The notes below the pieces were generated by a model. The model saw only the letters and a program-made list of their open reading frames with translations, did no database searches and was not told the origin of the DNA. The position numbers were made by a program, and so were the translations under genes. A stretch of 53,636 bases of DNA from Candidatus Omnitrophota bacterium. Its GTDB lineage: Bacteria > Omnitrophota > Gorgyraeia > JABMRN01 > RBG-13-46-9. Location of the stretch: the NCBI GenBank assembly GCA_016782445.1, contig JADHYM010000003.1:1-53636 (forward strand), given 5' to 3'. Shown here piece by piece: positions 1 to 53,636 of this stretch (positions within the stretch are counted from its first letter, which is position 1; each line of letters opens with the position of its first letter).

Positions 1-2184
1 GAAGTGCTTATTTCCGTGATGCTCGGAATGATTATCTTAAGCATGGTCTTGAGCATGTGGTATTACGCTTACAAAAACTGGACACTCGACAGGATACGCA
101 CGAATCTTAAGGTAAATCTTGAAATTGCCATCGAGCGCATTAAAGAGGAGATAAGACTATCGAGCGCCACTCACATAAGCTTATACAAGCCTGTCAGTGA
201 GACGGAATATAAGGCTATAAGTTTTCCGGTTGCAGAGCCTGACGTAAACGGTTTCTTTGCCCTGGATAACGAAGATAATATTGATTGGGATAATAGCGTA
301 ATCTACCATGTATACCAGAACCCCGCGACAAGCAATACGGAATTTCGAAGGACAGAGTTTACCGATAACCATGACGTTCTAATAGACAAGACGCAGCGTG
401 ACGCGCAGCTTGCCAGCGTAGTTGCCGACGGTGACGGCTCGGGAGCTGTAAACAGCGTGAACGCGACCACAAAGGTTATCTTTACAAGCCTTGCGGAGCT
501 TACAATAGCGCCTAAAGCGCAGGAATTTGACGGATACAGCCCTACGGTAAAACGAAGCGACAATATTTCATTCGGAAGCGTAAGGCTTGAGTCGGGGAAT
601 CACGACTTAAAATTTGAGGTGACGAACAAAAATACTTCTTCTACAGGCTATGGCATGGGCATAGACAATATAGCCATAACGCCGAGCGGCTGCCAACGTG
701 AGGCCGAGGTGTATACACCACAGGATACATCAGGTGACAGCGACTCTGTTTCCGGGCCGGATGTCGCATGGAGCGGAAATTATTTCCTTGAGTATAATTC
801 AAACGACGTAGGTGATTATATAACGCTCAGACTCTATTACGACGCGTATCTCGAATGCAATTTTAACAATTCCATGCGGGAAAATACTCTTCTTCTGGGG
901 GATGCCCTGTATGTCAAGCTTCCTGACTTTGAGGAAGGCTACGAAGCAGTGTGGAACGCGGAAATTGAAGCTGGTAGCGCGTCAGGCGATGGGCAGAAAA
1001 CCGATTTTACCCTACCACTTGACGGCATCACGATACGGAATGTCATTTCAAAAAGCAATATTGATATTGCTTCACGCACCTCGGATGATTATTATTTGGT
1101 AAGGGTCAAGTTTGAGTCCCACTCGCCCGCCATATCCCCGGACACGACTATTTATCAGCTAACGATAGGAGAAGCTTATCTTGACCGGAAGTTCGCTAAC
1201 GAAGACTGCGTAAGCCCGTTTGTTACGACAACACCGGGTGAGACGCGTATCAAGCTTTATTTTACGAACGCGGGAAACGATGTTTCCCAATCGACAACAA
1301 TTTCTCAGGGAAGCTCTACTTATTCCAACTGGGTGATATTTCCCATTGAGTTTGAAATCGGAGAGGATTACCCGAAATATGATTATTTTGTGACATTTTA
1401 TATTCAAAAGGATGGTGACGAGAACCCCTCATACGCAAGTTGCTGGGCCGGAACAAACCCACCCGATATAAACTCTTATTTAATGGGCGGCAATCATGCT
1501 GCGCAGGCCTTATGGGCAAGTCCCACAGATTATCTAGGACATGAGGCTACGCCGCCGTTTGCAGACGGAAAATATACCTCATCGGCGCACGTTTATGCGC
1601 AGGCTACGGTTGAAGTCTGGTCGAACGAGGGAAGCGTTACATCCGAGATATACGATACAAAAGTGGCAAATCCGAATTACGCGGGCTCGATAGAAAGGTC
1701 AGAAAGCGAACCCTCGGGCTCAAGTATTACAGTGTACGGCCGCTCAAGTGACGATCCGCTCATGGCGGGCGCAAGCTGGTCCAGTGAATCTGTTTCCGGA
1801 AGCGGCAGATACGTCCAGTTTAGAGCCGATCTTTTAGCGGCGCCGCACTGGACATCAATAAGCGATTCGTCTCTTGTTGTAACTGACATAGACTACAAAA
1901 ATAACAACGTAATACTTGACGCATCGGGTGAATTTTTAGTTCCCGGAATATATTGCCCGTGGATCGATAACGTAAAAATAAAATGGCCCGGGAGCACCAT
2001 GATGTGCGATATAAGCGGATACTTCGCGCAAAAGCCGGATTATGGAATTATCAAGCTTACTGTCGATGGCGAGGAACTCTTGAAGGGGCTTGAATTAAGG
2101 ATGACAGTATCTGAGGATTTTCAAGGTAAAACTTATGAGTCGTTTATTGCTACTGAAGTTGAGCCGAGGAACACGGCAAAATAA
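1..2184 (+). CDS. Large type IV pilin-like (pseudopilin) protein, 5' end cut by window edge
   Basis: The frame is open from nt 1. The first residues, E-VLISVMLGMIILSMVLS, look like the Glu5 plus hydrophobic helix of a prepilin N-terminal methylation motif. The remaining >700 aa are Ser/Thr/Asp/Gly-rich and look extracellular. Confidence 0.6.
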   Translation, partial: EVLISVMLGMIILSMVLSMWYYAYKNWTLDRIRTNLKVNLEIAIERIKEEIRLSSATHISLYKPVSETEYKAISFPVAEPDVNGFFALDNEDNIDWDNSVIYHVYQNPATSNTEFRRTEFTDNHDVLIDKTQRDAQLASVVADGDGSGAVNSVNATTKVIFTSLAELTIAPKAQEFDGYSPTVKRSDNISFGSVRLESGNHDLKFEVTNKNTSSTGYGMGIDNIAITPSGCQREAEVYTPQDTSGDSDSVSGPDVAWSGNYFLEYNSNDVGDYITLRLYYDAYLECNFNNSMRENTLLLGDALYVKLPDFEEGYEAVWNAEIEAGSASGDGQKTDFTLPLDGITIRNVISKSNIDIASRTSDDYYLVRVKFESHSPAISPDTTIYQLTIGEAYLDRKFANEDCVSPFVTTTPGETRIKLYFTNAGNDVSQSTTISQGSSTYSNWVIFPIEFEIGEDYPKYDYFVTFYIQKDGDENPSYASCWAGTNPPDINSYLMGGNHAAQALWASPTDYLGHEATPPFADGKYTSSAHVYAQATVEVWSNEGSVTSEIYDTKVANPNYAGSIERSESEPSGSSITVYGRSSDDPLMAGASWSSESVSGSGRYVQFRADLLAAPHWTSISDSSLVVTDIDYKNNNVILDASGEFLVPGIYCPWIDNVKIKWPGSTMMCDISGYFAQKPDYGIIKLTVDGEELLKGLELRMTVSEDFQGKTYESFIATEVEPRNTAK

Positions 2185-2186
2185 AG

Positions 2187-3347
2187 ATGAGAGCTTTTAA
2201 AGTAGTACTAAATAAAAAAGGAGTGGTTTTTGTAAGTGTTTTGGTAATATCAATGCTCATGGTGCTTATTGGCGTGAGCGCATCGAATATGCTGCTTCAG
2301 GACGTGCACATGATAAGGCGGCTTGAAAATAGCACAAAGGCCCAGTATGCTGCGGAGGCTGGCATAAGCGACGCACTCGCGACTCTGGTGCAGAACGGAT
2401 TTGTTGCCAAGGACACTATGTTTCCGCTAGCCGACACGATAGGTGAAGGAAGCTACACGGTTAGCGTTACGGAATCCGGAGAAAGGGTGCTTTTAACTTC
2501 TGTCGGGACAGTGAATAGCGCCTCAAAAACCGTAGCTGTTGAAGTTAAAGACGCAGTGCCCAACGCGCTTTATTATATGCTGTGCGGTGGTAATAACGTA
2601 AAATTTAGGGCGTTTTTTTTGGGCTTGGCTGATATAAACGGGGACATCCATGCGAATAACGATATAACTTTGAGAGCCCAGGCTATCGCCCTTATTGATA
2701 TAGGGCCTTGTCCGGCAGGCGACTGCGACGGGAACGTTTCCGCGGGAGATGATATTTCTAAATCAACAGGTTTTCTTGGGTTTATTAATATAGCGGGGAC
2801 TGAAACCGAAGACGCGGGCATGGTGTCTTTTCCGGAATTTGACTACGACTATTACAAAACACTTGCGCAAGACAGCAGTGATTATTACTCGAGTAACACC
2901 ACCATAGGATCAACCAGCACAACTACAAACTTAAGCCCTGGAAACGGAGTAGTATATGTGGACGGCATGCTTACTTTGCGCGGCACGATTAATCTTACGG
3001 GAGGCATTGTTGCTGAAAAGATAGAAGTGCGGGGCCAGCTCAACCAGACAAAAGACACCTCGCATAACACGAATGTCATAATCGCAAAAGGCGGCGGCTC
3101 GCCGGGAGACATAAAAATCTTCAACGAGTTAGCGACCGAAGAGGCTGTTGTTTACGCGACGCGCGATTTTGATGTTGTCGCGGCATTTTCAGTTGTTAAT
3201 GTTACAGGAGCTCTTATAGCCGGCCGCAATATCAGGGTATGGGATGCCGCGAGCTTCGTGACGTATAACCATTATATACTGACCCCCGGCGGTCTTTCAG
3301 GAGATGACAGCGATGATACCATAAGTATTGTCGCATGGACACGGTAG
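2187..3347 (+). CDS. PilX-like / minor-pilin-associated protein with N-terminal membrane anchor
   Basis: It starts 3 nt after the upstream stop. The N-terminus KGVVFVSVLVISMLMVLIGVSASNMLLQD...STKAQYAAEAGISDAL resembles the PilX N-terminal domain. The Gly/Asn/Thr-rich remainder suggests a beta-helix. Confidence 0.5.
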   Translation: MRAFKVVLNKKGVVFVSVLVISMLMVLIGVSASNMLLQDVHMIRRLENSTKAQYAAEAGISDALATLVQNGFVAKDTMFPLADTIGEGSYTVSVTESGERVLLTSVGTVNSASKTVAVEVKDAVPNALYYMLCGGNNVKFRAFFLGLADINGDIHANNDITLRAQAIALIDIGPCPAGDCDGNVSAGDDISKSTGFLGFINIAGTETEDAGMVSFPEFDYDYYKTLAQDSSDYYSSNTTIGSTSTTTNLSPGNGVVYVDGMLTLRGTINLTGGIVAEKIEVRGQLNQTKDTSHNTNVIIAKGGGSPGDIKIFNELATEEAVVYATRDFDVVAAFSVVNVTGALIAGRNIRVWDAASFVTYNHYILTPGGLSGDDSDDTISIVAWTR

Positions 3348-3348
3348 C

Positions 3349-4086
3349 ATGAATCGTTATGCGCCTATTTTTTTTCTTATTTTTATATTATTTACCCAGC
3401 GTTTAGCAGCGGATACGGTTGAGCTCGAAAATGGAAAGGTTATAGTAGGGGCGATATTGAGCGAAACAGAAAGCGCTGTTGTAATCAGCAAGCAGGGAGG
3501 GGATTTTGTTTACTCGATATCCCGTGAGAGAATAAGAAATATCCGAAAATCAACCGAGGGTGAAATAGTCAGGCAGCGACGAGCAGAACAAAAAACCTAC
3601 CTGGTAGATAAAAAAGTTGATGAAATCAAAAAAGGTGAACTCGACGCCTACCGAAAGGAACGCTATAAAACGCAGGTAGAAAATGCCAAAAAAGCGCGCG
3701 GAAGAATAAAGATCAAATTCGCAGACGGCCGTTTCGGTGTCGTAGACGCTTTGATCAATAAAAATGGCACATCCAAGCTTCTGGTTGACACCGGCGCCTC
3801 GATGGTCGTGATAACGCGCGCTGCTGCCAATAGACTGGGGATCGAGGTTGTAGATGACATGGGCAAGATTTCGGTTGTCCTCGCGGACGGTAGCATGACG
3901 AAAGCCATACCGGTTGTGCTCGATTCAGTCAAGGTGGGGCACTCTGAAGTTAAAAATGTCAAAGCCGCCATATCAGAAACGTCTCCGGGTGACGGCCTGG
4001 ACGGGCTCCTTGGCATGACGTTCCTTCGCTATTTCCACGTAAAGCTCGATTCTAACGAAAACTGCCTCGTTTTGGAGAAGTACTAA
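3349..4086 (+). CDS. Retropepsin-like (clan AA) aspartic protease with signal peptide
   Basis: Contains the LLVDTGASMVVIT (DTGA) active-site motif and a LDGLLGMTFL C-terminal motif. I moved the start to ATG 3349 (MNRYAPIFFLIFILF signal), directly after the upstream stop. Confidence 0.65.
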   Translation: MNRYAPIFFLIFILFTQRLAADTVELENGKVIVGAILSETESAVVISKQGGDFVYSISRERIRNIRKSTEGEIVRQRRAEQKTYLVDKKVDEIKKGELDAYRKERYKTQVENAKKARGRIKIKFADGRFGVVDALINKNGTSKLLVDTGASMVVITRAAANRLGIEVVDDMGKISVVLADGSMTKAIPVVLDSVKVGHSEVKNVKAAISETSPGDGLDGLLGMTFLRYFHVKLDSNENCLVLEKY

Positions 4087-4090
4087 CTTT

Positions 4091-4213
4091 TCGTCAATCG
4101 GTTGCGGTTGCGTCGCGCGAAACGTTGGTCGTAGGCCGGTCGCGTACGTTTTTTTCACGCAACCCATCGACGCAATCATTTCCCACGACGCCACCGCCAC
4201 CGCCACCGCAACC
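4091..4213 (+). repeat. Dispersed intergenic repeat, copy A (long form)
   Basis: tcgtcaatcggttgcggttgcgtcgcgcgaaacgt... aligns along about 120 nt with copy E at 52440-52562. It contains GGTTGCG/CGCAACC units in both orientations and ends in (CCACCG)x3. Confidence 0.8.
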
Positions 4214-4238
4214 ATATCATCCATTAAGGATTTCCTCC

Positions 4239-4266
4239 TTGACATTTATTAATATTATGTTAAATT
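4239..4266 (+). promoter_or_regulatory. Sigma70-type promoter of rplU-rpmA-obg operon
   Basis: TTGACA (4239-4244), 16 nt spacer, TAAATT (4261-4266). Only 10 nt separate the -10 from the rplU ATG, and no Shine-Dalgarno is present. Confidence 0.55.
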
Positions 4267-4276
4267 AATATACCTT

Positions 4277-4588
4277 ATGTATGCTATAATTGATCATGGA
4301 GGAAGGCAATACAAGGTAGAGAAAGAAGGCACTTTTCTTGCGAACAGGTCTCTGGGGAAGCCCTCGAGCACGGTAAAGTTCAAGCACGTGCTTTTCGCGA
4401 AGGAGCGCAATTCTTACCATGTAGGAGCGCCGTATATCAAGGATGCCTATGTATCCTGCGATATTGTTTCGCACCCGCGTGCGAAAAAGGTCATCGCCTT
4501 TAAGTATAAAAGAAGAAAAGACAAGAAACTAAAGATCGGCCACAGGCAGGATTTGACGCTTTTTAAGGTTAAAGAGATAAAAGTATAA
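4277..4588 (+). CDS. rplU: 50S ribosomal protein bL21
   Basis: Canonical N-terminus MYAIIDHGGRQYKV, and the conserved rplU-rpmA-obg gene order. Confidence 0.95.
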   Translation: MYAIIDHGGRQYKVEKEGTFLANRSLGKPSSTVKFKHVLFAKERNSYHVGAPYIKDAYVSCDIVSHPRAKKVIAFKYKRRKDKKLKIGHRQDLTLFKVKEIKV

Positions 4589-4597
4589 GAGGCTATT

Positions 4598-4840
4598 ATG
4601 GCACATAAAAAAGGACTGGGAAGCTCGAGAAACGGAAGAGACTCAGCCGGGCAGCGCCTCGGACTTAAAGCATCCGGCGGACAGTACGTGACGGCCGGTA
4701 GTATCATCATAAGACAGCGCGGCACGCCATTCAAACCCGGCTTAAACGTCGGAATCGGAAGAGACGACACCCTTTTTGCAAAAGCCAGCGGCGTCGTTCA
4801 ATTCTCACCCTCGCGATTAGTGAGCATATTACCCAAATAG
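4598..4840 (+). CDS. rpmA: 50S ribosomal protein bL27
   Basis: [16 protein letters not shown]...IIIRQRGT...DDTLFA matches the bL27 signature. Confidence 0.95.
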
Positions 4841-4843
4841 TAA

Positions 4844-5800
4844 ATGTTTATAGACCAGGCCAGAATTCACGTCAAAGCAGGAGACGGTGGAGATGGCTGC
4901 ACATCTTTTTACCGCGACAGATCTATTCGCAAGGGAAAAGCTAACGGCGGCCCCGGCGGGGAAGGCGGAAACATAATTTTCAAGGCTGATAAAAACATGC
5001 AGACCCTTCTCGACTTCCAGTATAACAGGCATTTTAAGGCAGAAAGAGGCAATCACGGCAGTTCAAATAACAAAAAAGGAAAGAGCGGCAAGGATCTTTA
5101 TGTGCGTGTGCCCCCGGGAACAGTGCTCAAGGACGCCGAGACCGGGCTTATCTTGCGGGACCTTGTCGAGGAGAGCGAAGAAGTAACCATAGTCAAAGGC
5201 GGCCCGGGCGGAAGGGGCAATAATAAAAAGGAAGACGGAAGCGTTGGCGAAAAAGGCGAAGAAAGAGATCTTGTACTAGAGCTTAAATTAATCGCCGACG
5301 TCGGCATAATCGGGTTCCCCAATGTCGGCAAGTCCACGCTTATCTCGAGAATATCGTGTGCGAAATCGAAAGTAGCCGACTACCCTTTTACGACGAAAGA
5401 ACCTATACTTGGCATTGTCGAGCTTCACCAGAAGCATATAGCATTTGCAGACATGCCCGGGCTTATTGAAAACGCTCACACGGGGCGGGGGCTGGGGGAC
5501 CGGTTTCTGCGGCACATCGAGAGGACAAAGATACTGATTCACATGGTGGATATAGCCGGAGTAGAGAGAAGAGACGCTTTCACTGATTACATTGCGATAA
5601 GGAAAGAGCTTGTGCTCTACGGAAAGCACGTGGAAGAAAAGCCCGAGATAATAGCGTGTAATAAAATGGATCTGCCCGAAGGAAAGAAAAAGTTAGAAGC
5701 CTTTAAAAAAAGAATCGGTAAAAAGATATTTCCTATATCAGCTGCGACAGGGCAGGGCATAGATAAATTATTACAAGAAATTGAGAACATTTTGGTTTAA
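4844..5800 (+). CDS. obg: GTPase Obg/CgtA (no C-terminal OCT domain)
   Basis: Obg fold FIDQARIHVKAGDGGDG with Gly-rich repeats. G domain motifs are GFPNVGKST (G1), DMPGLIE (G3) and NKMD (G4). Confidence 0.9.
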   Translation: MFIDQARIHVKAGDGGDGCTSFYRDRSIRKGKANGGPGGEGGNIIFKADKNMQTLLDFQYNRHFKAERGNHGSSNNKKGKSGKDLYVRVPPGTVLKDAETGLILRDLVEESEEVTIVKGGPGGRGNNKKEDGSVGEKGEERDLVLELKLIADVGIIGFPNVGKSTLISRISCAKSKVADYPFTTKEPILGIVELHQKHIAFADMPGLIENAHTGRGLGDRFLRHIERTKILIHMVDIAGVERRDAFTDYIAIRKELVLYGKHVEEKPEIIACNKMDLPEGKKKLEAFKKRIGKKIFPISAATGQGIDKLLQEIENILV

Positions 5801-5801
5801 A

Positions 5802-6890
5802 ATGAAATATAAAAAAATCGTAGTAAAGATAGGCACGAGCGTTCTTGCCAAAAAAACAGGTGAAATAGACTCTGCCTCGCTTGAGCGTATAGCCTGTGGG
5901 GTGGCTTGTATTATGCAAAAGGGGGCTCGGGTCATTCTTGTAAGTTCCGGCGCGATAGGCGCGGGGATGAGCGTTTTGAAACTGGATAAGGTTCCTGCGT
6001 CGCTTTCAGACCTTCAGGCGACGGCAGCCATTGGGCAGAGCCAGCTCATGCACTTATACAGCGCTGCCTTCAAAAAATATGGCTATTCCGTAGGGCAGAT
6101 ACTTCTCACGCAGGAGGATTTTGATCACCGGAGAAGGTATTTGAACATAAAATATACTGTAGACGCCCTGCTTGCAAAGGGCGCGGTCCCGGTAGTAAAC
6201 GAAAACGATACCGTTTCAACTGAGGAAATAAAGTGTGGAGATAACGACAGGCTCTCAAGCCTCATGGCGGATCTTTGGGAAGCGGATGCCCTGGTTATGC
6301 TCACGGATGTGGACGGGCTCTATGACGAAAAGGGCCGTGTGCTGCCGGTTGTCGAAAACATATCTGATTCGATAAAAAAACTTGCCGGGGAGAAAGTATT
6401 ACGCCTTACTAAAGGCGGCATGGTGACAAAGCTCGCCTCAGCTGAAAGAGCGGTCGCGGCCGGAATTGATTGCTTTATAGCGAATGGCCGCGCTGAGCGT
6501 ATACTTATCGATATGTTAGAATCCGGAAAGGGAACCTTCACGTATTTTAAATCAAAAAAAATGAAGAAGAAAGCGAAAAAACGCTGGATAGCCTATTCAT
6601 CAAAGATTAAAGGTAAGATCATTGTAGATGACGGCGCCAAAAAGGCGCTTGTTTCCGGCAATAAGAGCCTTTTAGCATCCGGCATAACGGCCAAAGACGG
6701 CGCTTTTAAAGCCGGTGACGTGATAGGTATATGCGACACTCAAAAAAAGGAATTTGCCAGGGGTCTCGCGAACTATTCATCCGAGGAGATAGGCAGAATA
6801 AAAGGCGTAAAGGCGAGCCGGATAAGTTCTATTCTGGGCTACAAGGACCATGACGAAGTGGTACGCAGGGATAATCTTGTTATTTTGTAA
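5802..6890 (+). CDS. proB: Glutamate 5-kinase with PUA domain
   Basis: KIVVKIGTSVL amino-acid-kinase N-terminus, a GDNDRLS motif and a C-terminal PUA-like region. I moved the start to ATG 5802, just after the obg stop. Confidence 0.9.
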   Translation: MKYKKIVVKIGTSVLAKKTGEIDSASLERIACGVACIMQKGARVILVSSGAIGAGMSVLKLDKVPASLSDLQATAAIGQSQLMHLYSAAFKKYGYSVGQILLTQEDFDHRRRYLNIKYTVDALLAKGAVPVVNENDTVSTEEIKCGDNDRLSSLMADLWEADALVMLTDVDGLYDEKGRVLPVVENISDSIKKLAGEKVLRLTKGGMVTKLASAERAVAAGIDCFIANGRAERILIDMLESGKGTFTYFKSKKMKKKAKKRWIAYSSKIKGKIIVDDGAKKALVSGNKSLLASGITAKDGAFKAGDVIGICDTQKKEFARGLANYSSEEIGRIKGVKASRISSILGYKDHDEVVRRDNLVIL

Positions 6891-6909
6891 AAGTAGAAAG
6901 TAATTAGAG

Positions 6910-8172
6910 ATGTCATTAAATAGGGATTTGATAAAAATGGCCGAGTTCGCCAGAGACGCTTCGCAGCGCATGGTGTCGCTACGAAAGGAAACGAAAAACA
7001 AAGCTTTGCGGAAGATGGCGGCTGCCATTGTAGGAGCAAAATCGCTTATTATAAAGGCAAACCGAAAAGACATTAAAAATGCCGAAAGAAAAAAGCTTTC
7101 GCCCTCCATGGTCGAGAGGCTAATGCTTAATGAGAAGAGGGTGCATGAAATGTCCCGCTCAATAAGCAAGGTTTCGCTTCTTAAGGATCCGGTCGGTACG
7201 GTAGATGCGTTTATTAGAAGGCCGAACGGCCTCCTCATCGGAAAAATGAGGGTGCCCATAGGCGTCATGCTTGTAATCTATGAATCGCGGCCTAATGTCA
7301 CGGCTGATTGCGCGGCGCTTGCCTTAAAATCCGGAAACGCGCTCATATTGCGCGGCGGCAAAGAAGCCATAAACTCTAATATCGCGATTTTTAACGCGCT
7401 TGCCGGAGCGGCAGAAAAAGCAGGAATACCTAAGGGCGCGATAAATATGGTTAAGTCAGTGGACCGGCGAGCTGTTTCGACGCTTCTCGGGCTTAGTGGT
7501 CTTATCGACCTTGTTATACCGCGCGGCGGCGAGTCGCTTATACGTAAGATATCCTCTCATTCAAAAATACCGGTTATCAAACACTACAAGGGCGTTTGCC
7601 ATGTTTTTGTGGACGACGAGGCTGATCTTAACATGGCAGAAAAAATAGCTTATAACGCAAAGGTGCAAAGGCCGGGCGTGTGTAACGCGATGGAGACGCT
7701 TCTTGTTCACGAGGATATTGCCTGCAGATTCCTGCCTTCTCTGGCAAAAAGGCTGATAACGGCGGGCGTTGAATTAAGGGGTTGCCGGAAAACGAAAAGG
7801 ATTCTACGCAATTTCCGTGTCAAATCCGCGAAGGAAACCGATTGGAGCGAAGAATACCTCGAGCTCATTCTCTCTATAAAAGCGGTAAAAAACCTGGGCG
7901 AGGCTATCAGACATATAAATAGATACGGAACATCGCATTCCGACGCAATCGTAACTGAAAGCTGCGACCACGCGATGGAATTTCTGGAAAAAGTGGACTC
8001 TTCCGCCGTATACGTAAACGCCTCTACGAGGTTTACGGACGGGAACCAATTCGGTAAGGGCGCAGAGATGGGCATAAGCACTGATAAGTTGCACGCGCGC
8101 GGTCCGGTGGGTGTTGAGGATCTCACTACCTATAAATACGTTATCTTTGGCAACGGACAGGTAAGGAAATAA
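6910..8172 (+). CDS. proA: Gamma-glutamyl phosphate reductase
   Basis: ALDH-like protein with VCNAMETLLVH (catalytic Cys) and ASTRFTDG. It follows proB. Confidence 0.9.
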   Translation: MSLNRDLIKMAEFARDASQRMVSLRKETKNKALRKMAAAIVGAKSLIIKANRKDIKNAERKKLSPSMVERLMLNEKRVHEMSRSISKVSLLKDPVGTVDAFIRRPNGLLIGKMRVPIGVMLVIYESRPNVTADCAALALKSGNALILRGGKEAINSNIAIFNALAGAAEKAGIPKGAINMVKSVDRRAVSTLLGLSGLIDLVIPRGGESLIRKISSHSKIPVIKHYKGVCHVFVDDEADLNMAEKIAYNAKVQRPGVCNAMETLLVHEDIACRFLPSLAKRLITAGVELRGCRKTKRILRNFRVKSAKETDWSEEYLELILSIKAVKNLGEAIRHINRYGTSHSDAIVTESCDHAMEFLEKVDSSAVYVNASTRFTDGNQFGKGAEMGISTDKLHARGPVGVEDLTTYKYVIFGNGQVRK

Positions 8173-8183
8173 ATCAAACATAC

Positions 8184-8744
8184 ATGCGCATAGGTATATT
8201 AGGTGGTACGTTCAATCCCGTGCACAACGGGCATCTCTATATCGCGCAGGAAGCGCGTAAAAAACTTTCGCTTAATAAAGTAGTATTTGTCCCCGCGCAT
8301 ATTCCCCCTCACAAAAAAATAAAAGGTAATGCCACTGCAATCAACCGCGTGCGGATGCTCAAGCTTGCCTTGAAAAGGAGGAAGGGCTTTAGCTTTTCGC
8401 TATATGAGATAAGGAAAAAAGGCGTATCATATTCCGTCGATACTCTAAAATATTTTCGTAAAAAATACGGTAAACACACGAAGTTGTTTTTTATAATAGG
8501 TTCTGATTGGGCCGGCGGTTTAAAAGGATGGAAGAAAGCCCAAGAGCTTGCCCGGCTCGCAGTATTTGTTATTGCGCCCCGGCCAGGCTTTAAAAGGAAG
8601 AAGGTAGTAAAAACCTTACGGATTGCACGAAAGGATATTTCTTCGTCGGAAATCCGTAAACGCGTGAAAAACGGAAAAGCCGTAAAAAATCTTATTCCTA
8701 AGTCTGTTGCAAAATATATTTATAGGAAAAAAATATACCTATAA
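8184..8744 (+). CDS. nadD: Nicotinate-nucleotide adenylyltransferase
   Basis: GILGGTFNPVHNGH nucleotidyltransferase motif and C-terminal ISSSEIR. Confidence 0.85.
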   Translation: MRIGILGGTFNPVHNGHLYIAQEARKKLSLNKVVFVPAHIPPHKKIKGNATAINRVRMLKLALKRRKGFSFSLYEIRKKGVSYSVDTLKYFRKKYGKHTKLFFIIGSDWAGGLKGWKKAQELARLAVFVIAPRPGFKRKKVVKTLRIARKDISSSEIRKRVKNGKAVKNLIPKSVAKYIYRKKIYL

Positions 8745-8749
8745 TAAAT

Positions 8750-8793
8750 ACGCAACCGATCGGCGCAACTGGCTCGCGCGACGCAACCGCAAA
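8750..8793 (-). repeat. Dispersed intergenic repeat, copy B (short, inverted)
   Basis: The reverse complement, ...tttgcggttgcgtcgcgcgagccagttgcgccgatcggttgcgt, shares the gcggttgcgtcgcgcga core with copies A, D and E. Confidence 0.65.
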
Positions 8794-8810
8794 CAAAACA
8801 GCATTTAACA

Positions 8811-8839
8811 TTGCATTTACCCTAAGAATATGCTAAACT
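8811..8839 (+). promoter_or_regulatory. Promoter of small basic protein gene
   Basis: TTGCAT (8811-8816), 17 nt spacer, TAAACT (8834-8839). Confidence 0.5.
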
Positions 8840-8864
8840 TTGAACAAATTAAGGAGGTGTTACG

Positions 8865-9035
8865 ATGGCAGAGATGGAATTCTTTGACGTAAAGACAAAG
8901 AAAAAATTTAAGGCAACAGAGTTCAGAATCGAAGAGAAAAAGGGACGATTTTTCGCGGTTACTAAATCGCCGACAGGTGACTACGAATGCTGGAGGGTTG
9001 TTTCCAAGGATACGGCCGCCAAATTTAAAAAGTAA
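8865..9035 (+). CDS. Small (56 aa) lysine-rich protein, unknown function, possibly nucleic-acid binding
   Basis: Not in the ORF track because it is under 60 aa. AAGGAGG lies 8 nt upstream of the ATG. Translation: MAEMEFFDVKTKKKFKATEFRIEEKKGRFFAVTKSPTGDYECWRVVSKDTAAKFKK. It has its own promoter and a downstream hairpin. Confidence 0.55.
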   Translation: MAEMEFFDVKTKKKFKATEFRIEEKKGRFFAVTKSPTGDYECWRVVSKDTAAKFKK

Positions 9036-9108
9036 CTTTTAAGAGAAACAAACGAAGCAACATCTAACACAAGCAGCTATTCTGTTTTAAGCAAAGGAAA
9101 AATTGAGG

Positions 9109-9155
9109 CTTTTTGGGTGCATCTGTGACGCGCCCAAAAAGTGCTTTTCTCTTTT
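9109..9155 (+). terminator. Hairpin plus T-rich tract after small ORF
   Basis: ctttttgggtgc, 9 nt loop, gcgcccaaaaag (11/12 bp), followed by tgcttttctctttt. It abuts the argS ATG. Confidence 0.5.
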
Positions 9156-10850
9156 ATGCAAATCACGGAAATCAAGTCTACATTAAGCCTCACCATACAA
9201 GAATCCCTAAAAAACATTTTCCGGGAAAAGGATAATCTAAAAAATTTTACTAAAATCGAAATCGAGCTTGAAGTTCCCAGGGACCCATCGCACGGCGATT
9301 TTACGACAAATGCGGCATTAAGGTTCGCTAAGGTTTTTCGCGAAAAACCTGTGGATCTGGCAAGCCGCCTTAACGAAGAAATTAAAAAAAATCTCGAAAA
9401 AACTTCTCTTAAAAGCGCTATAAGACAAACAGAGGCGACTTCCGGGGGATTCATAAATTTTTGCCTCACAAAGGATTTTTTACGCGCGGAGCTTAAAAAC
9501 ATACATAAAAGTGGGCACTCTTTCGGAGGGGAAAAAAAGCCGGGCGGAAAAAAGATAAATATAGAATTTGTAAGCGCAAATCCGACCGGGCCACTGACCG
9601 TTGCTCATGGTCGCCAGGCCGCCTGCGGCGATGCCTTGGCGAGGATACTCACGTTTCTGGGCTACCATGTCACTAAAGAATATTTCGTGAATGACGTGGG
9701 CACGCAGATAACGCTTCTCGGTAAATCAATTCATGCGCGATACCTCGAGCTAAACGGCATGGAGGGCGTTTTGCCGGAAGGCGGGTATCAGGGCGAATAC
9801 ATAAAGGAGATAGCGCAAAAGATCTTAGATAAATACGGCAGGCGGTTCATAAAAGATACCTCTGAAGAGACGGCTTTTATTGCGCGTTTCGGGGTAAATT
9901 ATATACTGGATACGATAAAATCGGACCTCGGGCAATTCGGCATTAATTTCGACGCGTGGTTTCATCAAAGCGCGATCTCTGATAAAACCATTAACGCAGT
10001 TCTTGAAGGGCTGAAAAAGAAAGGATACGTTTACGAAAAAGACGGCGCGCGTTGGTTTAAATCTACGAGTTTCGGGGATGACAAGGATAGGGTCCTCGTA
10101 AAATCGGACGGGAACTTCACGTATCTTGCACCTGACATAGCCTACCACCTGAATAAATACAAAAGGCATTACGCGCGCCTTATCGACATATGGGGCCCGG
10201 ACCACCACGGATACATCCCGCGGATTAAGGCGGCTGTTCAGGCGCTGGGATATAGCGATGATAGCATAGACCTGCTTATCGTGCAGCTGGCCACGCTTTT
10301 TAGAAACGGCGTTGCGCTTTCAATGTCCACGAGAAAAGGGGAATTCCTGACGCTTAAAGAGGTAATCGAAGAGGTCGGATCCGACGTTGCGAAATTTTTC
10401 TTTTTAATGAGAAAACTCGACAGTCACCTGGACTTTGACCTGGAGCTGGCAAAAAGCCAGTCGCAGGATAACCCCGTTTACTACATACAATATGCGCATG
10501 CGCGAATAGCTTCGATAATAGGGTTCAGTAAAAAAATAGAAGCGAAACTTAAAAGTCAGAAAGAAGATTTAAGCGCGCTTGACAGGCCCGAAGAAGTACT
10601 TCTTTTACGGACGTTGTGCCGATTTCCCCTTACGGTTTCGGCTGCCGCGCGAACGCTTGAGCCCTATCGAATAGTTGAATACCTGAACGAGCTGGCCAAG
10701 ATTTTCCACAGTTTCTACACCAAGCACCGCGTTGTCTCCGAAGATAACCCCGAACTTACGGCCGCGCGCCTGGCTCTTGTCAGTGGCGTAAAAACGGTCC
10801 TTGCCAACGGCCTTGATCTTCTCGGGGTATCTTTCCCGGAGAGAATGTAG
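9156..10850 (+). CDS. argS: Arginine--tRNA ligase
   Basis: ANPTGPLTVAHGR (HIGH-like), SMSTRKG (KMSKS analog) and a DALR anticodon-binding C-terminus. Start chosen at ATG 9156 (MQITEIK). Confidence 0.9.
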   Translation: MQITEIKSTLSLTIQESLKNIFREKDNLKNFTKIEIELEVPRDPSHGDFTTNAALRFAKVFREKPVDLASRLNEEIKKNLEKTSLKSAIRQTEATSGGFINFCLTKDFLRAELKNIHKSGHSFGGEKKPGGKKINIEFVSANPTGPLTVAHGRQAACGDALARILTFLGYHVTKEYFVNDVGTQITLLGKSIHARYLELNGMEGVLPEGGYQGEYIKEIAQKILDKYGRRFIKDTSEETAFIARFGVNYILDTIKSDLGQFGINFDAWFHQSAISDKTINAVLEGLKKKGYVYEKDGARWFKSTSFGDDKDRVLVKSDGNFTYLAPDIAYHLNKYKRHYARLIDIWGPDHHGYIPRIKAAVQALGYSDDSIDLLIVQLATLFRNGVALSMSTRKGEFLTLKEVIEEVGSDVAKFFFLMRKLDSHLDFDLELAKSQSQDNPVYYIQYAHARIASIIGFSKKIEAKLKSQKEDLSALDRPEEVLLLRTLCRFPLTVSAAARTLEPYRIVEYLNELAKIFHSFYTKHRVVSEDNPELTAARLALVSGVKTVLANGLDLLGVSFPERM

Positions 10851-10863
10851 AGGTGTTTTTAAG

Positions 10864-10927
10864 AACGCAACCGCCCGACGCCCGACGGTTCGCCTGACGC
10901 AACCGCAACCGCCCGACGCAACCGAAT
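10864..10927 (-). repeat. Dispersed intergenic repeat, copy C (inverted)
   Basis: The reverse complement, attcggttgcgtcgggcggttgcggttgcgtcaggcgaaccgtcgggcgtcgggcggttgcgtt, matches copy E (cattcggttgcggttgcgtcgtgcgaaacgtcgggcgtcg) with one duplicated unit. Confidence 0.75.
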
Positions 10928-10943
10928 AAAATTTAATAAAACT

Positions 10944-12830
10944 ATGTTCGAAGCATTAAAAATATACAAAGACCAGGAGTTAGATTTAGAGGCGACGTAC
11001 CGCGCGCTGACCGACATGGGGTACAGGCGTGTTGGCGGGATCGCGGAAGAGGGTGATTTCAGCGTTAGGGGAGAAAATATTTTTATTTTTCCTACTACGT
11101 TCGAATACCCTATTCGCGTAGAACTCGATGAAAATCGCGTAGAGGGCTTGAAGACAGTCGATCCCGCATCTTATAAAACAATTTCGGAACATCAAATGGT
11201 GATGGTGTTGCCGATGAAGGGCATGCTCAGGAAACGCATTTACCGCCCCTTGAAAACTTCCCGCGAGCCCAACCCTATAGATACCTTTGTCGACATAGAG
11301 CCGTCAGATTATGTTGTTCATGTAGATTATGGCATCGGGAAATATTTGGGACTCGAAAGGGTTCATGCGAAAGCCGGCCCTGAGGACCGGTTGGTAATTG
11401 AGTACAAAGGAGGCGATAAGCTCTACGTTCCTTTCGGGGATTTGAATAAGATACAGAAATATCTTGGTTTTGAAAAAAAACCTCCCAGGCTTTATCGCAT
11501 GGGAAGCGGCATGTGGTTGCGCGCGAAAGAAAAAGCAAAAAAAGGGGTTGCCAAGGTTGCTTGCGAGATCCTGGACGTGCAGGCCAGGCGCAGCGCCCTT
11601 AAAGGCTTTCAGTTTTCAAAGGACACGGATTGGCAGGCCGGGCTTGAAAAATCATTTCCATACAAAGAAACCAAGGGCCAGGTGAAGGCTGTGGAACGCG
11701 TTAAAGGAGATATGGAAGGCGCAAAACCGATGGACAGGCTTCTTTGCGGGGACGTCGGATACGGCAAAACAGAGGTGGCGCTCCGGGCGGCCTTCAAGGC
11801 TGTTATGGACAATAAGCAGGTCGCGATTCTTGTACCCACTACTATTTTAGCGGAGCAGCACTATACAACCTTCACAGAAAGGATGAAGGCTTACCCTGTA
11901 AACATAGATATGCTTAGCAGATTCAGGACGGCCGGGGAGCAGAAACGCATCCTGCAGAATCTCGAATCCGGAAACGTGGATATCATAATAGGGACCCACA
12001 GGCTCGTTTCAAGTGATATAAAGTTTAAGGACCTGGGGCTTCTTGTAATCGACGAGGAACAGCGCTTTGGCGTAAGACATAAAGAAAAGCTTAAAAAGAT
12101 GCGCCTTCTTGTAGACGTTCTTACCCTGACGGCGACGCCCATACCGCGTACGCTGTATCTTGCGCTTATGGGGGGAAGGGATATTTCCGTAATTGATACG
12201 CCGCCGCTGGATAGGATGCCCATAAACACTTTAATAACGGAGTTTAACGAGCGTATCGTAAAGAAGGCGGTCGAAAAAGAAATACGCCGGGGCGGCCAGG
12301 TGTATTTCGTGCATAACCGCATTCATGATTTGGATAAAATATTCGGGCGCCTTACGCGCCTTTTTCCGAAATTCCGTATTTCAATCGCGCATGGCCGGAT
12401 GCACGAAAAGGACCTGGAAAAGACGATGCGTCTTTTTATAAACGGAAAACTCGACATACTATTGTCCACGAATATTATCGGGTCGGGAATAGATATTCCC
12501 AATGCTAACACTATTTTTATAAACAGAGCGGACATGTTTGGTCTTGCGGACCTGTATCAGCTCAGGGGGCGGGTCGGTAGGTTCAGCGTAAACGCTTTTT
12601 GCTACCTTGTCGTCGATAAAATAAATACGCTTACAAAAGATGTGACGAAAAGGCTTGAGACGATCAAAAAATACCAGGAATTAGGGGCCGGGTTTAAAAT
12701 TGCCATGCAGGATCTCCAGATACGCGGGGCGGGAAACCTGCTCGGAACCCAGCAGCACGGATTCATAGAGGCCGTGGGGTTTGATTTTTACTGCAGGCTG
12801 CTGCGCGACGCTGTCCAGGCACTTAAGTAA
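10944..12830 (+). CDS. mfd: Transcription-repair coupling factor, short form (628 aa)
   Basis: CarD/RNAP-interaction domain YVVHVDYGIGKY. Helicase motifs are GDVGYGKTEVA, VIDEEQRFG, TATPIPRTL and QLRGRVGR. It lacks most of the UvrB-homology N-terminus and the C-terminal D7 region found in 1100-1200-aa Mfd proteins. Confidence 0.8.
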   Translation: MFEALKIYKDQELDLEATYRALTDMGYRRVGGIAEEGDFSVRGENIFIFPTTFEYPIRVELDENRVEGLKTVDPASYKTISEHQMVMVLPMKGMLRKRIYRPLKTSREPNPIDTFVDIEPSDYVVHVDYGIGKYLGLERVHAKAGPEDRLVIEYKGGDKLYVPFGDLNKIQKYLGFEKKPPRLYRMGSGMWLRAKEKAKKGVAKVACEILDVQARRSALKGFQFSKDTDWQAGLEKSFPYKETKGQVKAVERVKGDMEGAKPMDRLLCGDVGYGKTEVALRAAFKAVMDNKQVAILVPTTILAEQHYTTFTERMKAYPVNIDMLSRFRTAGEQKRILQNLESGNVDIIIGTHRLVSSDIKFKDLGLLVIDEEQRFGVRHKEKLKKMRLLVDVLTLTATPIPRTLYLALMGGRDISVIDTPPLDRMPINTLITEFNERIVKKAVEKEIRRGGQVYFVHNRIHDLDKIFGRLTRLFPKFRISIAHGRMHEKDLEKTMRLFINGKLDILLSTNIIGSGIDIPNANTIFINRADMFGLADLYQLRGRVGRFSVNAFCYLVVDKINTLTKDVTKRLETIKKYQELGAGFKIAMQDLQIRGAGNLLGTQQHGFIEAVGFDFYCRLLRDAVQALK

Positions 12831-12844
12831 AAGAAACAAGCATA

Positions 12845-12976
12845 GCTTCCGAAAGGCGCCTGCCTCGCTGCTCACCCTATCTATTGTGATAAAAATCCCA
12901 AAAGGTCGCTGGCGAGAGTGTAAGCAATACGAATTCGGCGCAAAAGTTCGCCGCTCGGCAGGCGCCCTCCGGAACC
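12845..12976. other. Long imperfect inverted repeat (candidate structured RNA or palindromic element)
   Basis: Arm 12845-12871 (gcttccgaaaggcgcctgcctcgctgc) pairs with arm 12950-12976 (gccgctcggcaggcgccctccggaacc) at about 21 of 27 positions, including a perfect 12 bp ggcgcctgcc core. The arms enclose about 78 nt. No T-run follows. Confidence 0.35.
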
Positions 12977-13031
12977 TTCTTATTACTTTAGGTGCCGGAA
13001 GTATGCCCGCGCGCAGTCGTAATAAATGAAC

Positions 13032-13060
13032 TTGCGAAAGGGGGCCTTATATGATATTAT
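13032..13060 (+). promoter_or_regulatory. Promoter of PPIase operon
   Basis: TTGCGA (13032-13037), 17 nt spacer, TATTAT (13055-13060). This places the tracked ATG at 13051 inside the promoter and favours the 13087 start. Confidence 0.5.
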
Positions 13061-13086
13061 TAACTCATAAAGAAAGGATATTAAAT

Positions 13087-13926
13087 ATGAGAAATTTTAA
13101 ATTTTTGCTTACAATGCTGGTTCTGATTCCTGTAATCGCCGGATGCGGACAACAGAAAGAGGGGAAGATTCTTGCGAGTATTGATTCCAGGCACCATATA
13201 ACGCTTAAGGATTTCAACGCGAGAATAGCGAAGCTGCCGGAGCGCTATCAGGCGGCCGTAGATCAAAATAAAAGACAATTTCTGGATGAGCTTATCGTGG
13301 ACAGGCTTCTGTATGACGAGGCGCTTAAGAAGAAGTTAAACAGGGATAAAGAGGTTCTTGAAGTAGTCGAAGAGGCAAGGAAAAAGATTTTAATCGCGCG
13401 CCTCTTAAAAGAGGAGGTCGAGGATCTGATTACAATAGACGAAAGCGAAATGGAGGCTTTTTATAATGCGAACCGCGAAAGCTTCAACGTTCCCGAGGTA
13501 TTGCGCGCCTCACACATACTTGTCAAGACCGAAGGCGAGGCGAACGAAATAGTCGCTGAACTTAAAAAGGGAGCGGATTTTGAGGAGCTGGCGAGAGAAA
13601 GGTCTATTGATCCTACTGCGAAAATAGGAGGGGACGTTGGTTATTTTACTGAAAACCAGCTTGTCCCGGAATTCGAGGAAATATGCTTTAGCCTGCAGCC
13701 GGGCGAGCTTTCAGAGGTTGTGAAGACCAAATTCGGCTACCACGTAATAATGCTTACCGAAAGAAAGGAGCCCCACGTCAAAGACCTATCTGAAGTGCGC
13801 GACGTAGTTGCGCAGGCAATCAAACGGCAAAAGAAGACCATTCGCTTTAATGAATACGTGGAACGCCTGAAAGAAGAATCGAAAATTACCATAAATGACT
13901 CACTCCTGGAAACAAAAGAAGAATAA
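13087..13926 (+). CDS. Parvulin-type peptidyl-prolyl isomerase lipoprotein (PrsA-like)
   Basis: Signal peptide with lipobox VIAGC, and a parvulin core ASHILV...GGDVGYF...FGYHVI. Confidence 0.75.
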   Translation: MRNFKFLLTMLVLIPVIAGCGQQKEGKILASIDSRHHITLKDFNARIAKLPERYQAAVDQNKRQFLDELIVDRLLYDEALKKKLNRDKEVLEVVEEARKKILIARLLKEEVEDLITIDESEMEAFYNANRESFNVPEVLRASHILVKTEGEANEIVAELKKGADFEELARERSIDPTAKIGGDVGYFTENQLVPEFEEICFSLQPGELSEVVKTKFGYHVIMLTERKEPHVKDLSEVRDVVAQAIKRQKKTIRFNEYVERLKEESKITINDSLLETKEE

Positions 13927-14869
13927 AGCAATCCTCTCTATCTTTTTACTTGCTTCGCTCGTGTGCCTTGTTCCGGCTCACTCCGAAGTTGTAAACAAGG
14001 TTCTCGTTGTCGTGAACGATGAGGTTATAACCCAAGGTGAGCTTGACAAGATCCTCATTCCGATTTATATGCAATATCGGGATATCTACGAGGAAGAAGA
14101 ACTCACCTCTGCCCTTGCCGGGGCCAGAAAAGCGATCCTTGAGAAAATGGTTCAGAATAAACTTCTTTTGTCCGAGGCAAAAAGAAGGAAGATCGAGGTC
14201 GATCCCAGGGAGGTCGAGGCTGTTATCGAGGACGTGCGGCAGAGTTTTCCGAGCGAGGAGGCCTTCAGAGAAACATTGACGCGGGAAAATATCTACATGA
14301 GCCAGCTCGAAGAGCAGTACAGGGAAAAAATAATGATCGACAAACTTATAGATTTTGCGGTAAAGAGCAAAATTTCAATAGCGCCGCTCGAAGGCTCACA
14401 GTACTATGAAGAACATCCCGAAGAATTTAAAACCCCCGAACAGGTGCACGTGAGGGCTATCCTGATCAAGGTTACTCCGGAGCGGAACGAGACAGAAGCC
14501 ATAAAGCTCTCAAACCGCATTTTAAGAAGACTTGGAGAGGGGTCTGATTTCTCTCTCCTTGCGAAAGAGTATTCAGACGCGTCTTTTGCCGAGTCCGGAG
14601 GAGATATGGGGTGGATAAAAAAAGGCGAGCTTATAAGCGAGCTGGACGAGTTGATCTTCCTGCTTGAACCGGGAAGGTTCTCCCACGTCATACAGACAAA
14701 AGTGGGCTTCCATATATTCAAAGTCGAGGAGAAAAAGGACTCTTCCGCTAAGGGATTTTCCGAAGTCAAGGAAATGGTAGAGCAGAAGATATACAGTCAG
14801 AAAATCGAAAAAGGCATAGAGGACTTTATGGAGCGCCTCAAAGAGAATGCGTACATATCCTTCAAGTAG
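13895..14869 (+). CDS. SurA-like periplasmic chaperone / parvulin PPIase
   Basis: Signal peptide, a SurA-N-like helical region, and a parvulin core VRAILIKV...GGDMGWI...VGFHIFKV. Confidence 0.75.
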   Translation: MTHSWKQKKNKAILSIFLLASLVCLVPAHSEVVNKVLVVVNDEVITQGELDKILIPIYMQYRDIYEEEELTSALAGARKAILEKMVQNKLLLSEAKRRKIEVDPREVEAVIEDVRQSFPSEEAFRETLTRENIYMSQLEEQYREKIMIDKLIDFAVKSKISIAPLEGSQYYEEHPEEFKTPEQVHVRAILIKVTPERNETEAIKLSNRILRRLGEGSDFSLLAKEYSDASFAESGGDMGWIKKGELISELDELIFLLEPGRFSHVIQTKVGFHIFKVEEKKDSSAKGFSEVKEMVEQKIYSQKIEKGIEDFMERLKENAYISFK

Positions 14870-15836
14870 GCCGCACGTTGTCTTGTCGAGTGGCGACCCT
14901 TCCGGCATAGGTTCAGAGATTATACTAAAGGCGATTGTAGATATTCCCGGCTTTCTAAAAGAAGCTGATCTTACGATCGTTGGAAATTTCATGGTCTACG
15001 CGAAAATAGCAAGGATCCTGGGTATTGAATTCCTGCGTGAAAGAATAGCCGGAAACTTCATTAATTTTGTTGATCTCGATAATGTGGACATGAAAAATTT
15101 TGCCTTCGGCAAATCAAAGCCATCTCACGGAAAGGCTGCCGTCGAATACGTTATGTATGCGGCCGCTATCGTAGAAAGCGAAAAAAACGCCTCTTTAGTA
15201 ACAGCGCCCATAAACAAGGAGTCTGTGCATGATGCGGGCTTTTCCGTTTCGGGGCACACAGAACTTCTAAAAACAATAACAAAATCAGGCAGCGTAACGA
15301 TGATGTTTACGGGCGGGCCGCTTAAGCTTTCCCTCGTTACGCGGCACGTGCCGCTTGAAGATATAACTCGGTACCTTACAAAGGATAAAATCAAAAAAAC
15401 AGCGCATGACACGTATTTTGCGCTGCGCAAATTGTTTAAAATAAAAAATCCGATAATTGCAGTCGCGGGCCTTAATCCCCACGCCGGGGAGGGCGGTATT
15501 TTTGGGAAAATCGAAGAAAGAATAATTCTGCCGGCCGTAGCGAGCCTGCGGAAAAAAATAAAAAATATAAAAGGCCCTGATCCCGCAGACACGCTTTTTT
15601 ATAAAGCCTATCAGGGCAGGATAGACGCGGTAGTGTGCATGTACCATGACCAGGGCCTCATACCGCTTAAAATGGTGGCGTTCGAGAAAGGCGTAAACTT
15701 GACCATAGGGCTTCCTTTCATCCGCACCTCGCCAGATCACGGAACGGCCTTTGATATTGCCGGAAAGGGCAGGGCGAATCCATCTTCAATGATCGAGGCC
15801 ATTAAGCTAGCTATAACGCTAACCAAAAAACAATAA
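14847..15836 (+). CDS. pdxA: 4-hydroxythreonine-4-phosphate dehydrogenase
   Basis: Motifs SSGDPSGIGSEI, GHTE, NPHAGEGG, MYHDQGL and SPDHGTAFDIAG. Confidence 0.85.
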   Translation: MRTYPSSRPHVVLSSGDPSGIGSEIILKAIVDIPGFLKEADLTIVGNFMVYAKIARILGIEFLRERIAGNFINFVDLDNVDMKNFAFGKSKPSHGKAAVEYVMYAAAIVESEKNASLVTAPINKESVHDAGFSVSGHTELLKTITKSGSVTMMFTGGPLKLSLVTRHVPLEDITRYLTKDKIKKTAHDTYFALRKLFKIKNPIIAVAGLNPHAGEGGIFGKIEERIILPAVASLRKKIKNIKGPDPADTLFYKAYQGRIDAVVCMYHDQGLIPLKMVAFEKGVNLTIGLPFIRTSPDHGTAFDIAGKGRANPSSMIEAIKLAITLTKKQ

Positions 15837-15844
15837 TTATCGAG

Positions 15845-16678
15845 ATGCTAACGAAACGCCGGTTAAAAGAACTCTGGAAGGAAATGGACTTTCGTCCCAC
15901 GAAGCGCCTGGGGCAGAATTTTCTCATCGATAAGAATATACAAGACAAGATCTCTGCCTCGCTTGAAATAACGAGGGCCGACACGTGTTTAGAAATAGGG
16001 GCGGGCTTCGGTGAGCTGACAGAATGCCTCGCGCGCCTGGGAGCGCGCGTTTTTGCGGTAGAAAAAGACAAAAAAATAATAAGCGCGCTTAAAGAAAGAA
16101 TCGCATTGCCCGTGAACGTGACGCTTCTCGAGGGTGATTTTCTTGATGTAGAATTCAAAAGAATTGCAGGCCACGGCAAGGTCGTCGTATACGGTAATAT
16201 ACCGTACTACATAACGAGCCCCATAATCGAAAAGCTCATTCAAAACATTTCGCACATAAAAACAATATACCTCGTGGTTCAGGCAGAGCTTGCCGAACGA
16301 ATACTCGCCCGGGCCGGCTCGAGGAAAATAGGACGCCTGAGCCTTTACGTACAATATTACACGGTTCCCAAAAGGCTTTTTAAGATAAAAAGCGATTCAT
16401 TTTTTCCGGTGCCCGTGGTGGATTCGGTCTTTCTGAGGCTCGATGTGCGGGACAAAAAAAGTGTTTCCGTGAAAAACGAAGCGCTTTTTTTCGACGTAAT
16501 AAAAAAAGCGTATTCAAAAAGACGGAAAACCGTGCTGAACGCCCTGTCAGATCAGCAAAGTGACAAAAAGAGTATTAAGTCAATTCTTACGGCTAGCAAA
16601 GTAAATCCCGAGGCGCGAGCAGAGGAGCTTTCGCTTGAGGATTTTGCGAGGATCACGAATGAGTTTGATAATACGTAA
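15845..16678 (+). CDS. rsmA: 16S rRNA (adenine1518/1519-N6)-dimethyltransferase
   Basis: LGQNFLID, EIGAGFGELT (SAM motif I) and GNIPYYITS. Confidence 0.9.
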   Translation: MLTKRRLKELWKEMDFRPTKRLGQNFLIDKNIQDKISASLEITRADTCLEIGAGFGELTECLARLGARVFAVEKDKKIISALKERIALPVNVTLLEGDFLDVEFKRIAGHGKVVVYGNIPYYITSPIIEKLIQNISHIKTIYLVVQAELAERILARAGSRKIGRLSLYVQYYTVPKRLFKIKSDSFFPVPVVDSVFLRLDVRDKKSVSVKNEALFFDVIKKAYSKRRKTVLNALSDQQSDKKSIKSILTASKVNPEARAEELSLEDFARITNEFDNT

Positions 16679-16707
16679 TTGACAGAATATTATATATATG
16701 CTAATTT
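16679..16707 (+). promoter_or_regulatory. Promoter of gatCAB; geometry implies a leaderless transcript
   Basis: TTGACA (16679-16684), 17 nt spacer, TAATTT (16702-16707). Only 6 nt separate the -10 from the gatC ATG at 16714, with no Shine-Dalgarno. Confidence 0.6.
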
Positions 16708-16713
16708 AATTCT

Positions 16714-17016
16714 ATGAGTGATAAAAAAATAATCGATAAAGATACGGTTCTTCGCGTAGCCAGGCTTTCGCGGCTTATCTTAAGCGATAAAGAGCTGTCT
16801 CAATATAGCGGGCAGCTCGGAGCCATCCTTGAGTACATAGATCAACTGAACGAGATTGACACGCGAAACACTCCTCCTACAAGCCACCCCCTATCGAACC
16901 TTAAAAACGTATTTCGTGAAGACAGGGTAAAGGGATCCCTGTCACCCGCGGACGTTTTGCGTAATGCGCCGCGAAAAAAGGAAAACTTCTTTAGCGTACC
17001 GAGAGTTATTGAATAA
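16714..17016 (+). CDS. gatC: Glu/Asp-tRNA amidotransferase subunit C
   Basis: 100 aa with the GatC pattern ([14 protein letters not shown]...[12 protein letters not shown]), directly upstream of gatA and gatB. Confidence 0.9.
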
Positions 17017-17018
17017 CG

Positions 17019-18377
17019 ATGGTAAATTCTTGCGCAGTTCTCCACTCTTGCCTTGAACGCATCGAAAGGCTTAACAGTAAAATAAACGCATTTGTGCATT
17101 TCGAAAAGGAAAATCCCTTAGGGCAGAAGGGAACCCGGCCGATAGCCATAAAAGACAACATATCTGTCAAGGACGAATTGACGACATGCGCGTCGAAAAT
17201 ACTGGAAGGCTATAGGCCGCCTTACGACGCGACCGTCATAAAAAAATTAAAAGAAAAAGGCTATATTCTTATGGGGAAGACCAACATGGACGAGTTCGCC
17301 TTTGGTTCGTCGTGTGAAACGTCCTGTTATGGGCCGGTAAGAAATCCGTGGGACCTTAAAAGGATACCGGGCGGTTCAAGCGGCGGTTCTGCAGCAGCCG
17401 TGGCAGCTGATCTCGTGCCGATGGCGCTTGGCTCTGATACCGGAGGTTCCATACGGCAGCCGGCCGCGCTCTCCGGCGTTGTCGGCATGAAACCCACATA
17501 TGGGAGGGTGTCGCGCTATGGCCTCATCGCTTTTGCCTCGAGCCTCGATCAGATAGGCCCCATAACCTCTAATGTGGCCGATTGCGCGGAGCTTCTCGGA
17601 GTAATATCCGGGTACGACGGGCTTGATTCCACCTCGGCGGATATCCCTGTGCCGGATTATACAAAGGCGCTCGTTAAAAATATAAAAGGCATGAAAATAG
17701 GCGTACCAAAAGAATATTTTCCGGAAGATGGGCTCGATAAGGACGTTAAAGAGGCGCTTTTGGAAGCGAAAAATATTTTTAAGGGCCTGGAGGCAAGCCT
17801 TGTTGAGATAAGTCTCCCGCACACAAAATATGCCGTGAGTTGCTACTATATTATCGCTCCGGCGGAAGCGAGCTCAAACCTCGCGCGTTACGACGGGGTG
17901 CAATACGGATTGCGGGAGGAAGCCGTTCGTATGGTCGATATGTACGCGAAGACCCGGACCGCTGGCTTCGGCGAAGAGGCGAAAAGGCGCATACTCTTGG
18001 GTACTTATGCGCTATCAAGCGGATATTATGAGGCCTATTACCTTAAGGCGATGAGGGTACGCACCATGATAAAAAATGATTTTTCAGAAGCCTTTAAATC
18101 CTGCGACGTTATACTGACCCCCACTTCCCCGACCCCGGCCTTCAAAATAGGTGAGAGGGCAGACGACCCGCTTAAGATGTATCTTTCGGATATATTCACG
18201 ATACCGGCGAACCTTGCCGGGATTCCCGGAATATCCATACCGTGCGGTTTTTCCGGAAATAATTTGCCGATCGGCCTGCAGCTTTTGGGCAAACCCTTTG
18301 AGGAAGAGACGCTCATACGCCTGGCATATGCGTTCGAACAAAACACGGAATTTCATAAACGTAAACCAAATCTTTGA
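17019..18377 (+). CDS. gatA: Glu/Asp-tRNA amidotransferase subunit A
   Basis: Amidase signature [13 protein letters not shown] and [13 protein letters not shown]. Confidence 0.9.
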
Positions 18378-19813
18378 TTATGAAGGCATACGAAACAGTA
18401 ATAGGCCTGGAGGTTCACGCGCAGCTTGCTACGGAGAGCAAGGTGTTCTGCGGGTGCTCAACGAAATTCGCCCAGGCGCCGAACGCCTCGACTTGCCCGG
18501 TTTGCCTGGGGCTACCGGGGGCGCTGCCCGTTCTGAATAAAAAGGCTTTCTCGCTTGCCGTAAAGACGGCGCTCGCGCTTGACTGCAAAATCGAAACCCT
18601 TATAAAATTCGACAGGAAAAATTATTACTATCCTGACCTTCCGAAAAATTACCAGATATCGCAGTATGACCGGCCGCTTGGCCGGGACGGGTTCTCCGAG
18701 GTTTTTATAAAAGGCGAGAAAAAAAGGATAGGCATAAAACGCGTGCACCTTGAAGAGGACGCGGGAAAGCTCGTGCACTCCCCCGGTAAAGATACAAGTT
18801 TAGTTGACTTCAACAGGACCGGATGCCCGCTCCTTGAGATTGTTTCGGAGCCTGACATGCGCGAGCCTCTGGAAGCGTATGAATATCTGGTTGCCATAAA
18901 AGCTATTCTTAGGTATCTTGGAGTTTCGGACTGCAACATGGAGGAGGGAAGTCTCCGGTGCGACGCAAACATATCCGTGCGTCAAAAGGGCGAGAAAAGA
19001 CTCGGCGTGAAGGCTGAAGTAAAGAATATGAATTCTTTCAAAGCCGTCAAGGAGGCGCTTGTATACGAGTCAAAACGCCACAGAGAGGCACTCGAAAACG
19101 GGGATAGGATTTTGCAGGAAACGCGTCTCTGGAACGCTGATAAGGGCATTACGATTTCTATGAGGTCAAAAGAAGAGGCCGAGGACTACAGGTATTTTCC
19201 AGAACCGGACCTCGTTCCCTTTACCGTAGAAAAAGAAAAAATAGAGGAAATAAAAAAATGTCTTCCGGAGCTTCCGAAGGCAAAAAAAGATCGCATTGCG
19301 CGCGATTATAAACTAAACGAGTACGATGCCGGGCTCCTCGTGCGCGAGGTAGAAATAGCGGACTTTTTTGAAGCTGCCTCGAAATCCTGCGGTAAGCCTA
19401 AACAGGTTGCCAACTGGCTTCTTGGAGACATATCGGCTTTTCTGAACGCCGCTGGTATACCTATCGGAAAAGCCGCTCTGAAGCCGGAACACCTTGCCCA
19501 GCTGGTATCGCTCATAGAGAGTGGGCGGATAAGCGGAAAAATCGCAAAAGAAATATTACCGAATGTCATAAATAAAGGAATTTCACCGGCTGAGATCGTA
19601 AAAAATGAAAATCTTTCGCAAATACAGGACGGGAAAAAACTTTCCGTAGTCATAGAAAAGGTTATCGCCGAGAACGAAAAATCCGTAAAAGATTACAAGG
19701 GTGGAAAGGAAGAGGCTATCAGGTTTCTCGTAGGACAGGCCATGAAGGCCACAGGGGGTAAGGCCAATCCGCAAAAGGTGAACGAACTTTTAAAAGAAAA
19801 ACTAAAGGGATAA
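18374..19813 (+). CDS. gatB: Glu/Asp-tRNA amidotransferase subunit B
   Basis: [25 protein letters not shown] and a GatB/YqeY C-terminal domain. Confidence 0.9.
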
Positions 19814-19819
19814 AATGCG

Positions 19820-21073
19820 ATGAGAAAAAAAACACGATTCTTTTTTAAAATAACCATTCTCGCGTTTATTATAGGCGTACTTTTCGCAGGGGCCCGGGCT
19901 TTTGCTGCTGAGGATAGCCGGAACGAGCTCTACAAGAATATTGAGTTATTCTCAGAGGCGATCACCAGCATCCAGTCGGACTACGTAAAAGATGTGGACT
20001 CCAAGGACCTTATTTATGGTGCGCTGGGCGGTATGCTGTCGTCTCTGGACGGGTATAGCCAGTTTCTGACCCCTGAAGATTTCAAGGAAATGCAGATTGA
20101 TACAAAGGGCGAATTCGGCGGCCTTGGAATAGAGATAGGCATGCGGGACGGCGTCTTGACGGTAATATCGCCGATAGACGGAACGCCCGCGGACGCAGCT
20201 GGCCTTAAATCCGGAGACCGTGTAGTGAAAATCGAGGGGGAGCTTACAAGAGGCATATCGCTATCCGAGGCGGTCAAAAAATTGCGCGGTGAAGCCAATA
20301 CAAGCGTTACGCTTAGCGTGTGGCGCGAAAGCGAAGGAAAAATAATAGACTTTAACATTACGCGTGGCGTGATAAAAATAAAAAGCATAAAAGTGGCACG
20401 CATCATAGAAGATACAATCGCTTACATAAAACTCGTGGAATTTCAGGAATCGACTCCTAAGGAACTTGAGAAGGAACTTGTAACGCTCGAAAAAAACGGG
20501 ATGCGGGGACTGGTGCTGGATTTAAGAAACAATCCCGGTGGCCTTCTCGACGTGGCATACGAAGTTTCCGATAAGTTTCTGTCAGAGGGCGTGGTGGTGG
20601 TCTCGCTTAAGGGACGGCATCCGAAGCAAAACAAAGTTTACACGGCACGGAGCAAAAGAAGCTTTACAGATTTCCCCATGGCCGTTCTCGTAAATGAGGG
20701 CTCTGCTAGCGCCTCGGAAATTGTAGCGGGTGCCATAAAAGACAACCGGCGCGGAATAATAGTGGGCACCAAAACTTTCGGTAAGGGCTCGGTGCAGACC
20801 GTGACACCGCTTAAGGACGGCTCGGCGATCCGTATAACGACATCCGATTATTATACGCCGGCTAATCATTCTATAAGCGAGGTCGGCATTATTCCGGACG
20901 TAACCGTAGAGAAAGAAAAAGTATTAGAAGCGGTGGATGTTTCCAAGGAAGAGGAGCTCTTTGAGAAAATCGAACCCGATGGCAAGAAGAAAGAAAAAGA
21001 AGTTTACGACAACCAGCTTGATGTTGCTATAGGGATTGTCAAGGGCACGCTTCTGGGTAATGACAAAAACTAG
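19820..21073 (+). CDS. ctpA: Carboxy-terminal processing protease (S41)
   Basis: Signal anchor, PDZ domain (GGLGIEI...SPIDGTPA), and catalytic regions GSASASEI and TFGKGSVQ. Confidence 0.85.
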   Translation: MRKKTRFFFKITILAFIIGVLFAGARAFAAEDSRNELYKNIELFSEAITSIQSDYVKDVDSKDLIYGALGGMLSSLDGYSQFLTPEDFKEMQIDTKGEFGGLGIEIGMRDGVLTVISPIDGTPADAAGLKSGDRVVKIEGELTRGISLSEAVKKLRGEANTSVTLSVWRESEGKIIDFNITRGVIKIKSIKVARIIEDTIAYIKLVEFQESTPKELEKELVTLEKNGMRGLVLDLRNNPGGLLDVAYEVSDKFLSEGVVVVSLKGRHPKQNKVYTARSKRSFTDFPMAVLVNEGSASASEIVAGAIKDNRRGIIVGTKTFGKGSVQTVTPLKDGSAIRITTSDYYTPANHSISEVGIIPDVTVEKEKVLEAVDVSKEEELFEKIEPDGKKKEKEVYDNQLDVAIGIVKGTLLGNDKN

Positions 21074-21108
21074 TTATGCTTGCGTAAAAAGGGATTATAG
21101 GTTATAAT

Positions 21109-22092
21109 ATGTCCGTATGCGTTCTTGGAATAGAAACTTCATGCGATGAGACTGCGGCATCCGTAGTCCAGGGCGGAAGGGTCATCTCGAATATAGTATC
21201 ATCAAGCGTTGCGCTCCACCGTGAGTTTGGAGGGGTTATCCCGGAAGTAGCGTCCAGGTTCCATATAGAGTATTTAAACCGCGTTGTAGAAAAAGCCCTT
21301 AAAAAATCCAAAAAGAGCCTGAAAAAACTTGATGCCATAGCCGTTACACACAAACCCGGGCTTCCGGGTTCGCTTCTAGTCGGCACGTCGTTCGCCAGGG
21401 CTTTGAGCTACGCGCTTGGTATCCCACTCATAAGCGTCGATCATTTAACGGCGCATGTATACGCAAACTTCCTGGATAAAAGAAACGCTGTAAAGTTTCC
21501 GTTTATCGGTGCCGTTGTTTCAGGGGGGCATACCAGCATTTTCGTTTTTAAGTCACTTGCCGAGTATACCCTTATAGGGAGAACCCGCGATGACGCTATC
21601 GGAGAAGCGTTTGACAAGGTGGCAAAGATCCTTAATCTTGGTTATCCCGGAGGCCCGGCGATCGAAAAAATGGCCCGAAAATATAAATTGAATAGCCGAA
21701 AAAAGCCCATCAAATTTCCTATGGCGCTCCTCGGGGACGATAACTACGATTTTAGCCTTAGCGGCATAAAGACAGCGGTGCTTGAGTATGCGCGCAACGG
21801 GCGCTCGGTAAAAAAAGATTTGCCGAGAGTCTCTTGGTCTTTTCAGGAATCGGTATTCGACGTCTTTGCGAAAAAAATCATTGACGCCTGCAAAGAGTTT
21901 GACATGCGGCGAATCGTGCTGGGAGGAGGCGTTGTCTCCAATAAAAGATTGTGCGATAAAATTGCCGTGCATTCAAAGAGGCTAGGGTTTGAGTTTTTTT
22001 ATCCCAAGCCGGCTTTGTGTATAGATAATGCGGCTATGGTAGCCGGATTAGGCGAAGAATTATTACAGGAAAAAGAAGGGAGTATATTATGA
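21109..22092 (+). CDS. tsaD: tRNA N6-adenosine threonylcarbamoyltransferase
   Basis: LGIETSCDETA N-terminus, VSGGHTS, and overall Kae1/TsaD architecture. Confidence 0.9.
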   Translation: MSVCVLGIETSCDETAASVVQGGRVISNIVSSSVALHREFGGVIPEVASRFHIEYLNRVVEKALKKSKKSLKKLDAIAVTHKPGLPGSLLVGTSFARALSYALGIPLISVDHLTAHVYANFLDKRNAVKFPFIGAVVSGGHTSIFVFKSLAEYTLIGRTRDDAIGEAFDKVAKILNLGYPGGPAIEKMARKYKLNSRKKPIKFPMALLGDDNYDFSLSGIKTAVLEYARNGRSVKKDLPRVSWSFQESVFDVFAKKIIDACKEFDMRRIVLGGGVVSNKRLCDKIAVHSKRLGFEFFYPKPALCIDNAAMVAGLGEELLQEKEGSIL

Positions 22093-22622
22093 GGCGCAGA
22101 AGGGAAGAGGAAGTAACGGAAAAGGTTCTTGACGTCGACGCGAGCATGCAGGGAACGCTTACTTTTCGCGACCCCGTAAATTTAAGGATTAACGGCAAAT
22201 TCGAAGGCAGGCTTGATACGAAGGGAAGCTTGACGATAGGCGAACACGCCGTGGTAAAAGCCGACATAACCGGCGAATACATAACGATAGCCGGCAAGGT
22301 AAACGGTAATATAAAGGCGCAAAAATCCATAAAGCTCATGGCGCCGGCATGCGTTATAGGTGACATGAAGACACCGTCCTTAAGCGTATTAGAGGGGTCT
22401 GTGTTTGAGGGTCATTCAAATATGCTTCCGGAGGAAAAAATATCAAAAAGCGCGATTGAAGGACTGACCATAGATGAAGTCGCGAAGTACCTCGAGGTCG
22501 ACAAGAACATGGTGAACGAGTGGGCGAGCGCGGGCAAGCTTCCGGCGAAGCGTGAGGGTTCGGCATGGCGGTTTGACCGGACGCAAATCGAGGACTGGAT
22601 ATCTAACGAAAAAATAAAATAA
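22089..22622 (+). CDS. Bactofilin domain fused to C-terminal excisionase/MerR-type HTH
   Basis: Residues about 20-110 show the bactofilin beta-helix pattern (GTLTFRDPVNLRINGKFEGRLDTKGSLTIGEHAVVKADITGEYITIAGKVNGNIKA...). The C-terminus LTIDEVAKYLEVDKNMVNEWASAGKLPAKREGSAWRFDRTQIEDWI is HTH_17-like. Confidence 0.7.
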   Translation: MRRRREEEVTEKVLDVDASMQGTLTFRDPVNLRINGKFEGRLDTKGSLTIGEHAVVKADITGEYITIAGKVNGNIKAQKSIKLMAPACVIGDMKTPSLSVLEGSVFEGHSNMLPEEKISKSAIEGLTIDEVAKYLEVDKNMVNEWASAGKLPAKREGSAWRFDRTQIEDWISNEKIK

Positions 22623-22625
22623 AAA

Positions 22626-22979
22626 ATGCCAGAAAAACTTCTAACAACTGAAGAGGCGGCCTCCTACCTCGACATTGCCGAGGAAGAAGTTGTGAAGCTT
22701 TCACAAAAGGGAGAGCTCCCCGCTTATAAAATAGGGGGCGCGTTCTTGAGGTTCAGGCGGGAACAGCTCGACGCGATAAGAAAGGAAATTTTACCGCGAA
22801 AAGCGGACGCTATTCACCGGGAGGCCGCCCCTAAGAAGCTCTCAGCCTTTTATCACGCGGAAGAACCGGCTCAAGAGTCACTTAGAGACGCGCTGGCCGA
22901 TTTTTTTTATTTTAAAGATTTTTATATCATATCCGCAGCCATAGTAGTTGTCCTCCTTTTTGTGATATTTAAATATTAA
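22626..22979 (+). CDS. Excisionase/MerR-type HTH protein with C-terminal transmembrane tail
   Basis: N-terminus LTTEEAASYLDIAEEEVVKLSQKGELPAYKIGGAFLRFRREQLDAI is paralogous to the HTH of the upstream gene. The C-terminus FYIISAAIVVVLLFVIFKY is a hydrophobic tail anchor. Confidence 0.6.
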   Translation: MPEKLLTTEEAASYLDIAEEEVVKLSQKGELPAYKIGGAFLRFRREQLDAIRKEILPRKADAIHREAAPKKLSAFYHAEEPAQESLRDALADFFYFKDFYIISAAIVVVLLFVIFKY

Positions 22980-22985
22980 AATTTT

Positions 22986-23723
22986 ATGGAGCGAATTGCC
23001 GGGCTTCTCGGCGCTTTGAGAAAAAAAAGGGTTTCGGCCCGCTACGTTTTAGATGAACTAAAAAAATTACCGTATCAGGACCTGGGCTTTGCGAAGGTTG
23101 ACACGCACAGGCATTTGAGGCGCGGTTTTCCCGAGGTTGTTTATGCGCGGGGAAAAACAAATGATGAAATAGAAAAAATATCCAAAGGGCTGCTGTCAGA
23201 GAAAAGCCCTCTTGTAATAACCCGTGCGAATAGTAAAACGTTTAACTCGCTTAAAAAAACGATTCCCGGCATTAAGTATAATTCCCGCGCCGGTATAATA
23301 TATAAACGCGTTGCCCCGCACAAGAGGCGCGGACTTGTTGTTATCGTAACGGCCGGTACCTCAGACATAAAAGTAGCTGCGGAAGCCAGGGTCACTCTTG
23401 AAATAATGGGAAATCGTGCTAAACTCATCGAGGATGCGGGAGCAGCGGGGATACACAGGATTTTTAAATTTATCCCGCTTTTAGAAAAAGCGCGCGTGAT
23501 AATTGTCATAGCCGGCATGGAAGGGGCCCTGGCGAGCGTTGTGAGCGGGCTTGTGTCGAAACCGGTCATAGCGGTTCCGACAAGCACTGGATACGGCGCG
23601 AGTTTTAAGGGAATAACGCCGCTTCTTGCCATGCTTTCAGGCTGTTCGCCCGGCGTGAGCGTCGTTAACATCGACAATGGATTTGGGGCCGCATATTTCG
23701 CGTCCCTCATAAATAGGCGATGA
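22986..23723 (+). CDS. larB: Nickel-pincer cofactor biosynthesis protein LarB (PurE-like carboxylase/hydrolase)
   Basis: PurE-like core VVIVTAGTSD...VIAGMEGALASVVSGLV...VPTSTGYG, with a LarB-type N-terminal extension. Confidence 0.8.
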   Translation: MERIAGLLGALRKKRVSARYVLDELKKLPYQDLGFAKVDTHRHLRRGFPEVVYARGKTNDEIEKISKGLLSEKSPLVITRANSKTFNSLKKTIPGIKYNSRAGIIYKRVAPHKRRGLVVIVTAGTSDIKVAAEARVTLEIMGNRAKLIEDAGAAGIHRIFKFIPLLEKARVIIVIAGMEGALASVVSGLVSKPVIAVPTSTGYGASFKGITPLLAMLSGCSPGVSVVNIDNGFGAAYFASLINRR

Positions 23724-24166
23724 AGGAAAAAGACAGCATTGTAGTTATAGAAACGGTTATAGATGATTTAACGCCCATGGCGCTCGGGTATCTTTTGGAG
23801 AGGGTGCTCGAAGCCGGTGCGAAGGATTCTTACATAGTCCCATGCACGATGAAAAAATCCAGGCCCGGCCACGTCGTGACGGTGCTTGTCGATAAGAAGC
23901 ATTTTAACCGTGTGGCCGACGTTATATTCGAGGAATCCACGACGACCGGGATAAGGTTTTACAGAGCCGAGCGTATGAAGCTTAAGCATGTTAATAGAAT
24001 CGTTAAGACCAAATATGGAAGCATTTCGGTCAAGTTTAACTCGAAATCGCGTGCAATGCCGGAATTCGAATCCTGTAAGAAAGTGGCAAAAAAGAAAAAA
24101 ATACCCTTCGTAAATGTATATGAAGAAGCGAAAAGGAGAGGCGTGCATGAGGCCCTTAAGAATTAG
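23720..24166 (+). CDS. LarC C-terminal-domain-only protein (DUF111 fragment, LarC2-like)
   Basis: 148 aa resembling the C-terminal part of LarC/DUF111 (DDLTPMALGYLLERVLEAGA...KKSRPGHVVTVL...TTTGIRFY). It is coupled to larB. No LarC N-terminal half is present in the window. Confidence 0.55.
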   Translation: MKEKDSIVVIETVIDDLTPMALGYLLERVLEAGAKDSYIVPCTMKKSRPGHVVTVLVDKKHFNRVADVIFEESTTTGIRFYRAERMKLKHVNRIVKTKYGSISVKFNSKSRAMPEFESCKKVAKKKKIPFVNVYEEAKRRGVHEALKN

Positions 24167-25097
24167 CCTGTTTTTTATTTTAGTGATTTCTTTTTTTTCG
24201 TGCGGCAACGCGGTGCATGCTGATTCGATCACGCTTTCTGACGGGAAAGAAGTGAAGGGCATAGTCGTTGAAGAGTATGGCGACAGGGTTATAATGTCGA
24301 CGTACGAAGGTGAGAAGACGATTTTCAAAAAAAATATACGCGGAATAAACTTTGATCTGCCCGAGCAGAACCTGTCGAAGCTTGGAGACAACGCGATGGC
24401 AAAACGGGAATACAAAAAAGCCTATTTTTATTATTCAAAAGCCAATAAAGCAAACCCGGATTACGCCTATGCAAGTGACAAGATGAACTATATCGTTGGG
24501 TACCTTTTCCGCAAGGAGGGGGAGGGAAAGCTTAAAGACGTACAAAGGATGCAGGAGGTGGAGGACTGGCCCAAAAGAAGTGAAGAAACCTCATCGGAGA
24601 AAGAATTGGAAGAGCGTTTTGGAATGCGGGTCAAGGAAAAAAAAGGTGCTATATTCATCGCGAAAGTCATAAAAAATTCCCCGGCATATTCAGCGGATCT
24701 GCGCGAGGGGGATAAGCTTATTTCGGTATGGGGGCGTCTTACGGGATATATGTCGCCTGACGAGATTTGCAGGCTTTTGCTCGAGGAGTCCCCGGGCGAG
24801 ATAAAATTTAATTTTGAACGAGTGATAATTTTGCATAAGGCCAAGTTGCCGCAGGATTACTCGTCCGTAATCGACGGCTCATTCGATATGCTGTTTGACG
24901 GTCTTACCGTTACGGAGTTAAGCGAAAAAGGCTCCGGATATAAAGCGGGCTTAAGGAAGAACGACCTTATCGTATCAATAGACGGAGTGTCAACCCGCTA
25001 CATGCCTATCGGGGAAGCAGTAAAAAAAATAGAAGACACTGATTATGACCGGGTGCGTTTTGTTGTCATGAGAAGCGCCACTATGTGGAGGGAGTAA
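24147..25097 (+). CDS. Exported TPR + tandem PDZ domain protein
   Basis: Signal peptide MRPLRISLFFILVISFFSCGNAVHA, a TPR-like segment AMAKREYKKAYFYYSKANKANPDY, and two PDZ-like segments (GAIFIAKVIKNSPAY...GDKLISV and LTVTELSEKGSGYKAGLRKNDLIVSIDG). Start chosen at the internal ATG 24147. Confidence 0.6.
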   Translation: MRPLRISLFFILVISFFSCGNAVHADSITLSDGKEVKGIVVEEYGDRVIMSTYEGEKTIFKKNIRGINFDLPEQNLSKLGDNAMAKREYKKAYFYYSKANKANPDYAYASDKMNYIVGYLFRKEGEGKLKDVQRMQEVEDWPKRSEETSSEKELEERFGMRVKEKKGAIFIAKVIKNSPAYSADLREGDKLISVWGRLTGYMSPDEICRLLLEESPGEIKFNFERVIILHKAKLPQDYSSVIDGSFDMLFDGLTVTELSEKGSGYKAGLRKNDLIVSIDGVSTRYMPIGEAVKKIEDTDYDRVRFVVMRSATMWRE

Positions 25098-25101
25098 AAA
25101 C

Positions 25102-25530
25102 ATGCAAAAAACAAAGTACCGAAGAAGCCAGTATATTGTCCGGAAAGGATTTCAGCTTAAATATATCGGCCTTATTCTTGGGATTGTTCTTATAAGCAGT
25201 TTTATCGTAGGGTACACAATTTACTACAATTCATGGGTCTTGCTGGGAGATAGTCTCGCAAAGGTCTATCCACAGGGCCGGCTCGCGGCGATTTTTCATT
25301 CGGTAAACATTAAACTCGTTGTCAACATCTTCTTTGTGACGATACTTTGCGTAGGAATAGGCATCGTAACATCTCACAAAATAGCAGGCCCGATTTATCG
25401 GATAAAAGCGTTTGTCAATGGACTGACAAATGGGGATTGCGCCCAGCGCCTGCATCTGAGAAAAGGCGATGACCTTCAGGATTTAGCGGATGCGTTGAAT
25501 AAATTAGCAGAGAAACTGGAGAAAAAATAG
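25102..25530 (+). CDS. Small two-TM membrane protein with HAMP-like domain, no output domain
   Basis: Two hydrophobic helices followed by AGPIYRIKAFVNGLTNGDCAQRLHLRKGDDLQDLADALNKLAEKLE, which is HAMP-like. Confidence 0.5.
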   Translation: MQKTKYRRSQYIVRKGFQLKYIGLILGIVLISSFIVGYTIYYNSWVLLGDSLAKVYPQGRLAAIFHSVNIKLVVNIFFVTILCVGIGIVTSHKIAGPIYRIKAFVNGLTNGDCAQRLHLRKGDDLQDLADALNKLAEKLEKK

Positions 25531-25546
25531 GCCCTACCGTAAACTC

Positions 25547-28219
25547 ATGCCGGAATACTCACGCAAAAAAGCATTTTTTATTGATGGGAATTCGTTCTGT
25601 TACAGGGCTTTTTACGCAATAAGGCACCTTTCGAATTCCAAGGGGCAGCCCACAAATGCCATATACGGATTTGTTACCATGATAAAAAAAATAATCTCCA
25701 AGGAAAAGCCGGATTTTCTCGCGGTCGCGTTTGACCTGAAGGCGCCTACGTTCCGGCACAAGAAATACGAAAAGTACAAGATTACGCGCAAGCCCATGCC
25801 GGATGAGCTGATAAGCCAGATGCCGTATATAAAAAGCGTTTTAAAGGCCTATAATATACCCATCTATGAATTGGCCGGTTACGAAGCGGACGACATACTC
25901 GCTACGCTTGCCAAAAAAAGTGAGGAAAATGGACTTGAAACATTTATTGCGACCTCTGATAAGGATGCTCTTCAGCTTATTACGCCGCACGTGAAGGTTT
26001 ACAACCCGCAGAAAGAGGGCGCCATATGCGGAGAAAATGAGGTGAAAGCGCGCTTCGGCTTCGGCCCCGAACGGATTACTGATTTTATGGCGCTTATGGG
26101 AGACACATCCGATAATATCCCGGGGGTCCCCGGCATCGGCGAGAAAACGGCCATTGAGCTCATGAGGAAATTCAAAAGCCTCGACGAACTTTTGAAGAAC
26201 TCGAAAAACATAGAAAATGAGTCGAGGCGCAGGAAGATCGAGGAATCCGTAGAGCTTGCGCTTCTCTCAAAGGAGTTGGTAACGCTAAAAAAAGATGTCC
26301 CGCTCGAGATTAAGATGGAAGACCTTTGCCTTAAAGCGGCCAACGAAAAAGAGCTTCTAGCCCTTTTTCGCGAGCTTGAATTAAGGTCATTTATTAAGGA
26401 CGTGGCGTCGAAGAAAGACCCGTGTGGAAAATATTATTTAGCGGATACTGCGGCCGCTTTTAATAAGCTTGCAGGCGAATTAGAAAAGGCAAAAGCCTTC
26501 GCATTTGATTTTGAAACAACGCATTATGATCCGATGATAGCAAGCGCCGTAGGCGTGTCTTTTGCCTGGAAGGAAAATGAGGCGCACTACGTGCCTTTTA
26601 ACGCGCTCTCCGGGATAGGCCGAGAAGATGTTTTAAGGCGCCTTAAGAGCGTTTTTGAAAAGAGCTCGATAAAGAAAATAGGCCAGAATATAAAATACGA
26701 TATGCTCATACTGAGAAATCTCGGGATCGAGGTTTGCGGGATCGGGTTTGACACCATGGTGGCAGCGTATCTTCTAAATCCGTCGAAGTCGAACCACAAC
26801 CTGAATGAGATATCGATCGAATACCTCGACAGGTCGATTACGCCCATAGAAGAGCTGATAGGAAAAGGAAAACATGCTATAACCATGAACGAAGTCGAGG
26901 TAAGTAAGGTGCGCGACTACTGCTGCGAGGACAGCTGCGTTACGTTCAAATTGCGCGGAATACTGGAAAAGAAACTGGCCGAAAAGGACCTGGATAGTCT
27001 CTTTTACGAAGTTGAGGTCCCCTTGATAGACGTCCTTTCTGATATGGAATTTTCAGGCATCGCGATCGACGAAAAATACCTGGAAACACTTTCGAAGGAG
27101 ATGGAAAAAGACATAGCGAAACTCGAAAAATGCATCTATACCCTCGCAGGGGAAGAATTTAACGTCAATTCGTCAAAGCAGTTACAGGTTATTTTATTTC
27201 AAAAAATGAAGCTCCCCGTAATAAAAAAAACAAAAACAGGAGCCTCAACCGACGAAGAGGTTCTGCGTGCGCTTTCTGAAAAGGATAAATTGCCGGCCGA
27301 GATCCTTAAATACAGAGCTCTGGCAAAATTGAAGTCAACCTATGTTGACAGCCTTCCCGGCCTGGTAAACCCGAAAACAGGCAGGATTCATACCTCGTTC
27401 AACCAGACGGTAACGGCTACGGGTAGACTTTCGTCAAGTAATCCGAACCTTCAAAATATTCCTATAAAGACGGAGCTCGGAAGAAAGATCCGGAAAGCAT
27501 TTATAGCGCCAAAAAAGTCCCGGATAATACTTGCTGCGGACTATTCGCAGATCGAACTTAGATTGCTTGCGCATTTTTCGGGCGATAAAGTTCTTATTGA
27601 CGCTTTTAAAGAAGAAAGAGATGTTCATGCGTTTACAGCATCCCTCATTTACGGCGTCAGTGAAAAGGAAGTAACAAAAGAAATGCGTCAGGCGGCAAAG
27701 ACTGTTAACTTCGGCATTGTTTACGGGATGAGCCCTTATGGCCTTTCAAAGGACCTGGGCATTGATGTTCGAGAGGCTTCAAAATTTATAGACGCTTATT
27801 TTGAAAGATATCCCTCGGTAAAAGGCTACCTGGAGAGCAAAGTGGACCAAGCGCGAAGGGATGGATATGTTACAACGATTCTCGGGCGGAGGCGCTATAT
27901 ACCGGAGATCAAAAGTCCGAACGTGGCCATGCGAAATTTTGCGGAGCGCACGGCGGTAAACACGCCCCTTCAGGGCTCGGCTGCGGATCTCGTAAAGCTT
28001 GCTATGATATCTATCTATAAAAAAATAAAGGGTACGGAAGCAAAAATGATTTTGCAGGTGCACGATGAGCTTGTTTTTGAGGTGGAAAAGAAGTCGCTTG
28101 AAAAATTCGCTAAAATCGTTAAAAGCGATATGGAAGGCGTCGTGAAGCTTGAGGTTCCCCTGGAGGCGCATATCGAATACGGCCCAAACTGGCTTGAGAT
28201 GGAGCGACTCGAAATATGA
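25547..28219 (+). CDS. polA: DNA polymerase I
   Basis: 5' nuclease (DGNSFCYRAFYA), 3'-5' exo-like region (FDFETT), and pol motifs A (LAADYSQIELR), B (RQAAKTVNFGIVYG) and C (QVHDELVFE). Confidence 0.95.
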   Translation: MPEYSRKKAFFIDGNSFCYRAFYAIRHLSNSKGQPTNAIYGFVTMIKKIISKEKPDFLAVAFDLKAPTFRHKKYEKYKITRKPMPDELISQMPYIKSVLKAYNIPIYELAGYEADDILATLAKKSEENGLETFIATSDKDALQLITPHVKVYNPQKEGAICGENEVKARFGFGPERITDFMALMGDTSDNIPGVPGIGEKTAIELMRKFKSLDELLKNSKNIENESRRRKIEESVELALLSKELVTLKKDVPLEIKMEDLCLKAANEKELLALFRELELRSFIKDVASKKDPCGKYYLADTAAAFNKLAGELEKAKAFAFDFETTHYDPMIASAVGVSFAWKENEAHYVPFNALSGIGREDVLRRLKSVFEKSSIKKIGQNIKYDMLILRNLGIEVCGIGFDTMVAAYLLNPSKSNHNLNEISIEYLDRSITPIEELIGKGKHAITMNEVEVSKVRDYCCEDSCVTFKLRGILEKKLAEKDLDSLFYEVEVPLIDVLSDMEFSGIAIDEKYLETLSKEMEKDIAKLEKCIYTLAGEEFNVNSSKQLQVILFQKMKLPVIKKTKTGASTDEEVLRALSEKDKLPAEILKYRALAKLKSTYVDSLPGLVNPKTGRIHTSFNQTVTATGRLSSSNPNLQNIPIKTELGRKIRKAFIAPKKSRIILAADYSQIELRLLAHFSGDKVLIDAFKEERDVHAFTASLIYGVSEKEVTKEMRQAAKTVNFGIVYGMSPYGLSKDLGIDVREASKFIDAYFERYPSVKGYLESKVDQARRDGYVTTILGRRRYIPEIKSPNVAMRNFAERTAVNTPLQGSAADLVKLAMISIYKKIKGTEAKMILQVHDELVFEVEKKSLEKFAKIVKSDMEGVVKLEVPLEAHIEYGPNWLEMERLEI

Positions 28220-28824
28220 AAACGATAGTAGGGTTGACCGGATGCTTCGGCAGCGGAAAAACTACCGTGGCCGGGTTTTTTAAAAATATGGGCGCCTATG
28301 TAATAGACGCAGATTCGCTCGTTCATGAAATATACTCACAAGATGTGCGCATAAAGCGAAAGATAATCGCGCAATTCGGAAAATGCGTAAGCGCGCCGCG
28401 CGATCGGATAGACCGCAAAAAATTGGGCGAAGCCGCATTCAAAAGCAGGAAGGCTTTGCGCAAGTTGTGCCGGATAATCCACCCGGAAGTGATCCGGCGC
28501 ATAAGGAGCCTGACCGGCAAAACAAAAAGAGAAATCGTCGTCATAGACGCGCCGCTTCTCCTGGAAGCAGGGCTTGTGGGCGCGGTAGACTTGGTCATTA
28601 CGGTAAAAGCGAGCAGAAAAAAAAGCATAGAAAGGTGCCTTAATAAAGGGTTTGGGCGGATGGACATACTGAGAAGGCTTTCGTTTCAGATCCCCATGCG
28701 GAAAAAAATCGCGTTAGCCGATTTCGTCATAGATAACAACTATTCGAAAGAAGAATCAAGAAAAAAAACAGCCATAATCTGGCAAGAACTAAGGAGGAAA
28801 AAAAATGGAAAAGGTTGCACTTGA
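28216..28824 (+). CDS. coaE: Dephospho-CoA kinase
   Basis: P-loop [13 protein letters not shown] and CoaE length. It overlaps the polA stop. Confidence 0.85.
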
Positions 28825-30067
28825 AACATTGCAGGAGATGAACATGTCGGAGCTTGCTAAGACAGCCAAGAGCTTGCGCATAAACGGCGTCAGCTCGCTT
28901 AAAAAGCAGGATCTTATATTTAAGATACTGCAGGCCAAAGCCGAAAAGGAGGGTCTCATATTCGGAGAGGGGGTTTTGGATATACTCCCGGATGGATTCG
29001 GTTTCCTGAGGAGTCATAATTATAATTACCTGCCGTGCCCGGACGATATATATATCTCGCCGTCCCAGATACGCAGATTTAATCTGCGCACCGGCGATAC
29101 TGTGAGCGGGCAGATACGCCCACCCAAAGAGGGGGAGAAGTATTTTGCGCTCCTAAAAGTAGAAGCTGTCAACTTCGAGGATCCGGAGAAGGCGAAGGAC
29201 AAAATACTTTTTGATAATCTCACTCCGCTTTACCCGAACGAACGATTTGTTCTGGAGACAAAGTCGGAAGAGATATCGATGAGGGTTATGGACCTTCTTA
29301 CTCCCGTTGGCAAGGGGCAACGCGGCACGATCGTGGCGCAGCCCTACAGCGGAAAAACCGTGCTTCTTCAAAAATTCGCCAACGCCGTGACGACGAATTA
29401 TCCCGATGTTGTTCTCATAGTGCTTTTAATCGATGAGCGGCCGGAAGAGGTAACGGATATGAAAAGATCTGTAAGGGGCGAGGTCATAAGCTCGACCTTT
29501 GACGAGCCGGCCGAGCGGCACATACAGGTAGCAGAGGTTGTTCTGGAGAAAGCGAAGCGCCTTGTAGAGCACAAGAAAGACGTAGTTATACTTCTCGACT
29601 CTATTACGCGCCTTGCCCGCGCGTATAACGTCGTTATGCCGCATTCCGGAAAGATATTGTCGGGGGGAGTGGATTCAAATGCGTTGCATAAACCGAAAAG
29701 ATTTTTTGGCGCAGCGCGAAACATAGAGGAAGGGGGGTCGTTAACGATCATCGCGACAGCCCTCGTTGATACCGGCTCCAGGATGGACGAGGTTATCTTT
29801 GAGGAATTCAAAGGAACAGGGAACATGGAAATACAACTGGATAGGGCACTTTTTCAGAGAAGGGTCTATCCGGCAATTGATATTAAGAAATCCAATACAA
29901 GAAAAGAGGAGCTTCTCGTCAAGGAGGATGAATTGCAGAAGATATGGCTGATGAGAAAGGTGTTAAACGACCTTAATTCGGTCGAGGCCATGGAGCTTTT
30001 AGTTGATAGGCTTAAAAAAACAAAATCAAATAAGGACTTTCTTAAGAGCATGAACCAGATGAAATAA
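28805..30067 (+). CDS. rho: Transcription termination factor Rho
   Basis: Rho_N ([13 protein letters not shown]), RNA-binding GFGFLR, Walker A AQPYSGKT, and the RecA-like ATPase core. Confidence 0.95.
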
Positions 30068-30081
30068 TAAAGGAGGATAAA

Positions 30082-30384
30082 ATGAAAGAAAAGATACATC
30101 CCAAGTACCAGGAAACCACGATCGTGTGCGCATGCGGCGCCTCGATACATACAAGGAGCACGAAGCAGAACATCCATGTGGATGTATGCTCGAGCTGTCA
30201 TCCGTTTTTCACGGGCAAGCAAAAGCTCATGGATTCTGCCGGGCGTGTTGACAAGTTCAAGCGTCGCTACGAAAAAAAGAAAGAACAACCGAAGGCAAAA
30301 AAAGAATCTTCTAAGCCGTCCGCTTCGTCCGATCAAAAAGGACTAGATGTCCTGAATAACATAGAAGGCGTTGATAAGGAGTAA
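30082..30384 (+). CDS. rpmE: 50S ribosomal protein bL31 with Lys/Ser-rich C-terminal extension
   Basis: MKEKIHPKY...VCACGA...[16 protein letters not shown] core, plus about 35 extra residues. Confidence 0.9.
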
Positions 30385-30385
30385 A

Positions 30386-31450
30386 ATGTTTAAAGAGCTC
30401 GAAGAGAAAAAAGAGCGCTTTGACCGGCTCCATGACCTTTTGGCTGACCCCAAGGTTATAGCCAATACGAGCGAATACAGGAAGCTCGCGAAAGAGCTGG
30501 CGCGTCTCCGGAAGGTTATGATGAGGTATGACGAATACGAAAAAACCGAGGAAGAAATACGTTCTCTTGAGCGTGTTTTAAACGATGGATCACAGGAAGA
30601 AGAATTTTTGTCCCTGGCGCGCGAAGAAATCACTAACTTGCGCAAGCGGAGGAATGCTCTTTACGATGAGCTTGAAGAGCTAACAGCTGAAAAGGACCCA
30701 AACATTGACAAGGATGTCATTTTGGAGATCCGGCAGGGCACAGGTGGCGCTGAGGCCGGACTTTTTGCGCAGGATCTTTTCAGGATGTACGCAAGATACG
30801 CCACGGAAAAGAAATGGAAGACAGAGATTATTTCCATGAGCGCGACGGAAAAGGGCGGTATGAAAGAAGTCATATTTTCGATAAGCGGCGAAGGGGTCTA
30901 CGGGGCGCTCAAGTACGAAAGCGGGACCCATAGGGTCCAGCGCGTCCCGGCTACGGAAGCGAGCGGTAGGATCCATACTTCGGCAGCGACAGTAGCTGTT
31001 CTACCGGAAGCGGAAGATGTGGAAGTTGACATAAAACCACAGGACCTTAAGATCGACGTATTTCGCGCGGGTGGCCGGGGCGGTCAGCACGTGAACGTTA
31101 CTGATTCTGCGGTAAGAATAACGCACATGCCCACGGGGCTCGTTGTTTCGTGCCAGGACGAGCGCTCACAATATAAAAACAAGGCGAAGGCTATGCGGGT
31201 CCTGCGGGCAAGGCTTTTTGATCTTCTGCAAGCCGAGTATCGCAAAAAAATTTCGGCCAGTCGCAAGGTTCAGGTCGGCTCAGGCGACAGATCTGAAAAA
31301 ATCCGGACATATAATTTTCCCGACAGGCGCATTACCGATCACAGGATAGGCTTTACGGCACATAACCTTGAGGATGTTCTTAACGGGCGCCTGGACGATA
31401 TCGTGGCGGCGCTCAAAGACGCGGAAAAGAAAAAACAAAGCGCATCATGA
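30386..31450 (+). CDS. prfA: Peptide chain release factor 1
   Basis: PAT anticodon-like tripeptide (RVPATE) and GGQ (GGRGGQHVN). Start moved to ATG 30386, with AAGGAG upstream. Confidence 0.95.
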   Translation: MFKELEEKKERFDRLHDLLADPKVIANTSEYRKLAKELARLRKVMMRYDEYEKTEEEIRSLERVLNDGSQEEEFLSLAREEITNLRKRRNALYDELEELTAEKDPNIDKDVILEIRQGTGGAEAGLFAQDLFRMYARYATEKKWKTEIISMSATEKGGMKEVIFSISGEGVYGALKYESGTHRVQRVPATEASGRIHTSAATVAVLPEAEDVEVDIKPQDLKIDVFRAGGRGGQHVNVTDSAVRITHMPTGLVVSCQDERSQYKNKAKAMRVLRARLFDLLQAEYRKKISASRKVQVGSGDRSEKIRTYNFPDRRITDHRIGFTAHNLEDVLNGRLDDIVAALKDAEKKKQSAS

Positions 31451-32094
31451 TGAATACGGCACATTTTTTGGATTTTACCTTTAATACGGAAAATAATGCT
31501 TTTTTTCCACGGCCCGAGACCGAGATTTTGGTCGAGAAGGCGATTGAGTGCCTTTTGAAAAAAAAAGGTCTCGAATACCCCTATAATATCCTCGATATCG
31601 GCACCGGGTGCGGCAATATCGCAATAAGTTTGACAAAGTATCTTTCTTCAAGTAAAATAGTCGCTTCCGATATTTCCGATGAGGCGCTTCGGGTCGCTTC
31701 GGGCAACGCGGGGGTGTATGGCGCATCAGAATGCATTGATTTCATAAAAAGCGATTTATTCCGAAACCTCTCGAGCGCCTACCGTTTATATTTTGACCTC
31801 GTAGTGTCTAACCCGCCGTACGTATCGCTTGCGGATTTTTCCACCCTGCCGGAAGAAGTGCATAGCGACCCGTATAGAGCTTTATACGGCGGGAAAGACG
31901 GCTTGAAATTTTACAGGGAGATTATAAAATACGCTCCGATGTTTTTGAAGGAAAAAGGCCTTCTGATGATGGAGGCGGGATACGACCAGGCCGCGCGTAT
32001 AAAAGAAATGCTGGTAAATGCAGGCTTTGTGAATATAGTAATTTATAAGGATTATTCAGGGATAGACAGGATAGTGAAAGCTGAAAACGGATAA
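31447..32094 (+). CDS. prmC: Release-factor glutamine N5-methyltransferase, short form
   Basis: DIGTGCGNIA (motif I) and VSNPPYV (NPPY). At 215 aa it lacks the usual N-terminal helical domain. It is coupled to prfA. Confidence 0.75.
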   Translation: MMNTAHFLDFTFNTENNAFFPRPETEILVEKAIECLLKKKGLEYPYNILDIGTGCGNIAISLTKYLSSSKIVASDISDEALRVASGNAGVYGASECIDFIKSDLFRNLSSAYRLYFDLVVSNPPYVSLADFSTLPEEVHSDPYRALYGGKDGLKFYREIIKYAPMFLKEKGLLMMEAGYDQAARIKEMLVNAGFVNIVIYKDYSGIDRIVKAENG

Positions 32095-32109
32095 CCGAAA
32101 AACTGTATT

Positions 32110-33372
32110 ATGGAAAAACTGATAATAGAGGGCGGAAGGCGACTTGAGGGGTCCGTTCGCATAAGCGGTGCCAAAAACGCGGCGTTGCCTATAATGGCCG
32201 CGTCTCTTTTGACGAATGAGACGTGCACGATAAAGAACGTCCCGGCGCTTAGCGACATAGACACAATGATAAAAATCCTAAAAAACCTTGGTCTCTCGGC
32301 GGAAAAGCAATCCGGGACTCTTATTCTATCTGGTTCGTGCGGAAAAACAAAGGCGTCGTATGACCTTGTCAGCACGATGAGGGCTTCGGTTTGTGTTCTC
32401 GGGCCTTTATTGGGCAAAAACAGGCGTGCCGAAGTTTCATTTCCTGGAGGGTGCGTTATTGGGCCGAGGCCTATCGATCTCCATCTAAAGGGCATAGAGG
32501 CGCTGGGAGCAAAAATAGAGATAAAATCCGGCTATATTATCGCGAAAGCAAAACGCTTGAAGGGCGCGCGTATTTATCTCGGCGGGCATTTTGGCTCGAG
32601 CGTTCTGGCGACGGCAAATACGATGATGGCGGCGGTTTTAGCCGAAGGAGTTACTGTTATCGAAAATTCGGCCTGCGAGCCCGAGATAGTGGATCTGGCG
32701 AATTTCTTAATTTCAATGGGCGCGAGGATCGAGGGGCAATCAACGCCTACGATAAAAATAAAAGGCGTAAAAAAACTTCATGGCGCAGTGCACAGCGTTA
32801 TTCCCGACCGCGTCGAGACAGGCACTTATATGATGGCGGGGATTATTACGGGAGGCGACGTATTTCTAAAAGACGCGCGGCCTGACTATATCATAGCGCT
32901 TATTGACAAGCTTACCGAATGCGGGGCGAAGATAAAAGAATTGCCCGGGGGTCTCAGGGTTCAGGGAAAAAAAAGGATGAAACCCGTAGCGGTTACGACC
33001 CTTCCATATCCCGGCTTTCCGACTGACATGCAGGCGCAGGCAATGAGCGTGCTGTGCCTGGCAGACGGAATAAGCGTGATAACTGAAAAAATTTTTCCGG
33101 AAAGATTTATTCATATAAGTGAACTGAGTCGCATGGGAGCCCGTATAATGCTTGAAGGCCCACACGCTATCATCGAGGGCGTTAAGCGTCTGAGCGGCGC
33201 GCGGGTAATGGCATCGGATCTTCGGGCGTCTGCGGCTTTGGTTCTCGCGGGGCTCGCCGCTCGTGGCAAGACAGAGATCAGTCGCATATATCACCTTGAC
33301 CGCGGATATGAGAAATTGGATAAGAAACTTAGAGGGATAGGGGCGAGTATTTGGAGAGAAAAAGATAAATAA
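32110..33372 (+). CDS. murA: UDP-N-acetylglucosamine 1-carboxyvinyltransferase
   Basis: ISGAKNAALP and PGGCVIGPRPIDLH (catalytic Cys loop), in an EPSP-synthase-like fold. Confidence 0.95.
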   Translation: MEKLIIEGGRRLEGSVRISGAKNAALPIMAASLLTNETCTIKNVPALSDIDTMIKILKNLGLSAEKQSGTLILSGSCGKTKASYDLVSTMRASVCVLGPLLGKNRRAEVSFPGGCVIGPRPIDLHLKGIEALGAKIEIKSGYIIAKAKRLKGARIYLGGHFGSSVLATANTMMAAVLAEGVTVIENSACEPEIVDLANFLISMGARIEGQSTPTIKIKGVKKLHGAVHSVIPDRVETGTYMMAGIITGGDVFLKDARPDYIIALIDKLTECGAKIKELPGGLRVQGKKRMKPVAVTTLPYPGFPTDMQAQAMSVLCLADGISVITEKIFPERFIHISELSRMGARIMLEGPHAIIEGVKRLSGARVMASDLRASAALVLAGLAARGKTEISRIYHLDRGYEKLDKKLRGIGASIWREKDK

Positions 33373-33384
33373 GGAGGTTTAGGA

Positions 33385-33627
33385 ATGGCTGTAGTTTTAA
33401 GGCTTAAAAGAATGGGAGCGAACAAGAAACCTTTTTTCAGGATAGTGGCTGCTGAAAGAACGAGTCCACGGGACGGCCGCTTCATTGAGCAGCTTGGTTA
33501 CTATGATCCCAAGAAAAACCCGGCTGAAATAAAGATAGATGAAAAAAAGGTTGTAAATTGGCTCAAAAACGGCGCGCAACCGTCCGCAACCGTAAAGAGC
33601 CTTTTGAAGAAGCAGGGTATTAAATAG
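33385..33627 (+). CDS. rpsP: 30S ribosomal protein bS16
   Basis: [24 protein letters not shown]. Confidence 0.95.
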
Positions 33628-33679
33628 TTTTTGTCACAGGTTGCAGGTTTTATAGTCAGTAACCTGAAACTAAAAGAAT

Positions 33680-34345
33680 ATGAAGATAGACGTACTTACA
33701 TTATTCCCGAACATGTTTACCAACGTGCTCGGAGAATCTATGCTCAAAATAGCGCAGAAGAAGAAAAAAGTAAAAATACGCATACACAATTTAAGGGACT
33801 GGACCAATGACAGGCATAAGACAGCGGATGATAAGCCATACGGAGGCGGCTCAGGCATGGTCATGAAGGTGGAGCCGATATGCAAGGCTCTTACCGATAT
33901 AGCGCGTAAAAAAACTAGAATCATATTACTTACCCCAAAGGGGAAACGTTTCAATCAGGAAATGGCAAAGGAACTGTCCTGCGAAAAGCATGTTGTATGC
34001 ATTGCCGGCCATTATGAGGGGATCGACGAGCGCGTTAAGGGATTTGTAACCGACGAGGTTTCTATAGGCGATTATATTCTTACGGGTGGAGAAATACCCG
34101 CTATGGTTATTGTCGACGCAATTACGAGGCTTATTCCGGGAGTCTTAGGCGGTGAGGGTTCATTAAATGAGGAATCATTTGAGAAAGGGCATCTTGAATA
34201 TCCGCAGTACACCAGGCCCAGGGTATTTCAATCCGTGCCTGTGCCGGAGGTTCTCTTAAGTGGAGACCACAAGCGTATAAAAAATTGGCGGAAGAAAAAA
34301 GCAATCAAGATAAAACCTGCTTGCGGGCAGACAGGGAGGAGATAA
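33680..34345 (+). CDS. trmD: tRNA (guanine37-N1)-methyltransferase
   Basis: [23 protein letters not shown] and [10 protein letters not shown]. Confidence 0.9.
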
Positions 34346-34346
34346 T

Positions 34347-34679
34347 ATGGAAGAAAAAACGAGATTCAGCGTAGGCGACACCGTGCGCGTGCACGTAAAA
34401 ATTAAAGAAGAGGGAAAAACCCGAACGCAGGTGTTTGAAGGCATTGTAATCAAAAGGAAGGGTAGCGGTCCGGGGAAAATGTTTACTGTGCGCCGTATAT
34501 CTTACGGCGAGGGCGTGGAACGCACGTTCCCGCTTCATTCGCCTTCCATAAGCAAGATCGAAGTGAAGAGGAAAGGTGCTGTAAGAAAAGCCAAGCTTTA
34601 TTACCTTCGGAAAAAAATCGGGAAGGCGTCAAAAATTGAGGAAAAAATCGAAACTACTCCACGAGCGGAGGGCGAATAG
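34347..34679 (+). CDS. rplS: 50S ribosomal protein bL19
   Basis: [26 protein letters not shown]...[21 protein letters not shown]. Confidence 0.95.
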
Positions 34680-35244
34680 GCTGGGCCATAGCGCTATAGC
34701 CGGTGTCGATGAGGCAGGGCGTGGGCCGTTGGCCGGGCCGGTTGTTGCGGCGGCTCTCCTTCTCAGGGACACGAATTTCAAAGCGCGCATCGATGATTCA
34801 AAAAAACTTACCCCGCGCGCGCGTCTTGCGGCATACCGGGAAATCATAAAAAAATCCTGTTTCGGAATCGGTATTGCGAGCGAAAAGGTCATAGACAGGA
34901 TAAACATCTATAACGCTACGCGCCGGGTGATGGAGGAGGCAATAGAAAAGCTTCCTGTAAAACCTGACTACCTCTTGATAGACGGCAGGATAAGGTTAAA
35001 TACGCCGCACAAAAAGTGCTGTATCGTGGGCGGCGACTCAAAGAGTCTTACCGTTGCCTGCGCCTCGATAGTCGCCAAGGTCACGCGCGACCGCATAATG
35101 GAGAAATACCACCGGAAGTACCCGAAATACAATTTTGCCCGCCACAAGGGGTACGGGACAAAAGAGCACTTTGCCAGGATTAAGGCTCATGGCCCGTGTC
35201 CTATCCACCGACGTAGCTTCAGTCCTGTAAAAAACCTCGTATGA
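34636..35244 (+). CDS. rnhB: Ribonuclease HII
   Basis: [23 protein letters not shown] and GGDSKS. Confidence 0.9.
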
Positions 35245-35250
35245 TTTTTT

Positions 35251-35326
35251 AACCCGGTTGCGGTTTACGCAACCCTCCTACGACCGACGTTTCGCGCGAC
35301 GCAATCGCAACTGATTGACGCAACCG
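35251..35326 (-). repeat. Dispersed intergenic repeat, copy D (inverted, medium length)
   Basis: The reverse complement, gcgtcaatcagttgcgattgcgtcgcgcgaaacgtcggtcgtagg..., matches copy A (tcgtcaatcggttgcggttgcgtcgcgcgaaacgttggtcgtagg) with 4 substitutions over about 45 nt. Confidence 0.8.
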
Positions 35327-35353
35327 TGTAAGGTAGTCAGAATTTCTATCTCC

Positions 35354-35382
35354 TTGACAAAGCTACCCGTATTTAATATAAT
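35354..35382 (+). promoter_or_regulatory. Consensus sigma70 promoter of fhs operon
   Basis: TTGACA (35354-35359), 17 nt spacer, TATAAT (35377-35382). Confidence 0.7.
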
Positions 35383-35413
35383 TAAATGCTACTTTAACCA
35401 AAAGGAGCTAGAA

Positions 35414-37201
35414 ATGATGAAACGCCGGAAATTGAAGAAAAAAGTAAAAAAAATCGTAAAAATCAAAAAAACGCCTGCTCCAAAGCCGGCTAAAAAAGTA
35501 AAAAAAATCCCTCTTAAACCCATCGAAACGGTCGCCCGTTCCATCGGCATAAAGAAAAAATTTCTGGAAAACCATGGCCCGTACGCGGCTAAGATAAACC
35601 TTGATATTTTAATGTCTAAACGCAAGAAGAAGGACTCAAGGTACATACTTGTTACCTCGATAACGCCTACGCCTTTCGGGGAAGGAAAAACCGTAACAAC
35701 CATAGGGCTTTCGATGGCGCTAAATAAGCTAAAGAAAAAGGCCGTTGCCTGCATAAGTCAGCCTTCAGTCGCTCTTCTTATGGGCGCCAAGGGCCCAGGC
35801 ACCGGTTTTGGCTTTTCGCAGGTCCTGCCGTTTGAAGACATAAGCATGTACTTAACTTACGATACGAACGCAGTAGAGACTGCGCATAATTTCTGCGCAT
35901 CTGTTTTAGACGATTCAATATTCCGCGGCAACCCGCTTGGGTTTGACCTCGACAATATTGTTTGGAAAAGGGTTTCGGGGATCGAGGATAGGGCCCTGAG
36001 AAATGTAAATATTGGGCTGGGCGGAAAATCAGAAGGCGTAGCTCGAAAAACAGGTTTTGAAATAACAGCCGCGAGCGAGCTCATGGCACTTTTGGAAATA
36101 GCCGAGAGTCTTACAGATCTCAAGAATCGGGTTGACCGAATAACGGTCGGGTTTACAAAAACCGGAAAGCCCATTACCTGCGAAGATCTTAAGATCTCTG
36201 GTGCGATTGCCGTAATGCTGAAAAATGCGATGAGTCCGACTATCATAGAGACTCAGGAAGGCACGCCTTGCTTTATGCACGCGGGGTCCTTCGGGAACAT
36301 ATCTTACGGGCAGACCTCGCTTGTTGCGGACAGGATAGGGCTTAAACATTGCGAGTATGTTATTACCGAGAGCGGTGCCTCTGCCGAGCTTGGCGCCGAG
36401 AAGTTTTTTGACCTAAAATGCAGGGCCTCTGGCTTAACGCCGGATGCAGTGGTTCTCGTGTGTACGGTGAGGGGTCTTAAAATGCACTCGGGCGATTACG
36501 AAATAAGCAAGACGAAAAAGATACCCAGGGACATAGCACGCGAAAACATATCCTCTGTCGAGCGGGGGCTTTCGAATCTTGAAAAGCAGGTTGAAAATCT
36601 AGAGGTTTTCGGAATTCCGATAGTTTTATGCGTGAACAGGTTTCCCGATGATACGGAAAAAGAGATAGCTGCAATAAGGCGGCGCGCCGAAAGCTTAAAT
36701 ATCCGGCATGTGGCAGTAAGTGAGGCGTGCTCCAGGGGTTCGGAGGGCGCCGAGGCGCTAGCCCGGGAAGTCATAGCTGCCTCGAAAACCAGGTCCAAAC
36801 CGCGTTACCTGTACCCGCTTGATTTACCCACGAAGGATAAGGTGAAACGAATCGCAAAGAGCCTTTACGGCGCGAAGGAGATCGCGTATTCCGACGAGGT
36901 AAATAAGAAGCTTCTATTCTATAAAAAACTGAAACTTGATAATTTGCCTGTCTGCATGGCAAAGACCGGCCTTTCGCTTTCGCACAACCCTAAGAAAAAA
37001 GGACGCCCCCACGGGTTCAAGCTGCCCGTAACCGACGTAACGCCTTTTACGGGCGCGGGATTCATTAACGTATTTTGCGATGACATAACGACAATGCCGA
37101 GCTTGCCTTCTGTAATACGGGCGACTCGCATAGAAATGGACCAAGAGGGAAAAGTAAAAGGTTTAAAAGATGGCCGTAATCACAAAAACAATACAGCTTG
37201 A
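35414..37201 (+). CDS. fhs: Formate--tetrahydrofolate ligase with Lys-rich N-terminal extension
   Basis: The FTHFS core starts at about IETVARSIGI and contains TPTPFGEGKTVTTIGL. Start chosen at ATG 35414 (AAAGGAG upstream), downstream of the promoter. The first ~40 aa are MMKRRKLKKKVKKIVKIKKTPAPKPAKKVKKIPLKP. Confidence 0.9.
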   Translation: MMKRRKLKKKVKKIVKIKKTPAPKPAKKVKKIPLKPIETVARSIGIKKKFLENHGPYAAKINLDILMSKRKKKDSRYILVTSITPTPFGEGKTVTTIGLSMALNKLKKKAVACISQPSVALLMGAKGPGTGFGFSQVLPFEDISMYLTYDTNAVETAHNFCASVLDDSIFRGNPLGFDLDNIVWKRVSGIEDRALRNVNIGLGGKSEGVARKTGFEITAASELMALLEIAESLTDLKNRVDRITVGFTKTGKPITCEDLKISGAIAVMLKNAMSPTIIETQEGTPCFMHAGSFGNISYGQTSLVADRIGLKHCEYVITESGASAELGAEKFFDLKCRASGLTPDAVVLVCTVRGLKMHSGDYEISKTKKIPRDIARENISSVERGLSNLEKQVENLEVFGIPIVLCVNRFPDDTEKEIAAIRRRAESLNIRHVAVSEACSRGSEGAEALAREVIAASKTRSKPRYLYPLDLPTKDKVKRIAKSLYGAKEIAYSDEVNKKLLFYKKLKLDNLPVCMAKTGLSLSHNPKKKGRPHGFKLPVTDVTPFTGAGFINVFCDDITTMPSLPSVIRATRIEMDQEGKVKGLKDGRNHKNNTA

Positions 37202-37595
37202 GACAAAGGGCGAGACCGACATAATCGACATAACAAAGCGTGTTGCGGAGGCGTTTCGCAAATCCGAACTTGTTAATGGCGCGGTTACTATCTTTGTGTC
37301 CGGTGCCACGGGAGCCTTGACAACGGTTGAATTTGAGGACGGCCTCATACAGGACCTGAAGACCGCGTTTGAAAAGATAGCTCCGCGACGAGCCGATTAC
37401 GCGCACAATCTGCGATGGTCTGACGGTAACGGCTTTTCCCATGTCCGGGCCTCACTTCTGGGCCCGAGCCTTTCTGTTCCGTTTTCTAAGGGTAAGCTTC
37501 TGCTCGGAACGTGGCAGCAGATCATATTTATTGATTTCGATAACCGGCCGCGCTCCCGGGAGCTCGTGTTTCAATTTATAGGCGATAAAAAATGA
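37170..37595 (+). CDS. YjbQ/UPF0047 family protein (secondary thiamine-phosphate synthase-like)
   Basis: GAVTIFVSGATGALTTVEFE...GNGFSHVRASLLGPS...LLLGTWQQIIFIDFD is the family pattern. Confidence 0.8.
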   Translation: MAVITKTIQLETKGETDIIDITKRVAEAFRKSELVNGAVTIFVSGATGALTTVEFEDGLIQDLKTAFEKIAPRRADYAHNLRWSDGNGFSHVRASLLGPSLSVPFSKGKLLLGTWQQIIFIDFDNRPRSRELVFQFIGDKK

Positions 37596-38881
37596 GCCCT
37601 GCTTTACAGCTTGCCCTTGATTTCGTGAACCTCAAAAGAGCATTGAAAATTGCCGAAAAGGCGGTGCCGCGAGGTGTCGACCGGATAGAGGCCGGGACGC
37701 CGCTTATTAAATCGGAAGGCCTGGATGTCGTTCGTGCGCTCAGGCGGAAATTTCCGAATAAAACAATAGTAGCGGATATGAAGATCATGGATGCCGGGAG
37801 GATCGAGGTTGAATCGGCGGCGAAATCCGGTGCGAATGTCATTACGGTCCTGGGTGCGGCTTCCGACGCGACTTTACGCGAATCTGTGGAAGCAGCGGCG
37901 AATTACGGCGCGAAAATCGAGGTTGATTTGGTAGGAGTGAAAAACGCTCCGCGTCGCGCGGCCGAGGCCGAAAAAATCGGAGCTGATTTTATCGGGGTTC
38001 ATTGCGCGATTGACGAGCAGATGGAAGGCAAGGACTCTTTTAAAAGATTAACGGATGTGGTAAATGCCGTTAAGATACCGGTCGTGGTTGCCGGAGGATT
38101 GAATTCCGAAACGGTCAGAAAAGCGATAGCGTGCGGCGCAAGCATCTTAGTCGTGGGTGGGGCGATCATAAAAGCAAGCGATCCGGCAAAGGCGACCTCG
38201 CGCATTAAGACCGCGATCACAAGAAAAAAAAGCTTAAAGACAAAATTTTTTAAACGCGTTTCCGAAAAAAACATTTGTGACATTTTTAGAAAAGTTTCAA
38301 CCGCCAACCTTTCCGATGCAATGCACCGCTCGGGTGAGCTAAAAAACATACCACCCGTTCACAAGCCGGTAAAGGCCTTCGGCCGTGTGATTACGGTTAG
38401 AACCTATCCCGGGGACTGGGCAAAGCCGGTTGAGGCTGTTGACCGTGCCAATCCGGGCGACGTTATCGTGATCGATGCCGGAGGCGTGGGCCCGGCCGTG
38501 TGGGGCGAACTCACCACGCACGGAGCGATCCAGAAAAAAATAGCGGCCGTCATAATAAACGGCGCGGTGCGCGATACAGACGAAATTAAAAAACTTAAGT
38601 TTCCGGTATGCGCGCGCCTTATAACGCCGACGGCCGGCGAGCCCAAGGGTTTCGGAGAGATAAACGTGCCACTTACGGTGGACGGCGTAAAGATCCATCC
38701 CGGCGACTGGGCGGTTATTGATTCCGACGGCGCCGTGATCGTTCCGGATAAGAAGGCGGTAGAAATCGCAAACCGCTCGATGAGCGTTCTCGAGGCGGAA
38801 AATCGTCTCCGAAAAGAGATAGACGCAGGCAGTACCCTTGCCGGAGTAACAGAGCTTTTGCGATGGGAAAAGGTACGATAA
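37592..38881 (+). CDS. Fusion of 3-hexulose-6-phosphate synthase-like (OMP decarboxylase fold) and RraA-like aldolase/decarboxylase domains
   Basis: N-terminal half: LQLALDF...IEAGTPLIKSEGL...IVADMKIMDAG...VVVAGGLN...LVVGGAIIKASDP (HPS/KGPDC pattern). C-terminal half: STANLSDAM...GDVIVIDAGG...AVWGELTT...VIINGAVRD (RraA/HMG-aldolase pattern). Confidence 0.7.
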   Translation: MSPALQLALDFVNLKRALKIAEKAVPRGVDRIEAGTPLIKSEGLDVVRALRRKFPNKTIVADMKIMDAGRIEVESAAKSGANVITVLGAASDATLRESVEAAANYGAKIEVDLVGVKNAPRRAAEAEKIGADFIGVHCAIDEQMEGKDSFKRLTDVVNAVKIPVVVAGGLNSETVRKAIACGASILVVGGAIIKASDPAKATSRIKTAITRKKSLKTKFFKRVSEKNICDIFRKVSTANLSDAMHRSGELKNIPPVHKPVKAFGRVITVRTYPGDWAKPVEAVDRANPGDVIVIDAGGVGPAVWGELTTHGAIQKKIAAVIINGAVRDTDEIKKLKFPVCARLITPTAGEPKGFGEINVPLTVDGVKIHPGDWAVIDSDGAVIVPDKKAVEIANRSMSVLEAENRLRKEIDAGSTLAGVTELLRWEKVR

Positions 38882-39762
38882 AAAAAATTGCCTTCCTTTT
38901 TGCCCCGGCCATCCTATTTGTAACCCCGCTAAATTCTTTTGCTATTGAAGCGCTTCTTATGGATACGTTTGTGGAGATCATTATAAAAGATAAGCGAGCT
39001 GATTCAAAGAAGCTTGAACGCGAGGCAGAAGCTCTTATGAAAAACCTTGAAAAAAAGTTTAATTATCATGAGCCGGAAAGCGAGATTTCGCGTATAAATA
39101 GAATTAGCCCGGGAGAACGCTTCGCGGTTTCCGAAAATATGTACGATGCGCTCACCATCGCAAAAAAGATAAACAAGGCAACGCATGGCGCGTTCGACGC
39201 TGCGCTTGGGACAGGAATTTGGAGCCTTGATCCCGGGACCCGGGAAATTTTTTTTGATACGGAGAGCGTAAATCTAAATCTCGGCGGTTTCGCCAAGGGG
39301 TTTATCGTAGATGAGGGAATAAAATTTTTGGCCGCACGAGGCGTTGAAAACGCGATGATAAATGCCGGGGGAGACTTGTATTGCCTGGGCGATTCGGACG
39401 GAGAGGCCGGCGGCTGGAATATAGGAATACGCGATCCGCTTGAACCCAAAAGGATAATCGCGAGTTTCACTGTGCGGAATGAGGGCGTCGCGACTTCAGG
39501 TGATTACGAGCGCCACGGTCACATCGTTGATCCCCACACGGGTGAGGTTGCAAAGAAAAAAGCCGAAAGTGTGACGGTAGTGGCGAAAGACTGCGCTATC
39601 TCAGATGCCCTGGCCACGGCGCTTTACATTCTCGGCCCGGAAGAGGGCCTGTCGACCGTTGAGGCCATCAAAGGCGCCGAGTGCTATATAATAGGGAAGA
39701 ACGGTGAGACTTACGTCTCGAGCGGGTTCAAGCAAATGGGCTTGACAAAGGTGGGGCAGTAA
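38863..39762 (+). CDS. apbE: FAD:protein FMN transferase (ApbE family)
   Basis: SEISRINR, GGFAKGFIVD, ATSGDYER and HIVDPHTG. Confidence 0.8.
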   Translation: MGKGTIKKIAFLFAPAILFVTPLNSFAIEALLMDTFVEIIIKDKRADSKKLEREAEALMKNLEKKFNYHEPESEISRINRISPGERFAVSENMYDALTIAKKINKATHGAFDAALGTGIWSLDPGTREIFFDTESVNLNLGGFAKGFIVDEGIKFLAARGVENAMINAGGDLYCLGDSDGEAGGWNIGIRDPLEPKRIIASFTVRNEGVATSGDYERHGHIVDPHTGEVAKKKAESVTVVAKDCAISDALATALYILGPEEGLSTVEAIKGAECYIIGKNGETYVSSGFKQMGLTKVGQ

Positions 39763-39788
39763 GATATAAATTACTAAGGCGAAAATTT

Positions 39789-39865
39789 GGCGGGGTAGCT
39801 CAGTTGGTTAGAGCAGTCGGCTCATACCCGGCATGTCGTCGGTTCGAATCCGACCCCCGCTACCA
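39789..39865 (+). tRNA. tRNA with CAU anticodon: elongator Met or Ile2 (lysidine substrate), not initiator
   Basis: Cloverleaf ggcgggg-ta-gctc..gagc-a-gtcgg-CTCATAC-ccggc-atgtc-gtcgg-ttcgaat-ccgac-ccccgct-a-CCA. It has no C1:A72 mismatch and no GGG/CCC anticodon stem, so it is not tRNA-fMet. Confidence 0.85.
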
Positions 39866-39899
39866 AATTTTCGAAGAAAATTTGATCCTGAAACAAAGA

Positions 39900-39931
39900 A
39901 AGAAATGCGCCTATGGAAGCATTTCTTTTTG
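39900..39931 (+). terminator. Rho-independent terminator after tRNA(CAU)
   Basis: aagaaatgc, 10 nt loop, gcatttctt, followed by a T-run. Confidence 0.6.
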
Positions 39932-39950
39932 CTGAAGGGCCTTCCCATAT

Positions 39951-40940
39951 ATGGAATTTGAAAAGCCTATTCTAAAAACAATCCGTGATTATAATATGAT
40001 AAAATCCGGAGACAAGGTTCTGGTTGCCGTCTCAGGCGGGCCGGACTCTGTTTTTCTTCTACATGTTTTGAAGGGGCTCGAGGGCAAGCTTGGCATAAAG
40101 CTTTTTGTCTGTCATCTTGACCATTCTACGCGGGGAAAGGAATCATCTCTGGACGCGAAATTCGTCAGGCGCCTTGCGAAGAAATTGAACCTGCGGGCCG
40201 TAACCGCCAAAATAAAGGAAAAACAATCCTCAAAGAAACTATCAAAGGAAGAATGGCTCAGGGAGAAAAGATATTTATTTTTCAAGCGTTCCGCGCGCAC
40301 GGTAAGGGCAGATGCGATCGCGACCGCACACACAATGGACGACCAGGCCGAAACAGTCATCATGCGCGTCATCAAAGGCTCGTCGATAAAAGGGCTTGTA
40401 GGGGTGCACCCGGTGCGCTTTGAAAATAAAATAAAGTTTATACGCCCGCTCATACGCTTTGAAAAGAAAGAACTTCTGCGTTTTTTAGAAAAAAGCAAAA
40501 TTCCCTATTGCCTGGACCGGACGAATAAAGAAAACGCATTTTTTAGAAACAGGATCCGCAATAAGCTTTTGCCGCATCTTGCGCGGTACAACCCGAGAAT
40601 AAAGAGGTCCCTTTGTAATTTGGCGGAGAGCTTAAAGGAAGACTTTGACTTCATAGCCGGGGAAAAGAAGAAAAGGGCGAGCCTTTTAAAGGGCGAAGGA
40701 CCGGCGCGTTCGATTTGTTTGAGCTCGCTTCTTCTTCAACCCAAGGCCATACAAAAAGAGATGATGCGTGAAACGCTCCTCCTGATGGGGGCTAACGTGA
40801 AAAAACTAACATACAGGCACTGGAAAGATATAGAGGATTTTGTTACTAAAAAAGCGAAAGGCAAATCCCTTGATCTCCCGGACGGCGTGCGGGTCGTTAA
40901 AGCGGAAAACACTATTAACTTCATTAAGCTGTTGCGTTAA
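39951..40940 (+). CDS. tilS: tRNA(Ile)-lysidine synthase
   Basis: PP-loop VAVSGGPDSV and N-type ATP pyrophosphatase architecture. Confidence 0.85.
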   Translation: MEFEKPILKTIRDYNMIKSGDKVLVAVSGGPDSVFLLHVLKGLEGKLGIKLFVCHLDHSTRGKESSLDAKFVRRLAKKLNLRAVTAKIKEKQSSKKLSKEEWLREKRYLFFKRSARTVRADAIATAHTMDDQAETVIMRVIKGSSIKGLVGVHPVRFENKIKFIRPLIRFEKKELLRFLEKSKIPYCLDRTNKENAFFRNRIRNKLLPHLARYNPRIKRSLCNLAESLKEDFDFIAGEKKKRASLLKGEGPARSICLSSLLLQPKAIQKEMMRETLLLMGANVKKLTYRHWKDIEDFVTKKAKGKSLDLPDGVRVVKAENTINFIKLLR

Positions 40941-40971
40941 GCGCTTATATTTGATAAAATAATAAGCTAAT

Positions 40972-42876
40972 ATGAAAAACATCGAAAAACCGAGAAAAGA
41001 AGAAAAAAAGAGTCCCGTTCCGAACGGCCGCAACTTAATACTTGTCGTGCTTATCATTTTCGGTCTTACATACCTGGTGCAGTGGGCGTCGATCACGCTC
41101 GAGAAGCCTCCCCGCGAAATTACGTATAAGGAATTTTTCGATCTCCTGCGCTCTAATCGCTCGGAGACGAAAATAGAGAGCGCCGTAAAAATGGATTCGC
41201 GCGTATTGGGTGCGCTTGCCGACGGTAGCCGCTACACGGTTAACGTTCCTGAAAATGATCCCCTCCTCCTTGAGCTTTTACGTGATAATGTGGGGCAGTT
41301 TGACATAAAGCCGACGAGAACCTTCTGGTCAAACCTATTTTATACCCTGGGGCCGATGATCCTTTTTATCCTGTTTTTATGGTTTTTTATTTACCGCGGA
41401 GCGTCTGCGGGAGGCGGCAGGGGCGTTCTTTCCTTCGGAAAATCCCGCGCGAAACTCGCCACGGAAGAACATCTGCGTATTACCTTTGACGATGTTGCGG
41501 GAGTAGATGAGGCCAAGGATGAGCTAAACGAGGCCATAGAATTTTTAAAGGACCCGCGCAAATTCCAGCGCCTTGGCGGCAAAATGCCGAAGGGCATTCT
41601 TGTCGTGGGCCCGCCGGGGACCGGCAAGACGCTACTTGCCAAGGCCGTAGCGGGTGAGGCAAAGGTGCCGTTTTTTAGTATTTCCGGCTCGGATTTTGTG
41701 GAAATGTTCGTGGGCGTGGGAGCCTCGCGCGTGCGAGACCTTTTCGAACAGGCGAAAAAAAGCGTCAAGGTAACAAAAAAGGGGTGCATTATATTTCTCG
41801 ATGAGATCGATGCTGTCGGAAGGCAGCGTTTTGCCGGGATAGGTGGGGGACACGACGAAAGGGAACAGACCCTGAACGCTTTGCTTGTCGAAATGGACGG
41901 TTTTGATACGCAAGCAGGCGTAATTCTAATCGCCGCGACCAACAGGCCAGACGTTCTCGACCCGGCGCTCCTTCGGCCCGGAAGATTTGACCGGCATATA
42001 GTAATAGACAGGCCCGACATTGTCGGAAGAGAGGCTATTTTAAAGGTACACACAAGAAATATGAAACTCGACAAGAACGTTGACTTAAAAAGGGTCGCCA
42101 GCCAGACGCCGGGATTTTCCGGAGCGGACCTCGCGAATCTGGTAAACGAAGCCGCGCTCCTCGGCGCGCGGAAAAATCGTGAGGCGATCGTGCAAGAGGA
42201 CCTCGAAGAATCAATAGAGCGTGTCATGGCCGGGCCGCAGCGCAAATCACGCGTCATAACGAAAGAAGAAAAACAAATAATCGCATATCACGAATCAGGG
42301 CACGCGCTTCTTTCCCTTGTAACGCCTGACGCAGACCCGATGCACAAAGTTACGATAATCTCGCGGGGCATGGCTCTCGGTTATACGTTTAGCCCGCCTA
42401 AGCAGGACCGCTATATCACGACAGAGCAACAAATGGTAGCGAAACTTATAGTTGCTTTAGGTGGAAGAGCAGCGGAAGAGATTGCGTTCAAGCAGCTCTC
42501 GACCGGCGCGCACAACGACCTCACGGTTGTGTCGGAACTGGCGCGGGACATGGTCACGCAGTTCGGAATGAGCGAACTACTTGGCCATCTTACATATGGA
42601 AAAAGACATGAGCAGATATTCCTCGGGAGGGATATACACGAAGAAAAAAACTATAGCAATGAGACAGCCACGCTTATAGACCAAGAAGTAAAGCGCATTG
42701 TGGATGAGTGCTATGTTAAGGCGAAGAAAGAGCTTGTCCGGAGCAAAGCAGGGCTTAAAAAACTCGCGGATACACTGCTCGAAAAAGAAGTCATAGGTGA
42801 TTGCGAGGCACGCAAAATACTGGGCCTTAAAGACGAGGAAAAACATGGAGATTCAGGAGAAGTCAAGAGCGCATAA
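40972..42876 (+). CDS. ftsH: ATP-dependent zinc metalloprotease FtsH
   Basis: Two TM segments, AAA+ motifs GPPGTGKT and IIFLDEIDA, and zinc site HESGHAL. Confidence 0.95.
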
Positions 42877-43717
42877 AATCGTTTGCGGGCGGCTTGTGTT
42901 GGAGCCCGGCAGGCGGACATATATAATGGGCGTTTTAAACAGAACGCCGGATTCTTTTTCAGACGGCGGGGAATATTTCGATGAAGCTGTTGCGCTTGGC
43001 CGCGCTCAACAGATGGCCGAAGAGGGCGCCGACATAATCGACATAGGCGGAGAGTCCACGAGGCCCGGCGCGGATCCTGTAAGCGTGGAAGAGGAATTGA
43101 ATCGCGTCGCTTCAGTAATCGAAAAAGCATCCCGCATCGTGGCCTGCCCGATTTCAGTCGATACCTATAAACATGAAGTGGCACGGGAGGCGTTGCGTAA
43201 AGGCGCGAGCCTTATTAATGACATAACCGGTTTAAAAGGCGACCCTCTCATGGCCGGCGTCATTGCGCAATACGGAGCCGCGGTTGTTCTCATGCATATA
43301 AAAGGTACTCCGAAGGATATGCAAGAAAATCCTTTCTACGAAGACCTCATTGGTGAGATAATATATTCGCTTGGTGAGTCCATTGACATTGCTCTTCGTG
43401 CGGGAATAGACCCTGCGAAGATCATAATCGACCCGGGTATAGGCTTCGGGAAAACAGCCCCGCAGAATCTCAAGATATTAGCGAGGCTGGGTGAGCTAAA
43501 GGCTCTCGCCAAGCCCATACTGATAGGTGTATCGAGAAAGTCGTTCATAGGCTCGGTGCTCGGCAAGGCTGCTAATGACCGTCTCTTCGGAACTTCCGCG
43601 GCGTGCGCCGCAGCGATCATGAACGGAGCCGATATACTGCGTGTTCACGATGTCACTGAGATTCGGGATACCGCGCGCGTGATAGACGCTATAAAGAGAG
43701 AAAGAAATGTTTTATAG
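42845..43717 (+). CDS. folP: Dihydropteroate synthase
   Basis: GVLNRTPDSFSDGG, DIGGESTRPG and GVSRKSF. Start chosen at ATG 42845. Confidence 0.9.
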   Translation: MEIQEKSRAHKIVCGRLVLEPGRRTYIMGVLNRTPDSFSDGGEYFDEAVALGRAQQMAEEGADIIDIGGESTRPGADPVSVEEELNRVASVIEKASRIVACPISVDTYKHEVAREALRKGASLINDITGLKGDPLMAGVIAQYGAAVVLMHIKGTPKDMQENPFYEDLIGEIIYSLGESIDIALRAGIDPAKIIIDPGIGFGKTAPQNLKILARLGELKALAKPILIGVSRKSFIGSVLGKAANDRLFGTSAACAAAIMNGADILRVHDVTEIRDTARVIDAIKRERNVL

Positions 43718-44516
43718 CTTTATAGAGATTGCCAAGTTTCTCGTAGAGATAGCGATACTCTGGTTTGTGTTCTACATGCTCCTCCTTTTTATAAAGGGGA
43801 CGAGGGCCGTCCAGGTGCTTAAAGGAATAGTTATCATTCTCATCATCTTCCTTGTTACCAAAGAGCTTAAATTCGAGACGATAAATTGGATTCTGGCAAA
43901 GCTTCTCACGATATCGGTTATCGCGTTCGTTATCATATTCCAGCCGGAATTAAGAAGGGGTTTAGCGCGTATAGGCCAGTTTGGCATATTCTCGGGTCAG
44001 GAGGCAACGCTTGATGAAATTGCAAAAGCCGCGTTCATTCTTTCCAAGAAAAAGGTCGGTGCGCTTATCGCGATAGAGAGAGAAATAGGCCTGAAGCCAT
44101 ATATTGAGAGCGGCATATTGCTCGAGAGTCGGGTAACGAGCGAGCTCCTTACGACAATATTCGCGCCGAATACGGCGCTTCATGACGGCGGTGTAGTTGT
44201 CCAGGGCTCGATAGTAGCCGCCGCCGGGTGTCTTTTTCCTCTTACCCAGAATCCCCATGTTTCCGGCTCTCTTGGAACGCGCCACAGAGCAGCGATAGGC
44301 CTTACGGAAGAAACAGACGCCGTCTGTATAGTAGTGAGCGAGGAGACAGGCGACATATCCATAGCGACAAACGGTAAGTTAAACAGGCACCTTAACGAAA
44401 AGGACCTTGAGAAGGCGCTCAGCAATATTTTTAGGCCGCGTAAAAACAAAAAATCAATATTTGATTTATGGAACAGGCTCGCCTCGCGGGTTGGCTCCGG
44501 CACGGACGAACAATGA
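43707..44516 (+). CDS. cdaA: Diadenylate cyclase CdaA
   Basis: Three N-terminal TM helices plus DAC domain motifs ALHDGGVVV, GTRHRAA and VSEETG. Confidence 0.9.
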   Translation: MFYSFIEIAKFLVEIAILWFVFYMLLLFIKGTRAVQVLKGIVIILIIFLVTKELKFETINWILAKLLTISVIAFVIIFQPELRRGLARIGQFGIFSGQEATLDEIAKAAFILSKKKVGALIAIEREIGLKPYIESGILLESRVTSELLTTIFAPNTALHDGGVVVQGSIVAAAGCLFPLTQNPHVSGSLGTRHRAAIGLTEETDAVCIVVSEETGDISIATNGKLNRHLNEKDLEKALSNIFRPRKNKKSIFDLWNRLASRVGSGTDEQ

Positions 44517-44947
44517 AAATAAAAAATAAGTTACTTAACAACATGGGATTCAAGGCACTGGCGCTTTTTTTCGCGCTGGCCACCTGGTTTTACGTTGGCG
44601 AAGCAAACAAAGAAGACACCTCAAAAACAGCGTTCGAGAAGATCTTCATGCCGAAAAACTACATGGCGAAAACGCTTTTTGTAAAGCCGGTTTTTATCGG
44701 TAAGGTACCCGAAGGATACCGGTTAATCGATCAGAAGCTCGAGATTTCGCCCGGTAACGTGCTTGTCGTGGCCCCCGTAAAGATTCTTTCCCGTAAGGAG
44801 TTTATATACACGGAGCCTATCGACTTGAGTGAATATACTAAAACCAAGCTTCTAAATGTTGGGTTAAGAAGTTTTTCGTCTTCCGTTAAGGTCGAAAGCG
44901 CTACTGTTAGGGTGCTCTTGCCAATAGAGAAGAATCGCGAAGAGTAA
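44513..44947 (+). CDS. YbbR-domain protein (CdaR-like regulator, single repeat)
   Basis: ATGA overlap with the cdaA stop, a TM anchor, and a YbbR-like pattern VKPVFIGKVPEGYRLIDQKLEISPGNVLVVAPVKIL...IDLS. Confidence 0.6.
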   Translation: MKIKNKLLNNMGFKALALFFALATWFYVGEANKEDTSKTAFEKIFMPKNYMAKTLFVKPVFIGKVPEGYRLIDQKLEISPGNVLVVAPVKILSRKEFIYTEPIDLSEYTKTKLLNVGLRSFSSSVKVESATVRVLLPIEKNREE

Positions 44948-44949
44948 AG

Positions 44950-45660
44950 ATGGAGCTTGGAGTAAACATAGATCATGTCGCGACTCTAAGAGAGGCCCGT
45001 CGCATCGACATTCCGGATCCCATTGCGGCCGCGCGTTTTTCCGAACTCGGAGGGGCTGATTCCATCGTGTGCCACCTCAGGGAAGACAGGCGGCACATAC
45101 AGGATAGAGATTTACGCCGCCTTAAAAAAAGTGTATCTGTCAAGCTTAACCTCGAGATGGCCGCTTCCCAAGATATAGTAGAAATAGCGTGCGCAGTGCG
45201 GCCGGACCAGGCTACTCTTGTTCCGGAGAAAAGAAGAGAGCTTACAACCGAGGGAGGGCTGGACGTTATCGGCGGGAGCAAAAGGATCACCCGCGTTATA
45301 AAAAAACTGGACGCCGCTCGTATAAAAGTGAGTCTTTTTATCGATCCCGATAGGCATCAAATAAAAGCCGCACGCTCAGCCGGCGTGAGAATGGTAGAAC
45401 TCCATGCGGGTAACTATGCCAGTGCCCGGGGCGCGAGAAATATAAAAAAGGAATATTCTGTTTTAAGGAAAGCCGCGCGTTACGGCAAGTCCATAGGATT
45501 GAAGGTCTTTGCCGGTCACGGGCTTAATTACGCTAACATCAAGCGTCTTTTGCCGATAAAAGAAATCGAAGAGTATAATATAGGCCACTCTATTGTCGCG
45601 CGGGCAGTGTTCGTAGGGATCGAAAAAGCCGTGAGGGAGATGAAGGCGCTAATATCATGA
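44950..45660 (+). CDS. pdxJ: Pyridoxine 5'-phosphate synthase
   Basis: LGVNIDHVATLREAR, HLREDRRHI and GHGLNYAN. Confidence 0.9.
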   Translation: MELGVNIDHVATLREARRIDIPDPIAAARFSELGGADSIVCHLREDRRHIQDRDLRRLKKSVSVKLNLEMAASQDIVEIACAVRPDQATLVPEKRRELTTEGGLDVIGGSKRITRVIKKLDAARIKVSLFIDPDRHQIKAARSAGVRMVELHAGNYASARGARNIKKEYSVLRKAARYGKSIGLKVFAGHGLNYANIKRLLPIKEIEEYNIGHSIVARAVFVGIEKAVREMKALIS

Positions 45661-46064
45661 TAGTCGGGACCGGCATAGACATAGTTGAAATATCGCGCTT
45701 TCGCCTCGCGAAGAAGAAGTGGGGCCGGAATTTTATCCAGAAGATCTTTACGGAAGGCGAAATAGAATATTCCAAAAAAAGGCGCTTTCAGGACCAGCAT
45801 TTCGCGGCGCGCTTCGCGGCGAAGGAAGCGGTTTTAAAGGCATTTGGCGACAAACTCTCCAGTATACGGAACTGGCAGGACATAGAGGTCTTGAACGACA
45901 AAAGCGGCAGGCCCTACATAAAATTTCATCGTAGCGCCAAAGAGCTGAAGGCCAAAGAAAAAATAAAAGATGTTGTGGTTAGCATGGCGCATTGCAGGGA
46001 GCACGCCGTCGCTAACGCTATCCTGATTTCAGAAGACAGAAAACAGAAGACAGAAGACAGATAG
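45657..46064 (+). CDS. acpS: Holo-[acyl-carrier-protein] synthase
   Basis: GTGIDIVEISRF and FAAKEAVLKA. Confidence 0.85.
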   Translation: MIVGTGIDIVEISRFRLAKKKWGRNFIQKIFTEGEIEYSKKRRFQDQHFAARFAAKEAVLKAFGDKLSSIRNWQDIEVLNDKSGRPYIKFHRSAKELKAKEKIKDVVVSMAHCREHAVANAILISEDRKQKTEDR

Positions 46065-46122
46065 TTTTTCTGTCTTCTGACCTCCGACTTCTGTTATCTG
46101 AACGGGACAAGGGGAGAATTAA

Positions 46123-46980
46123 ATGGTAAAGCAACATATAGCTAAGATACCTACAAGGGGAGAAGATACGCAGAAAGGCGACTTTGGGCACGTGTTTGTT
46201 CTGGCAGGCTCAGCCGGTATGACAGGTGCGGCGTATCTTACTTCGCAGGCTGCAATCCGTTCGGGAAGCGGGCTTGTAACCTGCGGAATCCCAAAGAGTC
46301 TAAACCTCGTTATGGAAGCGAAGCTTACCGAGGTTATGACGCTTCCGCTTCCGGAAGCGAAAGGGCAGGCCCTTTGCTTTGCGGCTCTTGAGAAAATAGT
46401 TTCATTTTCAGAAAAAATAAATTCTCTCGCCGTGGGACCCGGAATATCGCGCAATAAAGACACGGGGAAACTCGTGCGGGAAGTAATAAAGAAGGTAAAC
46501 AGGCCTCTCGTGCTTGATGCGGATGGTATAGTTTCCATTGTAGGAAAGTGCGATCTTTTACAAAAACGAAAAGCCCCTACGATTCTTACTCCGCATCCGG
46601 GAGAAATGGCGCGTCTTCTCGGGAAAGCGACTGAATTTGTACAAGCTGCGCGCGTAAAACTTGCGAAAGATTTCGCTAAAAAACATAAAGTCGTTCTTGT
46701 TCTTAAGGGATATCGAACTATTGTAGCGAGTCCGAAGGGCGAGATTTATTTAAACGAAACCGGAAACTCCGGCATGTCAACTGCCGGAGTCGGGGACGTT
46801 CTTACGGGCATGATAGCGAGTTTCGTCGGACAGGGGATAGAGGCCTATAGCGCGGCAGTTATCGGAACATACCTGCATGGTAAGGCCGGCGACCTGGCCT
46901 CACGCGATAAAGGCCAATTCGGCATGATCGCGAGCGATCTTTTAGAAAAGCTCCCGGAAGCGATAATAGAAGAAGTTTAA
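46123..46980 (+). CDS. nnrD: ADP-dependent NAD(P)H-hydrate dehydratase (YjeF C-terminal type)
   Basis: KGDFGHVFVLAGSAGMTGAAYL, LTPHPGE and GMSTAGVGDVLTG. Confidence 0.85.
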   Translation: MVKQHIAKIPTRGEDTQKGDFGHVFVLAGSAGMTGAAYLTSQAAIRSGSGLVTCGIPKSLNLVMEAKLTEVMTLPLPEAKGQALCFAALEKIVSFSEKINSLAVGPGISRNKDTGKLVREVIKKVNRPLVLDADGIVSIVGKCDLLQKRKAPTILTPHPGEMARLLGKATEFVQAARVKLAKDFAKKHKVVLVLKGYRTIVASPKGEIYLNETGNSGMSTAGVGDVLTGMIASFVGQGIEAYSAAVIGTYLHGKAGDLASRDKGQFGMIASDLLEKLPEAIIEEV

Positions 46981-47002
46981 GCCGGGGCAGCAAGATAGAT
47001 TT

Positions 47003-47075
47003 GCCGAGGTAGCTCAGCTGGTAGAGCAGGGGTTTTGTAAACCTCAGGTCGCTGGTTCGATCCCAGTCCTCGGCT
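47003..47075 (+). tRNA. tRNA-Thr (UGU)
   Basis: gccgagg-ta-gctc..gagc-a-ggggt-TTTGTAA-acctc-aggtc-gctgg-ttcgatc-ccagt-cctcggc-t. No CCA is encoded. Confidence 0.9.
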
Positions 47076-47089
47076 CGTATTTGAAATTC

Positions 47090-47175
47090 GGGGAGATGGC
47101 AGAGTAGTCAAATGCACCAGACTGTAAATCTGGCGACTTCGGTCTACGAAGGTGCGAATCCTTCTCTCCCCACCA
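47090..47175 (+). tRNA. tRNA-Tyr (GUA), long variable arm
   Basis: ggggaga...cagaCTGTAAAtctg..., a long variable arm (gcgacttcggtctac), a T arm, then tctcccc-a-CCA. Confidence 0.9.
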
Positions 47176-47298
47176 TTCTACTTCGCCCCATTGCTTACGC
47201 GTGGGGCTTCGTAGGAATTACAACGTTAGCGAAGTAGAATGTTGTTCCTTCGAAGCCATGAGCGAAAGCATCATGGCGAAGAAGAACCATATTCAAAT
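47176..47298 (+). ncRNA. Candidate structured RNA tail of the tRNA-Thr/Tyr transcript
   Basis: Stem ttctacttcgc (47176-47186) pairs with gcgaagtagaa (47229-47239) and encloses the ccccA..Tgggg hairpin. A second ~15 bp interrupted hairpin spans 47244-47287. The terminator follows at 47299. Confidence 0.35.
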
Positions 47299-47328
47299 GG
47301 AAATGAATACAAATCATTTCCCTTTTTT
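47299..47328 (+). terminator. Rho-independent terminator of the tRNA-Thr/Tyr unit
   Basis: ggaaatga, 7 nt loop, tcatttcc, then c-TTTTTT. Confidence 0.7.
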
Positions 47329-47388
47329 ATATGGGTATCGCCTACGCGATGGGGAATGTTAGGAGATAAAAAAGTGACATTGATTTGA

Positions 47389-47417
47389 TTGACGGTTGAC
47401 AAGTTTTAGCGTATAAT
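47389..47417 (+). promoter_or_regulatory. Promoter of the 1605-aa ORF
   Basis: TTGACG (47389-47394), 17 nt spacer, TATAAT (47412-47417). The predicted leader is about 100 nt. Confidence 0.6.
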
Positions 47418-47525
47418 ATACTCAAGACGCGAGTAAACCTTCTGCTTCGTAATATAAGGAGAAAGCCGGAGGTATTTTTTTGAAACTTTTGTTAGTGCTT
47501 AAAAAAGTCAAAAAGGAGCTATTAG

Positions 47526-50500
47526 GTGACTAAAGACGCGAGATCTAACGGTGGTCTATCCAGAGCCACACACCCTTATAATACACTATTAAGCGTAGTA
47601 TTAAGAGGCTATTGTTGTAGGGCAGCCGCTTTAATAACAGCCATAGCCTTCTTTTGTACATCCATTCCGATTGAAAAATCATATGCGCAGGCACTCAAAC
47701 CTGCGATCCCGCAAAAAATATTAAATACCGAGACCTTCAGCTTGCCAACGCATCTTGGTCGCATCCTGGATTCATGGAGTCCAACTAGACAATCAACCAA
47801 TTCACAAATTAATCAAACGATAATACATGTCCAGGACGCGCATTGTAACTACGCTGCGCAGAAAAAAATTGCTGAAATAGTCAAATATCTGAATAACGAG
47901 TATAGCATAAATGCGGTAAATCTTGAAGGAGGCAAGGGCGATTACGATTTATCGATATTTACCCGTATTAAGGACCTCAGGACAAGGGAAAAGGTGACTG
48001 ATTATTTCGTTAAAGAAGGCCTTGTCAACGGCGCTGAATACTTTGCGTCTAACAATCCCGGGAAGGTCAGTCTATGGGGCGTAGAAGAAACAGGGCTATA
48101 TATCGAGAATCTGAACGCATACCGCGACGTACTTCAACATAAAGAGGAAATCGACAAACATCTCAAAATCCTAAATCACATCATAAGCAATTTCAAATTT
48201 CACATTTATCCTGAAGAACTATTGGAGGCCGATCGGAAATATGGCCGGTACAAAGCGGGTAATATTGATTTAAAGGAATACGTCGGTTTTCTTGTTATGG
48301 CGGCGGAAAAAAGAGCAATTGATATTACGGCATACCCTAATTTGTTTGTCTTACATGAGGCACTCCGGCAGGAGGGGGAGATAGATTTTAAGATTGCCGA
48401 CATAGAGCGCAGCCGACTCATTGACGTATTCCGGAAGACGCTTTCGAAGATAGAGCTTGAGAGGCTCGTAATAAAGACAGTTGAATTTAAATCAGATAAA
48501 ATCAAAGAACAGGAGTTTTACGCATATCTTGTAAACAAAGCGCGATTCCTGAATCTTGATCTTGCAGCTTTTTCCGCGCTTCAAAAATACGTCACTTATA
48601 TCGATGCCTATGCCTCTATCGATAAAACAAAAATACCCGCGGAGCTCGATTCGCTTGATAGAGATATAAAGGAAACGCTTTTTACCTCTGAAATCGAAAG
48701 GCGGCTCAATGCCCTTTCGAAGAACCTTGCTATCTTGCGGAACATGTTTAACGTTACTCTAATCCCCGATGACTATAAATATTATATTAAAAATAGAGAG
48801 TCTTTCAGTGTAAGCGAATACGTTTCGTTTATTGCGAAAAATGCACCGCTTTATAAGATACAGGCAAAACCCGATAAAAATATTTCAAATCTCAATTCCT
48901 ACCGTGAAAAAATGCAGCGTTTCTACGAATGTTCAAAAAAACGAGATGAGGTGTTTTTAAGAAACCTTAGATGGGGACAGGTCTCAGGGCAGGCTGGCGT
49001 AATACCTGGAAGAGACCTGTCCCCATCCGAACGCACCACCGCTCTCGTCACAGGAGGGTTTCACGCAGAAAATCTACACGAGCTTTTTAAAAAGAACAAC
49101 ATTTCGTATATCTCCATAATGCCGAATTTCAAGAACGAAGGGGGCTACGAATGCCCGTATTTTAAGATACTTTCAGGGAAAAAAAGCTTAGATATAGCCA
49201 ATGCCTTACCATCCGTTCTCGGCAACGCCCTTGCGATACCCGACCCGCTAAGTCCGGCGATGATGAAGGCTGTTCTCGACCATGCTGCACTCGCCAAGCG
49301 GCCTGATCCCCGCGTGTCTCTTGCGAACGGTGGGATGAGCCCGGAGGGGGTAGCGTATTTAGCGTTAAACGAAAGCGCTGAGGAACTGGTAGAGCATGTT
49401 ACGGCCGGGCATATATTACCGGAACAGGTAAACGTTGTGCGCGACGCGTTGCAAGCGAATCTTACAAAGCTCGAAAGATTCGATATACTGTTAAAATTGA
49501 ACAATAACGTCCGCGCCTTATATGAGCAGTTCTTTCAAGGAGGATCTAAAAGAAGCCCTGAATCCGCAATCGCCGAAGGATGCATGTCAGTGAATTCAGT
49601 TTTAGGTGTTTTGCTCAATGGGAGAGGCGGCTGGAAAGTTGATTTAATCTATAAAGAAATCGGAGATGACGAACACTGGTACCTTTTAGTTAATGAGAAA
49701 TTTATTGTTGATGCCTATCCATCATGGCTCCGACTAAGCCCGGATAGAGAAGTGCGCAAAATGGCCGAAGAGAAAAAAATTATTATTATGACTACAGAAC
49801 AGGCGGAAAGTAGCGGCAAGGCTGATATCGCGAAGTGGTATAGCGGGCCTTATTTAATTCCTTCAGAAAATTATATAGTTACAGCTGAAAATGCCGCAAA
49901 AAATATTCTAAGAGAATGTGGCTTGGAAACTATTTCTGTAACCGAATGGTTTGATGCGCAGCGGGAAGTGGCCGGAAGTTACATCGCCTCATTCGGCCTG
50001 GAAGAAATAGTTGGGCTGGACGAAAGCGAGATAGCAGGCCTTGCTCATGTTCCTGGCCTACAAACAGAAATCCGCCGCATAGTAAGCTCGTTTTCCAATC
50101 AATCCCCCGCTTGTGAATCGGTTGGCTTTGATGGCTCGGAGCGATGGCAGCAATTAAATCTAATGAAAAAGCAACTAGAGAGACTAATAGAAGTTAGAGA
50201 GCAAAGCGGTGAGAAGAGCATTCTAATATACGATATAGGCATCGGAAGAAAAGCAACTGAGACCGAAAAAATCATCAAGTGGCTGAACCGCGTATTGAGG
50301 GGTATGGCAGGTAAGGGTAAAATAACGCTGCGCGGGTGGAGAATTGATCTGATAGCGGTTGATACGAAAAAAGAGCTGGTAAGTGCCGCAGAAAACAACA
50401 TGAAAATAAGGCAATTGAGTGAAGCCTCCGCGGAATGGCTTAAGATTTATTTTGAACACGCAGATGCGCTGAACGCAACAAGGCTTACGCAAATATCGCG

Positions 50501-52343
50501 CGGTAAAGGCGATTTTATTTTCTATCGCCATACTGACTACTCAAACATGAGAGCACAGTCACTTATGCAGCGCTTGATCAAACTGCGCGAAGGCAATCTT
50601 CATGTATTGCGAAACCTTCTTAGGACTTATATAGCCAGGCGAAACATTTTTCGAGTTCTTAGCAAAGCGGGTAGCGTTTTTGTAATTGAACCAATATCCG
50701 GGCCGGCCACAGAAGGCGAAGACGTTGGGGAGGTTTCGGTTATACCCGGCACCAGACTCTTAACCGCTTCAGAATTGCTTTCTCGCGAACCTTCTTCCGC
50801 TATGAGTTTAGCGGACCGGGGCACTGGCATATACAGAATTAGTAATCCGCACGCAATATATGAGGCCGGATTGAACAATTTTTTAGAAAAGCAACCTTCG
50901 GTTGCTCTTGAAGCATTGCCCGAAGGCGTCTATAGTGTAGATAAATTTCCGCGACTTACCGAGAAGATAATAGAATCATTGGTAGGGATGTACCATCAAG
51001 GACTTCGTGGCCCAGATGCGCCTTTAGAGTCCGGACGCTTATCAGGTTATAGAGAGATGTTCAAAAACATGCTTCAAACTGAAAAGATAAATTTTGCGAT
51101 TAAAAATGGAGTAATGGTCGGCTTTGTACGTTTCTCGTTGAATAAGCCTGGTGGAGCTGCAAAAGTTGGTAACGCCTTAGTTGTTCAAGAAGAATGGCAC
51201 CATGGCATTGCCTCTCATCTTGTAGATAGCGCTATAGATGCAATCGTTAGAGGTAAAGATGGTCAAACGCTTGAATTTGAGGCCTTGCCGTGCATGATGT
51301 CATTTCATTTGGAACACTATTTACCAAGCCGCCGCAAAGAGAGCAGCAATAATCCAAACTCATGGTATCTTGAGTGGAGAACGCAGCCTGTTGAGGATAC
51401 CGTATGGGGAGATGCAGCAGTTGCAACTGACAGAGTTGCTCTTATACTAACAGCACATATGCGGCCTGTTGAAGGATTGAAAAGCGTGACAATGGATGGT
51501 AGAGCAAAAAAAGCTAATAAGATATCTGAGGCCAAAAAAATATATGACGCTGCAGAGGCGCTTGTTCCTGCGGTGGCAAAATTAATACGGCGCGATGTCC
51601 CGACATACGACATTGCGCCTATTCCCTACGAAGAGGCGAATGAGACTTTCTCTTACGCCAGAAAAATTGAACAATTGCTTCAAAAGGCAAACCACCAAAT
51701 ACACTTAAATCACTACAGAATCGGTAACAACGAGAACGGCTACGAAAATCTTATCCAGCAGGTTGATGGACAACTGGAGAATTTTATAAAAGACGTAGAG
51801 GAAAACCCCGGGGCACGAATGATAATACGAACTGTCGACGGCATAGCCGGCACGAGAAGTAGGATAATTTCTCACCTTATGAGCAATCAAGAGGGGGCTC
51901 GAGGCGTGCTAACTAAAATGGTTGCACGCGGAGAACTTACGCTTGAACAAAGAGACAAGATTATGTCAAGGATCAAAATAATTGAAATGGATATTGGCAG
52001 AGAGCCAAGGCACCTCAACACTGTTATCGATCTTTTTGTTGACCTCACGGCGATAGAAATTGACAGATATGTTTCAGGTTATTATCAGGTAGGGGATGCC
52101 GGAAAGGATAGGGAGAATCTTAAAAAACTAAAGAACGGTTTTTTGTCACTTTTAAAACTTTCAGTTGATAATTTTAGTGATCTAGAAGCTGCGGCTCTAA
52201 ACTTGGATAGCAACCGACAGGCTCTCGCAGAAAATGTTTTACACTTAATTTTTACAGACAAAAAGCTTATTATCCACGCAATTGACTGGGAGTCCTTAAG
52301 AGATCTTAAGAAACGAAGAGAGGAAATATTGTATTCGCTATAA
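47526..52343 (+). CDS. Orphan 1605-aa exported multidomain protein (Tiki/TraB-like, Cys-His-Asp papain/transglutaminase-like, class I SAM-MTase-like, GNAT-like, unknown C-terminus)
   Basis: The GTG start follows an in-frame TAG, with GGAG 7 nt upstream. The signal-like segment is AAALITAIAFFCTSIPIEKSYA-QA. Motifs read by eye:
- IIHVQDAH(101-106)...NLEGG(134)...VTGGFH(513)
- GC(686)MSVNSVLGVLL...EH(717)WYLLV...IVD(729)AYP
- ILIYDIGIGRKA...IDLIAVDTKKEL...YFEHADAL...GDFIFYRHT
- ALVVQEEWHHGIASHLVDSAIDAI. Confidence 0.75.
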   Translation: MTKDARSNGGLSRATHPYNTLLSVVLRGYCCRAAALITAIAFFCTSIPIEKSYAQALKPAIPQKILNTETFSLPTHLGRILDSWSPTRQSTNSQINQTIIHVQDAHCNYAAQKKIAEIVKYLNNEYSINAVNLEGGKGDYDLSIFTRIKDLRTREKVTDYFVKEGLVNGAEYFASNNPGKVSLWGVEETGLYIENLNAYRDVLQHKEEIDKHLKILNHIISNFKFHIYPEELLEADRKYGRYKAGNIDLKEYVGFLVMAAEKRAIDITAYPNLFVLHEALRQEGEIDFKIADIERSRLIDVFRKTLSKIELERLVIKTVEFKSDKIKEQEFYAYLVNKARFLNLDLAAFSALQKYVTYIDAYASIDKTKIPAELDSLDRDIKETLFTSEIERRLNALSKNLAILRNMFNVTLIPDDYKYYIKNRESFSVSEYVSFIAKNAPLYKIQAKPDKNISNLNSYREKMQRFYECSKKRDEVFLRNLRWGQVSGQAGVIPGRDLSPSERTTALVTGGFHAENLHELFKKNNISYISIMPNFKNEGGYECPYFKILSGKKSLDIANALPSVLGNALAIPDPLSPAMMKAVLDHAALAKRPDPRVSLANGGMSPEGVAYLALNESAEELVEHVTAGHILPEQVNVVRDALQANLTKLERFDILLKLNNNVRALYEQFFQGGSKRSPESAIAEGCMSVNSVLGVLLNGRGGWKVDLIYKEIGDDEHWYLLVNEKFIVDAYPSWLRLSPDREVRKMAEEKKIIIMTTEQAESSGKADIAKWYSGPYLIPSENYIVTAENAAKNILRECGLETISVTEWFDAQREVAGSYIASFGLEEIVGLDESEIAGLAHVPGLQTEIRRIVSSFSNQSPACESVGFDGSERWQQLNLMKKQLERLIEVREQSGEKSILIYDIGIGRKATETEKIIKWLNRVLRGMAGKGKITLRGWRIDLIAVDTKKELVSAAENNMKIRQLSEASAEWLKIYFEHADALNATRLTQISRGKGDFIFYRHTDYSNMRAQSLMQRLIKLREGNLHVLRNLLRTYIARRNIFRVLSKAGSVFVIEPISGPATEGEDVGEVSVIPGTRLLTASELLSREPSSAMSLADRGTGIYRISNPHAIYEAGLNNFLEKQPSVALEALPEGVYSVDKFPRLTEKIIESLVGMYHQGLRGPDAPLESGRLSGYREMFKNMLQTEKINFAIKNGVMVGFVRFSLNKPGGAAKVGNALVVQEEWHHGIASHLVDSAIDAIVRGKDGQTLEFEALPCMMSFHLEHYLPSRRKESSNNPNSWYLEWRTQPVEDTVWGDAAVATDRVALILTAHMRPVEGLKSVTMDGRAKKANKISEAKKIYDAAEALVPAVAKLIRRDVPTYDIAPIPYEEANETFSYARKIEQLLQKANHQIHLNHYRIGNNENGYENLIQQVDGQLENFIKDVEENPGARMIIRTVDGIAGTRSRIISHLMSNQEGARGVLTKMVARGELTLEQRDKIMSRIKIIEMDIGREPRHLNTVIDLFVDLTAIEIDRYVSGYYQVGDAGKDRENLKKLKNGFLSLLKLSVDNFSDLEAAALNLDSNRQALAENVLHLIFTDKKLIIHAIDWESLRDLKKRREEILYSL

Positions 52344-52349
52344 TATTGT

Positions 52350-52416
52350 GGCTGTCGGAACGCCCCGAGGGGCTACTCGCGTCGCCCCGGTTAAAGAGCC
52401 GACAGTCCTTTTTTTT
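52350..52416 (+). terminator. Rho-independent terminator of the 1605-aa ORF
   Basis: ggctgtcgg (52350-52358) pairs with ccgacag(t)cc (52399-52408). There is an inner GC-rich hairpin gccccgaggggc, followed by T8 (52409-52416). Confidence 0.7.
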
Positions 52417-52439
52417 GTTCATTTTTTCTAACCCGTTGG

Positions 52440-52562
52440 GCGTCATTCGGTTGCGGTTGCGTCGTGCGAAACGTCGGGCGTCGAACGTTTGCGTACATTC
52501 CTCACGCAACCGGTCGACTCAACCGTTTCCTGCGACGCCACCGACCGACGCTCCAGCAATCA
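52440..52562 (+). repeat. Dispersed intergenic repeat, copy E (long form)
   Basis: gcgtcattcggttgcggttgcgtcgtgcgaaacgtcgggcgtcgaacgtttgcgtacattcctcacgcaaccggtcgactcaaccgtttcctgcgacgccaccgaccg... is colinear with copy A. Confidence 0.8.
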
Positions 52563-52582
52563 CTGCTTGGCTTAGCTCATAC

Positions 52583-52611
52583 TTGACAAATGCCATACCC
52601 GATGGTATTAT
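52583..52611 (+). promoter_or_regulatory. Promoter of tRNA-Gly
   Basis: TTGACA (52583-52588), 17 nt spacer, TATTAT (52606-52611), about 20 nt upstream of the tRNA 5' end. Confidence 0.65.
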
Positions 52612-52631
52612 TACACAGCATAAAGGGCTTC

Positions 52632-52705
52632 GCGGGAGTAGTTCAATGGTAGAACGGCAGCCTTCCAAGCTGCTCACGGCGGTTCGATTCCGCTCTCCCG
52701 CTCCA
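52632..52705 (+). tRNA. tRNA-Gly (UCC)
   Basis: gcgggag-ta-gttc..gaac-g-gcagc-CTTCCAA-gctgc-tcac-ggcgg-ttcgatt-ccgct-ctcccgc-t-CCA. Confidence 0.9.
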
Positions 52706-52758
52706 TTTCTGCCCCTAAAAAGCCTTCAAAAATAAATCAAAAAAAGTTAAGAATACCC

Positions 52759-52786
52759 TTGACAAAAACCTCAAATATGGTATGAT
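52759..52786 (+). promoter_or_regulatory. Extended -10 promoter of the LAGLIDADG-like ORF
   Basis: TTGACA (52759-52764), 16 nt spacer ending in TGg, then TATGAT (52781-52786). Confidence 0.6.
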
Positions 52787-52839
52787 GTTGAACTTGTTTA
52801 CATCCGAAGGGTGAGTTTCGCCTACAGAAGAGGAAAAGC

Positions 52840-53511
52840 ATGCAACTCGCTGAAATCATAAGAAGTTACAAACGCGGAAATTCGGTAAACGAAGTGGCAA
52901 CACTTTTTCGTCTTTCGCCGAACAGGGTACGCGACGTGCTTAGTAATTATGATATAATAATGAGAAGTCACAGAGAGGCCGCATATCTTAAAAATAACAA
53001 AAACGGCGACCCGTTCGACATACTTACAGAGTTAACGCCGGAAGAAGAGCATTTGAAGGCGATGGCCCTCGGCCTTTATCTCACTGAAGGAAATCTGAAA
53101 AACAAAAATTCCGTGCGGTTCTCCAATTCAAACCCGGCCCTCGTCAAGATTTTCGTTAAATTCCTGAAAGTTATATGCGGCGTTGCAAGCGAAAAAATAA
53201 AACTCTCTCTCATAATTTATCCGGATGTTTCCGCAAAAGTGTCAAAAGAATACTGGGCGAAATTTCTGGACCTTCCGGTAAAACAGTTTACAAAAACAAC
53301 AGTTCTTAAAAACAGAAAAAGCTCTCACGCAAAAAGGCATCACTCTGAGCTTGGAACGATCACGATATATGTTCATAATACGAAGCTTTTAGGCATTATA
53401 AAAGAATGGGCAAAAGAATACGCCCATGTAGCTCAGCTGGTAGAGCACATCCATGGTAAGGATGGGGTCGCCGGTTCGATTCCGGCCGTGGGCTCTCTTA
53501 AAAGGAGGTAA
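52840..53511 (+). CDS. HTH + single-motif LAGLIDADG-like homing endonuclease family protein; 3' end overlaps tRNA-Thr(GGU)
   Basis: N-terminal HTH-like NSVNEVATLFRLSPNRVRDVL. The LAGLIDADG-like motif is AMALGLYLTEGN, followed by SVRFSNSNPALVKIFVKFLKVI, typical of free-standing members. The last ~30 codons (AHVAQLVEHIHGKDGVAGSIPAVGS) are the tRNA gene read as protein. Confidence 0.6.
   Translation: MQLAEIIRSYKRGNSVNEVATLFRLSPNRVRDVLSNYDIIMRSHREAAYLKNNKNGDPFDILTELTPEEEHLKAMALGLYLTEGNLKNKNSVRFSNSNPALVKIFVKFLKVICGVASEKIKLSLIIYPDVSAKVSKEYWAKFLDLPVKQFTKTTVLKNRKSSHAKRHHSELGTITIYVHNTKLLGIIKEWAKEYAHVAQLVEHIHGKDGVAGSIPAVGSLKRR
53422..53494 (+). tRNA. tRNA-Thr (GGU)
   Basis: gcccatg-ta-gctc..gagc-a-catcc-ATGGTAA-ggatg-gggtc-gccgg-ttcgatt-ccggc-cgtgggc-t. 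No CCA is encoded. Confidence 0.9.
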
Positions 53512-53514
53512 AAT

Positions 53515-53636
53515 ATGGCAAAAGCAAAATTTGAACGCACCAAACCCCACATAAACGTGGGCACGATCGGTCACATCGACCACGGAAAGACGTGTCTGAC
53601 AAGCGCCATAACAAAGACGCTTGCTGTTAAGGGTCA
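53515..53636 (+). CDS. tuf: Elongation factor Tu, 3' end cut by window edge
   Basis: AAGGAGG upstream of the start, and [26 protein letters not shown]. Confidence 0.95.

Follow-up and report, generated by a model that had tools for sequence, protein, structure and literature searches.

Two interruptions, apparently of very different age, in the tRNA-tuf cluster of an Omnitrophota bacterium

The window (the whole 53,636-nt stretch of DNA analysed here) appears to end in the ancestral bacterial thrU-tyrU-glyT-thrT-tuf cluster, which carries two breaks that differ greatly in age. The best reading of the small ORF at the older break, judged from sequence, is that of a fixed and possibly domesticated relative of tRNA-targeting homing endonucleases. 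Taken as a whole, this explanation seems to us somewhat probable.

Anatomy of the cluster and its spacers

ARAGORN and Rfam place four tRNA genes in front of tuf (Table 1), in the gene order of E. coli K-12 thrU(UGU)-tyrU(GUA)-glyT(UCC)-thrT(GGU)-tufB and with the same anticodons, as a preliminary description of this DNA had proposed. The E. coli genes, however, are contiguous, whereas here tRNA-Tyr and tRNA-Gly are 5456 nt apart, and tRNA-Gly and tRNA-Thr(GGU) 716 nt apart, in agreement with the 5.46 and 0.72 kb first given. The distance from nnrD to tRNA-Thr(UGU), 22 nt, matches that in relatives, and at the site equivalent to our truncated tuf the EF-Tu of relatives is full-length (398 aa in L002; Pfam GTP_EFTU in L107).

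Table 1. Features of the interrupted cluster, in window coordinates.
Feature	Position	Strand	Basis
tRNA-Thr(UGU), thrU equivalent	47003..47076	+	ARAGORN; Rfam 66.7 bits
tRNA-Tyr(GUA), tyrU equivalent, intronless	47090..47175	+	ARAGORN, Rfam
Structured RNA after tRNA-Tyr: long hairpin, then terminator-like hairpin (47299-47321) with T-run	47176..47330	+	Fold, terminator scan
Sigma-70-like promoter of giant gene, TTGACG-17-TATAAT	47389..47417	+	11/12 consensus positions, prediction only
1605-aa (giant) gene	47526..52343	+	ORF
Hairpin then T-run, candidate terminator of giant gene	52350..52416	+	Fold
Repeat copy E, dispersed intergenic, GGTTGCG/CGCAACC-rich, REP-like	52440..52543	+	Families D1, D3, I1-I4
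Sigma-70-like promoter of tRNA-Gly, TTGACA-17-TATTAT with TG	52583..52611	+	11/12 consensus positions, prediction
tRNA-Gly(UCC), glyT equivalent	52632..52705	+	ARAGORN, Rfam
A-tract (UP-like) element and promoter TTGACA-16-TATGAT with TG, for small ORF / tRNA-Thr(GGU) / tuf	52727..52786	+	Consensus, conservation
Invariant leader motif TCGCCTACAGAAG, core YCCTACAGA	52818..52830	+	Conservation
Small ORF, 223 aa as read; conserved core 52840-53421	52840..53511	+	ORF
tRNA-Thr(GGU), thrT equivalent	53422..53495	+	ARAGORN, Rfam
tuf (EF-Tu) start, truncated by window end	53516..53636	+	Translation

The structured tail, terminator, 1605-aa gene and repeat copy E that had been assigned to the Tyr-Gly interval all lie there. 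The preliminary description was also correct in reporting no integrase, transposase or duplicated tRNA 3' end: at the insertions we saw no integrase, transposase or direct repeats, and nowhere in the window did we find a duplicated tRNA end. Four further copies of the repeat lie in the window, at 4089-4196, 8748-8789, 10865-10941(-) and 35266-35325(-).

The segment following tRNA-Tyr (47173-47335) folds at -67.1 kcal/mol (z = -8.0). Since the same stem sequence, CTACTTCGC / GCGAAGTAG, can be recognised by eye 3' of tRNA-Tyr in a distant relative (L036), this hairpin is probably older than the insertion of the giant gene. The fold at 52344-52420 is statistically weak (-28.4 kcal/mol, z = -2.0), and its assignment as the probable terminator of the giant gene depends on the run of eight T that follows the stem.

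Promoters and terminators throughout are consensus predictions only. Because the whole region contains 16 promoter-like sites versus 10.8 expected by chance, consensus matches alone are weak evidence. A comparable site, however, precedes tRNA-Gly in two relatives with cargo between Tyr and Gly (L004, L022), and in none of five loci with short Tyr-Gly spacers. These cargo-linked sites make it plausible that the operon was rewired at the Tyr-Gly point, as first suggested; the promoter of the small ORF, which had been counted among the new ones, is instead conserved.

The small ORF and its family

A homologue of the small ORF stands directly 5' of tRNA-Thr(GGU) in 18 of 18 related Omnitrophota loci, which were retrieved through small-ORF homology itself and so do not test fixation in the clade independently; among loci obtained in this way, no ORF-less glyT-thrT site was found. 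The homologues number 85, at 58-77% identity. The ORF's pairwise identity correlates with that of nnrD (r = 0.87) and pdxJ (r = 0.89), with means of 72% for the ORF versus 67% and 64%, respectively, and its dN/dS is 0.06-0.16. The shared site and the co-divergence with housekeeping flanks argue that this arrangement is old and clade-wide rather than recently acquired, while the absence of the ORF from more distant Omnitrophota (L022) and from E. coli argues for a single gain at the base of the clade. On these comparisons the gene is old, has been inherited vertically and is under strong purifying selection. In this clade the copy behaves as host genes do and unlike a selfish element.

The promoter part (52759-52786) matches 11 of 12 consensus positions; across 13 aligned loci and L107-L110 its -35 hexamer does not vary, and the extended -10 and A-tracts are kept. 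Because this promoter is conserved and strong-looking, the small ORF probably heads a transcription unit ORF - tRNA-Thr(GGU) - tuf, whose members would be co-transcribed. The leader motif is present in 17 of 17 loci and occurs once in the window; no conserved RNA structure was found at it.

The predicted protein joins an N-terminal HTH, also matched in Pfam, to a LAGLIDADG-like 'LYLTEG' domain at its C-terminal end. In I-DmoI, the counterpart of the LYxxEG motif by alignment is the second LAGLIDADG motif, and low-rmsd Foldseek matches of the AlphaFold2 model (pLDDT 86-88) include viral homing endonucleases and intein-bearing proteins. However, the Pfam LAGLIDADG_3 matches are weak, none reaching threshold, no LAGLIDADG protein is among the top 50 PDB matches in Foldseek (TM <= 0.42), and the modelled topology, alpha-beta-alpha-beta-alpha-beta-beta-alpha, differs from the canonical alpha-beta-beta-alpha-beta-beta-alpha. 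The LAGLIDADG-like label first attached to this ORF thus survives as a weak assignment, favoured by motif and viral matches and opposed by topology. In one subclade His or Asn takes the place of the Glu at the catalytic position, conservation being otherwise kept. From sequence and model together, we infer that the ORF may have endonuclease ancestry or activity.

The wider family comprises more than 1000 uncharacterised proteins with an HTH and a LAGLIDADG-like "LYWAEG" domain, and in the loci sampled it is linked to tRNA genes. For example, in Actinobacteria the ORF lies 30-50 nt downstream of tRNA-Gly(UCC) in all seven loci, in the conserved synteny CtaG - tRNA-Gly - ORF; in Saccharibacteria (L017) and a MAG labelled Pseudomonadales (L019) it ends inside tRNA-Met or 13 nt upstream. 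All five jumbo-phage loci of the family are within or beside tRNA arrays, and in one (L111) the ORF's stop codon is 1 nt upstream of tRNA-Cys. A tblastn search of deposited phage genomes and plasmids returned no homologue. Four loci (L003, L004, L008, L109) have a group I intron in tRNA-Tyr, which Rfam does not detect in the tRNA-Tyr of the window; a paralogue of the ORF is present in all four, versus none of nine loci with intronless tRNA-Tyr. In L109 the paralogue is a pseudogene, and the intron is still present.

Depending upon the weight given to these associations, one could also regard the small ORF as an ordinary host HTH regulator of stable-RNA or tuf expression, never a homing endonuclease, which adjoins tRNA genes because it regulates them. 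Its vertical inheritance under strong purifying selection, its HTH, the Glu missing in one subclade, the lack of a LAGLIDADG protein among those 50 PDB matches and the actinobacterial synteny are all in keeping with such a role, and the invariant leader motif could serve as an operator. But members adjoin different tRNAs (Thr, Tyr, Met, Cys, Gly, His) across unrelated phyla and in jumbo-phage arrays, and the ORF meets or runs into the tRNA 5' end with a precision that resembles an insertion-site signature. The paralogue, moreover, is patchy, tied to group I introns and decayed in L109, and paralogues lack the leader motif (judged by eye at one locus, L003). We therefore consider a host regulator unlikely, and prefer a homing-endonuclease relative.

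Dual coding at the 5' end of tRNA-Thr(GGU)

No stop codon interrupts the small ORF ahead of tRNA-Thr(GGU): its frame runs through the entire tRNA to a TAA at 53509-53511, within the tuf ribosome-binding site. This read-through had been overlooked in the first reading. Codon 194 meets tRNA base 1 with zero spacing at this locus as in 11 relatives; codons 195-203 (53422-53448) are tRNA bases 1-27 and encode the tail AHVAQLVEH, the predicted C-terminal peptide being ...KEYAHVAQLVEH. In 53 protein clusters the tRNA-read tail has this sequence, or else ALVAQLVEH or AHIAQLVEH.

Such an overlap could in principle be functionless, the protein ending at Tyr194 and the read-through being an accident of a stop-less tRNA frame. 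After all, tRNA function constrains the sequence, so that an open frame could be fortuitous, the stop position past the tRNA differs among loci, and RNase P cleavage would take off the tail codons. A sister clade, however, encodes the nine-residue tail in separate DNA: 22 clusters have [ST]Y[VI][AS]Q[IL]VE[RH] followed by a stop at the same position, and of five such loci examined, four have an intact tRNA 2-6 nt downstream (the gap is 113 nt in L109). Across these five loci the tail codons show 42 synonymous versus 16 non-synonymous differences, with variation at eight of nine third positions versus one of nine second positions, a bias to be expected only of a tail that is translated and under selection. 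An accidental overlap is thus improbable. Codon-level selection on the separately encoded tail of the sister clade means that tRNA bases 1-27 also specify the protein's C-terminus, as a functional part of it.

Because translation would terminate downstream of the RNase P site, full-length protein would come only from unprocessed precursor RNA. Protein synthesis and tRNA-Thr maturation from one transcript would be mutually exclusive, and translation of the small ORF may compete with RNase P.

LAGLIDADG maturases assist organellar introns, and the family might likewise consist of RNA maturases or chaperones that aid the processing of tRNA precursors or tRNA group I introns by binding them. The tRNA precursor carries the family's genes in cis, paralogue and intron co-occur perfectly (4/4 versus 0/9), and conservation continues where the catalytic Glu is lost. 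Yet the tRNA-Thr(GGU) 3' of the main ORF is intronless in every locus, the L109 intron persists despite its pseudogene paralogue, and the HTH domain indicates DNA binding. A maturase is, in our view, quite improbable, and we retain the homing-endonuclease relative.

Cargo in the tRNA array and a phage precedent

The giant protein begins with a membrane anchor or signal sequence. Its residues 1-588 are a conserved module specific to Omnitrophota, and the ~1000 residues that make up the C-terminal part are unique: the 143 homologues align with the N-terminal ~35% alone, their own C-termini varying, and the 66% identity to P0002 is restricted to residues 1-588. A sub-threshold GNAT match was the only one in Pfam, and no PDB relative was found.

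No homologue of the giant gene occurs in the syntenic loci (L001-L100, L107-L110) with the flank pdxJ-acpS-nnrD-tRNA-Thr(UGU), and homologues elsewhere are unlinked to the tRNA array. These data support an insertion at the Tyr-Gly site, or at least a lineage-specific gain; the relatives compared, at 60-77% identity, are too distant to fix its age or edges. The Tyr-Gly spacer is short in L002 (135 nt), L005 (143), L009 (103), L013 (5), L037 (2) and L044 (12). Array cargo in relatives includes a GGDEF protein with an 856-aa protein (L002), a subtilase (L005), an amino-acid permease (L108 and L110), a gene of at least 3890 aa (L107) and, by eye and with no Pfam scan, flavodoxin-like ORFs (L022); L007, in keeping with a homing-endonuclease link, has a GIY-YIG ORF in another spacer. 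Since relatives show either a Tyr-Gly spacer of 2-143 nt or different cargo, the array counts as a hot spot for insertion; in this clade it is a general landing place, with cargo that differs among relatives in the same or a neighbouring spacer. The cassette in the window would measure ~5.3 kb and bring its own promoter, a membrane-anchored modular protein, a hairpin terminator and a REP-like repeat, and the orphaned tRNA-Gly would then be driven by the separate promoter downstream.

That both ORFs are recent insertions splitting a once-contiguous operon in this organism is highly improbable: low GC3 in both (0.421 for the giant gene, 2.5 SD under the mean, and 0.448 for the small ORF, a low outlier, versus 0.520 +/- 0.040 for window genes), a promoter-like site before each and the contiguity of the E. 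coli cluster speak for it, but the small ORF's identical site in the 18 loci retrieved via the ORF, its co-divergence with housekeeping flanks at low dN/dS and its promoter, kept across the clade, speak against. Recent insertion of the small ORF is ruled out by the synteny data, and we favour limiting that view to the giant gene. Of the two insertions in the preliminary description, then, the one missing from syntenic loci stands as lineage-specific, and the one whose arrangement relatives share does not.

Under the preferred reading, the family would have begun as free-standing homing endonuclease genes targeting tRNA genes, with insertion at the 5' edge of the tRNA. The thrT copy in this clade would have been fixed and retained, either domesticated or still active. 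A precedent is SegB of phage T4, a homing endonuclease within a tRNA gene cluster (PMC2330249).

The split tRNA-tuf array and its cargo

Few gene orders in bacteria are as conserved as the thrU-tufB array. In E. coli K-12, the genes thrU(UGU), tyrU(GUA), glyT(UCC) and thrT(GGU) together span 442 nt and share one operon with tufB. The window carries the same four tRNA species, with identical anticodons, on one strand and in the same order (ARAGORN and Rfam), and tuf follows directly in both. The N-terminus of EF-Tu can be translated from 53516, 20 nt past tRNA-Thr(GGU), and relatives have a full-length tuf at that place. The resemblance to E. coli in genes, anticodons and order, which the preliminary description had claimed, is thus borne out, and its coordinates and description of the split cluster are correct. 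The window array is nevertheless no compact single operon, since its tRNA genes are spread over 6.5 kb, and the interval comprising both gaps (5456 nt between tRNA-Tyr and tRNA-Gly, 716 nt between tRNA-Gly and tRNA-Thr(GGU)) is predicted to hold two protein-coding genes, two terminator-like hairpins and three internal promoter-like sites. We refer to the two genes as the giant gene and the small ORF, respectively.

Features of the tRNA-tuf array and its spacers in the window
Feature	Position	Strand	Source or remark
tRNA-Thr(UGU)	47003-47076	+	ARAGORN and Rfam
tRNA-Tyr(GUA)	47090-47175	+	ARAGORN and Rfam
Structured RNA directly 3' of tRNA-Tyr			RNA fold, z = -8.0
Terminator-like hairpin	47299-47321	+	prediction
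Promoter-like site, 11/12 consensus positions	47389-47417	+	prediction
Giant gene, 1605-aa ORF	47526-52343	+	ORF call
Hairpin followed by T-run	52350-52416	+	RNA fold
GGTTGCG-rich dispersed repeat, copy E	52440-52543		four further copies in window
Promoter-like site before tRNA-Gly	52583-52611	+	prediction
tRNA-Gly(UCC)	52632-52705	+	ARAGORN and Rfam
Promoter-like site before small ORF	52759-52786	+	prediction
Small ORF, 223 aa	52840-53511	+	ORF call
tRNA-Thr(GGU)	53422-53495	+	ARAGORN and Rfam

Upstream, the array is flanked by pdxJ, acpS and the NAD(P)HX dehydratase gene nnrD, which are kept together with tRNA-Thr(UGU) in related genomes. Because this flank is conserved, the array can be compared with its relatives site by site. 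Homologues of the giant gene and of the small ORF come nearly all from Candidatus Omnitrophota MAGs. Between acpS and nnrD lies an imperfect inverted repeat (46025-46102) of CAGAAGA-type units, with 34-nt arms that are 79% complementary. The non-overlapping ORFs of 150 aa or more in the window, 39 in number, all lie on the + strand, and the cumulative GC skew climbs throughout. The dispersed repeat, which is GGTTGCG/CGCAACC-rich and REP-like, is intergenic and occurs in both orientations (4089-4196, 8748-8789, 10865-10941 on the minus strand, 35266-35325 on the minus strand, and 52440-52543); a promoter-like TTGACA site follows it at about 4240 and at 52583.

A tblastn search with the 1605-aa protein finds no homologue of the giant gene in any syntenic locus of the relatives. 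The spacer between tRNA-Tyr and tRNA-Gly measures 135, 143, 103, 5, 2 and 12 nt in the related loci L002, L005, L009, L013, L037 and L044, respectively. It reaches 760 nt in L004 and 2.2 kb, with other ORFs, in L007, and in the more distant L022 it holds flavodoxin-like and YjbQ-like ORFs, as judged by eye. The spacer between tRNA-Gly and the small ORF carries cargo of its own in several relatives: a HAMP-GGDEF protein and an 856-aa protein in L002, a 1227-aa subtilase and others in L005, an amino-acid permease in L108 and L110, and a gene of at least 3890 aa in L107. The product of this last gene (L107, 1-5570) has kinase and poly(A)-polymerase-like domains, and 430 nt separate its end from the small ORF downstream; the part available has no homology to the giant protein of the window.

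Conservation of the giant protein is confined to its N-terminal ~590 residues (47526-49289), that is, a membrane anchor and a module without known family. This module is 66% identical to that of the closest relative, contains the motifs HVQDAHCNYAAQ and VTGGFHAENL, and has no Pfam or PDB match; a PDB sequence search with the giant protein was likewise empty. Over 140 Omnitrophota proteins of 900-2800 aa have the module in common and differ in their C-terminal parts, with methyltransferase, kinase, phosphatase, TPR and other domains swapped behind it. Since these homologues lie elsewhere, without linkage to the tRNA array, we reject the idea that the giant-gene family is itself a tRNA-targeting element. 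The GC3 of the giant gene (0.421) is an outlier relative to the genes of the window (0.520 +/- 0.040). The ORF at 8184-8744 is a further low-GC outlier (GC 0.412), besides the giant gene and the small ORF.

The comparison with syntenic loci supports a gain of the giant gene that is specific to this lineage, at a hot spot of the array. As the preliminary description reported, there is no integrase, transposase or duplicated tRNA end: Pfam finds no integrase or transposase domain in either ORF, the two being the sole plausible genes in 47176-53421, and no partial tRNA copies that might be integration scars occur in the whole window at up to 4 mismatches in 20-22 nt. Thus the array has neither the integrase or recombinase nor the direct repeat of a tRNA 3' end that mark a genomic island, and the giant gene would have been inserted by a mechanism that left none of these traces visible. 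Repeat copy E and the hairpin behind tRNA-Tyr were considered as borders of a mobile element and rejected, for the two flanks of the insertion stand in no inverted or direct repeat relation to each other; by eye, the stem of that hairpin is retained in the more distant locus L036, which lacks the insertion. Two relatives carry partial copies of the 3' half of tRNA-Gly on the 3' side of the intact gene (L004 9778-9809, 25/31 nt; L008 3690-3711, 16/21 nt), a hint that integrative elements may once have entered the array there.

The preliminary description also suggested that new promoters had rewired an ancestral operon. This idea is plausible at tRNA-Gly but does not hold at the small ORF. A promoter-like site precedes tRNA-Gly in three of the six loci where the gene stands apart from tRNA-Tyr (the window, L004 and L022) and in none of the five loci with a short spacer, a distribution which supports a probable rewiring at this gene. 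The promoter of the small ORF, conversely, is not new, being conserved in relatives. We predict four transcription units. Transcription from the vicinity of nnrD would pass through tRNA-Thr(UGU) and tRNA-Tyr and end at the hairpins of 47.18-47.33 kb; a second unit would run from the promoter at 47389 through the giant gene to the terminator at 52.35-52.42 kb; and a third would lead from the promoter at 52583 into tRNA-Gly, from which read-through is likely because no terminator follows. The fourth would begin at a conserved UP-like element and promoter (52727-52786) and proceed through the leader and the small ORF to tRNA-Thr(GGU) and tuf, so that these last three genes are probably co-transcribed.

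Inheritance of the small ORF and its overlap with tRNA-Thr(GGU)

The preliminary description attributed the split to two insertions. The giant gene, without homologues in syntenic loci, agrees with this account, but the small ORF is ancient and clade-wide. It has 85 homologues (58-77% identity), and in 18 Omnitrophota loci (L001-L014, L107-L110) a homologue lies directly 5' of tRNA-Thr(GGU) and tuf. The small ORF has the same place in all 18 retrieved loci, and such a pattern is what the preliminary description itself had named as evidence for an old, lineage-wide gene order and against an insertion. These loci were retrieved through the small ORF itself, however, and so are no independent test of its fixation within the clade; a metagenome scan anchored on nnrD returned mostly distant taxa, kept the nnrD-tRNA synteny in only about 9 of 80 loci, and sampled the close clade with bias.

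Pairwise identity of the small ORF is correlated with nnrD identity (r = 0.87) and with pdxJ identity (r = 0.89), and its mean identity is 72%, versus 67% for nnrD and 64% for pdxJ. Its dN/dS falls between 0.06 and 0.16. Sequence comparison across the clade thus shows vertical inheritance of the small ORF under purifying selection. The patchy presence and empty sites of a homing gene are not seen, for the ORF occurs in every one of the 18 loci. More distant Omnitrophota lack it, L022 having instead an unrelated 248-aa ORF between tRNA-Gly and tRNA-Thr(GGU)-tuf, which argues for a single gain at the base of the clade.

About 110 nt upstream of the small ORF are conserved as well, and include A-tracts, an invariant TTGACA, an extended -10 element and a leader motif, TCGCCTACAGAAG (core YCCTACAGA; 52818-52830). 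This motif is invariant in 17/17 loci, lies 10-15 nt upstream of the start codon and occurs once in the window; it is constrained at the nucleotide level. A riboswitch or attenuator was considered and dropped, since a consensus-structure search of the leader reveals no conserved RNA structure. Pairing of the leader motif CCUACAG with tRNA positions 6-10 was rejected as well, because by eye it amounts to five base pairs, which is insufficient.

One point escaped the preliminary description: the small ORF has no stop codon ahead of tRNA-Thr(GGU). It reads through the entire tRNA gene and ends at a TAA (53509-53511) within the Shine-Dalgarno region of tuf. Functional overlaps of a coding sequence with a tRNA gene on the same strand are usually written off as annotation artefacts. 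In the window and 11 relatives, codon 194 (Tyr) abuts base 1 of the tRNA, and 53 protein clusters go on with AHVAQLVEH, ALVAQLVEH or AHIAQLVEH, that is, with the translation of tRNA bases 1-27. In a sister clade, 22 protein clusters end in a separate nine-residue tail, [ST]Y[VI][AS]Q[IL]VE[RH], followed by a stop codon. Among five examined loci with such a tail (L012, L107-L110), an intact tRNA lies 2-6 nt downstream in four, and after a gap of 113 nt in L109.

The sister clade allows us to ask whether the tail is a peptide or merely a decaying fragment of tRNA. Across the five loci its codons differ by 42 synonymous versus 16 non-synonymous changes, and third positions vary in 8/9 codons versus 1/9 for second positions. 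Given this bias, the separate tail is, by all appearances, a translated and selected peptide and not a decaying fragment; its origin can only be the tRNA sequence. Since a tail derived from the tRNA is selected in the sister clade, tRNA bases 1-27 (53422-53448) are functional codons in the window too. As judged by this codon comparison, then, the tRNA-Thr(GGU) gene is shown to code for the tail as well, and the sister clade provides evidence of unusual clarity that a tRNA gene also encodes, over 27 nt, a selected peptide.

Such an overlap predicts competition between translation and RNase P on the precursor of the highly expressed tuf operon. Cleavage at 53421/53422 would strip both the tail and the stop codon from the small-ORF mRNA, so that full-length protein would arise from unprocessed precursor RNA only. 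The sister clade has apparently resolved this conflict by duplicating the 5' part of the tRNA.

A protein family in tRNA arrays

In the small-ORF protein, Pfam recognises an N-terminal HTH alone, and leaves the C-terminal domain without a family. A LAGLIDADG-type helix motif, with an acidic residue followed by glycine, is present (LGLYLTEG in the window, LYWAEG in the family consensus). The glycine is invariant and the glutamate, at the catalytic position, occurs in at least 90% of sequences, histidine or asparagine replacing it in one Omnitrophota subclade. The stretch LGLYLTEG...SVRFSNSNPALVKIFVKFLKVICGV aligns by hhalign with the region of the second LAGLIDADG motif of I-DmoI (41 columns, 39% identity, E = 5e-4, probability 32%). 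Pfam LAGLIDADG_3 gives sub-threshold matches in 6/28 family members (best E-value 0.017). No LAGLIDADG profile match reaches significance, however, either for the window protein in Pfam or for the family in NCBIfam or PDB sequences, and family profile searches against these three collections recognise the HTH and nothing else.

Tested for the alpha-beta-beta-alpha-beta-beta-alpha fold of LAGLIDADG homing endonucleases, two AlphaFold2 models (pLDDT 86-88) find no LAGLIDADG protein among their Foldseek top 50 in the PDB, where TM does not exceed 0.42. The best matches there (OmpA-like, YfiB and IspF; TM 0.3-0.42, rmsd ~7 A) were set aside as non-specific alpha/beta sandwich matches. Among the viral models of BFVD, the low-rmsd matches are a homing endonuclease and proteins named as, or plausibly, intein-bearing (rmsd 3.9-4.5 A, TM 0.41-0.44, weak E-values). 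Since the profile matches are sub-threshold and the PDB holds no fold match, the label 'LAGLIDADG-like' is plausible but not established, and endonuclease ancestry and any present activity of the protein are put forward here as inferences.

By profile search the family exceeds 1000 proteins, each about 220-230 aa long; those with an annotation at all are labelled HTH regulators or 'transposase-like'. In all seven actinobacterial loci (L015, L016, L018, L020, L103-L105) the ORF starts 30-50 nt after tRNA-Gly(UCC), three of them (L103-L105) having the conserved order CtaG - tRNA-Gly - ORF. The same tRNA precedes the family ORF in Actinobacteria and Omnitrophota alike. The ORF ends 10 nt inside tRNA-Met in a Saccharibacteria MAG (L017), and 13 nt before tRNA-Met in a MAG labelled Pseudomonadales (L019). 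In all five IMG/VR contigs (L111-L115; 21-499 kb) it lies inside or beside tRNA arrays and bears the motif AGCMLYWAEG; L112 has 23 tRNAs in 5.2 kb, and in L111 tRNA-Cys lies 1 nt past the stop codon of the ORF. A tblastn search with the small ORF yielded no homologue in deposited phage genomes or plasmids. Whether they come from jumbo phages or from bacteria (at least three phyla), the sampled members adjoin tRNA arrays or lie within them.

A paralogue, ~31% identical to the small ORF, lies directly upstream of tRNA-Tyr in four relatives (L003, L004, L008, L109), its stop codon abutting or overlapping the 5' end of the tRNA. In the same four loci a group I intron (Rfam RF00028, Intron_gpI, 83-101 bits) interrupts the anticodon loop of tRNA-Tyr(GUA), at L003 4652-4879, L004 8658-8885, L008 3115-3354 and L109 3140-3359. 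The intron is ~220 nt long and has no ORF. Genes with it escape ARAGORN, and Rfam finds no group I intron in the window. The paralogue is thus patchy (4/13): it is present in every intron-bearing locus (4/4) and in no intronless one (0/9, window included). The paralogue of L109 (2525-3109) is a pseudogene with an in-frame stop codon next to an intact intron. That intron shares 86% identity with the one in L003, despite the distance between the two hosts, whose nnrD is 60% identical. A second homing-endonuclease-like class is represented in L007, where a 74-aa GIY-YIG ORF (7181-7405; Pfam E = 1.6e-6) occupies the Thr(UGU)-Tyr spacer.

The tRNA association of the family and the coupling of paralogue and intron are evident in the sequences of the loci sampled. 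Together with the GIY-YIG ORF, they are consistent with free-standing genes for homing endonucleases whose targets are tRNA genes. The thrT copy in this clade would then have left the usual cycle of invasion and decay. The Omnitrophota array emerges as a hot spot of gene gain: it has acquired cargo, two classes of homing-endonuclease-like genes and, in tRNA-Tyr, a group I intron.

A joint reading and known systems

Overall, we find one lineage-specific insertion and one ancient clade-wide gene, which partly supports the initial interpretation. The split is a variant of a known gene order and alone of moderate interest; the family member fused to a tRNA is the more interesting result. The small ORF exposes a large HTH and LAGLIDADG-like family whose C-terminal domain has no Pfam model or PDB relative, and of which a limited, keyword-based literature search found no description. 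Its members are candidate tRNA-gene-specific homing endonucleases, and could supply new sequence-specific DNA binders.

We offer a joint reading of these observations tentatively, as one that is rather unlikely to hold in full. The gene would head the tRNA-Thr(GGU)-tuf transcript and take a functional C-terminal tail from acceptor-stem and D-arm sequence on the same strand. For each transcript, passage of the ribosome and cleavage by RNase P would be mutually exclusive, giving either full-length protein or a tRNA; in the latter case the stop-less mRNA left behind would be a target of tmRNA. If true, the overlap would have a switch, or a limit on dosage, built into it, acting on a homing endonuclease that targets tRNAs and has been domesticated. 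The gene would also be the first recognisable member, and the founder, of a family not described before, with over 1000 proteins adapted to the tRNA arrays of bacteria and jumbo phages.

The closest positional parallel is SegB of phage T4, a free-standing GIY-YIG homing endonuclease within the T4 tRNA gene cluster (PMC2330249). The small ORF, too, is a small nuclease-like gene between tRNA genes of one strand, its family recurs in arrays, including those of phages, and L007 has a GIY-YIG ORF in another spacer of its array. The small ORF itself, however, is HTH plus LAGLIDADG-like and not GIY-YIG, and is a chromosomal gene predicted from sequence. In addition, it is fixed (among loci retrieved through the ORF) and vertically inherited in a bacterial clade, and its coding sequence overlaps the tRNA gene.

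In cyanophage psbA, a free-standing endonuclease gene adjoins a group I intron that lacks an endonuclease (collaborative homing). The paralogue directly upstream of an intron-containing tRNA-Tyr resembles this arrangement, since the intron is ORF-less and the two always occur together. This putative likeness holds for the paralogue of the relatives, whereas the tRNA of the window ORF is intronless.

With LAGLIDADG homing endonucleases and maturases (the single-motif I-CreI type; I-DmoI) the family shares a helix that terminates in LYxxEG, its glutamate being nearly invariant; with I-DmoI, also the strand and helix xVRFxNSxPxLVxxFxxFLxxxxGV that follow; and, through the paralogue, an association with a group I intron. 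It differs from them in a predicted topology with an extra helix between the strands, in its N-terminal HTH, and in the place of its gene, which precedes the 5' exon and is not part of the intron. WhiA is a domesticated LAGLIDADG protein with an HTH, a host gene whose catalytic residues are not universally kept. The small ORF likewise combines a LAGLIDADG-like domain with an HTH, is conserved as a host gene and does not keep its catalytic position throughout, but its domain order is reversed, it has one such domain instead of two, and its context is tied to tRNA genes; Pfam and NCBIfam profile searches detect no sequence similarity to WhiA.

Finally, in animal mitochondria coding sequences and tRNA genes overlap by 0-3 nt, and stop codons are completed by polyadenylation. 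The window shares with this tRNA punctuation a coding sequence in direct contact with a tRNA of its own strand, so that excision by RNase P sets the 3' end of the mRNA. In the window, by contrast, at least 27 nt of the tRNA are functional codons, and cleavage would leave an mRNA without a stop codon.

Follow-up and report, generated by a model that had tools for sequence, protein, structure and literature searches.

The question raised by this locus is what a single protein of 1605 amino acids, in which an export signal is followed by several enzyme-like modules, might do for a bacterium of the phylum Omnitrophota, and on which side of the membrane it would do so. The phylum consists of ultra-small, uncultured bacteria that are abundant and are believed to live on other cells. 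In the initial annotation of the window (the whole stretch of DNA analysed, 53,636 nucleotides) the protein was called an orphan, which proved to be wrong: its two ends recur in over 140 protein clusters and at 407 genomic loci, every one from Omnitrophota, and it belongs to a very large family of paralogs.

The gene and its family

The gene and the regions of its product are placed as follows.

47389..47417, +, sigma-70-like promoter TTGACG-17-TATAAT (11/12 consensus match)
47515-47518, +, ribosome-binding site GGAG, 7 nt 5' of the GTG
47526..52343, +, open reading frame of 1605 aa with a GTG start (a metagenome contig in ENA carries an identical protein)
47526..47687, +, Sec-type signal or signal anchor, aa 1-54 (core aa 31-49; SYA/QA site)
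47709..49295, +, conserved head, aa 62-590, an alpha/beta hydrolase core split by a helical insert of about 290 aa
48970..49027, +, in-frame palindromic insert in the head, aa 482-501 (16-bp perfect stem)
49488..49730, +, Cys-His-Asp module with C686, H717 and D728 (motif level only)
50133..50915, +, Omnitrophota-specific methyltransferase-like Rossmann module, aa ~870-1130 (weak support)
51060..51410, +, GNAT acetyltransferase-like module, aa ~1179-1295 (Pfam PF00583)
51498..52340, +, family tail, an alpha/beta domain, aa ~1325-1605, which reaches to the very C-terminus
52350..52417, +, intrinsic-terminator-like hairpin followed by U8 (predicted fold, 9-bp stem at 52350-52407)

Each element that had been proposed for the transcription unit (the reading frame, a promoter-like site, a leader of about 100 nt, a GGAG-7-GTG start and a terminator) was found, and the description of the unit as self-contained was borne out. 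The GTG start at 47526 is supported because the N-termini of homologs, aligned to the protein, begin at its residue 1. The single promoter match is not significant, since 16 TTGACG/TATAAT-like sites were observed in the region vs 10.8 +/- 3.3 expected. From the -10 box through the start codon the sequence is 86-88% identical to the locus of the closest homolog (L001), and upstream of about 47356 the identity is only 35-38%. The fold energy of the terminator is -28.4 kcal/mol (z -2.2). The gene is also more AT-rich than its neighbours, as had been judged by eye: its GC content is 0.434 vs 0.475 in 43 neighbouring reading frames (z -1.6), and both GC3 (0.420 vs 0.524, z -2.7) and codon usage (distance 1.01 vs 0.57 +/- 0.12 for long genes) are atypical. 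The PADLOC models of anti-phage defence gave no match to the protein at E <= 0.01.

Members of the family share a layout of a Sec-type signal, a head of ~530 aa, a variable cassette and a C-terminal tail of ~280 aa, and span 0.9-2.8 kAA. The commonest form (46 of the 120 listed members) is of about 900-1100 aa and comprises the head and the tail with a short linker. Because the cassette is absent in about 40% of members, the core function resides in head and tail and does not have to include effector delivery. Whole-protein searches of Pfam, NCBIfam and PDB sequences returned a sub-threshold GNAT match as the sole match, and a strict 27-nt pattern scan of metagenomes gave 4 matches. In the neighbourhoods examined no conserved gene neighbours were found, nor any secretion system, chaperone or immunity gene near the family genes, and no target was found either. 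Judged by sequence, this is a large, so far undescribed family of exported modular proteins restricted to Omnitrophota nanobacteria.

The N-terminal Sec signal or anchor that the initial annotation had seen in one protein has features conserved across 87 relatives. Residues 31-49 are the sole hydrophobic segment of the protein by hydropathy, and the AlphaFold2 model has a predicted helix at residues 20-46. The signal peptide was called by manual analysis of the 87 family N-termini rather than by a trained predictor; by eye a positive n-region, a hydrophobic h-region and an AxA-type c-region can be distinguished. The charge is about +3 to +6 on the N-side and about 0 to -3 on the C-side, the hydrophobic core has only ~15 residues and AxA-like sites follow, while more distant head-bearing proteins carry textbook (classical cleavable) signal peptides. 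Export of the family proteins is well supported by these features, and the 1605-aa protein would be translocated by Sec.

Head, cassette and tail

The head, found in 120/120 listed relatives at 35-66% identity, was modelled by AlphaFold2 with a pLDDT of 80.7. The predicted strands (98-104, 130-133, 182-186, 504-510 and 527-533), with helices between them, would form a parallel beta-sheet core with flanking helices like that of the TIKI/Ere superfamily (EreA-D, Bcr135/136, ChaN, TraB/PrgY/GumN, Tiki1/2, RRSP of MARTX, PMT C1-C2 and HopBA1). Five residues, D104, H106, E134, R473 and H513, are invariant in 120/120 family members and correspond to the TIKI catalytic set (E47/H50/E78/R261/H289 in EreC, E3900/H3902/E3930/R4001/H4030 in RRSP). 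The acidic-x-His motif, the Glu, the Arg and the second His, which stands in G-G-F-H, occur in the order and secondary-structure context known from EreC and RRSP, and the spacing of 28 from His to Glu equals that of EreC (H50/E78), Bcr135 (H85/E113) and RRSP (H3902/E3930). The His, Glu, Arg and His are kept in 5/6 more distant head-bearing proteins, which reach 7238 aa; for the sixth, P0134, the C-terminal motifs were left out of the alignment.

Structures of EreC, Bcr135 and HopBA1 recur in the Foldseek list for the head. Among its best 50 matches are six TIKI-superfamily chains from four PDB entries, all with non-significant E-values (at best E 0.44, probability 0.14), and this recurrence is suggestive only. 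A PDB profile search with the alignment of head and tail returned no TIKI member (its matches, SNF5 and huntingtin among them, were all low-complexity artefacts), Pfam and NCBIfam had no match to the head, Pfam none even to insert-deleted core constructs, and no signal came from an hhalign comparison with YbaP of E. coli, a TraB-family protein (probability <1%). The head is unlike the known TIKI members in several respects: it has no significant sequence or structure score to any of them, its first acidic residue is Asp (D104) where the TIKI set has Glu, its core is split by the helical insert, the core family has an invariant Cys beside the first His, and a signal peptide, a cassette and a tail of its own are joined to it in one polypeptide. 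The alpha-pore-forming toxins AhlB, AhlC and SmhB were rejected as relatives of the helical insert, being generic helical-bundle matches with a probability of at most 0.06. The first of the modules described as protease-like is now read, from the invariant D-x-H, E, R and H, as a TIKI/Ere-like head; it may be an active hydrolase (protease or esterase) outside the cytoplasm.

The palindromic insert of the head (inverted repeat I3) is 100% complementary, with a fold energy of -38.5 kcal/mol, and coincides with a low-confidence loop of the AlphaFold2 model (residues 486-493). It is also present at L001, with compensatory changes in the stem, and is absent from the syntenic locus L089 and from the distant head-bearing proteins examined.

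The cassette between head and tail is from 0 to ~2200 aa long. Similarity (E<1e-5) was detected in only 6.8% of 3828 cassette pairs and in none that includes the present cassette, whose GNAT match to P0025 was too weak for this cut-off. Comparison of the members demonstrates that the cassette sequence is hypervariable, differing almost completely among them, even at the same locus. The types of module met in the family include methyltransferase, GNAT, kinase, HATPase, PEP-utiliser and glycosyltransferase. The modules that the initial annotation saw in series are present here; the GNAT module is supported, and the methyltransferase-like and Cys-His-Asp modules are motifs or weak profile matches. 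For the GNAT module, PF00583 scores 22.5 bits on isolated aa 1141-1309 (cut-off 20.7; E 1.5e-4) and 18.6 bits in a scan of the full-length sequence. The pyrophosphate-binding motif Q/R-x-x-G-x-G/A reads W-H-H-G-I-A, so that G-x-A is kept and W stands for Q/R, and related modules are found in P0025, P0147, P0152 and P0158.

An exhaustive search of representatives gave 39 matches, most of them on the methyltransferase-like module, with 1-3 copies per protein; those that carry names are all long Omnitrophota proteins. Its invariant residues are G905, G907, E912, W938, D946, D996, R1001, P1074 and G1101. The candidate for motif I of class I SAM-dependent methyltransferases reads I-Y-D-I-G-I-G and lacks the third glycine; G905, G907 and D946, the last a candidate for the acidic residue that closes strand 2, are invariant in 21 relatives. 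The best PDB profile match is an mRNA cap N7-methyltransferase (E 0.36), in which the top-scoring stretch covers motif II and motif I lies in another stretch of lower score, and Pfam Methyltransf_31 was matched by 2/21 relatives at E 0.005 and not by the query itself. The Cys-His-Asp module has one homolog among 1.84 billion representatives, P0136 (53% identity), in which all three residues, a candidate triad of the papain/transglutaminase-like cysteine peptidase type, are kept, and Pfam and PDB sequence searches with it gave no match. As significant matches are lacking, these two modules may be non-catalytic.

The last ~340 aa had been described as having no motif. They contain instead a conserved family tail, present in 79/120 relatives and ending at most 1 aa from the C-terminus in 78 of the 79, with the terminal motif IRPIDWK..DEWK.AQ..L.SL. 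Its AlphaFold2 model (pLDDT 86, pTM 0.84) gave in Foldseek searches of PDB and BFVD generic Rossmann-like matches only (E >= 0.008), among them HGPRT and F1-ATPase, which were rejected as indications of function on that ground. The reading frame upstream of the family gene at L076 was considered as a divergent tail and rejected by the tail HMM.

The RNA leader and the tRNA cluster

Around the coding sequence the following elements were located.

47003..47175, +, tRNA-Thr(UGU) and tRNA-Tyr(GUA), upstream edge of a variable slot
47418..47555, +, structured leader/translation-initiation RNA motif (covariance model R1)
47426..47435, +, 5' box GACGCGAGTA at the start of the transcript
47437..47481, +, attenuator-like hairpin 47437-47473, then a U-run at 47475-47481 (predicted fold)
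47519..47551, +, start-codon hairpin with arms 47519-47526 and 47544-47551 and the loop box GACGCGAG (RNAalifold)
52374-52383, +, 'anti-box' TACTCGCGTC inside the terminator, exact reverse complement of the 5' box
52632..52705, +, tRNA-Gly(UCC), downstream edge of the variable slot

The R1 leader of ~140 nt matches the window once (97.2 bits, E 7e-15) and has 47 matches in 680 kb, one per locus, each of which marks the 5' end of a family gene. In a scan of 46000-53636 with 4227 Rfam covariance models at E <= 0.1, four tRNAs were the only matches and the leader was unmatched. Covariation supports both helices of the leader. In a 38-sequence alignment, compensatory changes were seen at 10/10 pairs of helix 1. 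For the start-codon hairpin, pairing is kept in 96% of cells, every one-sided change yields a G-U pair, and other loci have clear compensatory variants. The leader in the window folds no better than shuffled sequence (z 0.35). Hairpins equivalent to the attenuator-like one, of -9 to -22 kcal/mol and followed by U6-9, occur in most type-A leaders examined, 45-59 nt 5' of the start (74 nt in one locus).

The first 8 nt of the 5' box recur in the loop of the start-codon hairpin (47535-47542), and in other loci the copies of the 5' box agree with each locus's own coding-sequence variant. The leader box is also written GACGCUAG. Synonymous sites at the R-S-N codons are invariant because these codons form the 3' arm of the start hairpin; conservation of the N-terminal peptide 'DARSN' is therefore attributed to RNA pairing and not to protein function. 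The syntenic locus L089 has CTCGCGTC at equal offset (+34) inside its own terminator. The anti-box was rejected as a general feature of the family, being absent from four other complete family genes.

In having a terminator-like hairpin and U-run between promoter and start, the element resembles the leader attenuators of ribosomal-protein and amino-acid operons, and in the predicted occlusion of the start codon it resembles translation-initiation hairpins. A conserved extreme N-terminal peptide in large exported proteins is known from the extended signal peptide regions of large autotransporters. Unlike known leaders, this one has no Rfam match, evident leader peptide or known ligand-binding fold, and it has duplicated boxes, one copy being at the 5' end and the other in the loop of the hairpin. 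Family members would be co-regulated through it by premature termination and start-codon occlusion, relieved by some factor.

The gene occupies a variable slot in a thrU-tyrU-glyT-thrT cluster, between tRNA-Tyr and tRNA-Gly. Family genes are preceded by tRNA-Thr and tRNA-Tyr in L048 and L089 and by tRNA-Tyr in L028; in one relative (L087/L088) the Thr, Tyr and Gly tRNAs are contiguous and the slot is empty. The flanking order FtsH...NnrD is conserved in L089 and L087/L088, and L048 has NnrD and the tRNAs upstream of its family gene. At least three relatives have the slot filled, and the genes in it, this one included, encode 1605, 2538, at least 1592 and at least 1566 aa. Neither the L048 nor the L028 cassette is related to the present one, nor are those two related to each other, and the L089 protein has only head and tail in common with it. 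Comparison of these loci demonstrates a slot of gain and loss. That family genes adjoin tRNAs in general was rejected: 4/83 genome-scan loci and the syntenic L089 do so, all in the Thr-Tyr-Gly cluster, so the adjacency belongs to one particular locus.

Possible roles and their meaning

The best explanation, to which we would give about an even chance, is that of an exported, hydrolase-headed and leader-regulated protein with which an episymbiotic nanobacterium would have a secreted or surface effector of the cassette type. Its variable cassette would hold diversifying activities aimed at a partner cell (host or prey), inside which SAM, acetyl-CoA and ATP would be available to the cassette enzymes. 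Action inside another cell, and with it an effector role, is plausible; we infer it because exported modules of the methyltransferase, GNAT and kinase types would be without cofactors outside the cytoplasm. The hypervariability of the cassette adds to this case, as does the precedent of known toxins in which TIKI-fold domains are effector modules (RRSP in MARTX, PMT, HopBA1). The predatory or epibiotic lifestyle guessed in the initial annotation fits the source: the flanking FtsH and all relatives are of Omnitrophota, for which host-dependent, episymbiotic or predatory lives have been described.

It is possible, with a clearly smaller likelihood, that the protein is an exported enzyme of the cell's own envelope, in which head and tail would make up a periplasmic or surface hydrolase, e.g. 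one that processes peptides or esters (compare PrgY/TraB, ChaN and Tiki), and the cassettes would be accessories that bind or modify surface polymers of the producing cell and are never delivered to any partner. For many members of the TIKI superfamily the site of action is extracytoplasmic and on the side of the producing cell, the commonest family form is head and tail with a short linker, and no delivery machinery was found nearby. Cassette enzymes of these types, however, require cytoplasmic cofactors, and the extreme turnover of cassettes at one locus together with the atypical codon usage would suit genes of conflict or interaction better than housekeeping enzymes of the envelope.

Rather unlikely is a membrane-anchored cytoplasmic multi-enzyme, whose N-terminal hydrophobic helix would fix it to the membrane's inner face and whose modules would serve the producer's own cytoplasm as a scaffold for regulation or metabolism, in the manner of a small 'TM-only' giant. 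The module types are those of cytoplasmic enzymes and also prevail in 'module 1' of the giant proteins of Omnitrophota, 46% of which are predicted as TM-only. The positive-inside rule, applied to the charges of the 87 N-termini, nevertheless speaks against it, as do the short hydrophobic core with AxA-like sites and the cleavable signals of distant head-bearing proteins. Cargo of a mobile or hypervariable island, e.g. a polymorphic toxin against competing bacteria with the boxes as recombination sites for cassette exchange, is very improbable: presence and absence of the gene in the tRNA-cluster slot, the hypervariable regions around EF-Tu and ribosomal operons reported for Omnitrophota, the 10-nt inverted boxes flanking the unit (8 nt of the terminator copy being kept in L089) and the atypical GC3 and codon usage would agree with it, but no integrase, transposase or immunity gene adjoins the gene, the anti-box is missing in four other complete family genes, and one-sided changes to G-U with many compensatory changes speak for RNA and against DNA sites.

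The effector reading can be extended, tentatively, to the family as an effector platform of episymbiotic or predatory nanobacteria, in which constant head and tail would form a scaffold, cassettes would be swapped at fixed loci by a logic like that of MARTX but reached independently, and all paralogs would be co-switched by a new riboregulatory leader. The exported TIKI-like protease head and the tail would then be a constant scaffold for processing or delivery, and the leader would couple attenuation with start-codon occlusion, released e.g. on host contact. The likeness to MARTX and polymorphic toxins is an architectural analogy only: the ends are conserved, the array of enzymatic effectors varies between strains and, in MARTX, includes the TIKI-fold module RRSP. 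The family differs by its N-terminal Sec signal and has no immunity gene found and no sequence relationship to these toxins; Pfam searches of the 1605-aa protein and nine relatives detected no RTX or glycine-rich repeats, cysteine protease domain or C-terminal type I signal.

A closer comparison is with the giant multi-enzyme proteins ('Archaeovorin'-type, class 1) of the same phylum, which according to two preprints (West-Roberts et al. 2023; Nielsen and Lui 2026) combine methyltransferase, GNAT, HATPase_c, PPDK_N, TPR/HEAT, glycosyltransferase and peptidase modules on one polypeptide and are mostly targeted by a signal peptide or TM segment. The methyltransferase-like module recurs in Omnitrophota proteins of 2-7.5 kAA, some bearing the same head. 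The giants of both preprints are sets of >=10 kAA, whereas the family spans 0.9-2.8 kAA and, unlike them, has a defined scaffold of head and tail, a single hydrophobic segment, a dedicated RNA leader and no adjoining type II-like secretion locus. No description of any of these features was found in the passages of these preprints that were consulted or in the literature searched.

Attention in Omnitrophota has so far been on giant genes. The present family is tractable, since its proteins of 1-3 kAA are numerous, spread over many species and small enough for expression and assay. The leader, specific to the family and strongly covarying, is a testable RNA element and a shared regulatory handle, and it illustrates how RNA structure can give rise, as a side effect, to a conserved N-terminal peptide. 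A deeply conserved tRNA cluster with gain, loss and cassette replacement is a clean marker for accessory-gene turnover near core translation genes, a phenomenon recently reported for Omnitrophota. Genes for interaction with a host would be expected to combine, as these do, a constant scaffold, a probable active site and a hypervariable payload.

Gene, family and conserved scaffold

The initial annotation described a transcription unit with its own signals, and all of these elements were located in the sequence on the forward strand:

47389-47417, +, promoter-like site TTGACG-17-TATAAT (11/12 match)
7 nt upstream of the GTG, +, ribosome-binding site GGAG
47526..52343, +, 4.8 kb ORF with GTG start, 1605 aa
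52350-52407, +, terminator-like hairpin directly after the stop: 9-bp stem, then U8; -28.4 kcal/mol, z -2.2

The promoter match by itself proves little because 16 such sites were observed in the region against 10.8 +/- 3.3 expected; the start codon is supported by many homologs which align from query residue 1. A higher AT content than in the flanking genes, previously judged by eye, was borne out by calculation: GC is 0.434 versus 0.475 in the neighbours (z -1.6), GC3 0.420 versus 0.524 (z -2.7), and the codon-usage distance to the pooled neighbours (1.01 vs 0.57 +/- 0.12) exceeds that of every long gene. The ORF sits among housekeeping genes (TilS, FtsH, FolP, CdaA, YbbR, PdxJ, AcpS, NnrD), and the best named relatives of the window FtsH are all Omnitrophota (65-83% identity).

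The protein had been called an orphan, which does not hold: when 5.8 billion proteins were searched, it was matched by more than 140 protein clusters (880-2800 aa), and every named one belongs to Candidatus Omnitrophota. Query residues ~62-590, the head, are common to all listed relatives with 35-66% identity. When GTDB species were scanned, each represented by a single genome, 407 head-encoding loci were found; all of those listed are Omnitrophota MAGs (some labelled “uncultured Planctomycetia”), with up to three loci per assembly among the best 80 of the 407. The last ~340 aa, formerly said to be without a recognisable motif, contain a conserved tail (residues ~1325-1605) which is detectable in 79 of 120 relatives, ends at most one residue from the C-terminus in 78 of these 79 and carries the terminal motif IRPIDWK..DEWK.AQ..L.SL. 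Of the 41 members in which no tail was detected, many are incomplete, coming from contig ends. Some 46 of the 120 members (~900-1100 aa) consist of head, tail and a short linker only, and the remaining ones have 0.2-2.2 kAA inserted between head and tail, here called the cassette. The tail was modelled (AlphaFold2, residues 1310-1605; pLDDT 86.1, pTM 0.84) as a four-stranded parallel alpha/beta domain followed by helices, for which Foldseek returned generic Rossmann-like folds only (best E 0.008 in PDB, 0.013 in BFVD). Head and tail are covered by no Pfam, NCBIfam or PADLOC model, and no description of the family was found in Pfam, NCBIfam or the searchable literature.

The head and the export signal

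The AlphaFold2 model of residues 1-625 (pLDDT 80.7, pTM 0.72) has an alpha/beta core (strands 98-104, 130-133, 182-186, 504-510 and 527-533) interrupted by an all-helical insert of ~290 residues (189-479). Invariant in 120 of 120 relatives are Q103, D104, H106, C107, Q112, E134, G135, R473, D474 and F477, together with G510, G511, F512 and H513. Members of the TIKI/erythromycin-esterase superfamily carry, on a core built around a parallel sheet, an acidic-x-His motif plus Glu, Arg and another His (E47, H50, E78, R261, H289 in EreC; H85, E113 in Bcr135; E3900, H3902, E3930, R4001, H4030 in RRSP). The head residues match these in kind, order and modelled structural context, and the His-to-Glu spacing of 28 in EreC, Bcr135 and RRSP is likewise 28 in the head. 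Foldseek of the head against PDB gave no significant match (best E-value 0.24); six of the top 50 chains come from this small superfamily (EreC 6xcq and 6xcs; Bcr135 3b55 and 2rad chains A and B; HopBA1 5t09). Profile searches and hhalign found nothing linking the head to the TIKI family, and the usual significance criteria do not place it there. On account of the residue set, the spacing and the recurrent Foldseek chains, the head is regarded as probably working like a TIKI/Ere hydrolase. The first “protease-like” module of the initial annotation corresponds to this TIKI/Ere-like head.

C107 adjoins H106 (window 47841-47846, in Q-D-A-H-C-N) throughout the core family; in the long head-bearing proteins that are more distant, A, S or V takes its place. 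C107 might act as a metal ligand or as a nucleophile peculiar to the core family. One further element lies within the head coding sequence:

48970-49027, +, in-frame palindrome of 58 nt; perfect 16-bp stem, 26-nt loop, -38.5 kcal/mol

It encodes a low-confidence loop (aa 482-501) and is also present, with compensatory stem changes, in the closest homolog (locus L001); neither the relative at locus L089 nor those of the more distant proteins with this head that were examined have it. A small palindromic element is one possible interpretation, a functional hairpin inside the gene another.

The only hydrophobic segment of the query comprises residues 31-49. The 87 relatives whose N-termini are complete show one constant pattern: K/R-rich residues (a charge of about +3 to +6 over 15 positions) precede a hydrophobic core of ~15 residues, which is followed by a neutral-to-acidic flank and a small-x-small site (..WAA in relatives, SYA/QA in the query). 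This pattern supports the N-terminal Sec signal or anchor proposed earlier. Under the positive-inside rule this charge pattern argues that the bulk of the protein would be translocated, and export, presumably by the Sec route, is very probable as far as can be judged from sequence. Six more distant head-bearing proteins also possess an N-terminal hydrophobic segment, in most of them a short classical signal peptide.

Cassette turnover and tRNA-cluster slots

When the 88 cassettes of more than 150 aa were compared, only 6.8% of pairs were similar at all at E<1e-5, and the query cassette is similar to none of the others at this level; a weaker GNAT match, to the related protein P0025, falls short of the cut-off. 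Other cassettes contain methyltransferases, HATPase_c, PEP-utilisers, protein kinase, SpoIIE, patatin, metallophosphatase, GT2, M48/M50 peptidases and TPR/HEAT repeats. Two preprints describe the same module repertoire in giant, mostly membrane-targeted Omnitrophota proteins. We classify the family among the modular exported multi-enzyme proteins of this phylum, a known kind.

Residues 600-1330 were searched exhaustively with HMMER against 1.84 billion representatives, and 39 proteins were matched, mostly on the methyltransferase-like module (residues ~870-1130). Its carriers, proteins of 0.4-7.5 kAA, have 1-3 copies of it; all named carriers are Omnitrophota. Its invariants include a G-x-G loop and the Asp ending the next strand. 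The best PDB profile match, mRNA cap N7-methyltransferase, is weak (E 0.36); its highest-scoring part covers motif II, while motif I falls in a part that scores less well. Of 21 relatives, 2 are matched by Pfam Methyltransf_31, and the assignment as a methyltransferase is putative. The proposed GNAT module (residues ~1179-1295) passes the Pfam threshold when scanned alone (22.5 vs 20.7 bits). The Cys-His-Asp module (residues 655-735), the second protease-like module of the initial annotation, has one homolog, which retains C686, H717 and D728; no support besides this single homolog was found.

The same head opens six proteins of 2.0-7.2 kAA with the methyltransferase-like module. H106, E134, R473 and H513 are kept, and C107 is not, in five of these six; for the sixth, P0134, the alignment does not include the C-terminal motifs. 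Other long Omnitrophota proteins with this module, encoded outside the window (P0123, P0129, P0131-P0133, P0137, P0138, P0141, P0148, P0153), have a signal peptide and then another conserved N-terminal segment, ..LP.PG.MV.LSP.F.P..LKGIKVHPDNPF.FDFI.., which suggests a second “head” family among the modular exported Omnitrophota proteins.

The gene is situated within a tRNA cluster:

47003-47175, tRNA-Thr(UGU) and tRNA-Tyr, upstream edge of the Tyr-Gly slot
52632-52705, tRNA-Gly(UCC), between the Tyr-Gly and Gly-Thr slots
53422-53495, tRNA-Thr(GGU), downstream edge of the Gly-Thr slot

E. coli has these tRNA genes in the same order in its thrU-tyrU-glyT-thrT-tufB operon. Two slots of the Omnitrophota cluster are variable, as compared in the window and at six loci of relatives.

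Table. Content of the two tRNA slots
Slot; locus; content; remarks
Tyr-Gly; window; family gene, 1605 aa
Tyr-Gly; L087/L088; empty, Thr-Tyr-Gly contiguous; FtsH 82%, NnrD 65% identical, same flanking order
Tyr-Gly; L089; family member, 2538 aa; only head and tail in common with query; FtsH 78% identical
Tyr-Gly; L048; family gene, at least 1592 aa; cassette unrelated to query's
Tyr-Gly; L028; family gene, at least 1566 aa; cassette unrelated to query's
Gly-Thr; window; HTH ORF
Gly-Thr; L089; GGDEF gene
Gly-Thr; L088; unrelated 1075-aa signal-peptide protein
Gly-Thr; L076; family member

At loci elsewhere no conserved neighbours of family genes were found. The slot variation is in line with a report that Omnitrophota have hypervariable regions near EF-Tu and ribosomal operons. 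Promoter-like sites, one per inserted unit in the window, lie at 52583-52611 and 52759-52786. The 223-aa ORF between tRNA-Gly and tRNA-Thr (52840-53511) runs into the tRNA-Thr gene; it shows a weak N-terminal HTH match only (HTH_28, E 3e-4), a LAGLIDADG-like stretch spotted by eye (LGLYLTEGN) and no PADLOC match.

Leader RNA and possible role of the family

The claimed leader of ~100 nt is well conserved: between the -10 box and the start codon, the DNA of the window is 86-88% identical to that of the closest homolog's locus, compared with 40-66% in the signal-peptide codons. The D-A-R-S-N codons are almost invariant at synonymous sites across ~20 loci from different genomes (GAC GCT AGA TCT AAT exact in 21/23). 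Two helices were predicted by RNAalifold from 16 leaders. The first is a hairpin followed by an invariant GGUA and U6-9, ~50 nt upstream of the start codon; the second is an 8-bp hairpin, CUAUUAGA / UCUAAUAG, around the start codon, with the R-S-N codons as its 3' arm. In this alignment 89.8% of cells are paired versus 31-44% with partners slid, a level reached by 0 of 500 shuffles; these counts support both helices. Covariance model R1, searched over 680 kb (the window and 90 loci; E <= 0.01), gave 47 matches, one per locus, on the gene strand and always at the 5' end of a family gene; loci without a family gene gave none. In a 38-sequence alignment, which was fitted to the model and is thereby biased towards the structure, 90.8% of cells pair and 18 of 18 pairs show compensatory changes; single variants are clear-cut, for instance AUAUUUGAG/CUCAAAUAU (L048) and CCAAGA/UCUUGG (L018). 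The conserved N-terminal peptide “DARSN” thus results from the RNA structure which its codons form. No Rfam match and no description in Rfam or the searchable literature were found, and the leader is a candidate new cis-regulatory motif. The elements concerned are:

47418-47555, +, leader, the single R1 match of the window (97 bits)
47426-47435, +, 5' box (10 nt) at the transcript 5' end, GACGCGAGTA
47535-47542, +, box (8 nt) in the loop of the start-codon hairpin, GACGCGAG
52374-52383, +, anti-box TACTCGCGTC inside the terminator hairpin, exact reverse complement of the 5' box

The two box copies of each locus match each other. The reverse complement occurs at +33/+34 inside the terminator hairpin in the window and in the syntenic ortholog L089 (+34 after the stop codon there, an offset kept though the flanks differ), and is absent from four other complete family genes; box and anti-box could serve as a 5'-3' RNA pairing or as a pair of DNA sites. 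A leader variant, type B (L003, L017, L046, L050, L060, L064, L067), is marked by additional inserts that separate the U-run from the start hairpin; some of these leaders have the ATTAGA arm further upstream, which places the Shine-Dalgarno within the loop; such leaders score lower with R1 or are missed by it.

In the simplest reading the leader would regulate expression of the family genes: transcription would terminate within it by default, the start codon would be occluded by the hairpin, and both blocks would be relieved by a factor common to the family. As to the proteins, neither delivery machinery nor a target for an effector role was found, which counts against such a role, and it is weakened by the many members without a cassette. 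In favour of it, the cofactors that SAM-, acetyl-CoA- and ATP-type modules require would be lacking for an exported protein outside the cytoplasm, the cassettes are hypervariable, and TIKI-fold effector modules have precedent in RRSP, PMT and HopBA1; on these grounds the cassette may act on or in a partner cell.
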